From the NCBI GenBank assembly GCA_017964405.1, contig JAGCSA010000042.1, positions 1,738 through 65,737 of the forward strand: a stretch of DNA of 64,000 nt. The letters run 5' to 3'. The DNA comes from Bacilli bacterium. GTDB lineage: Bacteria > Bacillota_I > Bacilli_A > RF39 > UBA660. Of this stretch, positions 1 to 64,000 are shown piece by piece. The notes under the pieces were generated by a model. The model made no database searches, was not told where the DNA came from, and saw only the letters and a list, made by a program, of their open reading frames with translations. How positions within the stretch are numbered: the stretch's first letter is position 1; each line of letters opens with the position of its first letter. The translations under genes were made by a program, and so were the position numbers.

Positions 1-1014
1 AGATCCTTCTTGGATTCCTCTTGTGAACTCTATTAACTTGGTTGGATTGTGGAAAATAATATTTTGCACAATATCTACTCTTTCTTCATTGTACTTTGGT
101 TCTACTTCATATCCTAGTAATTCTAATGCTTTACTCGTTAAAACAGCTGTTTTTAAGGAAGATGCTACGACACTAGGAGCCATATAGATTCCTTGTAATA
201 TTTGTTTATTTACCCCTAAACTTGGTCCTACTTCTCTTCCTTCTCCTGGTAGAGTTAATCTTTCTCCACATAGTACTACTAATTCATGACGTCCTGCAAT
301 ATAGGCACCATTCGGAGCAATTCCTCCTCCTAGATTTTTAATTAATGACCCTACCATGATATCGGCTCCCACTTCTGTTGGTTCTTTATCACTGACAAAC
401 TCACAATAGCAATTATCTACCATGACAATTACTTCTCCATCAATCTGTTTGATCATTTGAATGACTTTTTCTACTTTCTCGATCGAGAGACTCTTTCTCG
501 TAGAATATCCTTTACTTCTTTGAATTTCTACTACTTTTACTTCATGATTTTCTAAATATTTTCGGATTGCTTCATAGTCAAAATCATCTTCTACTAAATC
601 AATTTGATCATAGAAGATTCCAAAACTTTTTAAAGAACTTGGATTTTCTTTGATTCCAATTACTTCGTCTAAGGTATCATATGGTTTTCCACTAATACTT
701 AATAATAAATCTCCTGGTCTTAGTAATGCGAATAAACAGACATTAATGGCATGAGATCCCGATATAAATTGGTTTCTTACTAAAGCATCTTCTGCGCCTA
801 AAACATCTTTAAATATTTTCTCAATTTTATCTCTTCCCAAATCATTATAGCCATATCCTGTTGTTTCATGAAAACAAGATTCGGTTACTTCATTTTTTTG
901 AAAACTATGAAGAACTTTCCAACTGTTTTTTTCACATTGTTTTTCTATTTTTTGAAATTCTTCTTGGCAGGATTCCTCTGCACGATTTACTAAATCTAAA
1001 ACTTCCTCATTCAT
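1..1014 (-). CDS. PLP-dependent methionine gamma-lyase-family protein (YnbB / aluminium-resistance family), 3' end cut by window edge
   Basis: Absent from the ORF track because it runs off the window. My reverse-strand translation from the ATG at 1012-1014 gives MNEEVLDLVNRAEESCQEEF...GYGYNDLGRDKIEKIF...GSHAINVCLFALLRPGD...VMVDNCYCEF...MVGSLIKNLGGGIAP, open to base 1. Confidence 0.6.
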   Translation of the reverse strand, partial: MNEEVLDLVNRAEESCQEEFQKIEKQCEKNSWKVLHSFQKNEVTESCFHETTGYGYNDLGRDKIEKIFKDVLGAEDALVRNQFISGSHAINVCLFALLRPGDLLLSISGKPYDTLDEVIGIKENPSSLKSFGIFYDQIDLVEDDFDYEAIRKYLENHEVKVVEIQRSKGYSTRKSLSIEKVEKVIQMIKQIDGEVIVMVDNCYCEFVSDKEPTEVGADIMVGSLIKNLGGGIAPNGAYIAGRHELVVLCGERLTLPGEGREVGPSLGVNKQILQGIYMAPSVVASSLKTAVLTSKALELLGYEVEPKYNEERVDIVQNIIFHNPTKLIEFTRGIQEGS

Positions 1015-1025
1015 ATCTACACTTC

Positions 1026-1769
1026 CTATCCGTTGTATTTTCCACCATCTACTCGAATGATTGAATCATTGACATAACTTGCTTTGGAAGAAGATAAGAA
1101 GACTACAATCTTGCTGATTTCTTCTGGGGTTGCAAATCTTCCTAATAAGATCTTTTTCTTTTCTTCTTTAATTTGATCGATACTTAACTCTTTATTCATC
1201 GCTGTTTTTACCCATCCAGGACAAATACAATTGACATTGACAAAAGGAGCTAATTCTCTTGCGAAGTTGTGTGTTAAAGAAATAATACCTGCTTTGGATG
1301 CATCATAATCACAACTTTCTGGGTAATAGGTATCAATCGCATTGGTAGAAGAAATATTAATAATTTTTCCCTTCTTCGCATCTCTCATGACTCTTCCTAC
1401 ATATTTACTACATAGATAGGTTCCAATTAAATTGACATCTAAGATTCTTCTAAATTCTTTGATATTTTTATCCATCAATAGACTATCTCTTGATACTCCT
1501 GCATTGTTGACTAAGATATCGATTCCTCCAAATTGATCGACAATCTCATTGACCATCTTTTCTACTTCTTCTTCTTTGGATACATCACACTTAATGGTCA
1601 AAACATCTACTTTGTATTTTTCTTTGATTGTTTTTTCTAATTCTTTTGCTTCTTTTTCATGATGACAATAATTAATCACAACGGTTACTCCTTGACGAGC
1701 AAACTCTTCAATACAACTAGCACCAATTCCTCGATTACTTCCTGTAACTAAAGCAACTACTCTCTTCAT
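1026..1769 (-). CDS. SDR-family oxidoreductase, 3-oxoacyl-ACP reductase (FabG)-like
   Basis: 247 aa. TGSNRGIG Rossmann motif, NNAGV, catalytic YDASK. Confidence 0.8.
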   Translation of the reverse strand: MKRVVALVTGSNRGIGASCIEEFARQGVTVVINYCHHEKEAKELEKTIKEKYKVDVLTIKCDVSKEEEVEKMVNEIVDQFGGIDILVNNAGVSRDSLLMDKNIKEFRRILDVNLIGTYLCSKYVGRVMRDAKKGKIINISSTNAIDTYYPESCDYDASKAGIISLTHNFARELAPFVNVNCICPGWVKTAMNKELSIDQIKEEKKKILLGRFATPEEISKIVVFLSSSKASYVNDSIIRVDGGKYNG

Positions 1770-1773
1770 ATTC

Positions 1774-2211
1774 TTATCCTTTCCCCAATAGGTTATTTGA
1801 TTCTAAAAAAGGTTTTATTTCTTTTATATCTTTTATATTAGTTAGACTGGCCACTACTACTTTCTCTTCTACGTATAAAATGGTTGGCTCTATAATATCC
1901 GATTCTTGTAAATCTACTTTTCGTAAGAAGTCACTAAAATATCGTTCGCGGTCTCGATAGACCACTTCATAAGATACTCCGTTGACATTTAATTCATTTT
2001 TAATTTCACGATTATTTTTGATTTTTGTTGTCGTTACTAAAATCACAAGAGATGATTGTTTCTCTAATTTTTGATTAATGGCAATCTCTTTTGCACCAAA
2101 TTTATTTACTAGCATGATGACAAATAAAGATCCAAATAAAATAAATACGAGAAACCAAAGTCCAATCTTTTGGATTAATTCTTTTAATTCTACATCTTCT
2201 TTATCAATCAT
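1774..2211 (-). CDS. hypothetical membrane-anchored protein
   Basis: 145 aa, one N-terminal hydrophobic helix (LWFLVFILFGSLFVIMLV). No motif recognised. Confidence 0.45.
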   Translation of the reverse strand: MIDKEDVELKELIQKIGLWFLVFILFGSLFVIMLVNKFGAKEIAINQKLEKQSSLVILVTTTKIKNNREIKNELNVNGVSYEVVYRDRERYFSDFLRKVDLQESDIIEPTILYVEEKVVVASLTNIKDIKEIKPFLESNNLLGKG

Positions 2212-2358
2212 TTTCTCATCCCTTTTCTATTATCATTTTACTATAAATTCTTTCAAAAGAAAATATATCATCCTTCAAGAACAAAAAAAGCACTTGGTCA
2301 AATGACACAAGTGCACTAAGTAATTGGATTTTTTATCTGTATGATTTTGCAATGACTC

Positions 2359-5300
2359 TTATTTTACTTTTTCAACTTTGATGTATGCTTCTTCTTCATT
2401 TAAATCACATTGGTATTTTTCTGTTAGAGAAATATCTTTGATTAATTCCTCTCCTAGGGTTTCTCCCATGATGTAATCTTTGAATTTTCTTAACATTTCT
2501 TCTACTTGGTCAGATCCATTATAGTAGATATTAATATGATCGGTAATGACAAAATCTGCTTCTTTTCTTAAAGATTGTACTTTTCTAACAAATTCACGTG
2601 CTAATCCTTCTAAGATTAAATCTTCGGTTAATTCAGTATCTAATACGACAATCGTTCTATTATTCGAAGTAGAAGCATATCCTTCTTTCTGTTTGATGGA
2701 TACTAACGTATTTTCATTATTTAATTCAAAGTCTTCTCCGTCTAATTTTACGGTTAATCCTTTTTCACTTAATTCTCTTATTTCACTACTAGTTAATTTA
2801 GAGATAATTTGTTGTAGTTCTTTCATCTTTGGACCTAATGTTTTTCCAAGTACTTGGAAATTTGGTTTTACAATATACTCTAAATACTCTGTCATATCTT
2901 GTTTGAATTGTACTTCTTTTACGTTTAATTCTTCTTCAATAACTGGTAGTAAATCTCCAATGATTAATTCATCACTCTTTGGAAGAATTAAACTACTGAT
3001 TGGTTGACGTACTTTGATATTGACTTCTTCTCTTGCGAATCTTCCTAGAGAACAAATATCTCTTACTAAATCCATTCTCTCTTCTACGGATTCATTGATT
3101 AATGATTCTTCTGCTTTTGGGAAGTCTGCTAGATGAACAGATTCTTCTCCTGTTAATTTTCCATAGATTTCTTCTGTTAAGAATGGAGTAATTGGAGCAC
3201 AGATTTTACATAAAGCTACTAATACTTCATACGTTGTTTGATAAACGGCTTTTTTAGAATCATTACATTCTGAATCCCAGAATCTACGTCTATTACTTCT
3301 AATATACCAATTTGATAAATCATCATTTAAGAATGGTACGATTAGTTTTGCTACTTTATTTAAATCATATTCTTCATAGGCTGCTGTTACGTCTTTTACT
3401 AATCTATTTAATTTAGAAAGTAACCATCTATCAATTAGTTCTCTCTTTTCTACTGGAATATTGTATTCTCTTGGATCAATATGATCAGCATTGGCATACA
3501 TTTCAAAGAAAGAATATGCATTCTTAAAGGTAGAAATATATTTGGAATAAATCTCTTTTAATCCTTCTACATCAAATTTTAATGGGGTCCATACAGGAGA
3601 TGCATATAACATATAGAATCTTACGGTATCTGCTCCATACTCTTCCATAATATCAAATGGAGAAATAGAATTACCTCTCGACTTATGCATCTTTTGTCCA
3701 TTTTTATCTAATAATAGGTCGTTGACTAATACATTTTTATAAGGGGACTTTCCTGTTACAAAAACAGAGACTGCCATTAGAGAATAGAACCATCCTCTTG
3801 TCTGGTCAATTCCTTCTGAAATAAAGTCAGCTGGGAATTGTTCTTCAAATAACTTTTTATTTTCAAATGGATAATGATATTGTGCAAAAGGCATTGCTCC
3901 ACTATCAAACCAACAGTCCATAACATCCGTTACTCTTGTCATTTCTTTTCCACAATCTGGACATTTAATATGAACTTCATCTACATATGGTCTATGTAAT
4001 TCGATTGTTTCATCTATTTTTTCAATGGCTTTTTCTACTAATTCTTTACGAGAACCAATCATCTCTTCATGACCACAACTACATCTCCATAGAGGGATTG
4101 GGGTTCCCCAATATCTATTTCTAGAGATAGCCCAGTCATTCATATTTTCTAACCAGTTACCAAAACGTTTTTCTCCTACATAATCTGGATACCAATTTAC
4201 CTTTTTGTTTTCTTCGATAATTTCTTTTTGTTTTGCAGTTGTCTTAATATATAAAGATGGTTTTGAATAATAAACAAGTGGTGTTTTACATCTCCAACAA
4301 TGTGGATAGTCATGGTTCATCTTTTGTTTCTTAAATAGTTTATCTTCTGCTGCTAAATACTTGATGATTTCTACTTCTAGTTCTGGATCTACTACTAATC
4401 TTCCTTTCCAAGGACCTTCTGTAAAGCATCCATCTTCTCCTACTGGATTCAACATTGCTAAATCATATTTTAATCCTACTTCGTAGTCATCTTGTCCAAA
4501 GGCAGGAGCAATATGAACGATACCCGTACCATCTTCCATCGTTACATAATCATCGCATGTAACAATAAATGCTTTTTTGTTCTTAGGTGTTTTTAAGATT
4601 GGTAATAATTGTTCATACTCTCTGTTTTCTAGATCTGTTCCTTTATACTCTTCTACTACTTCGTAAGAGTCTCCTAATAGTTTATCTGCTAATGCTTTGG
4701 CAACGATAAAGTTATATCCTTTTGATAAACATTTTACATATGTTTCTTTTGGATTGACACATAGTGCTACGTTTGACATTAACGTCCATGGAGTCGTTGT
4801 CCATACTAAGTAATAGGTGTTTTCTTCCTCTTTTGCTTTGAATGGAACATATACCGTATTAACAGAGATTTCTTTATATCCTTGTGCTACTTCATGAGAA
4901 GCAAGTCCTGTTCCACATCTAGGACACCAAGGAACAATTTTTAATCAATCATAGATATATCCTTCATCAAAGATCTTCTTTAAGATCCACCATTCTGTTT
5001 CAATATAGTTATTATCGTAAGTAACATATGGATTCTCTAAGTCAATGAATTGACCCATTTCTTTGGTAAACTGTGTAAAATACTTTTCATTCTTCCAAAC
5101 ACTTTCTCTACATTTTTGGTTGAATTCTTTAATTCCGTATTTTTCAATATCGCCTTTTCCATTGAATCCTAGTTCTTTTTCTACTTGTACTTCTACTGGT
5201 AGACCATGGGTATCCCATCCTACTTTTCTTACGACACGGAATCCTTGCATAGCTTTATATTTACAGATGGTATCTTTTAATAATTTTGCCATCATATGAT

Positions 5301-5463
5301 GAATTCCTGGCATACCATTGGCTGTTGCTGGTCCATCATAAAAGACAAAGTTTTCTTTTCTTTGTTTAATACTCTTTTCAAAAGTATTTTTCTTATCCCA
5401 ATACTCACTATATTTTTTTTCTACATCATTGATTTTTCCTGATTCTAATTTTTTAAATTTCAT
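2359..5463 (-). pseudogene. ileS: isoleucine--tRNA ligase (long, type-2-like IleRS) interrupted by one in-frame TGA at 4945-4947
   Basis: ORFs 4945..5463 (HIGH-like GMPGIHHMM) and 2359..4779 (KMHKSRGN = KMSKS) are in the same frame. A hand read across the gap gives ...[34 protein letters not shown]... Total 1035 codons. Confidence 0.85.
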
Positions 5464-5475
5464 ATTTACACTTCC

Positions 5476-6423
5476 TTAAAAAAATACTACGTAACTATAA
5501 TACGTGATAAATAATAATAAAAAGATAATTCCTTCTTTTCTGGATATTTTTCGATCATTGAATGAAAAGAAGAATAATAAAATAGCTGCTATTAACATAA
5601 CAAGTAAGTCAATATAACTGAAGGATACGGCTCCAATTCCTCCTAAGATAGCAACCGGTATTCCTATTACAACCCCAATATTAAAGATATTACTTCCTAC
5701 GACATTTCCTATCGCAATATCGTATTCTCCTTTTTTGGTTGCTACAACAGAGGTTACTAATTCTGGAAGAGAAGTTCCTAAAGCAATAATTGTTAGAGAT
5801 ATCATTCTTTCTGTTACTCCTAATTCTTTTGCTAAAGCTGCGGCATTATCCACAACCATATTACTTCCTAATACAATTCCTATAATTCCAATAATGGTAT
5901 AGATTATTGCTTTTCTTAATAAAATCGGTTTAGAAGATTCTTCTTCTACTTTGGTTCTTGTCATTTTAATTAAATAATATAGGAATACTCCAAAGAATAA
6001 GATTAATACAATTCCATCCCCTCTTGTGAAGATATTTTCTACTCCTTTATCAAATAAATGATCGGAAAGGAGTGTCGCAAAAGCTGCTGATATCATCAAT
6101 GTAATTGGTAATTCTTTCTTAACTGTATTATTTTTCACAACTAATGGATGAAAGAGAGAAGCTAATCCTAATATCAATAAGATATTTAAAATATTACTTC
6201 CGATGACATTTCCTAATACAATGTCTCCACTACCAGATAATAAGGATTTTACACTAACAGCAAACTCTGGAGCACTGGTTCCAAAAGCTACAATCGTAAG
6301 TCCTATGAGAATTTTGGATACTTTGAAATTCTCTGCAATGCCACTCGCTCCTTCTACAAAGAAATCGGCTCCTTTTATGAGTAATACAAATCCTATGACT
6401 AATAAAATGATATTTAAAATCAT
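5476..6423 (-). CDS. Ca2+/Na+ antiporter, CaCA (YrbG-like) family
   Basis: Two alpha-repeat motifs (GTSAPE / GTSLPE) and about 10 TM helices. Start moved to MILNIILLV (ATG 6423, RBS AAAGGAGGA) because the upstream part of the track ORF is the T-box leader. Confidence 0.8.
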   Translation of the reverse strand: MILNIILLVIGFVLLIKGADFFVEGASGIAENFKVSKILIGLTIVAFGTSAPEFAVSVKSLLSGSGDIVLGNVIGSNILNILLILGLASLFHPLVVKNNTVKKELPITLMISAAFATLLSDHLFDKGVENIFTRGDGIVLILFFGVFLYYLIKMTRTKVEEESSKPILLRKAIIYTIIGIIGIVLGSNMVVDNAAALAKELGVTERMISLTIIALGTSLPELVTSVVATKKGEYDIAIGNVVGSNIFNIGVVIGIPVAILGGIGAVSFSYIDLLVMLIAAILLFFFSFNDRKISRKEGIIFLLLFITYYSYVVFF

Positions 6424-6439
6424 ATGAATCCTCCTTTTT

Positions 6440-6665
6440 TCTTTTTTTGAATAAAAAAAGAACAATTCGCTAAGGACGAATTGTTCGTGGTACCACCTTA
6501 ATTTATAAGTTTTCACTTATCTTAAAACTATAACGCGTTACCGTATTTATCTTATCCATAAATCGCAACTTGAAAGTGATCCGAATACTTCTTCGTTATC
6601 TATTTTCACCTACCATAGACTCTCTACAAAACCCGAAACATTCCGTCTTTCGCTCCTGCTTTCGT
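6440..6665 (-). promoter_or_regulatory. T-box riboswitch leader, Ile (AUC) specifier
   Basis: On the minus strand: AG box GTAGAGAGTC; distal loop GGTAGGTGAAA closed by TCTAT/ATAGA; ATC-A (ATC = 6578-6580) immediately 5' of CTTTC, which pairs with the upstream GAAAG; T-box sequence AAGGTGGTACCACG (6486-6499); mutually exclusive terminator. An extended -10 (TGCTATATT) lies at 6671-6679. Confidence 0.8.
6453..6486 (-). terminator. T-box terminator hairpin
   Basis: GAACAATTCG-tccttag-CGAATTGTTC (10-bp stem) followed by T7 on the minus strand. Confidence 0.85.
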
Positions 6666-6715
6666 GTAATAATATAGCACATATTCTATGGGAAAACAAC
6701 ACTTATTTTGTTGTT

Positions 6716-7900
6716 TTAACCCACATGTTTTACTAAATTAGAGGTAGCAGGTTCTACTAATACACCTTCATCGACGGTTGTAATATAGATATTTCCTGTG
6801 GATAAAGCAATTCCTGGTGTTAATTCATCATGTGTTCCTCTGACTTCTCCCACTGTATAAGTACAAGCAGATCCCTTCATAATACAAGTTAAATCTGCAT
6901 ATAAAACAAGTTCTCCATCTTCTTCTCCTTCTGGAGTGGTAATTGTATATTTACCAAAAGGATAAGAATAACTTCCTAATTTAAGAGTTCCTGCTAATTT
7001 CTTTGCTTCTTCTTCTAATCTAGCTTTTTCAGCAGCTTCTTCTGCTTCTTTTCTTTTTGCTTCTTCTTGATCTGTTACATATTGATTATAAATATTTTTC
7101 TCTTCTTCTTCTTTGATATTGTTATCAGATAATAACTTTTTAATCGTAATACCTTCTTTTTCTAGTTTTTTAACATCTAGTTTTTGATTCATTTTATATT
7201 CCATTGCATTATCTAGAACTGGTTTCTCATGATAATTTTTGGTAAGAGATAGATAATTTGCTAAAAAATCTTCTTCTTTTATAATCTTTTTAGCAGAATC
7301 AATAATGGTATAGTTCTTTTCATGAACCGTATACCAAAGAGATTTTGCTCTTTCAGATGAATAGGTATATCCAAGAGAATCTTTTGCATCTAATGGAAAA
7401 CTATCATCATACGTTATTTCTTCATCTACTTCTATAGAAAGTAAGACTTTTTTCTCTTTCTCTTCTGCATAGACAACTAATTCTTGATCTAAATCAGAAT
7501 CAATATCTAAACTTAATAAATAAACCGTATCGGATTTCATCCCATTCAAATCTAATCCTCTTTGAATTTCATCATCTAAGGATCCATCTTCTAATGCTGA
7601 TTGAATGGTTGTTACAAAAGAACTACCTGTTATCTTCTTCTCTACTGTTTTTTCTTCTTTCTTCTTTGGAAGGAAGATGATCAATAAAATAATGATTAAT
7701 AGAATTACTCCGATAGAAATACCTGCTATTAGGAAGATTTTCTTTTTATTTGTTTTTTTCTCTTTTTTCTCTTCTTTGGGTGGTTCTTCCTTCTTCTCTT
7801 CCTCAGGAGTTGTTTCTTCTTCTTTTTCTTCGTCAATTTCTTCTTTTTCTTCAATTTCCTTTAAGTTTTTAATCTCTTTTGTTATTTCCTCTTCTTCCAT
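6716..7900 (-). CDS. hypothetical single-pass membrane protein with E/K-rich cytoplasmic head
   Basis: Start placed at MEEEEITKE (AGGAGA RBS), downstream of the divIVA terminator. TM helix IFLIAGISIGVILLIIILLIIFL. No family recognised. Confidence 0.5.
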   Translation of the reverse strand: MEEEEITKEIKNLKEIEEKEEIDEEKEEETTPEEEKKEEPPKEEKKEKKTNKKKIFLIAGISIGVILLIIILLIIFLPKKKEEKTVEKKITGSSFVTTIQSALEDGSLDDEIQRGLDLNGMKSDTVYLLSLDIDSDLDQELVVYAEEKEKKVLLSIEVDEEITYDDSFPLDAKDSLGYTYSSERAKSLWYTVHEKNYTIIDSAKKIIKEEDFLANYLSLTKNYHEKPVLDNAMEYKMNQKLDVKKLEKEGITIKKLLSDNNIKEEEEKNIYNQYVTDQEEAKRKEAEEAAEKARLEEEAKKLAGTLKLGSYSYPFGKYTITTPEGEEDGELVLYADLTCIMKGSACTYTVGEVRGTHDELTPGIALSTGNIYITTVDEGVLVEPATSNLVKHVG

Positions 7901-7913
7901 ATTGACTCTCCTT

Positions 7914-7939
7914 AAACGAAAAGTAGACATTTGTCTACT
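7914..7939 (-). terminator. intrinsic terminator after the DivIVA-like gene
   Basis: AGTAGAC-aaat-GTCTACT followed by TTTCGTTT on the minus strand. Confidence 0.6.
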
Positions 7940-8334
7940 TATTCTTCTATTTCTAATTCATCAATTTTTTCTATGATTGTTCTCTGTTGTTCTATAATGA
8001 GTTTTAATTTTTTCTTAAAGATTACCATGTTCTTTTCTAGTCGTTTTCTTTGGGATTCTACTACTTCTGCTTTTTGAAGTGCATCATTGATGATTTCGGA
8101 TGCTTCTTTTTTAGCAGTCATAATAATCTTTTCACTTTCTTCTTGTACCATTACGTCTTTTAGATTTTCTTCTAACTCTTTGTAATGCTTTAATTCTGAT
8201 TTTAATTCTTGGATTTGTTCTTCTTGTTCTTTATACTTTTCTGTCATGACTTCTGTTTCTTGAATGACTTCTCGTATAAAGTCTTTTACTTCTTCTCTGT
8301 TATATCCATTCGTTTCTTGACTAAATTTTTTCAT
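7939..8334 (-). CDS. DivIVA-domain cell-division protein
   Basis: 131 aa. N-terminal F..ETNGYNREEVKDFIREV resembles the DivIVA lipid-binding domain, followed by coiled coil. Sits between sepF and ileS, as divIVA does in Bacillus. Confidence 0.7.
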   Translation of the reverse strand: MKKFSQETNGYNREEVKDFIREVIQETEVMTEKYKEQEEQIQELKSELKHYKELEENLKDVMVQEESEKIIMTAKKEASEIINDALQKAEVVESQRKRLEKNMVIFKKKLKLIIEQQRTIIEKIDELEIEE

Positions 8335-8365
8335 AGAATCACCTCAAAGATGCCCTATTTATTCT

Positions 8366-8809
8366 TTAAAAGAAATCGTCTTCTGTCTCCTCTTTTTCAG
8401 CCATGTATTCTGCTCCAGGTCCTACTGGTTTTGCTTGTTGTTGTTCATCACTGATTTTTCCATCTACAACCACATTATTTGGTGTACATAAGAAGATTCC
8501 TCCTCCTAGTTTTTGAATATCTCCATCAATGGCATAGATTGTTCCATATAAGAAATCTACAATTCTCTTTGCTTGATCTGGTGTTACTCTCTTTAAGTTA
8601 ACAACAACTGCATTTCTTCTTTTTAAATAATCTGCAATTTGTTGACTTTCTGAATATGCACGTGGCTCTAAAAGCATCATTTTAGATCCTGCAATTCCAT
8701 TTTGTTCATGATATTCTTCTCTAGAAGTCTTATAAAATCCTTCGCTTTCTTCTACTCTTTCTTCAGTTTCTTCTCCTGAACCAAAGAATCCTTTTAATTT
8801 ATCTTTCAC
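8366..8809 (-). CDS. sepF: cell division protein SepF
   Basis: 147 aa. C-terminal core [30 protein letters not shown]...[29 protein letters not shown]. Confidence 0.85.
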
Positions 8810-8928
8810 GTTACCCTACTCCTTTATTTTATTTTTCATTTTTTAAGGCACATTTGCACTATATTTCTACTATAAATAATTTTAGCATAGTTTTTTGAAA
8901 AGAAAAAGTACAAATTTTTATTTTTTCG

Positions 8929-10821
8929 TTATTCTGGTTGAATGGCTACTAATGGTTGTGATGGTTGTGGCGGTGCTGCCTGTTGTGTTCTCATCGATTG
9001 TTGTGCTACTTGATCACTCAATATAGAGGAAACATCCATTCCATTTGGATTTGGTGCTACTTCGTACCATACCTTCTCCAAATCAACATTGTTGGATAAT
9101 GGTCTTGGATTTGGTATATCAATATAAAGGGATGTTGGCACTCTAAAGGCTGTACCAAATGCTATACAGTTTCCTGGTTTTAAGTTCTTTAGTTGTAAGA
9201 CAATTTCCGATGAAATATTCGGAACCATCTCTTTGATATAGGTTAAATCTACTGGGTGCATCGTTCTCATAATAATGAAATTGGCACACTGTGATACACA
9301 AGTATCCGATAATTCACTCGGTCTCTGTGTAACCATTGCGAGGAAGACACCATATTTTCTTCCTTCTTTCGCAATTCGTTCAAAAATATTATATCCTAAG
9401 ATATCATTATCACTATCATGTCTTACATAACGGTGAGCCTCTTCAATAATAATGTGGAAAGCTTTACTACCTCTTGGCTTCAAGGTGCTGGCTCTTTGGA
9501 ATAACATTCTAGAAATAATTTTCGTAATCACTTTTGCTAAACGATCATCTACATAGTTAATATTAAAGTTAACAATTTGTACACGAGAGGATGTCTGTGG
9601 ATCCCACAACAAAGTCTCAATAAACTGATCTTTTGTAATATATTTTGGATAAGAGAAATAATGTCTATTCTCTCCTGTTGCTAATGTATGAAGACGAACA
9701 TTCATGACATTGGCATTATCAAATACTTTGTTACTCTTTAAAATACCTTCACTAATCAAAGCAAATTCCATTGCTAACTCTAAGTCATTTAAGGAATAGT
9801 ATGGATTGGCATCCGATTCATCTAAGTCTACATCTTCAATAATGTATCCTCTTATGAATTCTACTACTAATTCCATCTCTTGCATTTTTCCAATCTTATC
9901 GACATATAAACATTGTTTTAACGTTCTTGTATATCCTGGTTGTACGATAGGACTTTCTAGATTTAAAGTGGTTGTATTAAACTTGGTTAATACTCCCATA
10001 ACTTGGTCTCTGATTTTCGTAGATTCAGCTCCACTTAATAAAATATCTTGAATCGCTCTTGCGATAATATCATTTTTTCTACGAATAACACTTTCACTAC
10101 GACCTGTTAAGATACGGACTAATTTTAATGCTTTTTCAATAATTGGTAATTGTGTTGGGTTATTGGCATCTAATAATAAAGCAAGATCATCTATATCTAA
10201 TAACCATACTGGAATTCTTAAGATTTCACAGTCTGGATCAATAATATTGGTTGTATAGGCTTTATATCCTAAACGAGGATTATGTTCTCTTAGTTTTGAA
10301 AATGCATGGGTATACTCTCCATAAGCATCAAAGAAGAATAATCCTGAATTAATAGGAGGAGTTTGTCCCATATATAATTTTTGTAAGATAGATGCTACCG
10401 CACAGCTCTTTCCAGAACCAGAGTTTCCTAGTACTGCAAAGTGGCTATTAAAGAAGTCATTAATATCGACATTAATCTTATATCCATCATAGACATTACT
10501 GGTACCAAAGTTGGTTAATCCTCTTCTTAATTCTTGTTTTCCAAAGATTAACTCTAACTCTGACATATCAATTAATCTTACAACTGATTTAAAAGATGGT
10601 TTGGAAGTAGAACCAGGAGTAAAGACACCATTTACAATGTCTCCTACGATATGTGCTATCATGTATTCTTTATCTGCATTCGCGATTTCTCCTACGGTCT
10701 TTTTTGTTCCATCATCAAAAATGACATGTAAATTTACTAAACTAGGTTGTTCCGCAATATCAATATCTAGTTTGATTTTAATCTTGTCATCTATTATCTC
10801 TGCAATTTTTCCTAGCATCAC
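8929..10821 (-). CDS. HerA/DUF87-family P-loop ATPase
   Basis: 630 aa. Walker A GNSGSGKS, Walker B region FHIIIEEAHRY, N-terminal barrel-like region, Q/P-rich C-terminal tail. Confidence 0.7.
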   Translation of the reverse strand: MMLGKIAEIIDDKIKIKLDIDIAEQPSLVNLHVIFDDGTKKTVGEIANADKEYMIAHIVGDIVNGVFTPGSTSKPSFKSVVRLIDMSELELIFGKQELRRGLTNFGTSNVYDGYKINVDINDFFNSHFAVLGNSGSGKSCAVASILQKLYMGQTPPINSGLFFFDAYGEYTHAFSKLREHNPRLGYKAYTTNIIDPDCEILRIPVWLLDIDDLALLLDANNPTQLPIIEKALKLVRILTGRSESVIRRKNDIIARAIQDILLSGAESTKIRDQVMGVLTKFNTTTLNLESPIVQPGYTRTLKQCLYVDKIGKMQEMELVVEFIRGYIIEDVDLDESDANPYYSLNDLELAMEFALISEGILKSNKVFDNANVMNVRLHTLATGENRHYFSYPKYITKDQFIETLLWDPQTSSRVQIVNFNINYVDDRLAKVITKIISRMLFQRASTLKPRGSKAFHIIIEEAHRYVRHDSDNDILGYNIFERIAKEGRKYGVFLAMVTQRPSELSDTCVSQCANFIIMRTMHPVDLTYIKEMVPNISSEIVLQLKNLKPGNCIAFGTAFRVPTSLYIDIPNPRPLSNNVDLEKVWYEVAPNPNGMDVSSILSDQVAQQSMRTQQAAPPQPSQPLVAIQPE

Positions 10822-10904
10822 AAATCACCCTCTATTATGCTTTTATTATAACAAATATCCCTTCAAAAAAAAAGAATCTATTTTGGGAAAAATAAAAAAG
10901 ATGT

Positions 10905-11174
10905 CTAATAAGACACCTTTTTTGTATTCAATACTTTTTTAGAATACTTTACTACTTTTGTTTTTTTATGATTCTTTTCGATTTCTTTGATACTATGAAT
11001 CATATTGAATCCCAGTAATACTGCGACTAAATAGAAGAAATATCTTTGATCGATCTTTGTTAATACAAAGGCACAACAACAAGCGATAAATCCAAGGATT
11101 GTTAATCCTAATTCTACATAGTCTAATCTCGCTAGTATTTTTGTTTGTTTTTCATTCATACCATTTACCCCCAA
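10905..11174 (-). CDS. small two-TM membrane protein
   Basis: 89 aa with two hydrophobic helices. No family recognised. Confidence 0.4.
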   Translation of the reverse strand: MGVNGMNEKQTKILARLDYVELGLTILGFIACCCAFVLTKIDQRYFFYLVAVLLGFNMIHSIKEIEKNHKKTKVVKYSKKVLNTKKVSY

Positions 11175-11257
11175 TTGGTAGACATATTATATCATATTTT
11201 CCTTATTTTTTCAAGTTTTCCAATCAAAAACTCTCCTATATCTAGGAGAGTTATTAC

Positions 11258-12055
11258 TTATTTTGAAATATAGATGGCACCGGATGCATTATCTCTTCCA
11301 TGGAATGGAAGAATGTATTTTGATAATTTCTTTCTTTTTAATCTTAATGGTATTTGTAGATTCTGATCTTTATATACTGCTTCTTCAATAATTTTTGAAA
11401 GAATCTCTTTCTTTTTATTCGACTCTATTACTTTTTTGATTTTGCGATCGGTAATTAAATCAGTTACTCCATCAGTTAATAATAGTAATACTTCATAATC
11501 ATTCTCAATAATCTGGGTCTTCACATCACAGATATCTTCTGATAATCCGATACAAGATGTGATGATGTTGTTGTTGAAGAAGTATCTTAAATCATCTTTT
11601 CGAACCATTCCATATTTATAATAAAACCATACATCGGAATCATCTTCTGATAATTGAATGAGTTTTTTCTTTTGATAAGAATAGATTCTAGAATCTCCTA
11701 CGTTTGCTAGAACGGTCCCTCTTTTATTCGCAATCGCAAGAGAAAGGGTCGTTCCCGAAACGTTTCTTCCTAGTTTTTGAATAATATCACTATTAATCTT
11801 ATCAATGACTTCATATAATTGGTCTTCTATTTTTTCTAAATTTTCGAATGATTTAGGACTCTTTGCTTTAAACCATTTTTCTAGGGATTTGGCTGTATAA
11901 GAAGATGCAATCTCTCCATGTTCTTTTCCACCCATTCCATCCGCTACTAAAAGAAGGTGAATGTTTTCATCTTTTGGGTGTGTGATTGCTAAAGCAACAT
12001 CTTCATTATTTTTTCGAACCAAACCGATATTGGTTTCTGCTTGTATTGTTTTCAT
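11258..12055 (-). CDS. PP2C-family Ser/Thr protein phosphatase
   Basis: 265 aa. RKNNEDV, LLVADGMGGKEHGEIAS and LLLTDGVTD motifs. Confidence 0.8.
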   Translation of the reverse strand: MKTIQAETNIGLVRKNNEDVALAITHPKDENIHLLLVADGMGGKEHGEIASSYTAKSLEKWFKAKSPKSFENLEKIEDQLYEVIDKINSDIIQKLGRNVSGTTLSLAIANKRGTVLANVGDSRIYSYQKKKLIQLSEDDSDVWFYYKYGMVRKDDLRYFFNNNIITSCIGLSEDICDVKTQIIENDYEVLLLLTDGVTDLITDRKIKKVIESNKKKEILSKIIEEAVYKDQNLQIPLRLKRKKLSKYILPFHGRDNASGAIYISK

Positions 12056-12170
12056 AATTGTACCAACCTGTTTTCTATTATAACACCCAATGTTTTCAAA
12101 GAAAAGAATATCTCGTCAATTTACATTCAATTAACAATTCGGTTTTTATTTTTTACAATTATTATGTCAA

Positions 12171-12193
12171 CAAAAAAAGAGATTTCTCTCTTT
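12171..12193 (-). terminator. intrinsic terminator after asnS
   Basis: AAGAGA-gaaa-TCTCTT followed by a T-run on the minus strand. Confidence 0.6.
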
Positions 12194-13573
12194 CTAATAA
12201 TCACAGTTTCCTGGTGTTCTTGGATAAGGAATCACATCTCTGATATTTTCAATTCCTGTTAGGTACATGATTAATCTTTCAAATCCCATACCAAATCCAG
12301 AGTGAACACATCCTCCAAATTTTCTTAGATTTATATACCAGTCAACAGAATCTACATCGACTCCTAGTTCTTTTGCACGAGATATTAATACATCGTAGTC
12401 ATCTTCCCTTTGAGATCCACCCATTAACTCTCCTGCTCCTGGAACTTGTAAGTCTACTGCTGCTACTGTCTTATTATCTTTATTCACTTTCATATACCAA
12501 GCTTTGATATCTTTTGGCCAATCTGTAATAAAGACAGGTCCATCGAAATGATCCGTAATATACTTCTCATGTTCTTTCGCAATATCTTCTTCATAACTTG
12601 GTTCAAATTCCCATTTTTCTTTGGAAGCTTTTAAAATATCAATGACTTCTCTATGAGTTACTCTTGTAAATTTAGATACTAATAGTTTTTCTAATCTAGC
12701 TTTTAATCCATTTTCTACAAACTTATCACAGAAAATAATTTCTTCTTGGCATCGATCTAGAACATATTTGACAACAAACTTTAACATGTCTTCTTCAATA
12801 TCCATTAATTCATTTAAATCGCAGAATGACATTTCTGGTTCAATCATCCAGAATTCATTTGCATGTGTCTTGGTATTGGAATTTTCTGTACGGAATGTTG
12901 GTCCAAACGTATAAATACGATTGAATGCTAAAGCAAATGTTTCTCCATGTAATTGTCCAGATCCAGTAATATAAGAAGTAGCTCCAAATAAGTCTTTTGA
13001 CATATCTACTTTCTTATCTTCTCCTTTTGGAAGATTATTTAAATCTAATGTCGTAATCTTAAACATTTGGTCTGATCCTTCACAATCTGCTGTTGTAATT
13101 AAAGGAGTGTGAACATACAAATAATTATTGGATTGGAAGTATTCATGAATCGCCATAGCAGCTACACTTCTAATTCTAAATACTGCTTGGAACAAATTGG
13201 TTCTTGGACGAAGGTATGCTTGTTCTCTTAAAAATTCTCTTGAATGTGCTTTTGGTTGCATTGGATAGTCTTCTGGACAATCTCCTAGTAATTCTACAGC
13301 AGTTGCTTGTACTTCAAACTCTTGTCCTTCTTTTGGAGATTCTACTACTTTTCCTTCTACTTTGATAGAGCTACCTACTCTGATCTTTTGAATTTCATCG
13401 AATTCTTTTAATTTGTTATCATATACAATTTGTACATGTTTAAAATAGGTTCCATCTGAAAAATCAATAAAACCAAATTCTTTTTGTTTTCTATGATTTC
13501 GAACCCATCCTTGTAATACTACTTCTTTTCCTATATAGTCTTTTGTTTTTTCAAATAATTCTTTATCGGTCAT
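12194..13573 (-). CDS. asnS: asparagine--tRNA ligase
   Basis: 459 aa. OB-fold N-terminus, class-II core, C-terminal GIENIRDVIPYPRTPGNCDY typical of AsnRS. Confidence 0.85.
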   Translation of the reverse strand: MTDKELFEKTKDYIGKEVVLQGWVRNHRKQKEFGFIDFSDGTYFKHVQIVYDNKLKEFDEIQKIRVGSSIKVEGKVVESPKEGQEFEVQATAVELLGDCPEDYPMQPKAHSREFLREQAYLRPRTNLFQAVFRIRSVAAMAIHEYFQSNNYLYVHTPLITTADCEGSDQMFKITTLDLNNLPKGEDKKVDMSKDLFGATSYITGSGQLHGETFALAFNRIYTFGPTFRTENSNTKTHANEFWMIEPEMSFCDLNELMDIEEDMLKFVVKYVLDRCQEEIIFCDKFVENGLKARLEKLLVSKFTRVTHREVIDILKASKEKWEFEPSYEEDIAKEHEKYITDHFDGPVFITDWPKDIKAWYMKVNKDNKTVAAVDLQVPGAGELMGGSQREDDYDVLISRAKELGVDVDSVDWYINLRKFGGCVHSGFGMGFERLIMYLTGIENIRDVIPYPRTPGNCDY

Positions 13574-13584
13574 TTTGACACCTC

Positions 13585-13977
13585 CTAATCTATATAATAA
13601 TAACTCGCATCCATGGTTGCGGTTAATTTATGATTTTCATCATACATATTGCATCTAGCATAACAGATTGTTTTACCCTCTTTGATAATCTCTGCTTCTG
13701 CTCTTAACTCTTTTCCTACACTGGGTCTTAAATATTGAATCGATGCATTTAATGTTACGACATTCCTTCCGGTTGTCCTAGCAGCAATTCCCATAGCTGT
13801 ATCTCCTAATCCAAAGATAAATCCTCCATGAGCATACTGATAAGGATTCAACGATTCTTCTTTTAAGGGAGCGTTCATGACTACCTTTCCTTTTTGAATT
13901 TCTACTACTTGGTAGTGATTTTGTTTGATGAAACCAGTTGCCTCTATCTTTTGATTAATCATTTCTGCTGTTTCCAT
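13585..13977 (-). CDS. PaaI-type hotdog-fold thioesterase
   Basis: YAHGGFIFGLGDTAMG motif. Start moved to METAEM (RBS GGGAGGAAAG), which removes the overlap with the upstream gene. Confidence 0.65.
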   Translation of the reverse strand: METAEMINQKIEATGFIKQNHYQVVEIQKGKVVMNAPLKEESLNPYQYAHGGFIFGLGDTAMGIAARTTGRNVVTLNASIQYLRPSVGKELRAEAEIIKEGKTICYARCNMYDENHKLTATMDASYYYID

Positions 13978-14008
13978 AAACTTTCCTCCCATTTCATTCA
14001 TTATATCA

Positions 14009-15157
14009 CTATTCTTCAAATAAGCCACTATAATACTTCCAAGCAATGATTCTTATAACGGCCTGATTGATGGTTTCTTCTGATAATTCTCCACTTTCTA
14101 CCGACTCTAACAGTTCATTCTTCATGTTCATAAAATCACTGGTAATAATCATATCATTTCCTGCATTGATGGCAAGAGTGGCAGCTTTCCCATCTTCTAC
14201 ATAACTCTTTACTGCATCCATATCTAAATCATCTGTCATAATAATACCAGTAAATCCTAAGGTATTTCTTAATTCTCCAATTACTTTTTTACTAAGAGAA
14301 GATGGATAATCTTTATCCATAGAAACAACTACATTATGAGAAACTAGAATACTAGGTACTCCTTCTTTGATTCCTGCTTCAAATGGTTTAAAGTCATTCT
14401 CTAAAAAGTTCTCATAACTTCTTTCATCAATCGCAATTCCTGTATGGGTATCTTCATTATTTCCATATCCAGGAAAATGTTTTAAACAAGCATTCATTTC
14501 ATTGTCTTTGGAATAGCCTATCATTTTCTTCACAAACTCCGTTGTCTCTTCTGTTCCTTTTCCAAAAGAACGATTATAAATAAAGTCTTCTTCCTTCGTA
14601 GAGATATCGGCAACAGGTGCTAAATTTAAATTAATTCCTAAACTTTTTAATAATTCTGCTTTTTCTTTTTCTGTCTTTTCTAATAATTCATATCCACCTT
14701 CGTCATAATATTCTCTAGGAGACTTAAATTTTCTTTCTCGATAAGCAATATATTGACTGACTCTTGTGACTTTTCCTCCTTCTTCATCTACTGCGATGAT
14801 TAAAGGATATTTACTCGTTTCTTGATCTTTTTTAATCTCTTCTGTGATTGATTCTTTTGTATCATTTTGAAAGTCTTTCGCAAATAACAAATATCCTCCT
14901 GGATAGAAATTATTCAAATACTCTACATCATTTTCATTATATCGAACTAGGAATAATTGCCCTATTTTTTCTTGTAGAGTCATTTCTTTTACTACTTTTA
15001 GGGCTTCCTCATAATAGTCTTTAAAAATTCCTTCTTCTATCGTTTTATCGGTTATTTCTATTTTTTTCTCTTTTGGACGATTATAATAAATCAAACCTCC
15101 TACTACAGCGATTAGGATGATGAATAATAAGAATTTCCATTTTTTCTTTAATTTCAT
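14009..15157 (-). CDS. glycoside hydrolase family 3 beta-N-acetylhexosaminidase (NagZ-like), membrane-anchored
   Basis: 382 aa. KHFPGYGNNEDTHTG motif and an N-terminal TM helix. Confidence 0.75.
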   Translation of the reverse strand: MKLKKKWKFLLFIILIAVVGGLIYYNRPKEKKIEITDKTIEEGIFKDYYEEALKVVKEMTLQEKIGQLFLVRYNENDVEYLNNFYPGGYLLFAKDFQNDTKESITEEIKKDQETSKYPLIIAVDEEGGKVTRVSQYIAYRERKFKSPREYYDEGGYELLEKTEKEKAELLKSLGINLNLAPVADISTKEEDFIYNRSFGKGTEETTEFVKKMIGYSKDNEMNACLKHFPGYGNNEDTHTGIAIDERSYENFLENDFKPFEAGIKEGVPSILVSHNVVVSMDKDYPSSLSKKVIGELRNTLGFTGIIMTDDLDMDAVKSYVEDGKAATLAINAGNDMIITSDFMNMKNELLESVESGELSEETINQAVIRIIAWKYYSGLFEE

Positions 15158-15165
15158 AAATACTC

Positions 15166-16014
15166 CTATTTCATGATTCGTTTGAATTCACTTGGAACAG
15201 GTGTTTCCCAAAGAATTTCTTTTCGAATCTCTGGATAATACATCTTCAAGCGATTGGCATGTAAATATAGACGATTTTCTGTTTCTTTTCGATTACTATA
15301 TTTTTTATCTCCTACGATTGGATGATTGATGGAAGAAAGAGCTACTCTGATTTGATTTTTTCTACCCGTCTCGATTGTAATTTTTAATAGAGAATACTCT
15401 TCTGTTTTCTTCAATACTTCATTGTTTGTAATGGCTTCTTTTCCCTCTTTATTCTTCGCAACATACACTAGATTTGTCTTTGTTTCATTTAGGTATTGCA
15501 CAATTTGATCTTTTTCTTTTTCTACTGCTCCATGCACAACAGCTACATATTCTCTTAATGATACATATTCATTCCAATGTTCTTGTAGTTGATTCTTTGT
15601 CTTTTCATCTTTGGCAAAGATAACAATTCCACTGGTATCTTTATCTAGACGATGGACAATAAAGATCTTTGCATTCTTATTTTTATCAGCCATATATTCT
15701 CTTACAATATGATATAGAGTTCTTTCTTTTTCTTTTTCTGTTGCGATTGTTAGTAATCCACTTGGTTTATTCACAACAATCATATGACTATCTTCAAATA
15801 AAATATCAAAAGGAAGAGTCTTTGTACTTTTAGAATCGGTTGTAATTACAATATTCATACCAGGTACTACTTTTTCATTATACTGTGTTGTCTTTCGATT
15901 ATTGATGTAGATGGATCCATGTGTTAAATATTGTTTGATTCTTTTCTTTGGCATCTCTAGATGACTATATAAGTAATCTAGAAGTTCTCCTTCTTTTTCT
16001 ACGATTAATTTCAC
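15166..16014 (-). CDS. RluA-family pseudouridine synthase with S4-like domain
   Basis: 282 aa. HRLDKDTSGIVIFAKD catalytic-Asp motif. Confidence 0.8.
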   Translation of the reverse strand: MKLIVEKEGELLDYLYSHLEMPKKRIKQYLTHGSIYINNRKTTQYNEKVVPGMNIVITTDSKSTKTLPFDILFEDSHMIVVNKPSGLLTIATEKEKERTLYHIVREYMADKNKNAKIFIVHRLDKDTSGIVIFAKDEKTKNQLQEHWNEYVSLREYVAVVHGAVEKEKDQIVQYLNETKTNLVYVAKNKEGKEAITNNEVLKKTEEYSLLKITIETGRKNQIRVALSSINHPIVGDKKYSNRKETENRLYLHANRLKMYYPEIRKEILWETPVPSEFKRIMK

Positions 16015-16090
16015 GAGATCCCCTCCTTACATATATAGATATTATAACGTATATTTATTGTTCCTACAAATAAAAAATAAGGATTTCTCC

Positions 16091-16753
16091 TTATTTTATT
16101 TCTTTTTTTATGACGAATTCTACTCCTTTTTGTAGATTGGATTTTGTTAGAAAACTTGTTTTTTCTTTTAATCCTTTTGGAGCATTTCTTACGACATAGA
16201 TTTTATACTTTTCTTCTAATAATTCTTTTTCGGATTCATTTCCGATGATTCCTAATAGATTTTCTTCTTTTAAATCTTGGATGGTAGAAGAATAAGAATT
16301 CTTTGTAATTTCCAAGAAGAATTCTTTATTTCTTTGAAAGATAGAAGTATGGTACTGGGATACAATATTTTTCTTAATTCCTTTTACTTCTACTTTGTAT
16401 ACTTTATCTTCTGGTAGTTCTGTCCAAGATGCATTTTCTGTATAATAGATGATTTCTTTTTTTTCATATTTCTTTTGAATCTCTAATAATTCTTCTTTGG
16501 TAAAAGAATCATATAATTTCTTTTGATTTTCTTTTACATCATATAAAATACTTCCATTTAGTGCAATTACATAATCAATAAATGGATAATCTTGATTATA
16601 ATACAAAACATCTTCTAATAGGCGATTGGTTAGAATTGTTAGTTTAATTTCTTTTTGTTTTATACGATCTAACTCCAACATGGTTGATGTTGGAATCGCA
16701 TCTTCTTCATCAATTAACGTATTATAAAAACTACAAACTATCATCTTTATCAT
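16091..16753 (-). CDS. HAD/Cof-like hydrolase-fold protein with degenerate motif I
   Basis: Start at MIKMIV (RBS AGGGGGA). Overall Cof-like layout, but the first motif reads SFYNTLID instead of DxDGT. Confidence 0.45.
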   Translation of the reverse strand: MIKMIVCSFYNTLIDEEDAIPTSTMLELDRIKQKEIKLTILTNRLLEDVLYYNQDYPFIDYVIALNGSILYDVKENQKKLYDSFTKEELLEIQKKYEKKEIIYYTENASWTELPEDKVYKVEVKGIKKNIVSQYHTSIFQRNKEFFLEITKNSYSSTIQDLKEENLLGIIGNESEKELLEEKYKIYVVRNAPKGLKEKTSFLTKSNLQKGVEFVIKKEIK

Positions 16754-17366
16754 TTTTCGATTCCCCCTTAAAATGATCCCTGACAAGTGAAATAACGATT
16801 AATAAAATAAATAGAGATAGACAGTATCCTCCTAAAACATCACTTGGATAATGAACTCCTACATAAATTCTACTGAATCCAATCAGTAAGATCAGGATTG
16901 TTAATAGAATCGTCCAAAAGACTTTCCAATTCTTTTTCTTTAATTTTGTCCATACAAAGTAAATTAATACTCCTCCCATACAAAGAGAAATCATCGAATG
17001 TCCACTTGGGAAGGAAAATCCTCCTTGTGAAATTAAATGAATGTCTAGGGGAGGTCTTGGTCTTTCTATCATGTGTTTGATTCCTTGATTTAATCCTACT
17101 GTTGCGGCAACGGATGATAAAATAAGGATTCTATCTCTCCACTGATAAAATGCTAATAATAAAATAATGGTAATTATAATTACTGGGATGGTATCTCCTA
17201 TATGAGTAAAATTGGTAAAGAATGCTGTTAGAAGGGGATTTCTTAGATTTAATACCCCATCTCCTATCATAGTATCAAAACTTGTTATCTCATTTGTTAA
17301 AACAAGAATCGTTATGATTAAAAATCCTATCAAAGAAAGACAGGCTATTGTCATTCTTTTGGTCAT
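16731..17366 (-). CDS. PAP2-family membrane phosphatase (undecaprenyl-diphosphatase-like)
   Basis: 211 aa. KxxxxxxRP, PSGHS and SRIYVGVHYPSD motifs. Polytopic. Confidence 0.75.
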   Translation of the reverse strand: MTKRMTIACLSLIGFLIITILVLTNEITSFDTMIGDGVLNLRNPLLTAFFTNFTHIGDTIPVIIITIILLLAFYQWRDRILILSSVAATVGLNQGIKHMIERPRPPLDIHLISQGGFSFPSGHSMISLCMGGVLIYFVWTKLKKKNWKVFWTILLTILILLIGFSRIYVGVHYPSDVLGGYCLSLFILLIVISLVRDHFKGESKNDKDDSL

Positions 17367-17370
17367 TCTA

Positions 17371-18564
17371 TCACTCTCCTAGTGATTCTCTTACTTCCTT
17401 TTTATATACTTCTACTCCAGGTTGATTGAATGGTTCTATTCCAAATAAGTATCCAGAATAGGCAGCTGCTAATTGAAAGAAATAAATTAAGGAAGCAACT
17501 GTTTCTAAATCTAATTCTTGCATGATTATTTCTAGACAAGGAACATTTCCACTGAAATGAGCTCTCATAACAGAGTCTTCTACTAGATTATTAATATCAT
17601 GTAGTTTTCTTCCTTCATACTCTATATAATCATCCATTTCTTCTACTTTTAAGAATGTTTCAAATAGGATTTTATTTCCTTCTTGTACAAATTGTCCTAA
17701 AGAATGTAAATCTCTCGTATGAACCGTAGAAGTTGGGAAGATTCCTACTCCTTCTTTTCCTTCTGTTTCTCCAAAAAGTTGTTTTAACCATTCTGTAAAG
17801 AATTCCATATTTTCTTCATAAACACAGAAATTTTCTACTACTTTTCCTTTTTGAAATAATAGATATCGAGTAACAGCATATTGATAAGCTACATCTTCTA
17901 ATCTTTTTCCATGATAATATCCAGATACGATTTCATCTAAATCATAGTTTAGAGCTAATGGTAATAAATGAGCAGGAGTCATAAAAGAATATCTTCCCCC
18001 AATATTATTGGGAATTACAAAGGAAGCATATCCCATTTCATTGACTTCTTCTCTTAAAGAACCTTTTTCTTTATCCGTTGTTACAATGATATGTCTTTTA
18101 TATTCGGACTCATCATATTTTCTTTTTAATAAATCTTTTAATAACTTATAGGTAATTGTTGTTTCCATAGTTGTTCCACTTTTACTGATTACATTGATAC
18201 AGAAATTCTTTTCTTTTAAGTAATTCATTAATTCATCTAAATACTTACTAGATAGTGTTGTTCCCGCATAGATGACTTCAAAATGATTTCCACCAAAGTA
18301 ATTTTGAAACATTTTATCAAATGCATAACTTCCTAAGAAAGATCCACCAATTCCAATCACTACTAAACAATCAAAATTGTTTTTGATATAATTGGCTGTC
18401 TCTTTTATTTTCCAAAGCAAGTTTTCTTCGATTCTCTCTGTCCATCCTATCATGTCACTTTGTGAAAACTTATCTGTGATCTCTTTCTTTCGATTCATAA
18501 GGGCTTGGTATTGTCCTTCTTCTATCCACTGATCTGTATATGTATTGAAATCAAATTTAATCAT
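17371..18564 (-). CDS. pgi: glucose-6-phosphate isomerase
   Basis: VVIGIGGSFLG, ISKSGTTMET and LFGETEGKEG motifs. Start at MIKFDF. Ends GAG TGA TAG, so TGA acts as a real stop here. Confidence 0.85.
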   Translation of the reverse strand: MIKFDFNTYTDQWIEEGQYQALMNRKKEITDKFSQSDMIGWTERIEENLLWKIKETANYIKNNFDCLVVIGIGGSFLGSYAFDKMFQNYFGGNHFEVIYAGTTLSSKYLDELMNYLKEKNFCINVISKSGTTMETTITYKLLKDLLKRKYDESEYKRHIIVTTDKEKGSLREEVNEMGYASFVIPNNIGGRYSFMTPAHLLPLALNYDLDEIVSGYYHGKRLEDVAYQYAVTRYLLFQKGKVVENFCVYEENMEFFTEWLKQLFGETEGKEGVGIFPTSTVHTRDLHSLGQFVQEGNKILFETFLKVEEMDDYIEYEGRKLHDINNLVEDSVMRAHFSGNVPCLEIIMQELDLETVASLIYFFQLAAAYSGYLFGIEPFNQPGVEVYKKEVRESLGE

Positions 18565-18631
18565 CCTTCTCACTCTCCTATACACTCATTATATCATAGT
18601 TTTTCAAAATAAAAAGGAGAAGTCTTTCTCC

Positions 18632-19840
18632 TTATTGGTTGAATTCCATGGTACCATCCATATTGATATGAAGGGTTATGGTTCCGTTTGTTGTATAATA
18701 TGTCTTTTGATAATCAGGGGATGTATTCTTAATTCTATTTAACGATACTTTGGACAATTCTTTTGTATTCGTCATAATGACATATTCTGGTTTTAAAATA
18801 CTCAGTGCTTCTAAACTATTATTATAGGATATATATCCATGATGAGCTGCTTTATAGACATCGATGTCCCCTACTTCTTTTGCTGTTTTGGTCTCTTGTT
18901 TTTTATCAAAATAATCTCCTATATCGGATGCAAAATAGACTTTTTTATGATTGATAGTTGCTACCAATGTCATACTATTGGCATTCTCTACGCGAGAACG
19001 ATCGAGTCCATCGACTCCTTTTGCGTTCACAAATTCTGTATTATATAAATCCAAATGCATGTAACCTAATTCCATACTTTGACAGAGCTCTTCTTTCACA
19101 TCACAGATGGTTGTTCCTTTTTCTTCGGCTTCTTTGATCATCGAAAGATACGTGGGAACATAATTAGAATTCACATTCCCTGGATTTTTAATATACAATG
19201 TCTTTACAGGGATGCTTGACATTATTTTACTGTATCCTCCCATGTGATCTAGATGGGCATGGGTAATGACTAAAAAGTCCAATTCTTCTGCTCCTAAGGC
19301 CTTTAACTGCTTTACAATAAAGTCTGCTTTGGAATTATAACTGGTATCAATCAAACCAAAATGTCCTTGATCTTGTAGGATAAATGATTCTGTTCCTGCT
19401 CCTACATTTAAGAAATAAATCATATTTCCAGGGGCTTCTAGGTCTTCTTCATCGCTGTTCTCTTCTGTGATTTCGATTCCTTCTTCTAGATCCATGTCTT
19501 CTTCTTTTAGACTGTCTCTCGGATCTTTTTCTATGATTTCAGAAGGTAATACATCCTTTGCTTGTATGGCCTTCAATTCCTCTTCTTCTAAACAAATTTC
19601 ATATTCTTTTTGTATCTTGGAAGAGAAAATGGACAGTCCTATGGAGATACTAAAAAAAATTCCTAATACGATATATCCTATTACGAATGGTTTGATTTTC
19701 TTATTCTTTCTTTTTCTTAGGAATACTACTATCCATAATAATAGTGTTAACCCTAAAAGAACGATTCCTATTTGATTCACAAGATTTCTATTATTGAATA
19801 AAAAATAAGATAAATTGTTATCATTACAGATTGTATTCAT
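18632..19840 (-). CDS. membrane-anchored MBL-fold metallohydrolase (ComEC C-terminal-domain-like)
   Basis: 402 aa. Two N-terminal TM helices and a VITHAHLDHMGG motif. Confidence 0.65.
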   Translation of the reverse strand: MNTICNDNNLSYFLFNNRNLVNQIGIVLLGLTLLLWIVVFLRKRKNKKIKPFVIGYIVLGIFFSISIGLSIFSSKIQKEYEICLEEEELKAIQAKDVLPSEIIEKDPRDSLKEEDMDLEEGIEITEENSDEEDLEAPGNMIYFLNVGAGTESFILQDQGHFGLIDTSYNSKADFIVKQLKALGAEELDFLVITHAHLDHMGGYSKIMSSIPVKTLYIKNPGNVNSNYVPTYLSMIKEAEEKGTTICDVKEELCQSMELGYMHLDLYNTEFVNAKGVDGLDRSRVENANSMTLVATINHKKVYFASDIGDYFDKKQETKTAKEVGDIDVYKAAHHGYISYNNSLEALSILKPEYVIMTNTKELSKVSLNRIKNTSPDYQKTYYTTNGTITLHINMDGTMEFNQ

Positions 19841-19894
19841 AGAATCTCCTTCTCGTTTATTATAGCATAAAAAAAGATAACGCTTGTTATCTTC

Positions 19895-20704
19895 TTACTT
19901 CTTTTCTTCTTCTGGTTGTGGATTTTTTTGCGCCATAATATAATTTCTTCTCGCATTATATTTACTTTCAAATTCTTGATATTCTTTTTTTACATTTCTT
20001 GGTAGTCGATAATACGATATCACTGGTTTTCCATAGTTATTGGTTGCTCCTGTTGCATACTTTTTATCTTCCTTAATATATTTTACAGTCTGAAGCATAC
20101 TATTAATCATAACTAATTCTATATTCTCATTGTCAAAGATTAAAGAATATAAAAATTCTTGATTATTGGCACAGGCTCTTAATTGTGCAATCATCTGCAT
20201 CATACGATCTGCATTGACAAGTCCTGTTTGAAATTGATTCATGATTTTGGCAGCAACGGTTGCGATGACATAGTTACACTCTAATATGGAACTATTAATT
20301 CTATCCTTGCTTTTTTCTTTGGATAGAATCTTATAAGCATTTTTCATTGCATTCACAGCAGAAATAATATCAAAATTTGGATATTCCATTAATAAGGTTT
20401 TACATAATCCTTTTCTTAAGATTGCACAATAATTTTCTGGATCAAGTTCACAAATTCTAGAATATTGATTATAGGCTTCATCATATTCCCTATCTTGATA
20501 ATGCATGTCTGCTAATTTCATTAGATTCTCTACTTGTGGTAAATTTTTAATAGACACTTCTCCTGAAATTTCTATTTTGTATTTTGCAATCGCATCTTCT
20601 ACGATAATTTTCGATTTACAAAACTCGCATTTTGTAGAATCACTATCTTTATCAACATCAATTTGTGCTCCGCAATTCGGACACTTGGCCGCTACTAATT
20701 TCAT
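19895..20704 (-). CDS. zinc-ribbon plus TPR-like protein, function unknown
   Basis: CPNCG...CEFC N-terminal ribbon and a helical-repeat C-terminus. Confidence 0.45.
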   Translation of the reverse strand: MKLVAAKCPNCGAQIDVDKDSDSTKCEFCKSKIIVEDAIAKYKIEISGEVSIKNLPQVENLMKLADMHYQDREYDEAYNQYSRICELDPENYCAILRKGLCKTLLMEYPNFDIISAVNAMKNAYKILSKEKSKDRINSSILECNYVIATVAAKIMNQFQTGLVNADRMMQMIAQLRACANNQEFLYSLIFDNENIELVMINSMLQTVKYIKEDKKYATGATNNYGKPVISYYRLPRNVKKEYQEFESKYNARRNYIMAQKNPQPEEEKK

Positions 20705-20725
20705 AACATCACCTATTTCATTATA

Positions 20726-21190
20726 TCACTTTTTATTTCCTTCTTGGATAATTGCTTCATAAATTAAGTCTACTAAATGATCAGATGGTTCCAGATGATA
20801 TTTTTTCTTTATTGTTTCAAATACATCTACGGATTCTTCTAGATCTAAGTATGGGTAAACAAGTTCTTGTTGATTCTCTAGTTCCTTTAAATACTCTCTT
20901 GTATATGTATCATTCAGTAATAGAAGTGGGTATCCTTTCGACCATTGTTTAAATTTTTCTAATATAAAATAAATATTGTTGACGTAGGTAAAACTCTTTT
21001 TATCATATTGAATGAATCTTTTTAAATCTTCATTTTCAATAAAATGGTCTTCTACTCGATAATCAAATCGATCTTGTAATTCGATTCCCTTTAATTTTAA
21101 AGCACTGATTTGTGCAATAAAACCTTTGTCTTTTTCACTATGCGTAGGAATTACTTCTACAATAATATATTTCTCTTTTTGTAAATTCAT
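20726..21190 (-). CDS. hypothetical protein
   Basis: 154-aa clean ORF with no motif recognised. A faint DEDD-exonuclease-like N-terminus lacks the acidic residues. Confidence 0.35.
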   Translation of the reverse strand: MNLQKEKYIIVEVIPTHSEKDKGFIAQISALKLKGIELQDRFDYRVEDHFIENEDLKRFIQYDKKSFTYVNNIYFILEKFKQWSKGYPLLLLNDTYTREYLKELENQQELVYPYLDLEESVDVFETIKKKYHLEPSDHLVDLIYEAIIQEGNKK

Positions 21191-21247
21191 CGGATCACTT
21201 CCATTTGAACAAATTATAACATAAAAAAAGAAGATTTCTCTTCTTTT

Positions 21248-23131
21248 TTATTTGATGACTAGATTAATCTTATGTTCTTTCTTATCGTTCTTTAACGTGA
21301 TATCTCCTGAAACATTCTTTCCATCTAGTTTTAGATCTTCTTTCTTACCTTTCTTGACATCGATATCATAAATGGTATCCATATAACGATATTTCATCTT
21401 AAATCCATCCCAAGCAACTGGAATTCTTGGATCTAATTTCAATTTATCTCCCATCTTATGAACACCTAAGATATCTTGTGTTCCGACACGATAGAACCAA
21501 CCAGCAGAACCGGTATACCAAGTCCATCCTCCTCTTCCTGGGAAGAATTCAGAAGAATAGATATCTGCCGCAATGACATATGGTTCTACACGATATTGTT
21601 CTACGTCTTTTCTTTCCTTTGTACGATTAACCGGATTAATCATTTGGAAATAACGATAAGCTCTATCATGGTATCCTGCCTTGATTAATGACATCAAGTA
21701 CCAAGATACACCATGAGTATATTGTCCACCATTTTCACGAATTCCTTTCGAATAATTCATAATATAACCTGGATTATTCAAAGTCTTTTCAAATGGAGGT
21801 GTTAATAAGTAAATAATCTTATTCTTATCATCGACTAATGTTTCTTCTACAGATCGAATGGCAGATTCTGCTCTCTCTTTTGGAGCAACACCACTGATGA
21901 TGGCAAAACTTTGGGAGATTAAGTCAATCTTACATTCTGTATTTTCATGACTTCCTAGTTTATCTCCATTATCGAAGAATGCACGTAGATAATAATCTCC
22001 ATCCCATGTCTTCTTATTCAAACTATCTTTTAACTTATTGTTGAATTCATTGTATTTTGTAATATCCATCTTTGGATCATATTTCTTTAGGATCTTTGTA
22101 AATTGACTAATCGTTGTATATAGGAAGAATCCTAACCAAACACTTTCTCCTTTTCCTTTGATTCCGACACGATTCATTCCATCGTTCCAGTCTCCTCCAC
22201 CCATTAATGGAATCTTATGACGTCCTAAAGACTTCATCGATAATTCAAGGGCTTTCATACAGTGTTCTAATAAAGATTCTGTCTTATCGGTATAACTAAA
22301 GACAATTCCTTTTTCATTTTCATAGTCACTTAACTCTTCTCCTAAGACATATGGTACTTGAATATCTAAAATACCATAATCATCGGATGTTTCAATATAG
22401 TAAGAGGTTGCATATACCAACCATAAATAATCATCTTTGTATCTACTTCTTAATCCAAAATGATTCTTTTCATGCCACCAGTGAAGAACATCTCCTTGTT
22501 CAAATTGATGAGCAGCATTCTTTAAGATTTGATCTTTTGTATAAGCTGGATTGACAGAAGAAATATTCATGGCATCTTGTAACTGGTCACGATAACCAAA
22601 GGCTCCACTTACCTGATAGAATCCTGCTTTAGCCATAATTCTGGCAGATAATGTTTGATATAGGTACCAACCATTCATCATGTAATCAAAGCTCTTATCT
22701 GGAGAAGTTACCTGGATCACTCCTAGTGTTTGTTCCCAATAGTCTTTGACATTCTTTAATTCTTTTCTTGCATTTTGAAGATTCGTATATTTTTGAATTA
22801 ATGCTTTGTTTTGAGAATCACTCATACTACATCCAAGTACAAATACTAAATTCTTTTCTTCATTTGCTTTCATTTCTAAATCAAAGGAAATATCTTTGAT
22901 TAACATCTTGTCACAAGTAGCAGATGCAATTGGTTCTGATGCAGACATAAATACGTTGACATCTCCAAAGTTAATACTGTAAACATTTCTCATTTTTAGG
23001 TAATTATCGTCTCCCATAAACTCTGTTAGGATATGACGAGTGGTTTTATCTTCAAAATTACCTAATGCTGGATTTACCCAGAAATTAATATTCGTTGTCT
23101 TTTGCTTGTTCGTCTTGTTCTTTAATCGCAT
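21248..23131 (-). CDS. GH94 (cellobiose/chitobiose-phosphorylase-type) catalytic portion; same frame as the upstream ORF, separated by a single TAA
   Basis: 627 aa. YRDQLQD and GGGDWNDG motifs. Its ATG is one codon after the TAA at 23135-23137. Confidence 0.75.
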   Translation of the reverse strand: MRLKNKTNKQKTTNINFWVNPALGNFEDKTTRHILTEFMGDDNYLKMRNVYSINFGDVNVFMSASEPIASATCDKMLIKDISFDLEMKANEEKNLVFVLGCSMSDSQNKALIQKYTNLQNARKELKNVKDYWEQTLGVIQVTSPDKSFDYMMNGWYLYQTLSARIMAKAGFYQVSGAFGYRDQLQDAMNISSVNPAYTKDQILKNAAHQFEQGDVLHWWHEKNHFGLRSRYKDDYLWLVYATSYYIETSDDYGILDIQVPYVLGEELSDYENEKGIVFSYTDKTESLLEHCMKALELSMKSLGRHKIPLMGGGDWNDGMNRVGIKGKGESVWLGFFLYTTISQFTKILKKYDPKMDITKYNEFNNKLKDSLNKKTWDGDYYLRAFFDNGDKLGSHENTECKIDLISQSFAIISGVAPKERAESAIRSVEETLVDDKNKIIYLLTPPFEKTLNNPGYIMNYSKGIRENGGQYTHGVSWYLMSLIKAGYHDRAYRYFQMINPVNRTKERKDVEQYRVEPYVIAADIYSSEFFPGRGGWTWYTGSAGWFYRVGTQDILGVHKMGDKLKLDPRIPVAWDGFKMKYRYMDTIYDIDVKKGKKEDLKLDGKNVSGDITLKNDKKEHKINLVIK

Positions 23132-23134
23132 GAT

Positions 23135-26100
23135 TTAGATTTTTACATTATCTTCTTGAGCAACAAACTCTGTAATCTCATGGGCTAATTCTTTGGTTTC
23201 ACTCTCTAGAATAGAGTATCCAAATCCATGAGTACATTTTTCTGGTTCAAAGATTTCATTATCAAACTTGAATCCTTCTGATTTGTCATTTAATACCATA
23301 TCATTGGTCCAAGCAGTAATCTTATATTCTCCTGAGTTAAATGCATACGTATAACCACATCCATTATTGGTAATAACGGTACCAAAAGTAGGATTTGCAA
23401 TGACATTGGTCCATGGAGTTGGAGTATTTTTATTATAAATAACGTATTCTTTTCCATTATTTTTGAATCCACCAAATCCATTATCAAATGTTAATTTTTC
23501 TTTGTTTTCGATTGGAAGAGTCTCTTCTAATTTTGCTTCTTGATACTCTCCTACTCTATTTTCTTTCTGTAGTTTTGTAACAGCATCTTTTAGACTCATA
23601 TGATCATCAATATTGAAACTAATTCTTGGAACCATATCTAATAGACTTCTATCTTCTGGTGTAATGTTACTACTACTAATAACAGTAACAGAACCAGGTG
23701 TATGATAGAAACTATTCAATGTATAAATTCGATATAGTTCATCATCAATTTGTTTCTTGACTAATTTTTGAGATTGACCCGTTTCACTATTAATAATGAT
23801 TAAATCAATAAAGATGGATTTACTCTTATAGTATTCAAATGCTTTTAAGATTTCATAGATAAAGCTCATATCACTAATATTCTTAATTTCTACTGTGATA
23901 ATTGGGCGATCTCCACTGACTCCAAATTTCCATAATCCGGATTGTCCCAAAGCATTCTTTCGTAAGAGATTCATTCTCTTTTCTCCTACGACTAATTTTG
24001 TTGTTTGATACAAGTAATTAATCATAATATTATAGGTTCTCATATTCTCTCCTGTAATATTTAAATTCTTTGTATCAATTACATTCATAAGAGTAGAAAT
24101 CTTAAATTCTCTATCTAATACATTTTTCGAATCATAGTATTTTGCAATATCTTTTACTTGCTCTACACTTCTACCAAATCCTACTAAGATATAAACGACC
24201 ACTTTTTCATTGGCTGGTAAATTAATCTTATTTCTTAGCGATAATACTGGATCTAGATTATCACCTGCATAATTACTTAGTTTTTGATGATGAGCAAGAG
24301 CATTATTTAAATTTAGATTTCTTCCAATGAAACGATCTCTTTCTGTTTCATAGGTATAGTCTTCTAATGGTTCATTGATGATTAATCTTGTCAACATATA
24401 GTTATTGACGTTAGAGTCTCCACGATTCTTTCTCTTCGCAATCAAACTATTTAGTTTTTTATCATACTCTGTATGAATAAACATATTATTGAAAACTCTA
24501 TGAGATACATCATCCATATTTTCCGATAGAATTGGCTCTGTATACGTTGTCAATTCTAATACTTTGTCTTCATTGGATTCATTGACAAAGGAAATCTTTC
24601 TGATTTCTGCATGATGAGATTTACATACAACAATTTCTGTTTTCGTTGTAATGTCTTTATCTCTTCTCATATATTTAATTTTATCGGCTGCAAATACAAT
24701 CTCATATTTCTCTGGCTTAACATTCATCGGTGCATAGGTATTAGACCAGATATCATTCGTTTTTGTATCTTTTGCGAATAAGAACATACCATAATCTTGT
24801 TCTGTTACTTTTCGATAACGGTTTAATTGCGTTGTACGATATCTAGAGAATCCATCTCCTCGATCATTCATAATCAAGGAATATTTCTTATTCGATAATA
24901 CAGACATTTCTGGTAAATATGAAATATGATCAAAGTAACGAATATCATTTTCAATTGTTTCTTTCGTATAGTTATATTTCTTATAACCAGCCATCTTTAA
25001 GTCAATACTTGCTTTGATTTGAACTTTTTCTTTTAATAATAATTCAAATGTCTTGATATTGATGTTGGAATGGAAATAGTCTCGAATAACTCCTTGTTTT
25101 AAGTAGTTGGTAATTCCTAATAAACTCATACCTTCATGGTGAGCAAAATAACATTTAACGACTCCTTTATTATCATAGTCATACGATTCATATAATCCAT
25201 ATTCTGCATACATATCTAAATCTTTGAAACGATTGATATTTGTATAAACATCATTTGGATATAAATCCATTACCATTAAAGAAGAATATGGGGATAATAC
25301 AATTCGATTATCTTTATCTTCTTTTGCTTTTAAATAAGGAGTTGAGAATGCTTTATACTTATAATTTAGGGAATTATCTAATTCATTATAAGCAGACTCT
25401 GAAATACCCCAAGGTAATTTATGAGATACTTTCCAAATATAATCTTTTTGACACATGGTTGCGAAATTATAAGATTCATCTAATAACGTATTTGGATAAT
25501 TCTTCATAAATAGATATGGCATGTAGTATTCAAATGCCGTACCACTCCAAGAGATTAGTCCTTTTCTACCTTTATGAGTTGTTAGAGACTTATCTAGGCT
25601 AAACCAGTGTTTCGAAGGTGCTTCTCCTAAACAAATTGCTAGATAACTAGTTAGACGAGATTCACTGGCAAATTTGTTATAGTTATATCCAGATAATTTT
25701 CCTTCATCTTCATCATAACCAATACTAAATACATTTCTCTTGGTATATAGTTTCTTAAAGTTTGTGTTTTTAATTAACTTATCGCATAGTTTGACATATT
25801 CGTCACAACCTACTTTATTTAAGAATTCTCTTGCAACAATGTAGCTTGCTACTAAGTTACCAGAATCTACCGTTGAAATAAAGCTTGGATTGATAATCGC
25901 CATAGTTTCGATATTATACCAGTTATATAAATGACCATGCCATTTTTCTAGTTCATCTATGGAATTTAGAATTTTTCCTAATAAATCAATTGCTTTTTCT
26001 TTGTCAATAAACTCTAATTCATAAGCAGATACAACGGATGTTAAAGAGAAACCAATGGCAGTAGGAGATGTTCTATAATCCATCTTTTCTTCTCTATTTT

Positions 26101-28879
26101 CTTGATAATTATCTGGTATTAGATAATGATTCTCTTCTGTTAAATTATCTTCAAAATACTTCCATGTTCTGTAAGCTAATTCTTTGATTTCATCAATTTC
26201 TTTCTCTTTTAATTCAATTGGATGATGATTGATATCTTTACTAACTGCATATAGAACAAAAGGAGCACTGATAAATACAAAGGCAACCAGATAAGCAGCT
26301 ATATTTTTAGTAAAAATACCAATGATGATAAAGAGAACGGCTGTGAAAAGATTAAATGCAAAGTTTCGAATATAGTTTAGAAGACTTCCATTAACTGTCT
26401 TTTCTACTTCTTCTGCTGTGATCCAATTTAATAGATTCTTGTGACTATAGAACAAACGATATAGGGTTCTGAAGAATGCATCCATATATAGTTTGGAATA
26501 GAATGGAATCGTTGCAAATCCGATATAGGATCTTAATAAAATGGATTTAGCACCAAAATATAAATTCTTGTAATAAATACTCTTCTTATGTCTTTCTTTG
26601 ATAGTCATCTTGCTTCGTAAGAAGAAGATAATAGAAATGGTTAATTCCAATACTACTAATCCAACCCAACAGTAAGAGCTAACTCCTTCAAAGGTAAATG
26701 CTAAGAAAAGAATCAATAATAGCATTGGATTTAGGAACATACGAATAATATTATCTAGTATTTTATATTTTCCTAATAGATTGATTGGGTTATCTTGTTT
26801 GTCTACTTTCTTTCCTGGTACTTTGTTCTTTAACCATCCAATAATTTGGGTATCTCCTCTAGCCCATCTATGATGTCTCGTAATATCGGTTAAGAATTTA
26901 GAAGGGAAATCATCAATTAATTCAATATCGGATACATATCCACAACGTAAATAGTTTCCTTCTAGTAAATCGTGAGATAGAATCAAATTATCTGGGAAAG
27001 TATCCCCTACTACTTTATTGAATACTTCTAGGTTATAGATCCCTTTTCCAACGAAACTACCTTCTCCAAAGGAATCTTGGTAAACATTTGGAACAACTGC
27101 TGAATAAGTATCAAATCCACCAATTCCTGCAAAAATTTGACTATATAAACTCTTGTTGGTTGCTTCAATATCTACCCCTACTCTTGGTTGCATGAGACCA
27201 TATCCTCGAATGACTTTGGTTCCTTTGTTATTCAAAACCGGTTGATTCATTGGATGAGCCATAGCTCCTACTAAGTTTAGAGCAGAGTTTAATACTAATT
27301 TCGTATCGGTATCTAATGTAATAACATATTTAATCTTCAACTTATTATCATGTAACATATTGACATTGAAGTATTTATCTTCGTCAACAGGTTCTCCTAA
27401 TAAGATCTTATTAAAATGAATTAAAGCTCCTCTTTTTCTTTCATATCCTAGATAACTGTCTTCTTTATTATTCCAAATACGTTTACGATAAATGAAATAG
27501 AAGATATCTTTCTTATATTTTTGATTTAATTTTTCTGCATATTCTTTACCAAAAGATGCTACTTCTTCGTCATAATCGGTTACTTTTTCATTTGCTGCTT
27601 TTACATCTCCTAGTAATGTAAAATACAAATTATCTGTTTTGTTTACTAAATAGAAAGATTCTAGAATATCAAACATATTCTTAATTTTATCTTTGGATGC
27701 TACAATGGTTGGAATAACGACCATCGTTTTAGATTCTTCTGGGATTCCTTTTGAATAGTCTAATTTTGGTAATACTCTCGTTGGAACAATCCAAGTTAAG
27801 AATTGATTTAAGATTTGTACTACTAACTGACTAATAGGAATAAATAGAATCAAGAATCCTAACACTCTTGGTTTGATAAAGAACTGTGCTAATAGAATAC
27901 AAATAATACTTGTTAATACAACAATACTTGAGATATAAACAACTACTTTCGAAGTATTGTTCTTTGTTTTAAATAATTGGAATCCAATATGTTCTTCTGG
28001 TGTATAGATCTTCTCTAGATAGCTATATTCATCCATATGAGCTTTCTTGGCAAGCTTCAATAATTGTTTTCGATAAGAGATCTTTGACTCAATGGTCATA
28101 TTCTTGTAGTTTGGATCCGTCATTAATAATTTTTCTGTCTTCGATACTTTCTCAAATAACTCTTCATCTGAGAATTCTAAGAATTCATTAAAATCATTAA
28201 AGATATTTGAAATCAAAACATTACTATTAATCTTATTCTGGAATTCTTCATTAATGACATCTCTCAAACTTATTTGATTTTCTTTTAAATATTCATTCAA
28301 TTGTTTGAAGATATCATTTCGATTCTTTAAACGATATAATTGATTATTAATTTCAAAGATATAGTGTCCATTGTTTTTTAAATCAAAGTTTTCTTGAATA
28401 AAGGATTGTAGTGTTAGATTTTCTTGTTTCTTAATAATATTATTGATATCTTCTTTATCCACTAACTTTGCATATTCTTCTCTACATAGATTATTTAATC
28501 TCTCGGTATAAATAAAAATCAAAGTAGGAATGATAGACTGTAATTCTTGATACGTAAAAATCTTTTTGGATTCTTTTTGATAATCTTTTAACTCTTCTAC
28601 CAAGAATTTGAAATTAATATTATAATTCTTCTTACTTACAATATTCTTTAAGATTGGATAATTACGATTAATTGCTTTTATATTTTTCTTTACTTGTTTC
28701 ATTGAATTCGTAATTGTATTCTTATGTTCTGCCAAAATATAATAGTTATCAATTAACCATTCATTGGTTATATCTACATACTCATGATTCTTTGTTTTAT
28801 TGACTAAGAAGTTATAGTATTCCGTAATATCTCCAAAATTATTTAAATAATTTTTAATCAATTTTGCCATATCATACAC
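23135..28879 (-). CDS. cyclic beta-1,2-glucan synthase-like multidomain protein (TM regions + GT84-type glycosyltransferase + alpha/alpha-6 cyclase-like domain + start of GH94)
   Basis: 1914 aa. VITLDTDT and ITRHHRWARGD glycosyltransferase motifs, several TM blocks, a middle glucoamylase-like region, and a C-terminus that continues into the GH94 beta-sandwich. Confidence 0.7.
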   Translation of the reverse strand: MYDMAKLIKNYLNNFGDITEYYNFLVNKTKNHEYVDITNEWLIDNYYILAEHKNTITNSMKQVKKNIKAINRNYPILKNIVSKKNYNINFKFLVEELKDYQKESKKIFTYQELQSIIPTLIFIYTERLNNLCREEYAKLVDKEDINNIIKKQENLTLQSFIQENFDLKNNGHYIFEINNQLYRLKNRNDIFKQLNEYLKENQISLRDVINEEFQNKINSNVLISNIFNDFNEFLEFSDEELFEKVSKTEKLLMTDPNYKNMTIESKISYRKQLLKLAKKAHMDEYSYLEKIYTPEEHIGFQLFKTKNNTSKVVVYISSIVVLTSIICILLAQFFIKPRVLGFLILFIPISQLVVQILNQFLTWIVPTRVLPKLDYSKGIPEESKTMVVIPTIVASKDKIKNMFDILESFYLVNKTDNLYFTLLGDVKAANEKVTDYDEEVASFGKEYAEKLNQKYKKDIFYFIYRKRIWNNKEDSYLGYERKRGALIHFNKILLGEPVDEDKYFNVNMLHDNKLKIKYVITLDTDTKLVLNSALNLVGAMAHPMNQPVLNNKGTKVIRGYGLMQPRVGVDIEATNKSLYSQIFAGIGGFDTYSAVVPNVYQDSFGEGSFVGKGIYNLEVFNKVVGDTFPDNLILSHDLLEGNYLRCGYVSDIELIDDFPSKFLTDITRHHRWARGDTQIIGWLKNKVPGKKVDKQDNPINLLGKYKILDNIIRMFLNPMLLLILFLAFTFEGVSSYCWVGLVVLELTISIIFFLRSKMTIKERHKKSIYYKNLYFGAKSILLRSYIGFATIPFYSKLYMDAFFRTLYRLFYSHKNLLNWITAEEVEKTVNGSLLNYIRNFAFNLFTAVLFIIIGIFTKNIAAYLVAFVFISAPFVLYAVSKDINHHPIELKEKEIDEIKELAYRTWKYFEDNLTEENHYLIPDNYQENREEKMDYRTSPTAIGFSLTSVVSAYELEFIDKEKAIDLLGKILNSIDELEKWHGHLYNWYNIETMAIINPSFISTVDSGNLVASYIVAREFLNKVGCDEYVKLCDKLIKNTNFKKLYTKRNVFSIGYDEDEGKLSGYNYNKFASESRLTSYLAICLGEAPSKHWFSLDKSLTTHKGRKGLISWSGTAFEYYMPYLFMKNYPNTLLDESYNFATMCQKDYIWKVSHKLPWGISESAYNELDNSLNYKYKAFSTPYLKAKEDKDNRIVLSPYSSLMVMDLYPNDVYTNINRFKDLDMYAEYGLYESYDYDNKGVVKCYFAHHEGMSLLGITNYLKQGVIRDYFHSNINIKTFELLLKEKVQIKASIDLKMAGYKKYNYTKETIENDIRYFDHISYLPEMSVLSNKKYSLIMNDRGDGFSRYRTTQLNRYRKVTEQDYGMFLFAKDTKTNDIWSNTYAPMNVKPEKYEIVFAADKIKYMRRDKDITTKTEIVVCKSHHAEIRKISFVNESNEDKVLELTTYTEPILSENMDDVSHRVFNNMFIHTEYDKKLNSLIAKRKNRGDSNVNNYMLTRLIINEPLEDYTYETERDRFIGRNLNLNNALAHHQKLSNYAGDNLDPVLSLRNKINLPANEKVVVYILVGFGRSVEQVKDIAKYYDSKNVLDREFKISTLMNVIDTKNLNITGENMRTYNIMINYLYQTTKLVVGEKRMNLLRKNALGQSGLWKFGVSGDRPIITVEIKNISDMSFIYEILKAFEYYKSKSIFIDLIIINSETGQSQKLVKKQIDDELYRIYTLNSFYHTPGSVTVISSSNITPEDRSLLDMVPRISFNIDDHMSLKDAVTKLQKENRVGEYQEAKLEETLPIENKEKLTFDNGFGGFKNNGKEYVIYNKNTPTPWTNVIANPTFGTVITNNGCGYTYAFNSGEYKITAWTNDMVLNDKSEGFKFDNEIFEPEKCTHGFGYSILESETKELAHEITEFVAQEDNVKI

Positions 28880-28973
28880 TCCTGACTAAATTATAACATA
28901 CTTTTCTTTTAGATTCTATTCTATTTTTGCATAAAAAAACCCGAGCTTTTTCACCCGAGTTACTCTTTTTAAA

Positions 28974-29065
28974 TGGCGGAGTAGGAGAGATTTGAACTCT
29001 CGCATCAGTATTCCCGATCTACACCCTTAGCAGGGGCGCCTCTTCAGCCTCTTGAGTACTACTCC
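28974..29065 (-). tRNA. tRNA-Ser (anticodon GCT), encoded CCA
   Basis: Hand fold: acceptor GGAGTAG/CTACTCC, anticodon loop CT-GCT-AA, long variable arm. Confidence 0.9.
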
Positions 29066-29132
29066 AACTCAAATTGCGTCCGTATCTATATTATTGCATT
29101 TTAAGGCTTAAAAGTCAACAAAAAAAGAAGAT

Positions 29133-29411
29133 TTATTGCTCTTCTGTTTTTTTCATATTTTCAATAAAAGTTTCTAAATTTGACTCTTGTTGGTGGAAGG
29201 TTTCTACGATAGCTGGGAAGTCTTCTCGAAGATTTTCCCACTTCTCTTTCCATAGTTTTGCTGAATCAGAATCCCATACTCCATTTCCAGTATTAATATT
29301 TTCTTTTACTAAGATATCTGCGTTCTGAAAACTTTTTTCCACTTTTTCTGTTAATTCTTTGATTTTCGCAAGTGATTTTGATAATTCTACCATTTGTAAA
29401 TTCTCTATCAT
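29133..29411 (-). CDS. small helical-hairpin protein, WXG100-like
   Basis: 92 aa, all-helical and charged, with a central GVWDSDSA turn. RBS GGGGGAG. Confidence 0.35.
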   Translation of the reverse strand: MIENLQMVELSKSLAKIKELTEKVEKSFQNADILVKENINTGNGVWDSDSAKLWKEKWENLREDFPAIVETFHQQESNLETFIENMKKTEEQ

Positions 29412-29423
29412 ACTCTACTCCCC

Positions 29424-29723
29424 CTACTCAAAATTATTCTCTGATTGGAGACTTGCTTCTTCTAGTCCCAATTTTTTAGCTTCTAGGGTGTCAATTAATT
29501 CTTTCATCATGTTTTCTACTGTATTTAGTTTTTCTTTCTTTTCATCGAATTTTCCTTTGAACTCATTGTAAAGAGATGCATTGGTCATTCCCCAAATCAT
29601 AGCTAGTCTTTGGATTTCCGTATTGAGGAAAAGAACGGATTCCCGATATTCTTGATAGTATTCTTTTAAGTTTTCTTCTACTTCTTGTAGTTTTTCTGTA
29701 TTAAATGCTAGATGATCATTCAT
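29424..29723 (-). CDS. small helical-hairpin protein, WXG100-like
   Basis: Start at MNDHLAF (RBS GGGAG), 99 aa, central MIWGMTNAS turn. Confidence 0.35.
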   Translation of the reverse strand: MNDHLAFNTEKLQEVEENLKEYYQEYRESVLFLNTEIQRLAMIWGMTNASLYNEFKGKFDEKKEKLNTVENMMKELIDTLEAKKLGLEEASLQSENNFE

Positions 29724-29750
29724 TTTATCACTCCCGTCATCATTATAGCA

Positions 29751-29775
29751 CAAAAAAACCGTTCATAGAACGGTA
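29751..29775 (-). terminator. terminator after the tRNA-Ile/Asn/Glu operon
   Basis: ACCGTTC-tat-GAACGGT followed by T7 on the minus strand. Confidence 0.75.
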
Positions 29776-29785
29776 CTTTTTCAAA

Positions 29786-29862
29786 TGGTGACGAGTACGG
29801 AATTCGAATCCGTGTATGCTGCCGTGAAAGGGCAGTGTGTTAAGCCGCTTCACCAACTCGCC
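29786..29862 (-). tRNA. tRNA-Glu (anticodon TTC)
   Basis: Hand fold: anticodon stem CTGCC/GGCAG, loop CT-TTC-AC, CCA encoded. Confidence 0.9.
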
Positions 29863-29871
29863 ATTTAAAAA

Positions 29872-29948
29872 TGGCGCCCCAACTAGGACTTGAACCTAGG
29901 ACCCCTTGATTAACAGTCAAGTGCTCTAACCAGCTGAGCTATTGAGGC
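29872..29948 (-). tRNA. tRNA-Asn (anticodon GTT)
   Basis: Hand fold: loop CT-GTT-AA between CTTGA/TCAAG, CCA encoded. Confidence 0.9.
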
Positions 29949-29955
29949 AAAAAAA

Positions 29956-30032
<77 letters not shown>

Positions 30033-30233
30033 GTACTAATTCGTACTTCTTAATTTTACTATAAAATCGTTTATTTTGCAACCAAAAAATCATTTTTTTT
30101 ACGGATTTCCGAATTGCAAATATAGAATACAATAAAAAAAGGAGGAAAGTCAAGTCTTTTTTTCGGGAAAAATCATCAAAAATACTTGTCATTTTCTTAT
30201 TTTTGTTATAAAATAAATATGCAATTTGGAAAT

Positions 30234-30309
30234 GGGATGTTAGCTCAGTTGGTAGAGCAACTGACTCTTAATCAGTGGGTCTAGGGTTCGAATCCCTAAC
30301 GTCCCACCA
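30234..30309 (+). tRNA. tRNA-Lys (anticodon CTT)
   Basis: Hand fold: loop CT-CTT-AA between ACTGA/TCAGT, CCA encoded. Confidence 0.9.
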
Positions 30310-30320
30310 TTTTTGTATAT

Positions 30321-30346
30321 AAGAAGAGATTTCTCTTCTTTTTTTG
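30321..30346 (+). terminator. terminator after tRNA-Lys
   Basis: AAGAAGAG-attt-CTCTTCTT followed by T5. Confidence 0.75.
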
Positions 30347-30364
30347 TTTAAAAAAAGAAAGCTA

Positions 30365-31594
30365 TTATGATAGCTTTCCTTTTGTTCCTTTCATTCCTTT
30401 TACTCCATTATTAGAAGCAAATCCTGCTAAGATATTCGTATCAAATGAATGGGTCTTACTGATTCTCTTCTTATAATCTTTGATTCCAATATTAATCATT
30501 TCATCTAATACTTTTGTAAAATCTAATCCTTTTGCTTCCCATAAGTAGAATGCTAAAGATCCTGGGATTGAATTAATTTCATTAATATATACTTTATTTG
30601 TCTTTTCATCGATTAAGAAATCGATTCTTGAGTTTCCTGCACTACCAAGTGCTTTGAAGGCTTTGATGGCAATGTCTTCAATCTCTTCTCTTGTCTTCTT
30701 ATCTAATTCTGCTGGTAGTTTACGATTTGTAGAAGCCATTCCTTTGGATTTGCCAACTTTGACTCCTCCTTTGATCTTTCCTTTTCCTCCTCCAATGTAT
30801 TTATCATTATAGGTTAGGAATTTATTACCAGAAAGAACTTCTTCAATTTCACTTACTTTTTGATGTTCATAGTTACCCATGACAGCAATATTTACTTCTT
30901 TTAGATTTTGAACAACTTCTTCTACAATAATCTTGGTATCATATTGAAGAGCTTCATCAATACTATCTTTTAACTCTTCTTCATTTTCACAGACACTAAT
31001 TCCCACAGAAGATCCTGTTGTTGCTGGCTTGACAATTAATGGGTATTTTAATTTTTTAATTTCTTTATAAACAGTTTCTGGTGCTTGACGATAATCTACA
31101 TCATAAAACCAAACATAATCTGTCATTGGTAAACCGATATGATTCCAAATATCTTTCATAACTGTCTTATCTTGTCCAGCTACTGCTCCATCGACATTTG
31201 GTCCTACAAATGGAATGCCAATCGTTTCTAAATATCCTTGTAAAACACCATCTTCTACATTCGTTCCATGTACAATTGGGAATGCTATATCAATTTCTTT
31301 TACCGTTCTTTTCAATAATCCTGTCTTCTTTTGTAAAATATAGCTTCCATCTTTGTAATATAAAACGACATTCGTTCCATATCTCTTAATTAAACTAAGA
31401 TCTTGATATACATCAATATCTTTTAACATATCTCCTGTATACCATTCTCTATCTTTTGTAATATAGATGGGAATAATCTCATACTTTTCCTCATCCATCT
31501 TATTCATGGCTTGAATCGCTGAAATAATACTAACTTCGTGTTCTACGGATTCTCCTCCAAAAATAACTCCTACTCTAATTTTCATTTTATCCAT
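30365..31594 (-). CDS. ddl: D-alanine--D-alanine ligase, long form with Gly/Lys-rich insert and tail
   Basis: 409 aa. IRVGVIFGGESVEHEVSIISA N-terminus, ATP-grasp core, EINSIPGS. The terminator hairpin GAAAGCTA/TAGCTTTC spans the stop codon. Confidence 0.85.
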   Translation of the reverse strand: MDKMKIRVGVIFGGESVEHEVSIISAIQAMNKMDEEKYEIIPIYITKDREWYTGDMLKDIDVYQDLSLIKRYGTNVVLYYKDGSYILQKKTGLLKRTVKEIDIAFPIVHGTNVEDGVLQGYLETIGIPFVGPNVDGAVAGQDKTVMKDIWNHIGLPMTDYVWFYDVDYRQAPETVYKEIKKLKYPLIVKPATTGSSVGISVCENEEELKDSIDEALQYDTKIIVEEVVQNLKEVNIAVMGNYEHQKVSEIEEVLSGNKFLTYNDKYIGGGKGKIKGGVKVGKSKGMASTNRKLPAELDKKTREEIEDIAIKAFKALGSAGNSRIDFLIDEKTNKVYINEINSIPGSLAFYLWEAKGLDFTKVLDEMINIGIKDYKKRISKTHSFDTNILAGFASNNGVKGMKGTKGKLS

Positions 31595-31597
31595 CTC

Positions 31598-33214
31598 CTA
31601 TTTTTCATTAAATGTATCTGGTAAATCATTTTCAAATAATGCATATACTTCTTTTTGTTTTGCTTTTTCCATGATATAAGGATAAGCATCTCTAACATCA
31701 TTAAATACAATTATTTTTTCTTTGTCAAATCCTTTTTGTAGTAGACCTTTCTTAATCGGTTTTGTTTTCTTTTCTCCAATTAAAATTGCTAAGTCTGCTA
31801 CTTCTGCAATTTGTTCTCCAAACTTTTCATTGTATTCTTCTTCTTTGGATCCTAATTCAATCATTCCAGGTGTTACGACAATTTTCATACCTGGCATCAT
31901 TTTTAAGATTTCACAAGCATTCTTTGCCCCTACTGGATTTGAATTATAAGCATCATCAATTTGATAGAAGTTTCCTACTCTCTTTAATTCTAGACGGTGT
32001 TCAATTGGTTTTACTCCTTGAACAGCATTTTGTAATTCTTCCATTTCAATTCCAAATTCTAATCCACAAGCAATGGCAGATAAAATGTTATAAACATTGT
32101 GTTTTCCTAATAATTTGGTTTCAAAAGAATATTTCTTTTTATCTCCTTTTACCACTAAATCAAAGGTTGTTCCCTTAGAAGAACACTTGATATTATCAGC
32201 TCTTATATCTGCTTCTTTATTATCAATTCCAATCCAAATAATCTTTACTTTATTCTTTAAGTGATAACTTACTTGAAGAGGATCATCTTTATTTAAAACT
32301 CCAAATCCATCAGATGGTAAAGACTCAATTAATTCAAATTTCCCTTTTTGAATATTTTCTTGACTACCAAAACTCTCTAAATGAGCTGTTCCGATTGTTG
32401 TTAAAATACCATAATGAGGATGAACTAATTTACATAATCTTGCAATTTCTCCTCTGACATAAGCTCCCATTTCTGCAATAAAGATATCAGTAAACTTATC
32501 CATATGATTATTGACTGTCATGATTAGTCCATTAAAGGTATTTAAATTCTTAGGAGTTGGTAAAGCATTATATTTTACATTTAAGATTTCTCCTAATATA
32601 TTTTTACAACTGGTCTTTCCATAACTACCGGTAATTCCAATAATCTTTAGGTTTGGCATACTTTTCATTTTCTTTTGTGCTTTTCTTTTGAAATGAAGAT
32701 AAACCATTCTCTCAACTGGAGTATTGATAATCATTGCAAGGAATATCACAAAACGGTTGCAATATAATAGAATGGATTCTACTAATAAGAAAATCCATGT
32801 TACGATTCCATTGTCCATATTCCATTCTAATAAAACCATAGGAATTAAATGGATAATCGTAATGGTTACGATAAGTCTTTTAATTCTTGCCGTTACGACT
32901 AATTTCTTTTTATTTTGATCATTTACAATTTTTTTGTGACCATAATATCCAATTAATACTAAAAATAAAGCCATTAGAATCATACATAAAGCTGATATTA
33001 AAGATAAATCATAAATGACAAAAATTCCGATTAAAGAAATTCCAATTAAAATGATATCAATCTTGATAAAATCTTGTAGATTTTTCATCACCCATTTTAA
33101 ATAACGGTTATTTTCATTGTATAGATTTTCTTGTAACATATGTAAGCTTCTTTGTGATTTATAAAAAATGGCATAGAAAAATGCGAATACTAATATGATA
33201 TAAATTGCTATCAT
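31598..33214 (-). CDS. murF: UDP-MurNAc-tripeptide--D-Ala-D-Ala ligase (MurF) fused to an N-terminal polytopic membrane domain
   Basis: 538 aa. GITGSYGKTS P-loop, DDAYNSNP, TPGMIELG. The first ~170 aa form 4-5 hydrophobic helices. Confidence 0.75.
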   Translation of the reverse strand: MIAIYIILVFAFFYAIFYKSQRSLHMLQENLYNENNRYLKWVMKNLQDFIKIDIILIGISLIGIFVIYDLSLISALCMILMALFLVLIGYYGHKKIVNDQNKKKLVVTARIKRLIVTITIIHLIPMVLLEWNMDNGIVTWIFLLVESILLYCNRFVIFLAMIINTPVERMVYLHFKRKAQKKMKSMPNLKIIGITGSYGKTSCKNILGEILNVKYNALPTPKNLNTFNGLIMTVNNHMDKFTDIFIAEMGAYVRGEIARLCKLVHPHYGILTTIGTAHLESFGSQENIQKGKFELIESLPSDGFGVLNKDDPLQVSYHLKNKVKIIWIGIDNKEADIRADNIKCSSKGTTFDLVVKGDKKKYSFETKLLGKHNVYNILSAIACGLEFGIEMEELQNAVQGVKPIEHRLELKRVGNFYQIDDAYNSNPVGAKNACEILKMMPGMKIVVTPGMIELGSKEEEYNEKFGEQIAEVADLAILIGEKKTKPIKKGLLQKGFDKEKIIVFNDVRDAYPYIMEKAKQKEVYALFENDLPDTFNEK

Positions 33215-33223
33215 GTTTGCCTC

Positions 33224-33943
33224 CTATAAGAAGCTTTTTAAAATACTTACAACTCTTGGTAAGTTTTCTAAATAAGCATAATGTGTTCCTGGTAAAATGA
33301 TTAATCCTGCATCGATCATGATTTTTTCTAATTCTTTTGCTTCTGCAACAGGTGCTTCTGTATCTTGATCTCCCCAGATCAGTAATGTTGGTTCTTCTAT
33401 TTCTCTTGCATATTTGGATAGATCTTCATTTACAACTTCTACTAATGTTTGTCTCATAACAGGAGTTGCTGCTTTATAATCTCTCGAACCAATATACTTT
33501 TTCATATATTCTCCTAAATCGTTTAATCCAGGTACTTGCTTGAGTGATTTCAAGATTCTAACGGTAACGGGTAATTCTTCTTGAATGCGAATGCAGGGAC
33601 TTCCAAATAAAACTAATTTTTCTATTGGATGTTCTGCTGAATAGCGAATTGCTAGTCTTCCTCCAAAGGAATGCCCCATCACAATTGGTTTTTTGACATT
33701 GGTTTCTTTGATGAACTCTTCTAGCATCTCATTGTACTTTTTGATAGTCCATGTTTCTTTTGGCTCTTCACTTTTGCCAAATCCAGGTAAATCTAGGATG
33801 GTAATTCGATACTCATCGGAGAAAGCATCTCCTAATGGTTTCATCATTTCAATATTTTGTCCCCAACCATGTAGGAGAAGAATATCTTTTCCTTTTCCAT
33901 ATTGGGTGTAATGAATTGTTAAATCTTTTATTTTTACTTCCAT
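33224..33943 (-). CDS. alpha/beta-fold hydrolase
   Basis: 239 aa. HGWGQN and the GHSFGG nucleophile elbow. Confidence 0.7.
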   Translation of the reverse strand: MEVKIKDLTIHYTQYGKGKDILLLHGWGQNIEMMKPLGDAFSDEYRITILDLPGFGKSEEPKETWTIKKYNEMLEEFIKETNVKKPIVMGHSFGGRLAIRYSAEHPIEKLVLFGSPCIRIQEELPVTVRILKSLKQVPGLNDLGEYMKKYIGSRDYKAATPVMRQTLVEVVNEDLSKYAREIEEPTLLIWGDQDTEAPVAEAKELEKIMIDAGLIILPGTHYAYLENLPRVVSILKSFL

Positions 33944-34155
33944 CCAATCACTCCTAATTCATTATATCATACTTCAAAAGGCATTGTCATATAAATACCC
34001 AATGCTTATTTGTTTCTTCTTTTAATTTGTTTTTGAATCCGTCAAAAAACTGTCAAAATAATCATTGATTGTAAAGTAGTTATTTTTTTTCTCTTTCCAC
34101 CTTGTTTGATTGTTATTTTATGCTATAATGATAATGTATTATAGTAGGTGATAAA

Positions 34156-35358
34156 ATGATTACAATATACAATAAGATTGAAAAATCAAGTGAGAATACC
34201 AGTGGTTTTCAAGTAGTAGATAATATTGATCTATTAGAAAGACCATTTTTATTGTGTATTTCTGCACAAAACAATGTTAGTAAAACGATTTATGGAATGA
34301 TGAGAGAAGGAGCACAAGCTGCTAGAATCTTAACAACACAAGGAATTGCTGGAAAATTCATCTTAGATGAGTTCCCTATTGATATTCTAGGAGTTCGTTT
34401 CCAAGTAGATGAAAATTATCAACAAGCTTATACAGAAATTGCTGATAAATTCTTATTCCCATTCTTAATGCAGAAAGGAAATGATTTTGCTACTGTTTGT
34501 AAGCAAGCTAGAAAAATGAATATCTTTGCCTACTGTGATGGAGCATTTACTTATAAAGGTGCAGAAGATCGACTAGAAGTATTATTAAAGAGAGAACAAT
34601 TCAATGAAGAACAAATTCATGGAATCTTATCTCAAATTAGTTTAACAGCTATGGCAAGTTTAGTAGAGACTGGTTCTCTACATGCTACTTCTGTTGCATT
34701 TATTGATGTAAATGATCAAGAAATTGAAAGTGATAAAACAGACAGTTATCGTAATTTCTTAGAATCTGAAAAAAGAAAGTTTATTTATTCTCCATTGGGA
34801 GATAGTAATGGAGTGTTATGTGTTTATCAAGGAAATGGAATTCACTCTATTAAACAATTCTTCCGTGAAAGAACGAATGTATCAGAACCTGCATTATGTT
34901 CTGTTGTATCTCTATTCTTAGAGAATTCTTTACAAAATGAAAAATCTTCTCATTTTATTGCGATTGATGTAGAACAAATCATGGATCGATTAGAGAGATT
35001 TGCAAATGAAAATATTGAACCTGAAAATTTATTATTACGTTTAGATGATGAATTAGATTATAATGGAGCTCCTCGTTATACGGATGAGGTTGCTGAAATG
35101 AAGATGGAATTAGATGCTGTTTATAAATTACTTCGTAAGACTAATGAAACCTTTATTCGTTCTTTAGAGCAAAAGAAAGGACAAGATCTTCGTTTAGAAT
35201 CTGTTATTCGTGGTATTCATGAATTTAGTAGTGATATTACTTATGAACAAATTCTTACCTATGCTCACCTATGGAATCCAAAAGAAGGAAAAGATATTCT
35301 TTCAGAACCAAGTGATAAACAAGTTCGAGCAACCATCTATTCCGGAGAAGAATCTTAA
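34156..35358 (+). CDS. hypothetical protein
   Basis: 400-aa clean ORF, TGcTATAAT promoter upstream. No family recognised. Confidence 0.4.
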   Translation: MITIYNKIEKSSENTSGFQVVDNIDLLERPFLLCISAQNNVSKTIYGMMREGAQAARILTTQGIAGKFILDEFPIDILGVRFQVDENYQQAYTEIADKFLFPFLMQKGNDFATVCKQARKMNIFAYCDGAFTYKGAEDRLEVLLKREQFNEEQIHGILSQISLTAMASLVETGSLHATSVAFIDVNDQEIESDKTDSYRNFLESEKRKFIYSPLGDSNGVLCVYQGNGIHSIKQFFRERTNVSEPALCSVVSLFLENSLQNEKSSHFIAIDVEQIMDRLERFANENIEPENLLLRLDDELDYNGAPRYTDEVAEMKMELDAVYKLLRKTNETFIRSLEQKKGQDLRLESVIRGIHEFSSDITYEQILTYAHLWNPKEGKDILSEPSDKQVRATIYSGEES

Positions 35359-35438
35359 AAATAAAAAACAAACTCATAAGTTTGTTTTTTTTATGTCTAA
35401 ATTGTGGTACAATCTATTTGTATTCTATAGGAGGATGT

Positions 35439-36215
35439 ATGAAAAAGAAAATTATTGTGATGGTAATCCTTATCATTCTTATCTTGTTAGGAGTGGGAGG
35501 ATTCCTATTATATCGATATACGGAGGTATTTGGAAAGAAACTGATTCCTTTAAAAATGAATTCGATTGTTATCCAATATGCTCCTGGCATGGAACTGGAT
35601 CAAGCAAACAAAATGAATGAAGGAGAAAAACCAGTTATCGAGATTCAAGAAATGACTCTCAAAGGAGCAGAAAAAAAAGAGGTACAGAAAGCTTTATCCA
35701 AAATACAAAAAGATAAAGGATCTAAAGAAATCTTTCAAGATCAGTATGAAGTAATTATTAATAAAAAGATCACTCTTCAAGTTGGAAATGGAGTTGGCTA
35801 TCTACAAGAAGGAAAGAAGAAAACAAAAGTTATGATTCCTGATTCTACTCTAGAAACCTTAAATGAAATAGTTGGTCAAAATAAAAAGAAAGTTCTCAAA
35901 GATATAGCATTTGAAAAAGCTCAATTAAAAATTGAGGGTGCTTCTATAACCGTTCAAAACAAAGATAATATTCAATTATTAAAAGAGGCTTTAACATATT
36001 ATCCATTAACAATCGAGTCAGATTATGCTACTTATGATGAAGGTTATAAAGCAGAAGTTATTTTAGATGGTACTACTCATATTTATTTATATTCTAATAA
36101 AATCGGATATCTCATTACCAAAGACGGAGAGACTGAGATTAAAACGTATGTGATCTTTATCAATGACTTATATGATTTCATTCAATCGATTTACAAAGTC
36201 TCTACAGAAGAATAA
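35439..36215 (+). CDS. hypothetical membrane-anchored protein
   Basis: Start at MKKKIIVMVILIIL (RBS TAGGAGGA) with a signal-anchor helix. Confidence 0.45.
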   Translation: MKKKIIVMVILIILILLGVGGFLLYRYTEVFGKKLIPLKMNSIVIQYAPGMELDQANKMNEGEKPVIEIQEMTLKGAEKKEVQKALSKIQKDKGSKEIFQDQYEVIINKKITLQVGNGVGYLQEGKKKTKVMIPDSTLETLNEIVGQNKKKVLKDIAFEKAQLKIEGASITVQNKDNIQLLKEALTYYPLTIESDYATYDEGYKAEVILDGTTHIYLYSNKIGYLITKDGETEIKTYVIFINDLYDFIQSIYKVSTEE

Positions 36216-36243
36216 AAAAAGCATCTTACGATGCTTTTTCTTT

Positions 36244-37971
36244 TTAATTATTTCCAGGATTATATACAGTTCCTGCAAACCATACTTCTCCAGATTTTTT
36301 ATCTCTTATAATGTATAGATATGGTTTATCGAATGTTACATCAATTTCCTCTACTGGAACTTCATATTCATGATCGAAACTAATGAAACAACTAGAAGAT
36401 CCTGCTCCTCCCATTGTGGTAACAGCAGCTGCTTTAATTCCATCATTTGAGAACTCAATCATTGCTTTATGATGAGCATCATCAATGTATTGTTTTCCGT
36501 TGGTAAGCATTTTAGACATGTCTGATTTATTAATATCAAAGATATCCTCTACTCCTAGTGTTTTTAAGTCTTTAATTAAGTCTAATTCATATTCATATTT
36601 GAAGAATGGAATACTTCCATGTAGTTTTGTAACAACTCCATCTTTGAAGGATTCTAATTCAATTGGTTTTAAATCACGAATGATTTCATTTAATTCATCT
36701 GAATCAACGTCTTCAATATACTCCTGTAGAGAATCTTCTTTTGGCATTACTGCTACATATTGTAATGTCATGTCATCGTATGTTTTTAAATCTTTTGCAA
36801 ATACTTTAATTTCATTATCTGTATAGAAATAGAAATCAGTAGAAGCATCTAATCTCTTATAGTTAGATCCTAATTCTTTCATATAGTTGTCCATTACTTC
36901 ATCAAAGGATTTGTCACACATTTCTCCACCGTTATCAATATAAGCTTGTAATTCTGCTCCTACTTCTTTACGGATATTTTCTTCTCCTAATTCTTTGATG
37001 ATATCATAACGGTTAGCACTGACACCAATTGTTCCGGCATCTACATCTTGTCCATTAAAGTTAACCTTTTCAAATTCTCCATAGATTTCACGAACAATAT
37101 CTTGATATTTTTCATGTTGATATTTTACATAGTATCGCTTACATGGAATGGTACGTCCTTCTTTACATTGAATTTGGTTATTCCAATTCATATCGATTGC
37201 AAGGGCATTGATTAGAACAAAGCTTTCCTCTGATACTGTATCGTCATCTAATAAATTGTTGATTAAATTGAAGGTACGATTACTGATCCAATCATTCATT
37301 GGTTTTGCATTTTCAAATGAATCTACAATAACCTCTGCTCCAAATTCATCTTCTAGTGTTTGGATATAACTGTTCTTAATGTTATCCTTGAATGTATTTC
37401 TAATAAACATAGCATTGGCAAAAGACATATGTTCATTATTGTTATATTTCTTTGCTTTATAGTCTCCGATTAAGGCTTTAATTTGTTCATGACTTCTTCC
37501 ATCTGTTCCTTCATTTAACATTGCTAAAGCATATTTAATGGATAATGGACTATAAATCTTATTGGTTTGGTTATTTTCTAATTGTAAGAAGTATAAGTCA
37601 AAATCCTCTAACCCATTTCCGCTTAAACGATATGGGGAAGATTGTACAGGTTTTTCTACTGTTTCTTTCTTTGTTTCTGGTCTTACTTTCTTAGCAGAAA
37701 ATCCACTAATGAATAGAACTACAATTCCTCCTAATAATAGGAAGGTAACTATAACACTGATAAGGATTGCAATGACAACACCTGCATTTCCTTTTTTCTT
37801 TGGTGGTGTCTCCACTACTGGTGCTTCCTCTTTTGGAGGTTCAGCAACTACTTCTTCTGCCTTTTCTTCTTTGATTTCTTCTGTTTTCTCTTCTTTTACT
37901 TCTGGTGCTTTTTCAACAGGTTCTTTTTTCTTTTTTGTCGTTTTTTTCTTTGTTTCTGTTTCTTTTTCCAT
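36244..37971 (-). CDS. serpin-family protease inhibitor with an N-terminal charged/Pro-rich region and TM anchor
   Basis: Start at MEKETETKKK (RBS AAAGGAGAG). SPLSIKYALAML start, hinge NDGIKAAAVTT, C-terminal FDKPYLYIIRDKKSGEVWFAGTVYNP. Confidence 0.8.
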   Translation of the reverse strand: MEKETETKKKTTKKKKEPVEKAPEVKEEKTEEIKEEKAEEVVAEPPKEEAPVVETPPKKKGNAGVVIAILISVIVTFLLLGGIVVLFISGFSAKKVRPETKKETVEKPVQSSPYRLSGNGLEDFDLYFLQLENNQTNKIYSPLSIKYALAMLNEGTDGRSHEQIKALIGDYKAKKYNNNEHMSFANAMFIRNTFKDNIKNSYIQTLEDEFGAEVIVDSFENAKPMNDWISNRTFNLINNLLDDDTVSEESFVLINALAIDMNWNNQIQCKEGRTIPCKRYYVKYQHEKYQDIVREIYGEFEKVNFNGQDVDAGTIGVSANRYDIIKELGEENIRKEVGAELQAYIDNGGEMCDKSFDEVMDNYMKELGSNYKRLDASTDFYFYTDNEIKVFAKDLKTYDDMTLQYVAVMPKEDSLQEYIEDVDSDELNEIIRDLKPIELESFKDGVVTKLHGSIPFFKYEYELDLIKDLKTLGVEDIFDINKSDMSKMLTNGKQYIDDAHHKAMIEFSNDGIKAAAVTTMGGAGSSSCFISFDHEYEVPVEEIDVTFDKPYLYIIRDKKSGEVWFAGTVYNPGNN

Positions 37972-38054
37972 ATGACACTCTCCTTTATTATCTACTATTC
38001 TATTATAACTCTTCTCTTCCTTTTTATCAAACAAAAAAAGATACTTTGTATCTT

Positions 38055-38765
38055 TTATTTATTAATATCATAATTTCTTTTATCTCTTAGATGTACAAAG
38101 CGAGTCTCATCTACATCATCGGAATAAGCTGCTAAAACATATTTCTTTTCTACGAATTCTGGATGCATCACACACCATTTATTTAAATAGGATTCATCAT
38201 GCCATTGTGCAAATAAATAGCGACCGGTATCGTCTTTTACCATTGCATTTACTTCTTCACACATCTGATAGAAAAGATCTCTTGGTCCAAAGAAGAAGGC
38301 AGCTTGTACGTATTCATAGGTTCCATTCTCTAAATAAGCAACAGAGTTAGGGTCTAAACTAATATGAGGCCATGGATCATATGGGATTGTTTTAGTGTTA
38401 AAAGAATGATAAGAGGTTGTCAATTTATCACTACTAAATACATCCATATCATGAGGGAATACCTGTGCGTTTCCATTGAAGTAACAGCAAAAATCACAAG
38501 TATCATCTCTATTTTCTAAAATATTCCACATTTTATAGAGAGTAACTACTGGCCAAGGATAATGATTAATTCTTGGACATAATTCCACTTTTACGTTTCC
38601 TTTTTCATAGATAGCATACTCTTCTAATCCATCCGATATTACTTTTACAACTTTCTTATAGGGTGGATAAAAGTTCTGTAGAGACTCTAAGAATTCTGGA
38701 AATAATACTTTGTATGGTCCTGTTGCAATATAATAAACTCCTATTTTAATCTCTTGATCGTTCAT
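38055..38765 (-). CDS. glycosyltransferase family 6 (ABO blood-group-type alpha-1,3-Gal/GalNAc transferase homolog), NxN variant
   Basis: 236 aa. IGVYYIATGPY, FNGNAQ in place of DxD, AQWHDESYLNKW (compare mammalian and Bacteroides WHDES.LNKY). Confidence 0.75.
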   Translation of the reverse strand: MNDQEIKIGVYYIATGPYKVLFPEFLESLQNFYPPYKKVVKVISDGLEEYAIYEKGNVKVELCPRINHYPWPVVTLYKMWNILENRDDTCDFCCYFNGNAQVFPHDMDVFSSDKLTTSYHSFNTKTIPYDPWPHISLDPNSVAYLENGTYEYVQAAFFFGPRDLFYQMCEEVNAMVKDDTGRYLFAQWHDESYLNKWCVMHPEFVEKKYVLAAYSDDVDETRFVHLRDKRNYDINK

Positions 38766-38826
38766 TTGATTCCCTCTTCCCTTATTCTATAGTTCTATTC
38801 TATCAAAAAAAATAGAAAGAGACAAT

Positions 38827-38888
38827 CCTCATTCCTCCAATAAAAAAACGAACGTGATGTTCGTTATTTTTTATTGGAGTGAATGAGG
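38827..38888. repeat. ~30-bp imperfect inverted repeat; one arm is the 3' end of tRNA-Gly
   Basis: CCTCATTCCTCCAATAAAAAAACGAAC-gtgat-GTTCGTTATTTTTTATTGGAGTGAATGAGG. The inner AACGAAC/GTTCGTT core plus T-run acts as the tRNA operon terminator. Confidence 0.7.
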
Positions 38889-38949
38889 GGAATTGAACCC
38901 CCATCACAGCCTTGGCAAGGCCGTATTCTGACCATTGAACCACATTCAC
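38875..38949 (-). tRNA. tRNA-Gly (anticodon GCC)
   Basis: Hand fold: loop TT-GCC-AA, discriminator T, CCA encoded. Confidence 0.9.
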
Positions 38950-38954
38950 ATTAT

Positions 38955-39028
38955 TGGAGGGGCCTACCGGATTTGAACCGGTGATCAGGGTGTTGCAGAC
39001 CCACGCCTTACCGCTTGGCTAAAGCCCC
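38955..39028 (-). tRNA. tRNA-Cys (anticodon GCA)
   Basis: Hand fold: loop CT-GCA-AC, discriminator T, CCA encoded. Confidence 0.9.
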
Positions 39029-39098
39029 ACTTCCTGTTTAGTATTATAACAATAATTCACTAAAATATCAACAATAATCATAAAAAAAAGAAGTATTT

Positions 39099-40292
39099 CT
39101 ACTTCCAAAAATAAACAATATTTTCATTATTATATTTTAATTCATTATATTCTAATATCTTCTTGAGACCTGTGGTATCTTGATACAAGTATAAAGTATC
39201 TTCTTTTAATACTAGAATATCTCCTTGATTCAATGTCCATCGATTCATTTCTTCTAACTCTAGCAGTTTGATTCGATTCTTATTCTCTAACTGTTTATAG
39301 ATTGTATTTTCTTCTCTAAAATAGAAAATATGATTCTCTTTTATTAATTCTTTCGATTCCGTAATTTCATTATTTTCAATCCTCTCTCCTTTAAAGTATT
39401 GATTGTTCATAAAGAAATCACTTTTTTTCCATAATTCTTTTTCCTCTTCTACATATTTAATATATAGATTCTCTTCATTTCCTACTTCTACTAAATTCTC
39501 TTTTTTCATATCTAACGTGTATTGTTTCTTTTTCTTTTTATCTGTTATATATACTTTATTTCCAATTACCCCATTGATATAAGATTCTTTGGATAGTTTA
39601 TTCTCTAATGTAATAACTTTATATTTATCTTTTTCTAGATCATAGCAATGAACTTTTTCAATTCCATTTACGGATGTATTTTCTAATAAGACAAAGTATC
39701 TGTCTGTTGTCGTAGCCATGATATTATCATATAAATCATAATCTAAAAAAGGATAATACTTCTTTTCATTTTGTTTGAAAACAATAATTCCTTTATAGTT
39801 CCATACAAGAAATACGGAGTCTTTAGGAATATTCTTCTCATAGACTGTTACTTTTTTATATTCTTTTTTTATTGTACTCTCTTCTGGAATACTCATTTTT
39901 TTCTTTTTTGCTATTTTTTGATAAGAAGGATCTGTCTTTAAGATTTCTATGGATACTTGTTCTCTTCCTTTTAGACAGTATAATTCTTTCTCCACTTCAT
40001 TTTTATAAGTTGGAAGAATACAAGTAATATCTCCCTCTTTGATTGTTTGAATCTTTTTGATGATTCTTTTTCTTTTATGAAAATTCTGCACTACAAAATA
40101 AGAATATTCTTGTTTTCCTTTTTTCAAGAATAATCTATATTCTTGTTCCCATCCTATTTTCTTCATTTCTTCTTTTATTTGATATCCATCTACTTTGTAT
40201 TCTACTTCGTGTTGTTTGATGGTTATCTTATTGATAATTGGAAGAATTAAAACGATTAGGGCAATTGCAATATAATACGGATATTTTTTCAT
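39099..40292 (-). CDS. hypothetical membrane-anchored protein
   Basis: 397 aa, N-terminal TM helix, K/E/Y-rich ectodomain. No family recognised. Confidence 0.4.
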   Translation of the reverse strand: MKKYPYYIAIALIVLILPIINKITIKQHEVEYKVDGYQIKEEMKKIGWEQEYRLFLKKGKQEYSYFVVQNFHKRKRIIKKIQTIKEGDITCILPTYKNEVEKELYCLKGREQVSIEILKTDPSYQKIAKKKKMSIPEESTIKKEYKKVTVYEKNIPKDSVFLVWNYKGIIVFKQNEKKYYPFLDYDLYDNIMATTTDRYFVLLENTSVNGIEKVHCYDLEKDKYKVITLENKLSKESYINGVIGNKVYITDKKKKKQYTLDMKKENLVEVGNEENLYIKYVEEEKELWKKSDFFMNNQYFKGERIENNEITESKELIKENHIFYFREENTIYKQLENKNRIKLLELEEMNRWTLNQGDILVLKEDTLYLYQDTTGLKKILEYNELKYNNENIVYFWK

Positions 40293-40335
40293 CGAATCAC
40301 CTTAGTATCATTATAGCAAACAAAAAGACGATTCT

Positions 40336-40788
40336 CTAGTCTTTTTCTTCCTCGTCTCTTTTTCCATATTTTTTCTTTTCTTCCATCATGTAACTAGTAA
40401 TTTGTGTTTCAATTTCTGTTAGGGCATCTTTCGCAATATTTGTCAGTGCGACAAATTCTTTGATGGTATCAATATATATCTTTCCCCAAATAAGACCACT
40501 AGATATTTTCATATCATTGTACATATCGGGTGTAATGGAATTTAAGAAATATCCCACTAATACTCTTTTTCTACCAATTAGAATTCTCTTATTGGTTAGG
40601 GCTACTACAGCACTATTGAAAATATTGAATGGATTATCATTCTTTTGAGCAATGAAAGCATAAATGACATGCTCATCTGGGTTGAGGTGTCTTTCCACAA
40701 TATCCGAATTTTCTCTGATTCTCCATCCTATGGTCATAGGATATTTTTCTTTAAATTTTAATACTTGTTTATATACTGAATTTCCCAT
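40336..40788 (-). CDS. bacterial PH-domain-like protein
   Basis: 150 aa. DEHVIYAF...ALTNKRILIGRK resembles YokE-type PH domains. Confidence 0.4.
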   Translation of the reverse strand: MGNSVYKQVLKFKEKYPMTIGWRIRENSDIVERHLNPDEHVIYAFIAQKNDNPFNIFNSAVVALTNKRILIGRKRVLVGYFLNSITPDMYNDMKISSGLIWGKIYIDTIKEFVALTNIAKDALTEIETQITSYMMEEKKKYGKRDEEEKD

Positions 40789-40802
40789 TTTATTCCTCCC
40801 TA

Positions 40803-41336
40803 TTATTGAATATAACCATGTCCTGTGAAGAATTCTTTATAATGTGCCGTATCGGTTAAACCATCTACTTTATCAACGATTGCACCCTCTTTTACAATCA
40901 ATAAAAGTGGTGTTCCAAATCCTGATTGAAATAATTCATCTGATTGAATAAATTTTGCTTGTGATTCCTCTGTGAAATTATCTGTATTTAAATAGTAAAT
41001 TGTAATATCGTAGTCTTTTGCCATTTTTTGAAGAATTGGTTCTGCAATTTGACAATATCCACAAGTAGGTCTTGCTAATAAGATTAGTTTTTCTTCTGAA
41101 CCATTGTAATACTCTAAATACGTATCCACATCAATCTGTGGAAACTCTTTTTTGTCTTTTTCTGTTACTGCAGCGCTTTCTTTTTTTGCATTCTCTAAAA
41201 TATCAGAAGGATTATTTGATAGTTCTGCCGTTGTCGTTGTCTTTTCTTCCTTATTTCCTACTGTAAAAGCTAGTACTAATACGATTAATACTCCTATTAC
41301 AATTCCTGCGATTTTTAATCCTTTTTTCTTATCCAT
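40803..41336 (-). CDS. membrane-anchored thioredoxin-fold protein
   Basis: 177 aa, signal anchor, CGYC redox motif. Confidence 0.7.
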   Translation of the reverse strand: MDKKKGLKIAGIVIGVLIVLVLAFTVGNKEEKTTTTAELSNNPSDILENAKKESAAVTEKDKKEFPQIDVDTYLEYYNGSEEKLILLARPTCGYCQIAEPILQKMAKDYDITIYYLNTDNFTEESQAKFIQSDELFQSGFGTPLLLIVKEGAIVDKVDGLTDTAHYKEFFTGHGYIQ

Positions 41337-41388
41337 AATTCTTCCTCCCTATCTCCATTATAGTAAATTGTTGGTATTGTATCAACCT

Positions 41389-42987
41389 TTATTTTTCTAC
41401 TCGATCGATATATTCTTCATAAGGAATTTGTCGATCTATGATTTTTCCATCTTCTGTAATTTCAATCACTCTATTCGCAACCGTACTATTTAATTCATAG
41501 TCTCTCGTTGTGAATAATACTTCTCCTTCAAAACGACATAGTCCTTTATTTAGGGACGTGATACTTTCTAGATCTAGATGGTTCGTTGGTTCATCTAAGA
41601 TTAAGAAGTTTGGTTCTTCTAACATAATCTTCGATAACATACATCTAGCTTTTTCTCCTCCCGATAATACATTCACTTTTTTAAAGACATCGTCTCCTGA
41701 GAATAACATTCTTCCTAAGAATCCTCTTAATACAGTTTCATCTTTAATATCATAGAAAGATCCAATCCACTCCATAATATTTTTTTCACTTTGAAAATAC
41801 TCATTATTATCTTGAGGAAGATATCCTGGTATGATGGTTTTTCCCCACTCTATCGTTCCTTTATCATACTTTTCTTTTCCAATTAAGATATTGAATAAGG
41901 TGGTTTTTACCATATCGTCTTTGGCAAGGAAACAAATCTTATCTCCTTTTAATACCGTGAAAGAAACTTTATCTAATATCTTTTTACCATCTACTTCTTT
42001 GGTTAGATTTTCTACCTTTAAGATTTCTTTTCCAGCAGGCTTTTCTATCTTAAAATCAATAAATGGATATTTTCTACTACTAGGAATAATTTCATCTAAT
42101 TCAATTTTTTCTAACATCTTCTTACGAGATGTTGCTTGTCTTGATTTCGAAGCATTTGCTGAGAATCTTGCAATGAATGCTTGTAATTCTTTGATCTTTT
42201 CTTCTTTCTTCTTATTGGATTCTCTCATTTGTCTTTGTAATAATTCACTCGATTCATACCAGAAATCATAGTTTCCAATATAAAGTTTAATTTTCGAATA
42301 ATCAATATCACAGATATGGGTACATACTTTATTTAAGAAGTGTCTATCGTGAGAGACAATAATAACAGTATTATTAAAGTTAATTAAGAATTCCTCTAAC
42401 CAACGAATGGCTTCAATATCTAAAGAGTTTGTTGGCTCATCTAATAATAGAATATCTGGGTTTCCAAATAAAGCTTGTGCTAGTAATACTTTTACTCTTA
42501 ATTTAACAGGAATTTCTTTCATTAATTGATAATGGTTTTCTTCTGATACTCCTAAATTATTCAATAATTCTGCTGCATCTGGTTCAGCATTCCATCCATC
42601 TAATTCCATGAATTCTGCTTCTAGATTCGCTAATTTCATTCCATCTTCTTCTGAGAATTCTGTTTGTTCATACATCTTGTCTTTTTCTTCCATGATTTCG
42701 TATAATTTTGTATTTCCCATGATGACAACATCAATGACTCTTTTTTCATCAAATTGATAGTGATCCTGTTTTAAGAAAGATATTCTTTCTCCTTTGGATA
42801 CCGTAATTTCTCCTGTTGTTGTCTCTAATTCTCCACTTAATAATTTTAAGAAAGTAGATTTTCCAGAACCGTTGGCTCCTATTAAGCCATAACAGTTCCC
42901 ATTGGTAAATTTTAAGTTAACATCTTCAAATAAAGTACGTTTTCCAAACTTTAAGCTGACATTACTAACTTGTATCATTTTGATCAC
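41389..42987 (-). CDS. ABC-F family ATPase (two ABC domains, no TMD)
   Basis: 532 aa. Two Walker A / LSGGE signatures separated by a charged linker. Confidence 0.85.
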   Translation of the reverse strand: MIKMIQVSNVSLKFGKRTLFEDVNLKFTNGNCYGLIGANGSGKSTFLKLLSGELETTTGEITVSKGERISFLKQDHYQFDEKRVIDVVIMGNTKLYEIMEEKDKMYEQTEFSEEDGMKLANLEAEFMELDGWNAEPDAAELLNNLGVSEENHYQLMKEIPVKLRVKVLLAQALFGNPDILLLDEPTNSLDIEAIRWLEEFLINFNNTVIIVSHDRHFLNKVCTHICDIDYSKIKLYIGNYDFWYESSELLQRQMRESNKKKEEKIKELQAFIARFSANASKSRQATSRKKMLEKIELDEIIPSSRKYPFIDFKIEKPAGKEILKVENLTKEVDGKKILDKVSFTVLKGDKICFLAKDDMVKTTLFNILIGKEKYDKGTIEWGKTIIPGYLPQDNNEYFQSEKNIMEWIGSFYDIKDETVLRGFLGRMLFSGDDVFKKVNVLSGGEKARCMLSKIMLEEPNFLILDEPTNHLDLESITSLNKGLCRFEGEVLFTTRDYELNSTVANRVIEITEDGKIIDRQIPYEEYIDRVEK

Positions 42988-43035
42988 CTCGAAACTTCTT
43001 ATATTTTACCTTATCTAACAAAAAAAGACAAGTTA

Positions 43036-43707
43036 TTAGCTTATCTTCTTAACGAGTTCTCTCACGTTATTTTGCCCTGCCATGATTTCTCTTAAATAGT
43101 CACTACAGTACTGTTCTGGATCTTTGGCACTCATGAGTTTTTTCATGTATTGAATTTCTGTTTGTGAGACACCTGATTTTCTTAAGTCTGATGCAATTAA
43201 CTCTGTCATGAGTAAATGCAATTGGTATTGATTCAGGTCATTCAATTGACGGGTATCTCCTCCCTCAAAGATAGAATGAGCTGCTGGATTAACAATATAT
43301 AATTCTCCATTAAATAACGTATATCCTGGTGTAATTCCATTTAATAAGATATGTTTTTGACTTAAGGTCTCTGTATCTTCTTCTAATACTTCTACATTAT
43401 CAATTAGATCCCATTTAGGAGTCGTTGTAATCCGTTTTCCTGCTCCTTTTTGTGATACTAATTTCATTGTATATCCATGAAAAGCATTATTATAAAATAA
43501 TAGTTTTTTTGGTAATAATATTCGTTTTGTTGTGATTCCTGTAAAATACTTTGCTGTTTCTTCTTCTATTGGCATTTCTCCATCCCTGAATACTCTTAAA
43601 GCAACATTCTTATAACGATAAACATCTCCTGCTTTTGTACTAGGAACAAAGTTTAGTTTTCTTAGACCAGATAATTCTATTTCTCTGTTCTCTAATCGAT
43701 ATCCCAT
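43036..43707 (-). CDS. hypothetical protein
   Basis: 223 aa. A faint kinase-like layout lacks the catalytic Asp residues. Third gene of the operon starting at 46702. Confidence 0.35.
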   Translation of the reverse strand: MGYRLENREIELSGLRKLNFVPSTKAGDVYRYKNVALRVFRDGEMPIEEETAKYFTGITTKRILLPKKLLFYNNAFHGYTMKLVSQKGAGKRITTTPKWDLIDNVEVLEEDTETLSQKHILLNGITPGYTLFNGELYIVNPAAHSIFEGGDTRQLNDLNQYQLHLLMTELIASDLRKSGVSQTEIQYMKKLMSAKDPEQYCSDYLREIMAGQNNVRELVKKIS

Positions 43708-43742
43708 ATATTCCGACTCCCTTTGTGCTATCTATTATAACA

Positions 43743-44339
43743 TCATCTGTAGAAGTTGGAAACAAATTTTGCAAATCCATATAAAATAATCGAACTTTTA
43801 TTAATCGCAAAACTTTTTCCGATGGCTTTTCCCCCGATTGTTAGAGAGGCTATAATAGCAGCCACTATGAGAGAAGTAATCAATAATTCTGTATGATATT
43901 CCGTTACTAAAATGGCCGTTATGGCAGTTCCTGCTGCACCAGATACAATTCCACAGACATCTCCTATGACATCACAGCAGAAACTAGAAACTTTATCTGC
44001 GTTCTTTTTAAATTTAACGGCTACACTTGCTCCTTTTACTTTTCTAGAACTCATGGAGTGAAAAATAGCTTCTTCTGCAGAAGTAACGGATACTCCAATA
44101 ATATCAAATAAGATTCCTAATAAAATAAAGAGAATCGTTATGATAATTCCTAACCATAAATGGAAATTCGGAATGGTCATTTGAGAAATAAAGGACATAC
44201 CAAAAGAGATGAAAAAGGAAACGATTAAAATAATCGTAATCCATTTCCAATCTACTTTTTCCTTTTTAATTTTTTCTTTTTTCTTTGTTACTTCAATTAA
44301 GTTCTTGAATTCACTTTGATTCTTTTCTTTTCCATTCAT
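43743..44339 (-). CDS. hypothetical polytopic membrane protein
   Basis: 198 aa with 4-5 TM helices. Its start overlaps the upstream stop (TAATG), implying translational coupling. Confidence 0.45.
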   Translation of the reverse strand: MNGKEKNQSEFKNLIEVTKKKEKIKKEKVDWKWITIILIVSFFISFGMSFISQMTIPNFHLWLGIIITILFILLGILFDIIGVSVTSAEEAIFHSMSSRKVKGASVAVKFKKNADKVSSFCCDVIGDVCGIVSGAAGTAITAILVTEYHTELLITSLIVAAIIASLTIGGKAIGKSFAINKSSIILYGFAKFVSNFYR

Positions 44340-46702
44340 TATAATCGATAACCTACTTCCTCATTATATCTTTCTACTGGATCTCCTAACATATCTTGTA
44401 ATTCTTGTTGACGATTGGCAGAAAGATTTTTCTCTATTACTTTCGTAAGAGAACTTGCGAAGAATAAGGACATTCTTGGATCTTCTGGATTGACTAACAT
44501 TTTTTTATCTTCTTCTGTTACAAATGGATTATCTTTTTCAAAAGATGGAACTTCTTCTTGATTCTGATAAGCATCTCCTACTTGTACATAGTAATCATAA
44601 ACTGTAAGTTGATGTTCTTTTACATAAGCTAATAAGTTTTCAATATACGTAGATCCTGGAAAATGTCTTTCATAGAAATCTCTTAAGAATTCTACATATT
44701 CTTCATCTGTTTCATAGATTCCTCTTACTCGTGGTCTATGAATATTGGTACCAGGAATATATTCCTCACTATATTCAAACATATCCTGTAAATCTTTTTT
44801 AGGTTCCGTTTTAGGTGGATTTACGGGTTCTTTTCTTGGTTCTGTTGGTGGTTCTGGCTGAGTTGTTTTTTCTTGTTCTTCCGGTACTTCTTCTTGGAAC
44901 GTTTGATAATACCTTGGTCTTTCTTCTGGTAATTGTGATCGATATTCTTGTATGTTTTCTTGTGTTAGTGGATGAACCTCATATTTTTCACCTTGATGAT
45001 TTCCTCCAATAGCAGGAGTCGCATGAAAGATGGTTTTTCGATCCATAAAACTTCCACCAGCCATTGCACGATAGTGCTCTTTTGCTTCCGGACTCATTCC
45101 TAAAAAATCTGTTACTCGATCAATTGCTTTTAAAATGACCTCTGGAGGAATTCCTTCTAGACGTCCTTCTTCTACGATACGATAAATTGTATCATAGGCA
45201 TCAATTCCCATTCCTTCTTTCGGACCTTCTCCCATCAATTCTAACATTCTAGCAGCATATCCCATTGGTTCATATCCAATTGGATGATAAAACTGTTCAT
45301 AATATAAATTAGTAGGAACTACATGACTATAATACTCTTCCATTGGTAAAACAAGAGCATCTGCTACTGTCATATGTTCATAATCTCCGTGAGAATTTGT
45401 TGATTTTGTTAACTCTCTAGGAGCTACCATAAAATAACTATATGTTGGTAAATTATGATTGCTAGATTGTAGATCAAAGGTAATATCACATACACTGATA
45501 CTATCTACTCCATATTTTTCATCTTGAATTTTTCCTAAGTTTCTAGAATGTCCTGTTGTGGAATAACGGAACATTGGAATTCCTACTCTTCTCAATAAAG
45601 CAGAATATAATGTAGAAAATCCCATACATACCGCTCTTTTTTTACCATTTACTTGGTGATTGATCATTTGACTTAGATTAATATTATCCCATTCATCTGC
45701 AAAATCTGCATCTGGATCATAAATATACTCTGAATCAATGATGATTTTTGCTAGTACTGCAGCTTCTAGAGGAGATAGATTTCCTTCTTGTACCATCTGT
45801 TCAAAAGAATGAACTTCTTTTAATACATTTAAATAATTTCGAAGAGAAGTTTTTCCTCCACCTTCTATTTGAGAATAATATAATCTATTTTCACAATATG
45901 GCTCTTTTGTATAATTTTCTACCATATCATGACATGTACTATAAACAATATCTATTTCATAAGGATATTTTTCTAATTTACGATATAGATCGATTTGATC
46001 TTGTAATAAATAGCCAATAAACTGAATATTCAATCCTTCTCTTACATGATGTCTTTGTAATCCTTGTAAGAATTCTTCATAATAATTCGGATCAAATACA
46101 TTGAATTCAATAGACGTATCTTCTCCATCATTTACATAGGCTGCTAACGTTTCAAATTCCTCTTCTGATAATCTATGATTGATATGAAAAGAAAATCTTG
46201 TTTCTAGTTCATCAAATGTTTTTCTTCTCTCTAATACGGGTTGATTCATTTGTAAGTCAAATTTAAATACACCTTTTTGAAGAAAAATACGACTATCCCC
46301 TTCCAATTCTGAGATACAATGATCTACTACGATGGTAGATGCAAATGCTAGTTTATTATAATCTTCTCTTGTTAAAACGTATCCTTCATCTGCAATTCGA
46401 ATAATCACTTTTCGATTTTCTTTCTCTATTTTTTGACGAATTGCCTCCATGATTTCAGTATCTTCTAGTATTGTTTGATCAATCACTAAAGTGGATGAAA
46501 AATGAATATTATCATTTTGGAGATTTTCTAATATAATGTCTCTAAAAAATTCTATATTTGGATTCGTACTCATTTGAAAATAACGAATTCCTAATTGTTC
46601 ATGTTGATTTAATCTTAAATTTCCTCCTACTTCTACCGGATTCATCTTTTTTGGATCTGATAAAATGGAAGTAACATAACCTGACATATCGTCTTCTATC
46701 AT
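44339..46702 (-). CDS. large cytoplasmic protein with a transglutaminase-like Cys-His-Asp core
   Basis: 787 aa. KKRAVCMGFSTLYSALLRRVGIP...TGHSRNL...VCDITFD resembles the transglutaminase/cysteine-protease core. Pro/Glu-rich linker. Own TGtTATAAT promoter. Confidence 0.45.
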   Translation of the reverse strand: MIEDDMSGYVTSILSDPKKMNPVEVGGNLRLNQHEQLGIRYFQMSTNPNIEFFRDIILENLQNDNIHFSSTLVIDQTILEDTEIMEAIRQKIEKENRKVIIRIADEGYVLTREDYNKLAFASTIVVDHCISELEGDSRIFLQKGVFKFDLQMNQPVLERRKTFDELETRFSFHINHRLSEEEFETLAAYVNDGEDTSIEFNVFDPNYYEEFLQGLQRHHVREGLNIQFIGYLLQDQIDLYRKLEKYPYEIDIVYSTCHDMVENYTKEPYCENRLYYSQIEGGGKTSLRNYLNVLKEVHSFEQMVQEGNLSPLEAAVLAKIIIDSEYIYDPDADFADEWDNINLSQMINHQVNGKKRAVCMGFSTLYSALLRRVGIPMFRYSTTGHSRNLGKIQDEKYGVDSISVCDITFDLQSSNHNLPTYSYFMVAPRELTKSTNSHGDYEHMTVADALVLPMEEYYSHVVPTNLYYEQFYHPIGYEPMGYAARMLELMGEGPKEGMGIDAYDTIYRIVEEGRLEGIPPEVILKAIDRVTDFLGMSPEAKEHYRAMAGGSFMDRKTIFHATPAIGGNHQGEKYEVHPLTQENIQEYRSQLPEERPRYYQTFQEEVPEEQEKTTQPEPPTEPRKEPVNPPKTEPKKDLQDMFEYSEEYIPGTNIHRPRVRGIYETDEEYVEFLRDFYERHFPGSTYIENLLAYVKEHQLTVYDYYVQVGDAYQNQEEVPSFEKDNPFVTEEDKKMLVNPEDPRMSLFFASSLTKVIEKNLSANRQQELQDMLGDPVERYNEEVGYRL

Positions 46703-46732
46703 ATAGCATCACCTACTTATTCTCATTATAAC

Positions 46733-46757
46733 AAAAAAAAAGTAGTTACACTACTTT
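46733..46757 (-). terminator. intrinsic terminator ending the ncRNA candidate
   Basis: AAAGTAG-tgtaa-CTACTTT followed by a run of T residues on the minus strand. Confidence 0.6.
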
Positions 46758-47355
46758 AATTTTTTAATTGTTTGGCTTTCATAATAATTAACTTTGAGCC
46801 TTAGGTCAAGTAGGATTTCCCTGATTCTTACAAATCCGTTACCAGATTTGCGGTTCCCCTTTACTAGAATCAATATGGCGTTACCAATCCATACGACTTG
46901 ATTACCACTTAGTGCCCACTGCAATCCTATTACAAATACACTCTAGGAGATTTCCTCACCATTCTCTATTAATAGTCCTTTTTTGCAAAAGTCATTTCAA
47001 AATGCAATACTAACTACAAGTGGCCGCTTATAATTAGCTGTCGTTTATCCCAGAACTTCCACTCAAGACAGGCTACACTGCACATAGCTTGCGCCACATT
47101 ACAGGTTCTAATCCCATTTCGTAATAAATCATCAGATGTTGTCCGTATAGATTTACCACAAGAACAGGTCTCCACGAATAGTGGGTCGAGATTCATATGC
47201 CATTATGAGTCGCCCAAAATTCTCATCTCCAGCATCCACCCCAAACTGGGCGTAAGAAGCAGACACCAAAGGTTTCACAGATATGCCCTTTAACGATTTT
47301 TTAAACTCGTCTTCCTAATAGAGTAATTGACTAGAATAATGTGCCATCAATTACA
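46733..47355 (-). ncRNA. large (~620 nt) structured ncRNA candidate, class unassigned
   Basis: 700-bp ORF-poor gap. Hand-counted GC is 33-52% per 60-nt line against 27% in the adjacent CDS. Consensus promoter and terminator. 8-bp 5' hairpin GTAATTGA/TCAATTAC. Three GNRA-capped hairpins (GCAAATCTG-GTAA-CGGATTTGT, TATGG..TG-GTAA-CG-CCATA, ATGTGGC-GCAA-GCTATGT). Confidence 0.7.
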
Positions 47356-47361
47356 TATGTA

Positions 47362-47390
47362 ATTATATCATATTTTCAAAAAAATGTCAA
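47362..47390 (-). promoter_or_regulatory. consensus sigma-A promoter TTGACA-17-TATAAT driving the ncRNA candidate
   Basis: Minus strand: TTGACA (47385-47390), a 17-nt spacer, TATAAT (47362-47367). A second TTGACA lies 9 bp upstream. Confidence 0.8.
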
Positions 47391-47405
47391 ATGTGTCAAG
47401 TACGA

Positions 47406-49703
47406 TTATCGACCTAAAAACTCTTTTAAAATATTGATATTCTTTTCCATCTCTTCTATATAGTTTCTATGATTTCTTCTAATAAAATCAATATTTCCTG
47501 CACGACTTTCTTTTTCTAATATATCGGATAATTCAGCTAGTTTTGTCATTCCCATATATTTCGCATCTCCCTTAACAGCATGGGCAATTACACTATAATT
47601 ATTCATGTTGTTATTATCGAGATATGTCTTCAATAATTCTATCTTTTCACTCGAATCATCTACGATATCTCCTGCTGTATCTGTATAGATTTTCATATCA
47701 ATTAAAGTCTCTAATGCTTTTTCAATATCAAATCCATTTTCTTCTAGGAATGCTCTATTTCCTTTTTTACTTTCTCTTAGATGTAATTCTTGTGTTGTCT
47801 CCAAGAATTCAATATCTTCTTTTGGTTCTTCTGGTGGTTCTTCTTTTCCAAAGAAATCAATTAATAATTCCTCTAATAAAATCTTATCAAGAGGTTTGGA
47901 TAAGTATCCATCAAATCCTACTTTTAAATATTGTTCTTTCATACCTGATAAGGCATTTGCTGTTAATACAACCATAGGGGTATGGAAGTTTGGTTCTTGT
48001 TTTAATTGCTTCATAACAGCAATTCCTGTGATATCTGGCATTTGATCATCAATCATAATCAAATCATATTTCTTATATTCATGTACTTTTTCAATACATT
48101 CTGGACCACTCGTCGCATAATCAATTTTTAAATTATAGTTTTTCATTAGACGATTGGCTACTTTTAAATTTACATGATTATCATCTACAATTAGGATTCT
48201 TTCTCCATGTCCTTTGAAATGGAATTGTTTCGATTCTCCTACTGTTTTTTCTACTTCTTCTAATTTCTTATGACTAATCTTTTGATATAGTCTTACTGTG
48301 AAAGTAGATCCTTCATTATATTTACTCTCTACCTGAATATCACCATGCATTAAATCTACTAATTGTTTGGTTAAAGCAAGTCCTAGACCTGTTCCTTCAA
48401 TATTATTATTCTTTTGAGTATCAAGTCTAGAAAATTTAGAGAATAGCTTTTTCAAATCTTCTGGTTTAATACCAATTCCAGAATCTTTTACAGAGATTAC
48501 TAATACTCCATTTTCTTCATCTGTTTTTTCAAAATCCATTTTTAAACTGACATATCCTTCTTTTGTATACTTAATGGAGTTTGTTAAAAGATTGATAATG
48601 ATTTGTTTAATTCGATTGGCATCTCCAATTAATACAGGAGGAATATTAGGATTCATTTCATGAATAAATTGAATTTTCTTATCTCCAATTCTTCCTTCTG
48701 TTAACATGACTAGGTATTTATATACTTTTTGAATGCCATAATCTCCTTCAATAATTTCTAATTTATTGGATTCGATCTTTGATAAATCTAAGATTTCATT
48801 TACTAATTCTAATAAAGTATCTGATGCCGTCATAATATTATCTACATCTTCTTTTACCATTGGATCTAGATCTTCTTCTAATAGACCTTGCGAGAATCCT
48901 AAAATAGCATTTAATGGGGTTCTTAACTCATGAGAAACATTCGATAGATAATCTGTTTTTGCTTCAGATGCTCTTAAAGCATAATTTCTTTCTTTCTCTA
49001 ATATTTTCATTGATTTTTGATCACTATTTTCTACGGAGAATACAGAGAAGTACATAATGGCAATCGAGAAAATCATGGCAGAAGTCAGTAATAGAATTCC
49101 AGGATTCACAATTTGAACAATCATGGCAAATCCACTGAGAATAATAGCTCCTAATAATGGTAATACTTGTCTTGTTTCCATTCGACGAATCCGAATGAAT
49201 AATAAAGACATACAGAAGATAATACTAAGGGCTCCTACTAGGTAGGTCTCTGTTGTTGCTAGTCCATAAGAATACATAATATTCGTACCTTCTGTATAGA
49301 TTTCAATTGGGGATACAAAGATTAAAACCCCTATTAATAAGAATAAAACAAATATGATGTCTCTTACTCTTTTATATTTGACTAGCTTTTCTTCTGTTGT
49401 TTTATCGACATTGGTTACAATAATCGCATATTCCATATAGAGAATACAAAAACCAATTAACGTTAATAAATAGGCTTTTGCTGTTAGAATCGTTGCCGTT
49501 GATCCTGGTATTTGGAATGCACATACAATCGATGCAATATCCATTAAAGCACTCAAAAAACCCACAATTACTAAATTGCGGAATATATGGTTTTCAGCAC
49601 ACTCAATTTTTTTGTTTATAATAAAAACAATTCCAATTAGTGTCACATAGAATAAAGATATTATTTGAAAAAATGTATTTTCATATAATACCATTCTAAC
49701 CAC
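47406..49703 (-). CDS. hybrid sensor histidine kinase (multi-TM sensor + HisKA/HATPase + REC + HPt)
   Basis: 765 aa. H-box SHELRTPLNAILGF, DSGIGI/GTGLGL, REC ILIVDDNHVN...MIDDQMPD, HPt HAVKGDAKYMG. Confidence 0.85.
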   Translation of the reverse strand: MVRMVLYENTFFQIISLFYVTLIGIVFIINKKIECAENHIFRNLVIVGFLSALMDIASIVCAFQIPGSTATILTAKAYLLTLIGFCILYMEYAIIVTNVDKTTEEKLVKYKRVRDIIFVLFLLIGVLIFVSPIEIYTEGTNIMYSYGLATTETYLVGALSIIFCMSLLFIRIRRMETRQVLPLLGAIILSGFAMIVQIVNPGILLLTSAMIFSIAIMYFSVFSVENSDQKSMKILEKERNYALRASEAKTDYLSNVSHELRTPLNAILGFSQGLLEEDLDPMVKEDVDNIMTASDTLLELVNEILDLSKIESNKLEIIEGDYGIQKVYKYLVMLTEGRIGDKKIQFIHEMNPNIPPVLIGDANRIKQIIINLLTNSIKYTKEGYVSLKMDFEKTDEENGVLVISVKDSGIGIKPEDLKKLFSKFSRLDTQKNNNIEGTGLGLALTKQLVDLMHGDIQVESKYNEGSTFTVRLYQKISHKKLEEVEKTVGESKQFHFKGHGERILIVDDNHVNLKVANRLMKNYNLKIDYATSGPECIEKVHEYKKYDLIMIDDQMPDITGIAVMKQLKQEPNFHTPMVVLTANALSGMKEQYLKVGFDGYLSKPLDKILLEELLIDFFGKEEPPEEPKEDIEFLETTQELHLRESKKGNRAFLEENGFDIEKALETLIDMKIYTDTAGDIVDDSSEKIELLKTYLDNNNMNNYSVIAHAVKGDAKYMGMTKLAELSDILEKESRAGNIDFIRRNHRNYIEEMEKNINILKEFLGR

Positions 49704-49756
49704 CCACTTCTTATTATATATTTATTATACAACAAAATATTTCTCTATTTCAATCA

Positions 49757-49783
49757 TAAAAAAAACTACAAAATGTAGTTTTT
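49757..49783 (-). terminator. terminator (usable in both directions) after the glucosaminidase gene
   Basis: AACTACA-ttt-TGTAGTT flanked by A and T runs. Confidence 0.75.
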
Positions 49784-50485
49784 TTAACTATTTCTAATTT
49801 TATTAACGAACCAGGTAATATGTCCTGCCCATTCGTCTCCTTCACAATACTTTGGTCCGATTGTCTCTGGTGTATTTAAACCGATTGCAAAATAGTTTCT
49901 TGAAAGATTATCAATCATTCCTACTAATCCTTCTTCAACTGTATCAAATTGACGGAAGGCTCCACCATTACAACTTGGTTTCCCTTTTTGACCACCAAAG
50001 TTATAACAATATCTTGCTAGATTAGAACATTTTGTTCCACATCCTGTTTCATGAAGAATAATAGCAACGGTAATATAAGGATCTACTCCTTTATTTAAAC
50101 ATTCAGATGCAATTAATTCTCCTTGTCCAGCAACGGTATCTGTTCCTAAATTTCTATTTAATTTATCTGCTAATTCTTCTAAGGTTAATCCTTCATATAC
50201 TTCTACACGCGGTGGTTCAATAATGGATGCTGGTGCTGTTTCCATTTCTACTTCTGTTAAGATTAAATTGTCTTCTTCTTTTACTTCTTCTTGTGGTGTT
50301 TCTACTTCTTTCACAATCATATTCGTACTAGCAGCCATATTTTTCATATCCAATCCACTAACGGTTTTAACAGCTTTACTCGTACGATTCATATCTTCCT
50401 GAATTACTAATCCCATAGAAATCATTAAGATACCTACAAAGGAAGTAAATAAACAAATTAATCTCATTTTTCTCATAGGATTCAC
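49784..50485 (-). CDS. membrane-anchored glucosaminidase-domain peptidoglycan hydrolase
   Basis: 233 aa, signal anchor, GVDPYITVAIILHETGCGTKCSNLARYCYNFGGQKG. Confidence 0.65.
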   Translation of the reverse strand: MNPMRKMRLICLFTSFVGILMISMGLVIQEDMNRTSKAVKTVSGLDMKNMAASTNMIVKEVETPQEEVKEEDNLILTEVEMETAPASIIEPPRVEVYEGLTLEELADKLNRNLGTDTVAGQGELIASECLNKGVDPYITVAIILHETGCGTKCSNLARYCYNFGGQKGKPSCNGGAFRQFDTVEEGLVGMIDNLSRNYFAIGLNTPETIGPKYCEGDEWAGHITWFVNKIRNS

Positions 50486-50548
50486 CTCATTTAACCTTAA
50501 GTAATTTATATTTTATCCCAATCAATTTCCTTTGTCAATTGCTTTTAT

Positions 50549-50597
50549 TTGTTGAAATATAAAGGGATATATCCCTCATTCTTTTATATTTCAACAA
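50549..50597. repeat. composite perfect palindrome upstream of the glucosaminidase promoter
   Basis: 15-bp arms TTGTTGAAATATAAA / TTTATATTTCAACAA enclose the 12-bp palindrome GGGATATATCCC. A TTGACA-17-TAAAAT promoter follows on the minus strand. Confidence 0.8.
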
Positions 50598-50600
50598 AAC

Positions 50601-50628
50601 AAAAAAAGAGGAATTTTTCCTCTTTTTA
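50601..50628 (-). terminator. terminator after the 335-aa secreted-protein gene
   Basis: AGAGGA-aaaat-TCCTCT with flanking A/T runs. Confidence 0.75.
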
Positions 50629-51636
50629 TTAATCGTAATAACATCTAGTAGATCCATCTTGGTATTGGTAGCAAGAATAATTGTTTCCTACCGTCGTCGA
50701 ACCACTTGGATAAACTGCAATTCCTCCTACTATATCAGAGTTAGAGCTGTATAGTTGGGATTGGAAATTTGTACAATTATACCCATCATACGTTGTAGAG
50801 TGACAATTTGATTCTCCAGCAAGACTTAGAATCAATTGCTTATTTCTTTCAAATGATGCTCCTCCATCTCCTCCAATTATCGAGTATTCGTTGAGAATGG
50901 CATAATTATATATTACAAATCCCAATTCCGAATAAACAACTTTATTATCTTTAATTATGTGTTTACTAAAATAATGTTTTCCAAAGTGAGAAATACACTG
51001 AGTAACTGAGTCAGTGGTATATCCTAGTTTTGATACATCGTCTCCAATATAAGTTCTTGTTTCATTAAAGGCATAAACCCAATTTCTGACTTTGACTGCA
51101 TTGGCATCTGCTTGTACATAGGATAATCCAAAGGAGATTGATAATGCTTGTGGAGTAGATGGTAAAAGAGATGGATCAATATCATCTCGATACTCTACTC
51201 TGATTTTGATTGTCTCTTTTTCATTTATTTTTAAATATTGGTATTGTTCGATCTCTAAGCCATCTTCATAAGTCACTTCATATTTTAGATAAGCAGGGAC
51301 TTCTGTACTATTATTGATGGTTTTCGTAATCGTATCAATCATGGCATCAATGGTACCGTCATTTTTGGCATCTACTTTGAATTCATAAAACTGTCCTGGT
51401 TCTGTTAAATGTACTGTGAAAGATACGGTTGTTTGATTTGAAATCGATGGGGTTGTTGCTGCTACAGAACCAGTTGTTACTTGTACATTGTCCCAGTATA
51501 CATTCCAAGTATTGGAATCTACATCCGTTGTTCCTTCTATATTTAAGGTTGTTGTAATGAAAGCATACCCTAATCCCAGTCCCATGACCAATAAAAGGAT
51601 TCCCAGTAGTAGTGATTTTTTTCTTGTCCTTCTCAT
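50629..51636 (-). CDS. secreted/anchored protein of unknown function
   Basis: 335 aa. N-terminal RRTRKK plus hydrophobic helix, then TTTLNIEGTTDV. Cys-rich C-terminus. Confidence 0.4.
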   Translation of the reverse strand: MRRTRKKSLLLGILLLVMGLGLGYAFITTTLNIEGTTDVDSNTWNVYWDNVQVTTGSVAATTPSISNQTTVSFTVHLTEPGQFYEFKVDAKNDGTIDAMIDTITKTINNSTEVPAYLKYEVTYEDGLEIEQYQYLKINEKETIKIRVEYRDDIDPSLLPSTPQALSISFGLSYVQADANAVKVRNWVYAFNETRTYIGDDVSKLGYTTDSVTQCISHFGKHYFSKHIIKDNKVVYSELGFVIYNYAILNEYSIIGGDGGASFERNKQLILSLAGESNCHSTTYDGYNCTNFQSQLYSSNSDIVGGIAVYPSGSTTVGNNYSCYQYQDGSTRCYYD

Positions 51637-51691
51637 AGAATCACCCTATTATCATTATAACATGAAAAAAAACTAGATTTCTCTAGTTTTT

Positions 51692-52288
51692 TTACCAGTT
51701 TACATAGATATCGATGATACCATAGGCACAACCAGAATCATATACTTTTGCAGGTCCTAATGATGTAATTAAGATAGATCCTTTTGGCATATATCCACCA
51801 TCAGCAGCTACACAGATGTATCCATCTCCATCACGGATGGTTCCATCTTCTGCAACATGTCGTCCAGGAATATTTAGACTAGTTCCTGGTAATACTCTTT
51901 CGGAATAATACGTCTCTTTATGACCGTTAAAGTAAAGGGCTCCTCTACTAACGGATAGACGGTCTCCCGAATAAGTATATAATCCAGAATACTCCATATG
52001 TAATGTTCCTGCATAAAGAGCAGCTTCTCTTTCTGCAATGGACATGGAATCGTATAACTCAATTGGTGTCATCTGAATAGATGCTTGTGCAAACTCCATC
52101 TCAACAGGCATCCAGTTTTCTTCTTGGATATTTCCTGTTTGATGTTCTGACATCACAATTAAGCTAGAAGCTAAGTTCTTTATATCAATTGAATCTGCTT
52201 CCTTCATCTCTTTAAAAGCAACAGCACTTGTACAAATTGTCAAGGCTCCTAAGAGAAGACTTAAGCAAATTATCCTTGCTTTTTTCAA
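51692..52288 (-). CDS. 3D-domain (MltA/RlpA-like) cell-wall protein
   Basis: C-terminal HVAEDGTIRDGDGYICVAADGGYMPKGS...IDIY resembles a 3D domain. The start is uncertain: I favour the TTG at 52288 (RBS GGGGTGA, giving a KKARIICLSLLLGALT signal peptide), whereas the track ORF extends to 52375. Confidence 0.6.
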   Translation of the reverse strand: MKKARIICLSLLLGALTICTSAVAFKEMKEADSIDIKNLASSLIVMSEHQTGNIQEENWMPVEMEFAQASIQMTPIELYDSMSIAEREAALYAGTLHMEYSGLYTYSGDRLSVSRGALYFNGHKETYYSERVLPGTSLNIPGRHVAEDGTIRDGDGYICVAADGGYMPKGSILITSLGPAKVYDSGCAYGIIDIYVNW

Positions 52289-52352
52289 ACAATTCACCCC
52301 ACAACCTTCATTGTTACGTAATATTATACCACATTTTTGCTTTACAGTCAAA

Positions 52353-53210
52353 TTACTTGGTCTCATAAATGGCACAATTATAGACAGAAGACTGATAAAT
52401 TTTATTATATCCAGATGGTGTTGTCGTATACATTCCGTTGCATTCTACGATCTTTGGATTTCTCTCTGTTAAGGCAAGATAGACAGATTTTAAGACATCA
52501 CTACTGGCACTATTATATCCCTTTAAAATATTATTCCATGAATAATAATTGGCATCTCCACTATGGCTGGGATCCCATCCCTGCATCTGTTGAACGGTTT
52601 TTGGTTGATTGATCATTGCACTGGCCCATCCGTAATACAGATAAGGATCATTGACATATCCTTCTCTGGCAGTTGTTCCTATTAATATTTTTACATAATC
52701 ACTTTGGAATCCTAATAAAGCTGCTTTTGCTTCTATTTCTGATACAGAAGGGGTTTCCATACTCGCTAGTTTATTTCTATAATCACTTCCACTTACACTT
52801 CCACTACCCGTTTCGGAAGAGTTTGTTTTCGACTGTTTCTTTGTTCCTTTTTCGTAATCTCCCTCTCCACTAATCATGTTGGTTTTTTGAGAATCATCCC
52901 CAACATAAGTATTGGAGTAGGAAGGATTTGCATTGTTCCAACAAGCACTAATCGTTGTATCTTCTCCTAGAACTCCCATTAATACACTCCAAGATGTTGG
53001 CACTATAAAAACTACTAATAAAGCAATTAGTGAATTTCTTAATTTTTGAATATGTTTTTTCTCCTCTGGATCTTTCATCAATCTGATAAAGTGAATTGCT
53101 AACATCACAATTAATAAGATAGGAGCAATTACTTGTATGAGTGTTACTATTCTTCTTGCTATTCCTAATATTGCTTGTAATCCAGGATCTGAACAGGCAT
53201 TTTGTATCAT
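52353..53210 (-). CDS. two-TM membrane protein with an extracellular C-terminal domain (possibly cell-wall related)
   Basis: Start at the second ATG (GGAGG 6 nt upstream). No family firmly recognised. Confidence 0.35.
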   Translation of the reverse strand: MIQNACSDPGLQAILGIARRIVTLIQVIAPILLIVMLAIHFIRLMKDPEEKKHIQKLRNSLIALLVVFIVPTSWSVLMGVLGEDTTISACWNNANPSYSNTYVGDDSQKTNMISGEGDYEKGTKKQSKTNSSETGSGSVSGSDYRNKLASMETPSVSEIEAKAALLGFQSDYVKILIGTTAREGYVNDPYLYYGWASAMINQPKTVQQMQGWDPSHSGDANYYSWNNILKGYNSASSDVLKSVYLALTERNPKIVECNGMYTTTPSGYNKIYQSSVYNCAIYETK

Positions 53211-53282
53211 AGGCATCCTCCATTCTTACTATACCATATTTTTTTGCATTCTGAAACATGATATAATGGTCTTGGTGATAGT

Positions 53283-54008
53283 ATGAAGGATATTCAAACG
53301 TTAATTCAATGGATACAGGAATCTCATAAAACTGTCTTTTTTGGAGGAGCTGGAGTATCTACAGAATCTGGATTAAAAGATTTTCGTAGTAAAGATGGTC
53401 TCTATCATGAAAAATATGATTATCCTCCTGAAGAAATCTTGTCTCATCACTTTTTTATGCAAAAAACAGAGGAATTTTATAAGTTCTATCGAGATAAATT
53501 AAATACCAAAAATTTTAAACCGAATATTACTCATCTCGTTTTAGCAGAAATGGAGAAGAAAGGAAAATTATCTTCTGTCATTACCCAAAATATTGATGGA
53601 TTTCATCAAGAAGCAGGATCTAAAAAAGTATTAGAGTTACATGGATCCATTAAAAGAAATTATTGCCAGAAATGTAATAAATTCTATGATGAAAAGATTG
53701 TATTTGATACAAAAGGAATTCCCACTTGTAGTTGTGGAGGAATGATAAAGCCCGATGTAGTCTTATATGAAGAAGGATTAGATCCTGTGATTATGCAGGA
53801 AGCGATTAAAGAAATCTCTACTTGTGATCTATTAATCATTGGTGGTACGAGTTTAAATGTATATCCTGCTGCTTCTTTTATTCATTATTTTAGAGGAAAA
53901 CATCTTGTTTTAATTAATCGAGATGTTACTCCTTTTGATTCTATGTGTGATTTAGTACTTCATCAAAATATAGGAGAAGTTTTTCAAGAAATAAAAAAAG
54001 AGATTTAA
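53283..54008 (+). CDS. cobB: NAD-dependent protein deacylase (Sir2/CobB family)
   Basis: 241 aa. GAGVSTESGLKDFRS, QNIDGFH, and the zinc ribbon CQKC...CSCGG. Confidence 0.85.
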   Translation: MKDIQTLIQWIQESHKTVFFGGAGVSTESGLKDFRSKDGLYHEKYDYPPEEILSHHFFMQKTEEFYKFYRDKLNTKNFKPNITHLVLAEMEKKGKLSSVITQNIDGFHQEAGSKKVLELHGSIKRNYCQKCNKFYDEKIVFDTKGIPTCSCGGMIKPDVVLYEEGLDPVIMQEAIKEISTCDLLIIGGTSLNVYPAASFIHYFRGKHLVLINRDVTPFDSMCDLVLHQNIGEVFQEIKKEI

Positions 54009-55441
54009 TCTCTTTTTTCTTTTTCATTCCAAGTCGTTTGTTTTCTAGCTTCTTCTTTCGATAAGTTATATCCAAAGATTGTCTTTTCATTTCTCTTATC
54101 CATATGTCTGATATAAATATTCAAATTATCTTTATCAATTTGTTCTATCTTATCATCTTCTTGTATTAATTCATACAATTCTCTTAATTGATTTAGGTTA
54201 TCATAATTGGTATTTTGTAAATAATATAAATCAATTTGTCCTGCTCTTTTATAGCGAGCAATATTATTATTGGCAATCACTCTATCTACTGAGAAACAAT
54301 TGATTGCTGTATAGATTGCAATTGTAATGACTAGATAGAAGTTTAAAATGTTTAGTTTCTTATTGATGACATAATAAATAGTTGGTACTAAGAGAATGGC
54401 TTCTGTTAATAGAATGGCATATACTCCTAATCTTAGAATGGTATAACCATAGGCAGCTTCATATAAAGACATTCTCAAATAAGAAGAAGCAATAATAATA
54501 TAGGTTAATAGAATCATGATAATACTCATGATTTTTGTTTTTGTTTGTTCCTTACATTTTTTTGATAGTAATAGAATACTGATATTAATAAAGGAAATAA
54601 ACATTAATTGGAAGAATCCACTTCTTGCATATTCTGCATAGTTAAATCCTGAAGATACTCTATGAAGCATTAAAGAATTAATTTGAATGATATCAAATAT
54701 AAGATAGATCACATTCAATATGATTAATAACATATTGATGGTTAATGGTTCTCTCTCTTTTTCTTCTTCTTTTACTCTTTTTTCTTTTAAGTAATGATTT
54801 CCTATAAAATATAAGGTTGCTCCTAAATAGAAGAATAATGATGCAAAGATAATGGTTCTTGTGAAGATTTCATCGATGGATATTCCTTTCCATTTCCATG
54901 AGAAAAGATTCTGAAATAGTTGTCCAAAGATACTATCTGCACTTGCTAGTAACACTAATACTAAAATAACAATTGGTAAGATCATCAAGAATGATTGAAT
55001 ATACTTCGTCGATTTCTTTTCTTTCTTCTTTTCTCCTTTTGTTTTTACTGGAATTAGTTTTACTCCTTCTTTTGTAAAATTTCCTATACTATTTAATGGT
55101 TTAATCATTAAATTTAAGATTTCTACGATCGTATCCCCTATTGTTTTTACTGGTTTCATTGTAAAAATATAGAGTAATAGATAAAGAAATGGTAGAACTA
55201 AAACATTTAAATATTTCCAGGTATTATCATAAATAAAATAACTGGTTGATAATACTAAAATGGGAATGATTAACAATAATCCTGCTTTATTTTTGATACA
55301 TTTATGTTCTTTTAAGACAGATAGAATCAGTCCTAATAAGGGAATCGTAAATAGTAATACATTTATTCCCCAACTTTGATTCACTAAAATGATGGAATGC
55401 CATATACATAGTAATAAGGTTCCGATTAATATTTTTTTCAT
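54005..55441 (-). CDS. polytopic membrane protein (DUF4153/DUF4173-like)
   Basis: 478 aa, more than 10 TM helices. Last gene of the DUF2975-HTH operon. Confidence 0.45.
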   Translation of the reverse strand: MKKILIGTLLLCIWHSIILVNQSWGINVLLFTIPLLGLILSVLKEHKCIKNKAGLLLIIPILVLSTSYFIYDNTWKYLNVLVLPFLYLLLYIFTMKPVKTIGDTIVEILNLMIKPLNSIGNFTKEGVKLIPVKTKGEKKKEKKSTKYIQSFLMILPIVILVLVLLASADSIFGQLFQNLFSWKWKGISIDEIFTRTIIFASLFFYLGATLYFIGNHYLKEKRVKEEEKEREPLTINMLLIILNVIYLIFDIIQINSLMLHRVSSGFNYAEYARSGFFQLMFISFINISILLLSKKCKEQTKTKIMSIIMILLTYIIIASSYLRMSLYEAAYGYTILRLGVYAILLTEAILLVPTIYYVINKKLNILNFYLVITIAIYTAINCFSVDRVIANNNIARYKRAGQIDLYYLQNTNYDNLNQLRELYELIQEDDKIEQIDKDNLNIYIRHMDKRNEKTIFGYNLSKEEARKQTTWNEKEKRD

Positions 55442-55442
55442 A

Positions 55443-55649
55443 TTATTTCTCCTTTTGATAATCTAAAATATCTCCTGGTTTACAATCTAAAACTTCACAG
55501 ATCTTTTCTAACGTAGAAAAACGAATCGCTTTTCCTTTTCCTGTTTTTAGGATGGATAGATTTGCTTGGGTAATTCCTACTTTATCTGCTAGTTCATTGG
55601 AGGAGATTTTTCTTTTTGCCATCATGACATCTAAATTCACTATAATCAT
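55443..55649 (-). CDS. XRE-family HTH transcriptional regulator (YozG-like)
   Basis: 68 aa. ISSNELADKVGITQANLSILKTGK HTH. Confidence 0.8.
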   Translation of the reverse strand: MIIVNLDVMMAKRKISSNELADKVGITQANLSILKTGKGKAIRFSTLEKICEVLDCKPGDILDYQKEK

Positions 55650-55659
55650 ATGACACCTC

Positions 55660-56124
55660 CTAGATTGTTAAATCATTTTCTTCTTTGTATTCGGTTGCTT
55701 GTTGTAATAATAAACTAAGTGTCCATAAAGCAATTCCTACTCCAAAGAATAAAATGAATAAGAATAGTAAAACTAAAATGTAATTGATATAGGTATTATG
55801 AATGAGTGCAATCATGATGAATAAATCCATTAACCATAAAAGACTCATTCCAAAGGATAATCTTCCTGTCTTTTGTAGAATTTTTACATTCTCTTTTGTA
55901 AAAGGATTGTTCTTCTCAAGGGAATCAAACATCTTTAAGAATTGGAATGCGATTGCTACCATGAGACCTCCATTTGGATATACAATGATCATTGAATACA
56001 ATACACTATAATTATTACTTAATAAAAAAGGTACTAATAGGATACAAGGGATTGCGAAAACAATTCCTATAATTACAATTGTCTTTAATATTTTCCCCAT
56101 TTTATTCATTTCTATTGGAAACAT
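55660..56124 (-). CDS. DUF2975-like membrane protein
   Basis: 154 aa, 4 TM helices. Typical partner of YozG-type regulators. Confidence 0.55.
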   Translation of the reverse strand: MFPIEMNKMGKILKTIVIIGIVFAIPCILLVPFLLSNNYSVLYSMIIVYPNGGLMVAIAFQFLKMFDSLEKNNPFTKENVKILQKTGRLSFGMSLLWLMDLFIMIALIHNTYINYILVLLFLFILFFGVGIALWTLSLLLQQATEYKEENDLTI

Positions 56125-56210
56125 ATAATTCCTCCTTCATACTTATCATTATAATTCTTATTTTTTGAAAGTCAATATATTTTTATTGTTTATCGATAAT
56201 TGATGTCAAA

Positions 56211-56237
56211 TAAAAAAGTAGAGATTCTCTACTTTTT
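56211..56237 (-). terminator. terminator after the ABC permease gene
   Basis: GTAGAG-aat-CTCTAC with A/T flanks. Confidence 0.7.
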
Positions 56238-57813
56238 AATATAATTTAAAGGTTCTTGGAGATACTTTATATACTAATAATAAAGATAATCCAATATAGA
56301 AAAGTGAAAAGACAATTCCTAGAATGGATAATACTTCTGATGAAAGAATAATTCCAGATATCCAGTAACTGATAATATATGTACATAGTGTTACAAAAGA
56401 GTAACTAGCTCTTTTTACTTCCATCTCTTTATTAAATGGTTGTAGTAAATAATAGATTACTAAATAATGAACAGAGAAGAATACACTTAAGCAGATAATA
56501 AATAAGAAAGAAGTCATAATGGATATCATAGAATAAGAATGATTCGATATTAGTAAGAGAATTGTATTTCCAATTCCAATCACGAATGCTGGTAACAAAT
56601 TTACTTTTGTAACAGTTAACAATCTCTTTTTAAATAATTCTACAATTACATTCGGATCTCTGTAGAAATTATATCGTAACATCGCATGATCACAATTAAA
56701 GAACATGGCTTGTGTAATAATCGATCCCCTATTAATAAAGAACATGATAATCACAAATGTTGCTAATTTGACATGTAAGAATTCACCTATACTTTGATTA
56801 TAATTTGCATAATGCGTCATCATATAAGCTAATATTCCATAGACAATTACTATAATAACTGAATACTTTCTAGCACTTCTTAATAGAATTTCTTTGTGTC
56901 TTTCAAAGAAGATTGCATTAAATAAATCATATCCTTCTTTCTTTTCGAGGATACTACTATCAATCTTTTTATCTTTTTCTTTGACATCTACCATGGCTTG
57001 TTTTAAATAATCTTTTTCATTCTTAGAATCCATGACATTGGTCATTTGGGTTAATCTTTTATAGATTAGTTTATAATCCTCTATTTTTAAGATATAGATG
57101 AATGCAGGTATTCCTAGTAGTAAGAATAGTACCATAAATCCTAATAATACTTTAAAAGGAATCATTAGATTTAAATACGGTAAGAAACAAGCTCCTACTA
57201 ATCCAACTACGATTGGGAAATACAAACTATTATTGGTATACCAAATATAGTGATATTTCCGAAAGAACATAATATTTAGCATCTCTCCCACTAATCTGGC
57301 TCCTAATGTAAATAGGACCAAAATAATACTATAAATAATTGTAGGAGAAAGTAATAAGTAATCTACAAACAAATAGATACAGATCATATTCATAATCATA
57401 TTTGTGAGTAAATTCCAGAAGAGATTGGCTCTTAAGAAAGCAGTTGCATCCATATTAAAAATAATAATGGAGAAATACTTCTTTTTACTGGTATTTAATA
57501 ATTTATTATTAATGAATAATCCTAGAATTGTTAATAAGAAATACATATGAAAGAATGCTTGTATAATTTGATTGGGGAATAACTTATAACAAATAAATAA
57601 GATAACAAAGAAATACATAAATTTGAGGAATGCTGCTCTTGCTATCGAGAACAATATTCCCAAGAATCCTACGATTCTTTTGATTGTTTTACTCTTATAA
57701 ATATCATTCGTTATTAAATCTCTTAGTACTGGTAATTTACTAAGAATATAGATGAATGAATTCACAGAGTAATCTAGATCAATTTGTAGGGTTTTTACTA
57801 AAGCATTAATCAT
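56236..57813 (-). CDS. polytopic membrane protein, putative ABC exporter permease
   Basis: 525 aa, about 12 TM helices. Overlaps the stop of the upstream ABC ATPase gene. Confidence 0.5.
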   Translation of the reverse strand: MINALVKTLQIDLDYSVNSFIYILSKLPVLRDLITNDIYKSKTIKRIVGFLGILFSIARAAFLKFMYFFVILFICYKLFPNQIIQAFFHMYFLLTILGLFINNKLLNTSKKKYFSIIIFNMDATAFLRANLFWNLLTNMIMNMICIYLFVDYLLLSPTIIYSIILVLFTLGARLVGEMLNIMFFRKYHYIWYTNNSLYFPIVVGLVGACFLPYLNLMIPFKVLLGFMVLFLLLGIPAFIYILKIEDYKLIYKRLTQMTNVMDSKNEKDYLKQAMVDVKEKDKKIDSSILEKKEGYDLFNAIFFERHKEILLRSARKYSVIIVIVYGILAYMMTHYANYNQSIGEFLHVKLATFVIIMFFINRGSIITQAMFFNCDHAMLRYNFYRDPNVIVELFKKRLLTVTKVNLLPAFVIGIGNTILLLISNHSYSMISIMTSFLFIICLSVFFSVHYLVIYYLLQPFNKEMEVKRASYSFVTLCTYIISYWISGIILSSEVLSILGIVFSLFYIGLSLLLVYKVSPRTFKLY

Positions 57814-58513
57814 TGTTGTCTTCCTTTAATGCTTGAATAATCTTATCTTTGTATTTCTTTGAATTTAAATTGGATTTCGGAATTAATTCTAAATTCTTAT
57901 TACTAATCACAACAATTTCATCACATAGATCTGTTGCTAATTCTAGAATATGGGTTGAAAAAATAATAATATGATTTTCTTTTAATCCTTTTAATAATTT
58001 TTTCATATCTTCTTGTACAACAATATCTAAGGATGTTAATGGTTCATCTAATAAGATAATTTTAGGGTTTGCAATCATATTGACTAAAATCTGAATCTTA
58101 TTTTTCATACCATGAGAATATTCTTTTAATAAGATATCTTGATCTTCTCGATTTAATTTTACTAAATCAAAATAATAATCCATATCTTTTAAATCTTCTC
58201 TTTTATCTTTATTAATATCTACATAGAATTTTAAGAATTCTCTTCCTGTTAAAAATTCTGGTACAGTAGGAGTTGATACTACATAACCAATATCCGTTGT
58301 TTTTAGTTTATTTTTACCGAATTCATCTTCTAAATAGAATCTTCCATTATCAACGGTAATATCACTATTTAAAGCATTAAAGAATGTTGTTTTTCCTGCT
58401 CCATTTCTTCCTAATAATCCATAGATTTTTCCATCTTCAAATGTAAAATTAACATCTTTTAATACTTCTTTTTTTCCATAACTCTTTTCTAAATCATGTA
58501 TTTCTAATTTCAT
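57806..58513 (-). CDS. ABC transporter ATP-binding protein
   Basis: 235 aa. Walker A GRNGAGKTT, Walker B ILLDEP. Confidence 0.85.
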   Translation of the reverse strand: MKLEIHDLEKSYGKKEVLKDVNFTFEDGKIYGLLGRNGAGKTTFFNALNSDITVDNGRFYLEDEFGKNKLKTTDIGYVVSTPTVPEFLTGREFLKFYVDINKDKREDLKDMDYYFDLVKLNREDQDILLKEYSHGMKNKIQILVNMIANPKIILLDEPLTSLDIVVQEDMKKLLKGLKENHIIIFSTHILELATDLCDEIVVISNKNLELIPKSNLNSKKYKDKIIQALKEDNND

Positions 58514-58532
58514 CGTATCACTCCTTGTATTT

Positions 58533-59519
58533 TTATTTTAATAATTGTTTAATGGTTCCTTTATGATTTTGATAAGTAACATGTGCTATACATCCATTGA
58601 TAATGGTCATTTTAGGAGCTACATGTCCAATATCAGCATCCATGATGATAGGAATATTACCAAATATTTCTCTTAATGCTTTTTCATACGTCATAGAAGT
58701 ATCTTCATTGAACATTAAGATTCTTCCTACTATGACTCCTTTTACTTGTTCAAACCAACCTGATTCTTTTAATTCAAATAATGCTAAATAAAAGTCAGCT
58801 GATCGTAGAGCAAATACATCAAAGTACCAAATGAATCCATCTTCTTTGTATTTCTCTATCATTTTTTTTGTTCCATCATATTTAGTTCCTGGAAGATATT
58901 GAAGACAATCAATACATCCTCCCATGATTCTTCCTGTTATATCAAAATCTCCATTGAGAGATTTCCATTCACTCTTTTCTGTTAGGTTGTAGGCTCCCTC
59001 TACTCTACCTTCTCTACTTTTTTCATAGAATGGATAGTTTTCTTGTGGAAGCATATTACCTTTTAAATATTCAATTGCCACCTTTTGGGATTCATATAAC
59101 TTTTTAGCATCAAAGCTTCCTGCATTATGGCCATAGATAGTAGCAATATCATGAACTGTTGTTATGTAATACAGTAAATTGGTTGGATCACTAGCTCCCA
59201 TGACCCATTTTGGATTCTTTACCATTTCTTTGCTATCGATATAGGGAAGCATGTCTGTTAGAAAGTCTCCTCCTGTTGCACAGATCACTGCATCCACCTG
59301 ATCATCTCGTATTAAATCCATGAACTCTTCTCCTCTTTGTTTTGCAGGAGAAGAGACATCACCCTCTACTCTGACGTTCGATGTTTCTACGATATTCCAA
59401 TGATTCTTTTTTAAATTATTGATTGATTTTTCATAATCTTCTATTTGCCAACCTACTCCACTAGAAGGAGCTGTAATTCCTACTGTAGAATTCTCTTTTA
59501 AAAACTTAGGATATTTCAT
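58533..59519 (-). CDS. S66-family LD-carboxypeptidase
   Basis: 328 aa. ATGGDF, GASDPTNLL (Ser nucleophile) and DADIGHV motifs. Confidence 0.7.
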   Translation of the reverse strand: MKYPKFLKENSTVGITAPSSGVGWQIEDYEKSINNLKKNHWNIVETSNVRVEGDVSSPAKQRGEEFMDLIRDDQVDAVICATGGDFLTDMLPYIDSKEMVKNPKWVMGASDPTNLLYYITTVHDIATIYGHNAGSFDAKKLYESQKVAIEYLKGNMLPQENYPFYEKSREGRVEGAYNLTEKSEWKSLNGDFDITGRIMGGCIDCLQYLPGTKYDGTKKMIEKYKEDGFIWYFDVFALRSADFYLALFELKESGWFEQVKGVIVGRILMFNEDTSMTYEKALREIFGNIPIIMDADIGHVAPKMTIINGCIAHVTYQNHKGTIKQLLK

Positions 59520-60204
59520 CTTTCTTCACCCCTTTATGATTGATAGAAATGATCTTTGCGATTACAAAGTAGATGAATCGAACGATGATTCCTCCTACTA
59601 ATAAAATAATGGCAGGATAAACCCAACAATTGAGAGTTACTGTTGTAATTTTAATGAGAGAAGCAATGGTACTTTTTAACCATTCTGCTAAGCATAACAT
59701 AGCTACTCCAGAGAGTGCCATTGCCCAAGAAGTTGGTTTAATCCACTCATAGAAAGACCACCTTGTGAAAGCAATTAAAATGATATTGACAATAATCGCT
59801 ATGATTAAGATTCCTTTTAATTTTGCATTTGTTAAGAAACGAAATGTATTTAAGGAAAATCTTTGTCCAGGACTTAGTTTCTTTTCTTGTTCTTCCATCC
59901 ATTCATTGAATGCATTTTCTACTTCTTTGGTTGCTGTTTCTTTCATATCTTCGATGGTTTTTTTTACTTTATCGGTATTTATATATTGATCAATAAAACC
60001 TTTTACCTCTTCATTATTCATAATATCTTGGAACCAATTGGATCCTTCTTTTCCTGTTTTTTGAAGACTTTCTGGAATAATAGCTTTCCAGATTTCCCCT
60101 GTAATTTCTTCTGTTACTTGTTTTGAAGTGATATTAATCAATAATGCCATGATGAGGATTGTTAATGTGATTGTTAAAGGAATTACTTTGAATAATTTTC
60201 TCAT
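59506..60204 (-). CDS. hypothetical membrane protein
   Basis: 232 aa with 4 TM helices. No family recognised. Confidence 0.4.
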   Translation of the reverse strand: MRKLFKVIPLTITLTILIMALLINITSKQVTEEITGEIWKAIIPESLQKTGKEGSNWFQDIMNNEEVKGFIDQYINTDKVKKTIEDMKETATKEVENAFNEWMEEQEKKLSPGQRFSLNTFRFLTNAKLKGILIIAIIVNIILIAFTRWSFYEWIKPTSWAMALSGVAMLCLAEWLKSTIASLIKITTVTLNCWVYPAIILLVGGIIVRFIYFVIAKIISINHKGVKKDEIS

Positions 60205-60252
60205 AGGAAGCCTCCTCTTTCTTATTATAACATAAGAAAAGAAGAAAACCTT

Positions 60253-62358
<2,106 letters not shown>

Positions 62359-62379
62359 TTCTATCACCCCTCAATCATT

Positions 62380-62420
62380 ATTATACTCTAAAATTAGCAC
62401 TTGTCAATATAGAGTGCTAA
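62380..62420 (-). promoter_or_regulatory. CIRCE (HrcA) operator overlapping the clpB promoter
   Basis: Minus strand: TTAGCACTC-tatattgac-AAGTGCTAA (62394-62420), one mismatch to the consensus TTAGCACTC-N9-GAGTGCTAA. TTGACA sits inside the spacer, with TATAAT 16 nt downstream. Confidence 0.8.
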
Positions 62421-62447
62421 TTGTTTTGACCAACAAAAAAAGAGGTC

Positions 62448-62798
62448 TTACGAATCTCTTTTTTGTACATTCATTACTTTTTGAAGAAACTTATTTTTAT
62501 CGTTTCCCATATAAGATATAGTAGATCCTCCACGGATATTGACATCTAACCATTCCGGTTGTCCTTCTACATCGGTCCAACAAAATGGTTTATTTAACAT
62601 CCGATTGACTCTTTTCTTTAAAGTCTCTAGTGGGCTCTTCTTCATCTTCATTGGTCTACTATTATAAGTAACTTCTCTTAGCTTTTTATCGCCAAAATAA
62701 GTTTCTTTTTGATATTTATACCAAAATGGTTCTGCAACCATTTCACCATCCATATCAAAAACTACAATATGTTCGACCGTTCTCAGCCGACTACTCAT
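62448..62798 (-). CDS. hypothetical protein
   Basis: 116-aa clean ORF. No family recognised. Confidence 0.35.
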   Translation of the reverse strand: MSSRLRTVEHIVVFDMDGEMVAEPFWYKYQKETYFGDKKLREVTYNSRPMKMKKSPLETLKKRVNRMLNKPFCWTDVEGQPEWLDVNIRGGSTISYMGNDKNKFLQKVMNVQKRDS

Positions 62799-62861
62799 GT
62801 CTTTTCAACTCCTAACAGTGTTATATTATATCATAAAATGAGATTTTTTGCAAATTTCCTC

Positions 62862-63425
62862 TTATTTCGTATAGTCTTGGTATAGTTTTACCAATCGTTT
62901 TTTCTTTAATACCGGATCAATTCCTTCTTTGCTTATATCCTCATAAACTTTTTCAATTAAAGCTTCCATTTTGGGATGAAGAATGGCTTTTTCTTTTGCT
63001 CTTTTCCAATATTCTAATTGATATTCTTTCGTCCAATTCTTTCCTTGATAGGTCATTCCTGCTGCTAAGGAATCACAGATTAACTCTAAGAAATATTTAC
63101 AAGGCATGATCGGTGCTGGTGTTTTCGCATTATAATCATACCAATATTCATAATGATGTTTATTATGATTCTTATGATGAATCCATCCAAGGGAATAGCC
63201 TTTTATTTCTTTGCATTTTTTCACAGGACTATATTTTCCTTCTTCAAAATATCTGGCTGTTTCGAAAAACTCTACTGGTTCATACTTTGATAAATCATGG
63301 ACCAATCCTCTCCAAGGAATTCCTACTTTACAACACAATCCGAACACTTTCCATCTATGTTTATTCACTACTTGGAAGTGTTTCCATAGTTTTTTGATTG
63401 TTAATGGATAATCTTCCTTTTCCAT
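62862..63425 (-). CDS. DUF5662-like protein
   Basis: Start at MEKEDYPL. GLVHDLSKYEPVEF and WIHHKNHNKHHYEYWYDY motifs match my recollection of DUF5662. Confidence 0.5.
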   Translation of the reverse strand: MEKEDYPLTIKKLWKHFQVVNKHRWKVFGLCCKVGIPWRGLVHDLSKYEPVEFFETARYFEEGKYSPVKKCKEIKGYSLGWIHHKNHNKHHYEYWYDYNAKTPAPIMPCKYFLELICDSLAAGMTYQGKNWTKEYQLEYWKRAKEKAILHPKMEALIEKVYEDISKEGIDPVLKKKRLVKLYQDYTK

Positions 63426-63462
63426 CCTATCACCAAACTCATTATAACATAAAAAAAGAACA

Positions 63463-63996
63463 TTACTGTTCTTTTTGATATTGATAAGCAATTTCCTCTT
63501 CTGGAAGTTCTTCTTCTCCAAACGATAGAAGAGGTGTTACATCACTTTCATAAATTACTTTTAAAGCATCTTGATACTTAATATTCTTTTCATGTCCATT
63601 ATCCATTAATAAAACAATAGCATCTCCTACTAATATAACTCCACGGATCCCTTGTTTTTCTAATAATACTTCTCCCATTTCATCTGGTGAATAATTGATT
63701 TTCAATGATCCTTTGATATCTGGTAAATAGACACAGTATTCTGCTTTTGTATTTTGAAATGCATCTTTTAATACATCGATATTGGCTGCAAACCATACTT
63801 CTTTTGAATCATTTGGTTTATATTCTTGTTCTGTTTTCATAAAGTGAACTTTATGAAAAGGAATCTTTTTGGATTCAAGAATGTGATAAAACTCTTTTCT
63901 TGATAATTTACCATCTTTCATTAATAGAATTAATCGATCGATGTCATCACAAAAGAATGCCGTATCAAACTGCATTGGTATTTCTGTTCTTCCCAC
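63463..63996 (-). CDS. hypothetical protein; 5' end may extend beyond the window
   Basis: The frame stays open to base 64000. The track start is a GTG; an internal ATG (MQFDTAFF) lies at 63975. Confidence 0.35.
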   Translation of the reverse strand: MGRTEIPMQFDTAFFCDDIDRLILLMKDGKLSRKEFYHILESKKIPFHKVHFMKTEQEYKPNDSKEVWFAANIDVLKDAFQNTKAEYCVYLPDIKGSLKINYSPDEMGEVLLEKQGIRGVILVGDAIVLLMDNGHEKNIKYQDALKVIYESDVTPLLSFGEEELPEEEIAYQYQKEQ

Positions 63997-64000
63997 TTTA

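Follow-up and report, generated by a model that had tools for sequence, protein, structure and literature searches.

An OLE RNA gene with a predicted promoter and terminator of its own, and a transglutaminase-like gene between it and oapA, in an uncultured gut or rumen Bacilli bacterium

What is encoded in the longest gap between the genes of a 64-kb window (64,000 nucleotides from a Bacilli bacterium, the whole stretch of DNA analysed here)? The gap, at 46703-47405, is 703 nt long, the median gap in the window being 54 nt, and it is indeed the longest stretch without an ORF or a tRNA, as a first-pass annotation of the bare sequence had stated. The same annotation took the gap to be enriched in G+C, comparing its signature with that of the tRNA genes, of which the window holds seven in two clusters (28977-30306 and 38878-39028). 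This enrichment is real: the RNA described below has 38.3% G+C against 30.9% for the window, and the values given for single 60-nt lines of the gap (up to 0.52, 0.45 and 0.48) were reproduced. A region considered as a second long gap, 16787-17370, is actually a 211-aa PAP2-like ORF, and a permissive Rfam scan of it found nothing.

From these properties, together with a promoter, a terminator and a number of helices, a large structured and independently transcribed non-coding RNA of about 620 nt had been proposed, described as an orphan and as ROOL-like or possibly new. The core of that proposal was correct, as the covariance match, the covariation and the promoter and terminator reported below all indicate, but neither the orphan label nor the suggested kinship survives.

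Identity of the RNA

The whole window was scanned with cmscan against all 4227 Rfam families at their curated gathering thresholds, and the output consisted of the seven tRNAs and one OLE RNA (RF01071), with nothing else. The OLE match scores 380.5 bits (gathering threshold 50, E = 3.1e-108) and is untruncated, running over model positions 1-616 of 616. OLE was among the families that the first-pass annotation had listed for comparison, with the remark that a confident Rfam match would confirm the RNA and remove its novelty; the match to RF01071 does both. The genes of the locus are as follows.

47406-49703, minus strand: hybrid histidine kinase gene upstream of ole, with HisKA, HATPase_c, receiver and HPt domains
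46756..47363, minus strand: OLE RNA gene (ole), full-length type, from the RF01071 covariance model
44339..46702, minus strand: 787-aa transglutaminase-like gene between ole and oapA
43743..44339, minus strand: oapA, encoding OLE-associated protein A, a membrane protein of 198 aa with DxxxD at D123/D127
43036-43707, minus strand: gene for a 223-aa protein, directly downstream of oapA

OLE stands for ornate, large, extremophilic, and the family was first described in 2006. Its members are highly conserved RNAs of about 600 nt that are associated with the membrane and may span it, and their hosts are Bacillota, typically anaerobic or extremophilic ones. To our knowledge, a biochemical activity has been established for no member of the family. 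The present host belongs to the same phylum, its OapA being 100% identical to a protein of a 'Bacilli bacterium' metagenome-assembled genome (MAG).

We therefore consider it nearly certain (probability about 0.97) that the minus strand carries ole at 46756-47363, in a Bacilli bacterium of the gut or rumen known only from uncultured material, and that the product is a full-length OLE RNA, where 'full-length' is a putative class based on how much of the Rfam model is covered. Because the Rfam match is confident and end to end, the RNA is of an already known kind and is neither new nor ROOL-like. As a routine Rfam match, this copy adds very little on the biochemical function of OLE, and the only lead worth noting, a minor one, is that an enzyme gene separates ole from oapA.

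Relatives were collected by a scan for the OapA family with one genome per GTDB species, which gave 52 loci, all of them from uncultured gut or rumen MAGs labelled as Bacilli, Mollicutes or Tenericutes. An OLE homolog was found upstream of oapA in 50 of the 52 by nhmmer with the window RNA, and the two loci without one are contig fragments that have no room for it. In the relatives that were sampled, Rfam likewise calls OLE, with scores of 354-473 bits.

Promoter, terminator and transcription unit

Three signals on the minus strand bear on whether ole is transcribed on its own.

47362..47390, minus strand: sigma-A-type ole promoter, with -35 TTGACA at 47390-47385, a 17-nt spacer and a TG-extended -10 TATAAT at 47367-47362
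46733..46757, minus strand: ole intrinsic terminator, with stem AAAGUAGU/ACUACUUU, loop GUA and then a U-run
46725..46733, minus strand: extended -10 box TGTTATAAT (TGnTATAAT), read from the sequence and present in many relatives after the terminator

The perfect TTGACA-17-TATAAT promoter seen by the first-pass annotation scores 12/12 and has a TG ahead of its -10 box. A promoter scoring at least 11/12 is found at the same position in 36 of the 47 relatives (12/12 in 27 of these 36), and since its position is conserved to this extent, we regard the promoter as more than a chance occurrence. The -10 box of the relatives ends within a few nucleotides of OLE model position 1; from this conserved spacing, transcription is predicted to start at about 47355 (47356-47354), on the first conserved OLE nucleotides.

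The proposed terminator at 46733-46757 has also held up, with its hairpin folding better than shuffled sequence (z = -2.1). A scan for G+C-rich consensus terminators found nothing at the 3′ end of ole, because the hairpin is AT-rich. About 30 relatives carry a hairpin with a T-run at the corresponding site, and their stems differ in sequence and yet stay complementary (AAGTAGA/TCTACTT, ATAGTATT/AATACTAT, GCAGT/ACTGC and GTAACC/GGTTGC); in the closer relatives the hairpin follows the conserved GCCAAACAA by about 20 nt. To judge from these comparisons, the 3′ hairpin looks like one that behaves as a functional intrinsic terminator would.

As for the claim that the next gene has a promoter of its own, it can be called plausible: the extended -10 box TGTTATAAT at 46733..46725 recurs in relatives and is likely the promoter from which the 787-aa gene and oapA are transcribed. 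In the ole-oapA spacers of two other loci (L002:5926-5988 and L034), a TGnTATAAT box ends 6 nt before the oapA ATG and no ribosome-binding site is present, which suggests that the oapA mRNA of some relatives may be leaderless.

On the strength of its conserved promoter and terminator, ole in this subclade reads as an insulated, strongly promoted, stand-alone unit. This differs from Halalkalibacterium halodurans, in which the ole cluster is a single polycistronic transcript (PMC12265935). In distant relatives the hairpin is lacking and oapA begins only 17-40 nt after OLE, and the two are therefore probably co-transcribed there. An autonomous unit of the window type, with a perfect promoter and a covarying terminator, would ease expression or heterologous studies.

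The polycistronic arrangement is also what gives some substance to the best of the competing readings, namely that the region is a long cis-acting 5′ leader which regulates the two genes behind it (that for the 787-aa protein, and oapA), perhaps by letting transcription pass the terminator to a controlled extent, with no free-standing RNA being made. The downstream genes do lie on the same strand, and both the short spacing in distant relatives and the single polycistronic RNA of H. halodurans (PMC12265935) show that such co-transcription occurs in the family. The subclade, however, conserves a hairpin and U-run followed by a TGnTATAAT box, the next gene has a separate ribosome-binding site, and in the organisms studied OLE RNA acts in trans as a component of a ribonucleoprotein. 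We consider the leader reading very unlikely.

Secondary structure and its conservation

When the Rfam structure is projected onto the window RNA, it retains 155 of the 159 consensus pairs, all but 15 of them canonical (140). The sole deletion relative to RF01071 is a small hairpin of 12 nt at model positions 424-435. For covariation, the window RNA was aligned with 47 full-length relatives from uncultured gut Bacilli, giving 48 sequences in which the Rfam structure pairs 87.4% of cells, against 40-46% (about 42%) when the pairing partners are slid by 1-3 columns. Changes on both sides occur in 119 of the 155 pairs, and the observed values were reached by none of 500 shuffles. A lack of compensatory changes in homologous regions had been named beforehand as an outcome that would speak against the RNA; such changes are instead abundant. 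The OLE RNA is real and is under structural selection in this clade, its structure being maintained, as the compensatory stem changes among relatives demonstrate.

The same data weigh against the idea that the region is the relic of an OLE gene that is decaying and no longer works, or of a protein-coding gene that has degraded. The region does overlap short ORFs (41-60 aa) and one small consensus hairpin is missing, but the consensus pairs that remain are canonical in 90% of cases, the substitutions in stems are compensatory, which is the pattern of a selected RNA and unlike that of a decaying gene, related species share both the perfect promoter and the terminator, and OapA is present and intact. 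Such a relic is thus even harder to credit than the leader.

Six helices had been proposed by eye, three of which are Rfam OLE consensus pairs, while the other three can pair and yet are not part of the consensus. The elements needed here are the following.

46873..46894, minus strand: P13 hairpin, Rfam consensus, capped by a GUAA (GNRA) tetraloop and bulged on its 5′ side
46830..46851, minus strand: P14.1 hairpin of 9 bp with a GUAA tetraloop, all 9 pairs in the Rfam consensus
47340-47343 with 47095-47098, minus strand: CACA/UGUG contact, with CACA in the conserved 5′ loop

Of the consensus helices, that at 47082-47099 is a consensus OLE stem, and the two others are P13 and P14.1. The P13 sequence is UAUGG-AU-UG-GUAA-CG-CCAUA (46873-46894), and all pairs of helices 18 and 19 covary; the P13 bulge has 2 nt, as opposed to 1 nt in H. 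halodurans. Helix 21 (the P14.1 element) is 93% paired, with 6 pairs changing on both sides. The octamer that had been seen twice (UGGUAACG, also given as TGGTAACG) is accounted for by the GUAA (GNRA) loops of these two hairpins. In the OLE RNA of H. halodurans, P13 is the primary OapB-binding site and P14.1 the secondary one (PMC7936274), and if this role can be carried over, the two hairpins may be OapB sites here also.

Covariation is weak or absent in the three non-consensus helices, namely the 5′ hairpin at 47323-47354, CGCCCA/UGGGCG and UAGGAUU/AAUCCUA. Across the clade the 5′ hairpin pairs in 74% of cells and shows a few compensatory changes, one pair being GC in 24 sequences and UA in 7. 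The CGCCCA/UGGGCG helix is almost invariant and thus uninformative, and it competes with a consensus UGGG/CCCA stem. UAGGAUU/AAUCCUA was set aside on the same ground, its GAUU/AAUC part being almost invariant in the clade and two of the UAGGAUU positions covarying with their Rfam partners instead.

A contact between the loop of the 5′ hairpin and AAUGUG had also been suggested, and only its 4-bp core, CACA/UGUG, is kept. This core is 94% paired and shows a handful of compensatory cells, among them A-U to G-C changes in 4 sequences. Its UGUG lies within the 5′ strand of the consensus stem at 47082-47099, so that the contact conflicts with a covarying Rfam stem, and the pairing could be an alternative or tertiary contact, or could have arisen by chance.

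Compared with the OLE RNAs of H. halodurans and Clostridium acetobutylicum, the window RNA is alike in its length of about 600 nt, in all major conserved blocks, in 155 of the 159 consensus pairs, in the GNRA hairpins P13 and P14.1 and in J4a/5, which reads AUCUGUGAAAC (consensus AUCGAUGAAG) and is conserved in the clade as AUCUGUGAAAC or AUCGAUGAAAC. In H. halodurans J4a/5 forms a k-turn, and the k-turn at the base of P5 is recognised by OapC. The window RNA differs from both in its AU-rich stems, its overall 38% G+C and the absence of hairpin 424-435.

A survey published in 2024 reported 2,822 OLE matches across the Bacillota, including shortened variants in gut MAGs, of which variant 1 is common in TANB77 and variant 2 in RF39 (PMC11332333). 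These variants share with the window RNA the type of host, namely Bacillota of low G+C content that live in the gut or rumen, are uncultured and are represented by MAGs, but the window RNA is no shortened form: the entire Rfam model is covered and the P13 GNRA loop is retained. Whole stems are lacking in seven of the relatives (L008, L023, L027, L041, L042, L045 and L047), which are probably the shortened variants of that survey (PMC11332333). In several of them the long stem of model positions ~196-253 is missing, as is, in L041, the long hairpin at ~310-365; the window OLE keeps both.

ROOL and GOLLD resemble the window RNA in being large, ornate and G+C-enriched bacterial non-coding RNAs, which form homo-oligomers and are of unknown biochemical function (PMC12286853). 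No sequence or structure match to them is found in the window RNA, and its locus has a chromosomal housekeeping context with conserved synteny. ROOL and GOLLD, in contrast, are typically linked to phages or prophages, and we know of no OapA partner for either. A large structured RNA of some new class, or one related to ROOL, would fit the size, the G+C enrichment, the GNRA-capped hairpins and the Bacillota host, as would several large RNA classes, but it is the least probable reading of all, given an end-to-end OLE match backed by covariation and a whole-window scan in which no ROOL, GOLLD, HEARO, raiA or other large-RNA model matched at its gathering threshold.

OapA, the intervening gene and other neighbours

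The RNA is not an orphan, since its partner is encoded 2.4 kb farther downstream, by oapA, on the same strand. OapA proteins are multi-pass membrane proteins with a CNNM-like fold and a DxxxD motif. A BLASTP comparison with the C. acetobutylicum OapA (taken from the supplement of Kretsch et al. 2025) gives 41% identity for the window protein (E = 7e-28), including the segment FCxDVIGDxxGIVSG. By appearance the window OapA is a four-helix membrane protein with DVIGD at residues 123-127, and the DxxxD pair (D123, D127) is invariant in 25 homologs. No match was obtained with Pfam and NCBIfam at default thresholds for the 198-aa ORF; its homologs number thousands, the closest being the identical MAG protein mentioned above. 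The best PDB matches are weak and are to the CorB CNNM structures 7M1U and 7M1T, the first of which has been overlaid on OapA in a published study (PMC11332333).

In known OLE loci, oapA is the commonest immediate downstream neighbour of ole (PMC12265935, PMC11332333), and it directly follows ole in 48 of the 50 related species. The window agrees with H. halodurans and C. acetobutylicum in having a Bacillota host and an oapA with DxxxD downstream of ole on the same strand, and departs from them in that oapA is not adjacent, a 787-aa transglutaminase-like gene of 2.36 kb and a terminator being placed between the two. Owing to this separation, co-expression of ole and oapA is not guaranteed in the window. 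The arrangement indicates that adjacency is not obligatory, and it presents a candidate accessory protein.

What is known of OLE function comes from experiments in H. halodurans and C. acetobutylicum, covering membrane localisation, the RNA dimer and stress-tolerance phenotypes (PMC12286853, PMC12265935; see also PMC9723947). There, OLE RNA forms a dimer (PMC12286853), is bound by dimeric OapA and is found at the membrane (PMC11332333, PMC12265935), and protection against stress has been shown only in H. halodurans. In the cryo-EM structure the 3′ half of OLE is not resolved (PMC12286853). By analogy with these two organisms, the window RNA of about 620 nt would be made in quantity from its strong promoter, would fold and probably dimerise, and would be bound by dimers of the membrane protein OapA, which would hold it at the cell membrane. 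The resulting ribonucleoprotein might then help the cell to withstand short-chain alcohols, cold, excess Mg2+ and poor carbon sources. In RF39 and TANB77, two gut clades with reduced genomes, OapB and OapC are reported to be mostly lacking, and MpfA is reported to be anticorrelated with OLE (PMC11332333).

The stop codon of the 787-aa gene overlaps the start codon of oapA (ATGA), and from this overlap the two genes are predicted to be translationally coupled. The 787-aa protein has no Pfam or NCBIfam match at default thresholds and belongs to a small family, with 40 proteins found. A weak match to the transglutaminase-like core (PF01841) is seen in 26 of the 27 aligned members, and the residues invariant in the family include a Cys-His-Asp core (C359, H385 and D400/D406). 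In its AlphaFold (AF2) model (pLDDT 84.6), a beta/alpha domain at the N-terminus is followed by the transglutaminase-like core, which a disordered linker rich in Pro/Glu joins to a helical domain at the C-terminus. A sequence search of the PDB with the family profile gave matches at chance level only, a Foldseek search of the whole model against the PDB gave nothing significant (best E = 4.5e-3, to TIM-barrel enzymes), and no RNA-binding domain was recognised.

Four independent loci were examined (L029, L053, L055 and L057), and in each of them a homolog at least 41% identical to the 787-aa protein is encoded between ole and oapA; they share the gene order ole, 787-aa homolog, oapA, 223-aa gene and ABC-F gene. 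The ole-linked proteins of the family are about 780-1020 aa long and have an intact Cys-His-Asp triad. Paralogs of at most 36% identity are located elsewhere, two of them adjoining ffh (SRP54) and one standing beside recombinase and mobilisation genes. Among the 50 related species, an insert of any kind at the ole/oapA site occurs in 2.

It is conceivable that in one sub-lineage of gut Bacilli the 787-aa protein has become part of the OLE ribonucleoprotein, or modifies it, in which case it might act on OapA or might replace OapB and OapC, but we hold this to be improbable. Any functional tie to the OLE particle is speculative, and a neutral insertion, which would have been tolerable once ole had a terminator and oapA a promoter of its own, is the more likely explanation.

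A different insert is found at L028:3949-5998, where the ole/oapA gap holds two other ORFs of 162 aa and 516 aa. The 516-aa ORF has a HopA1-like domain (PF17914, E = 2.7e-9) and also overlaps the oapA start by ATGA. All that this insert has in common with the 787-aa protein is a short C-terminal motif, KPRxR..ETDEEYxxYLxxFY, which was considered as an OLE-specific docking module and then rejected, the motif also being present in the L059 paralog, away from ole.

The two paralogs next to ffh (SRP54), L059:6001-8364 and L061:6001-8322, show 33-36% identity to the 787-aa protein and directly follow ffh. Their cluster includes a DUF87 gene and, in L059, also an ftsY-like gene of the SRP54 family. 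That these paralogs stand beside genes of another membrane-targeted ribonucleoprotein, the SRP, may be a coincidence. On the other side of ole, the hybrid histidine kinase gene has a counterpart in L053 (53% identity) and is absent upstream of ole in L055 and L057.

Downstream of oapA, the 223-aa protein belongs to a clade-restricted family of 111 proteins and has no Pfam or NCBIfam match at default thresholds. Its AlphaFold model (pLDDT 90.9) has a protein-kinase-like fold, with Foldseek matches to Syk, NIK and others (E ~5e-6, TM ~0.5). The window copy carries an Asn (YIVNP) where the family consensus has an Asp (LVDP), and if this Asn aligns with the DFG Asp, as a by-eye alignment has it, this could be a pseudokinase or else a kinase of an atypical kind. 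The gene order oapA, 223-aa gene and ABC-F is found in about half of the related loci.
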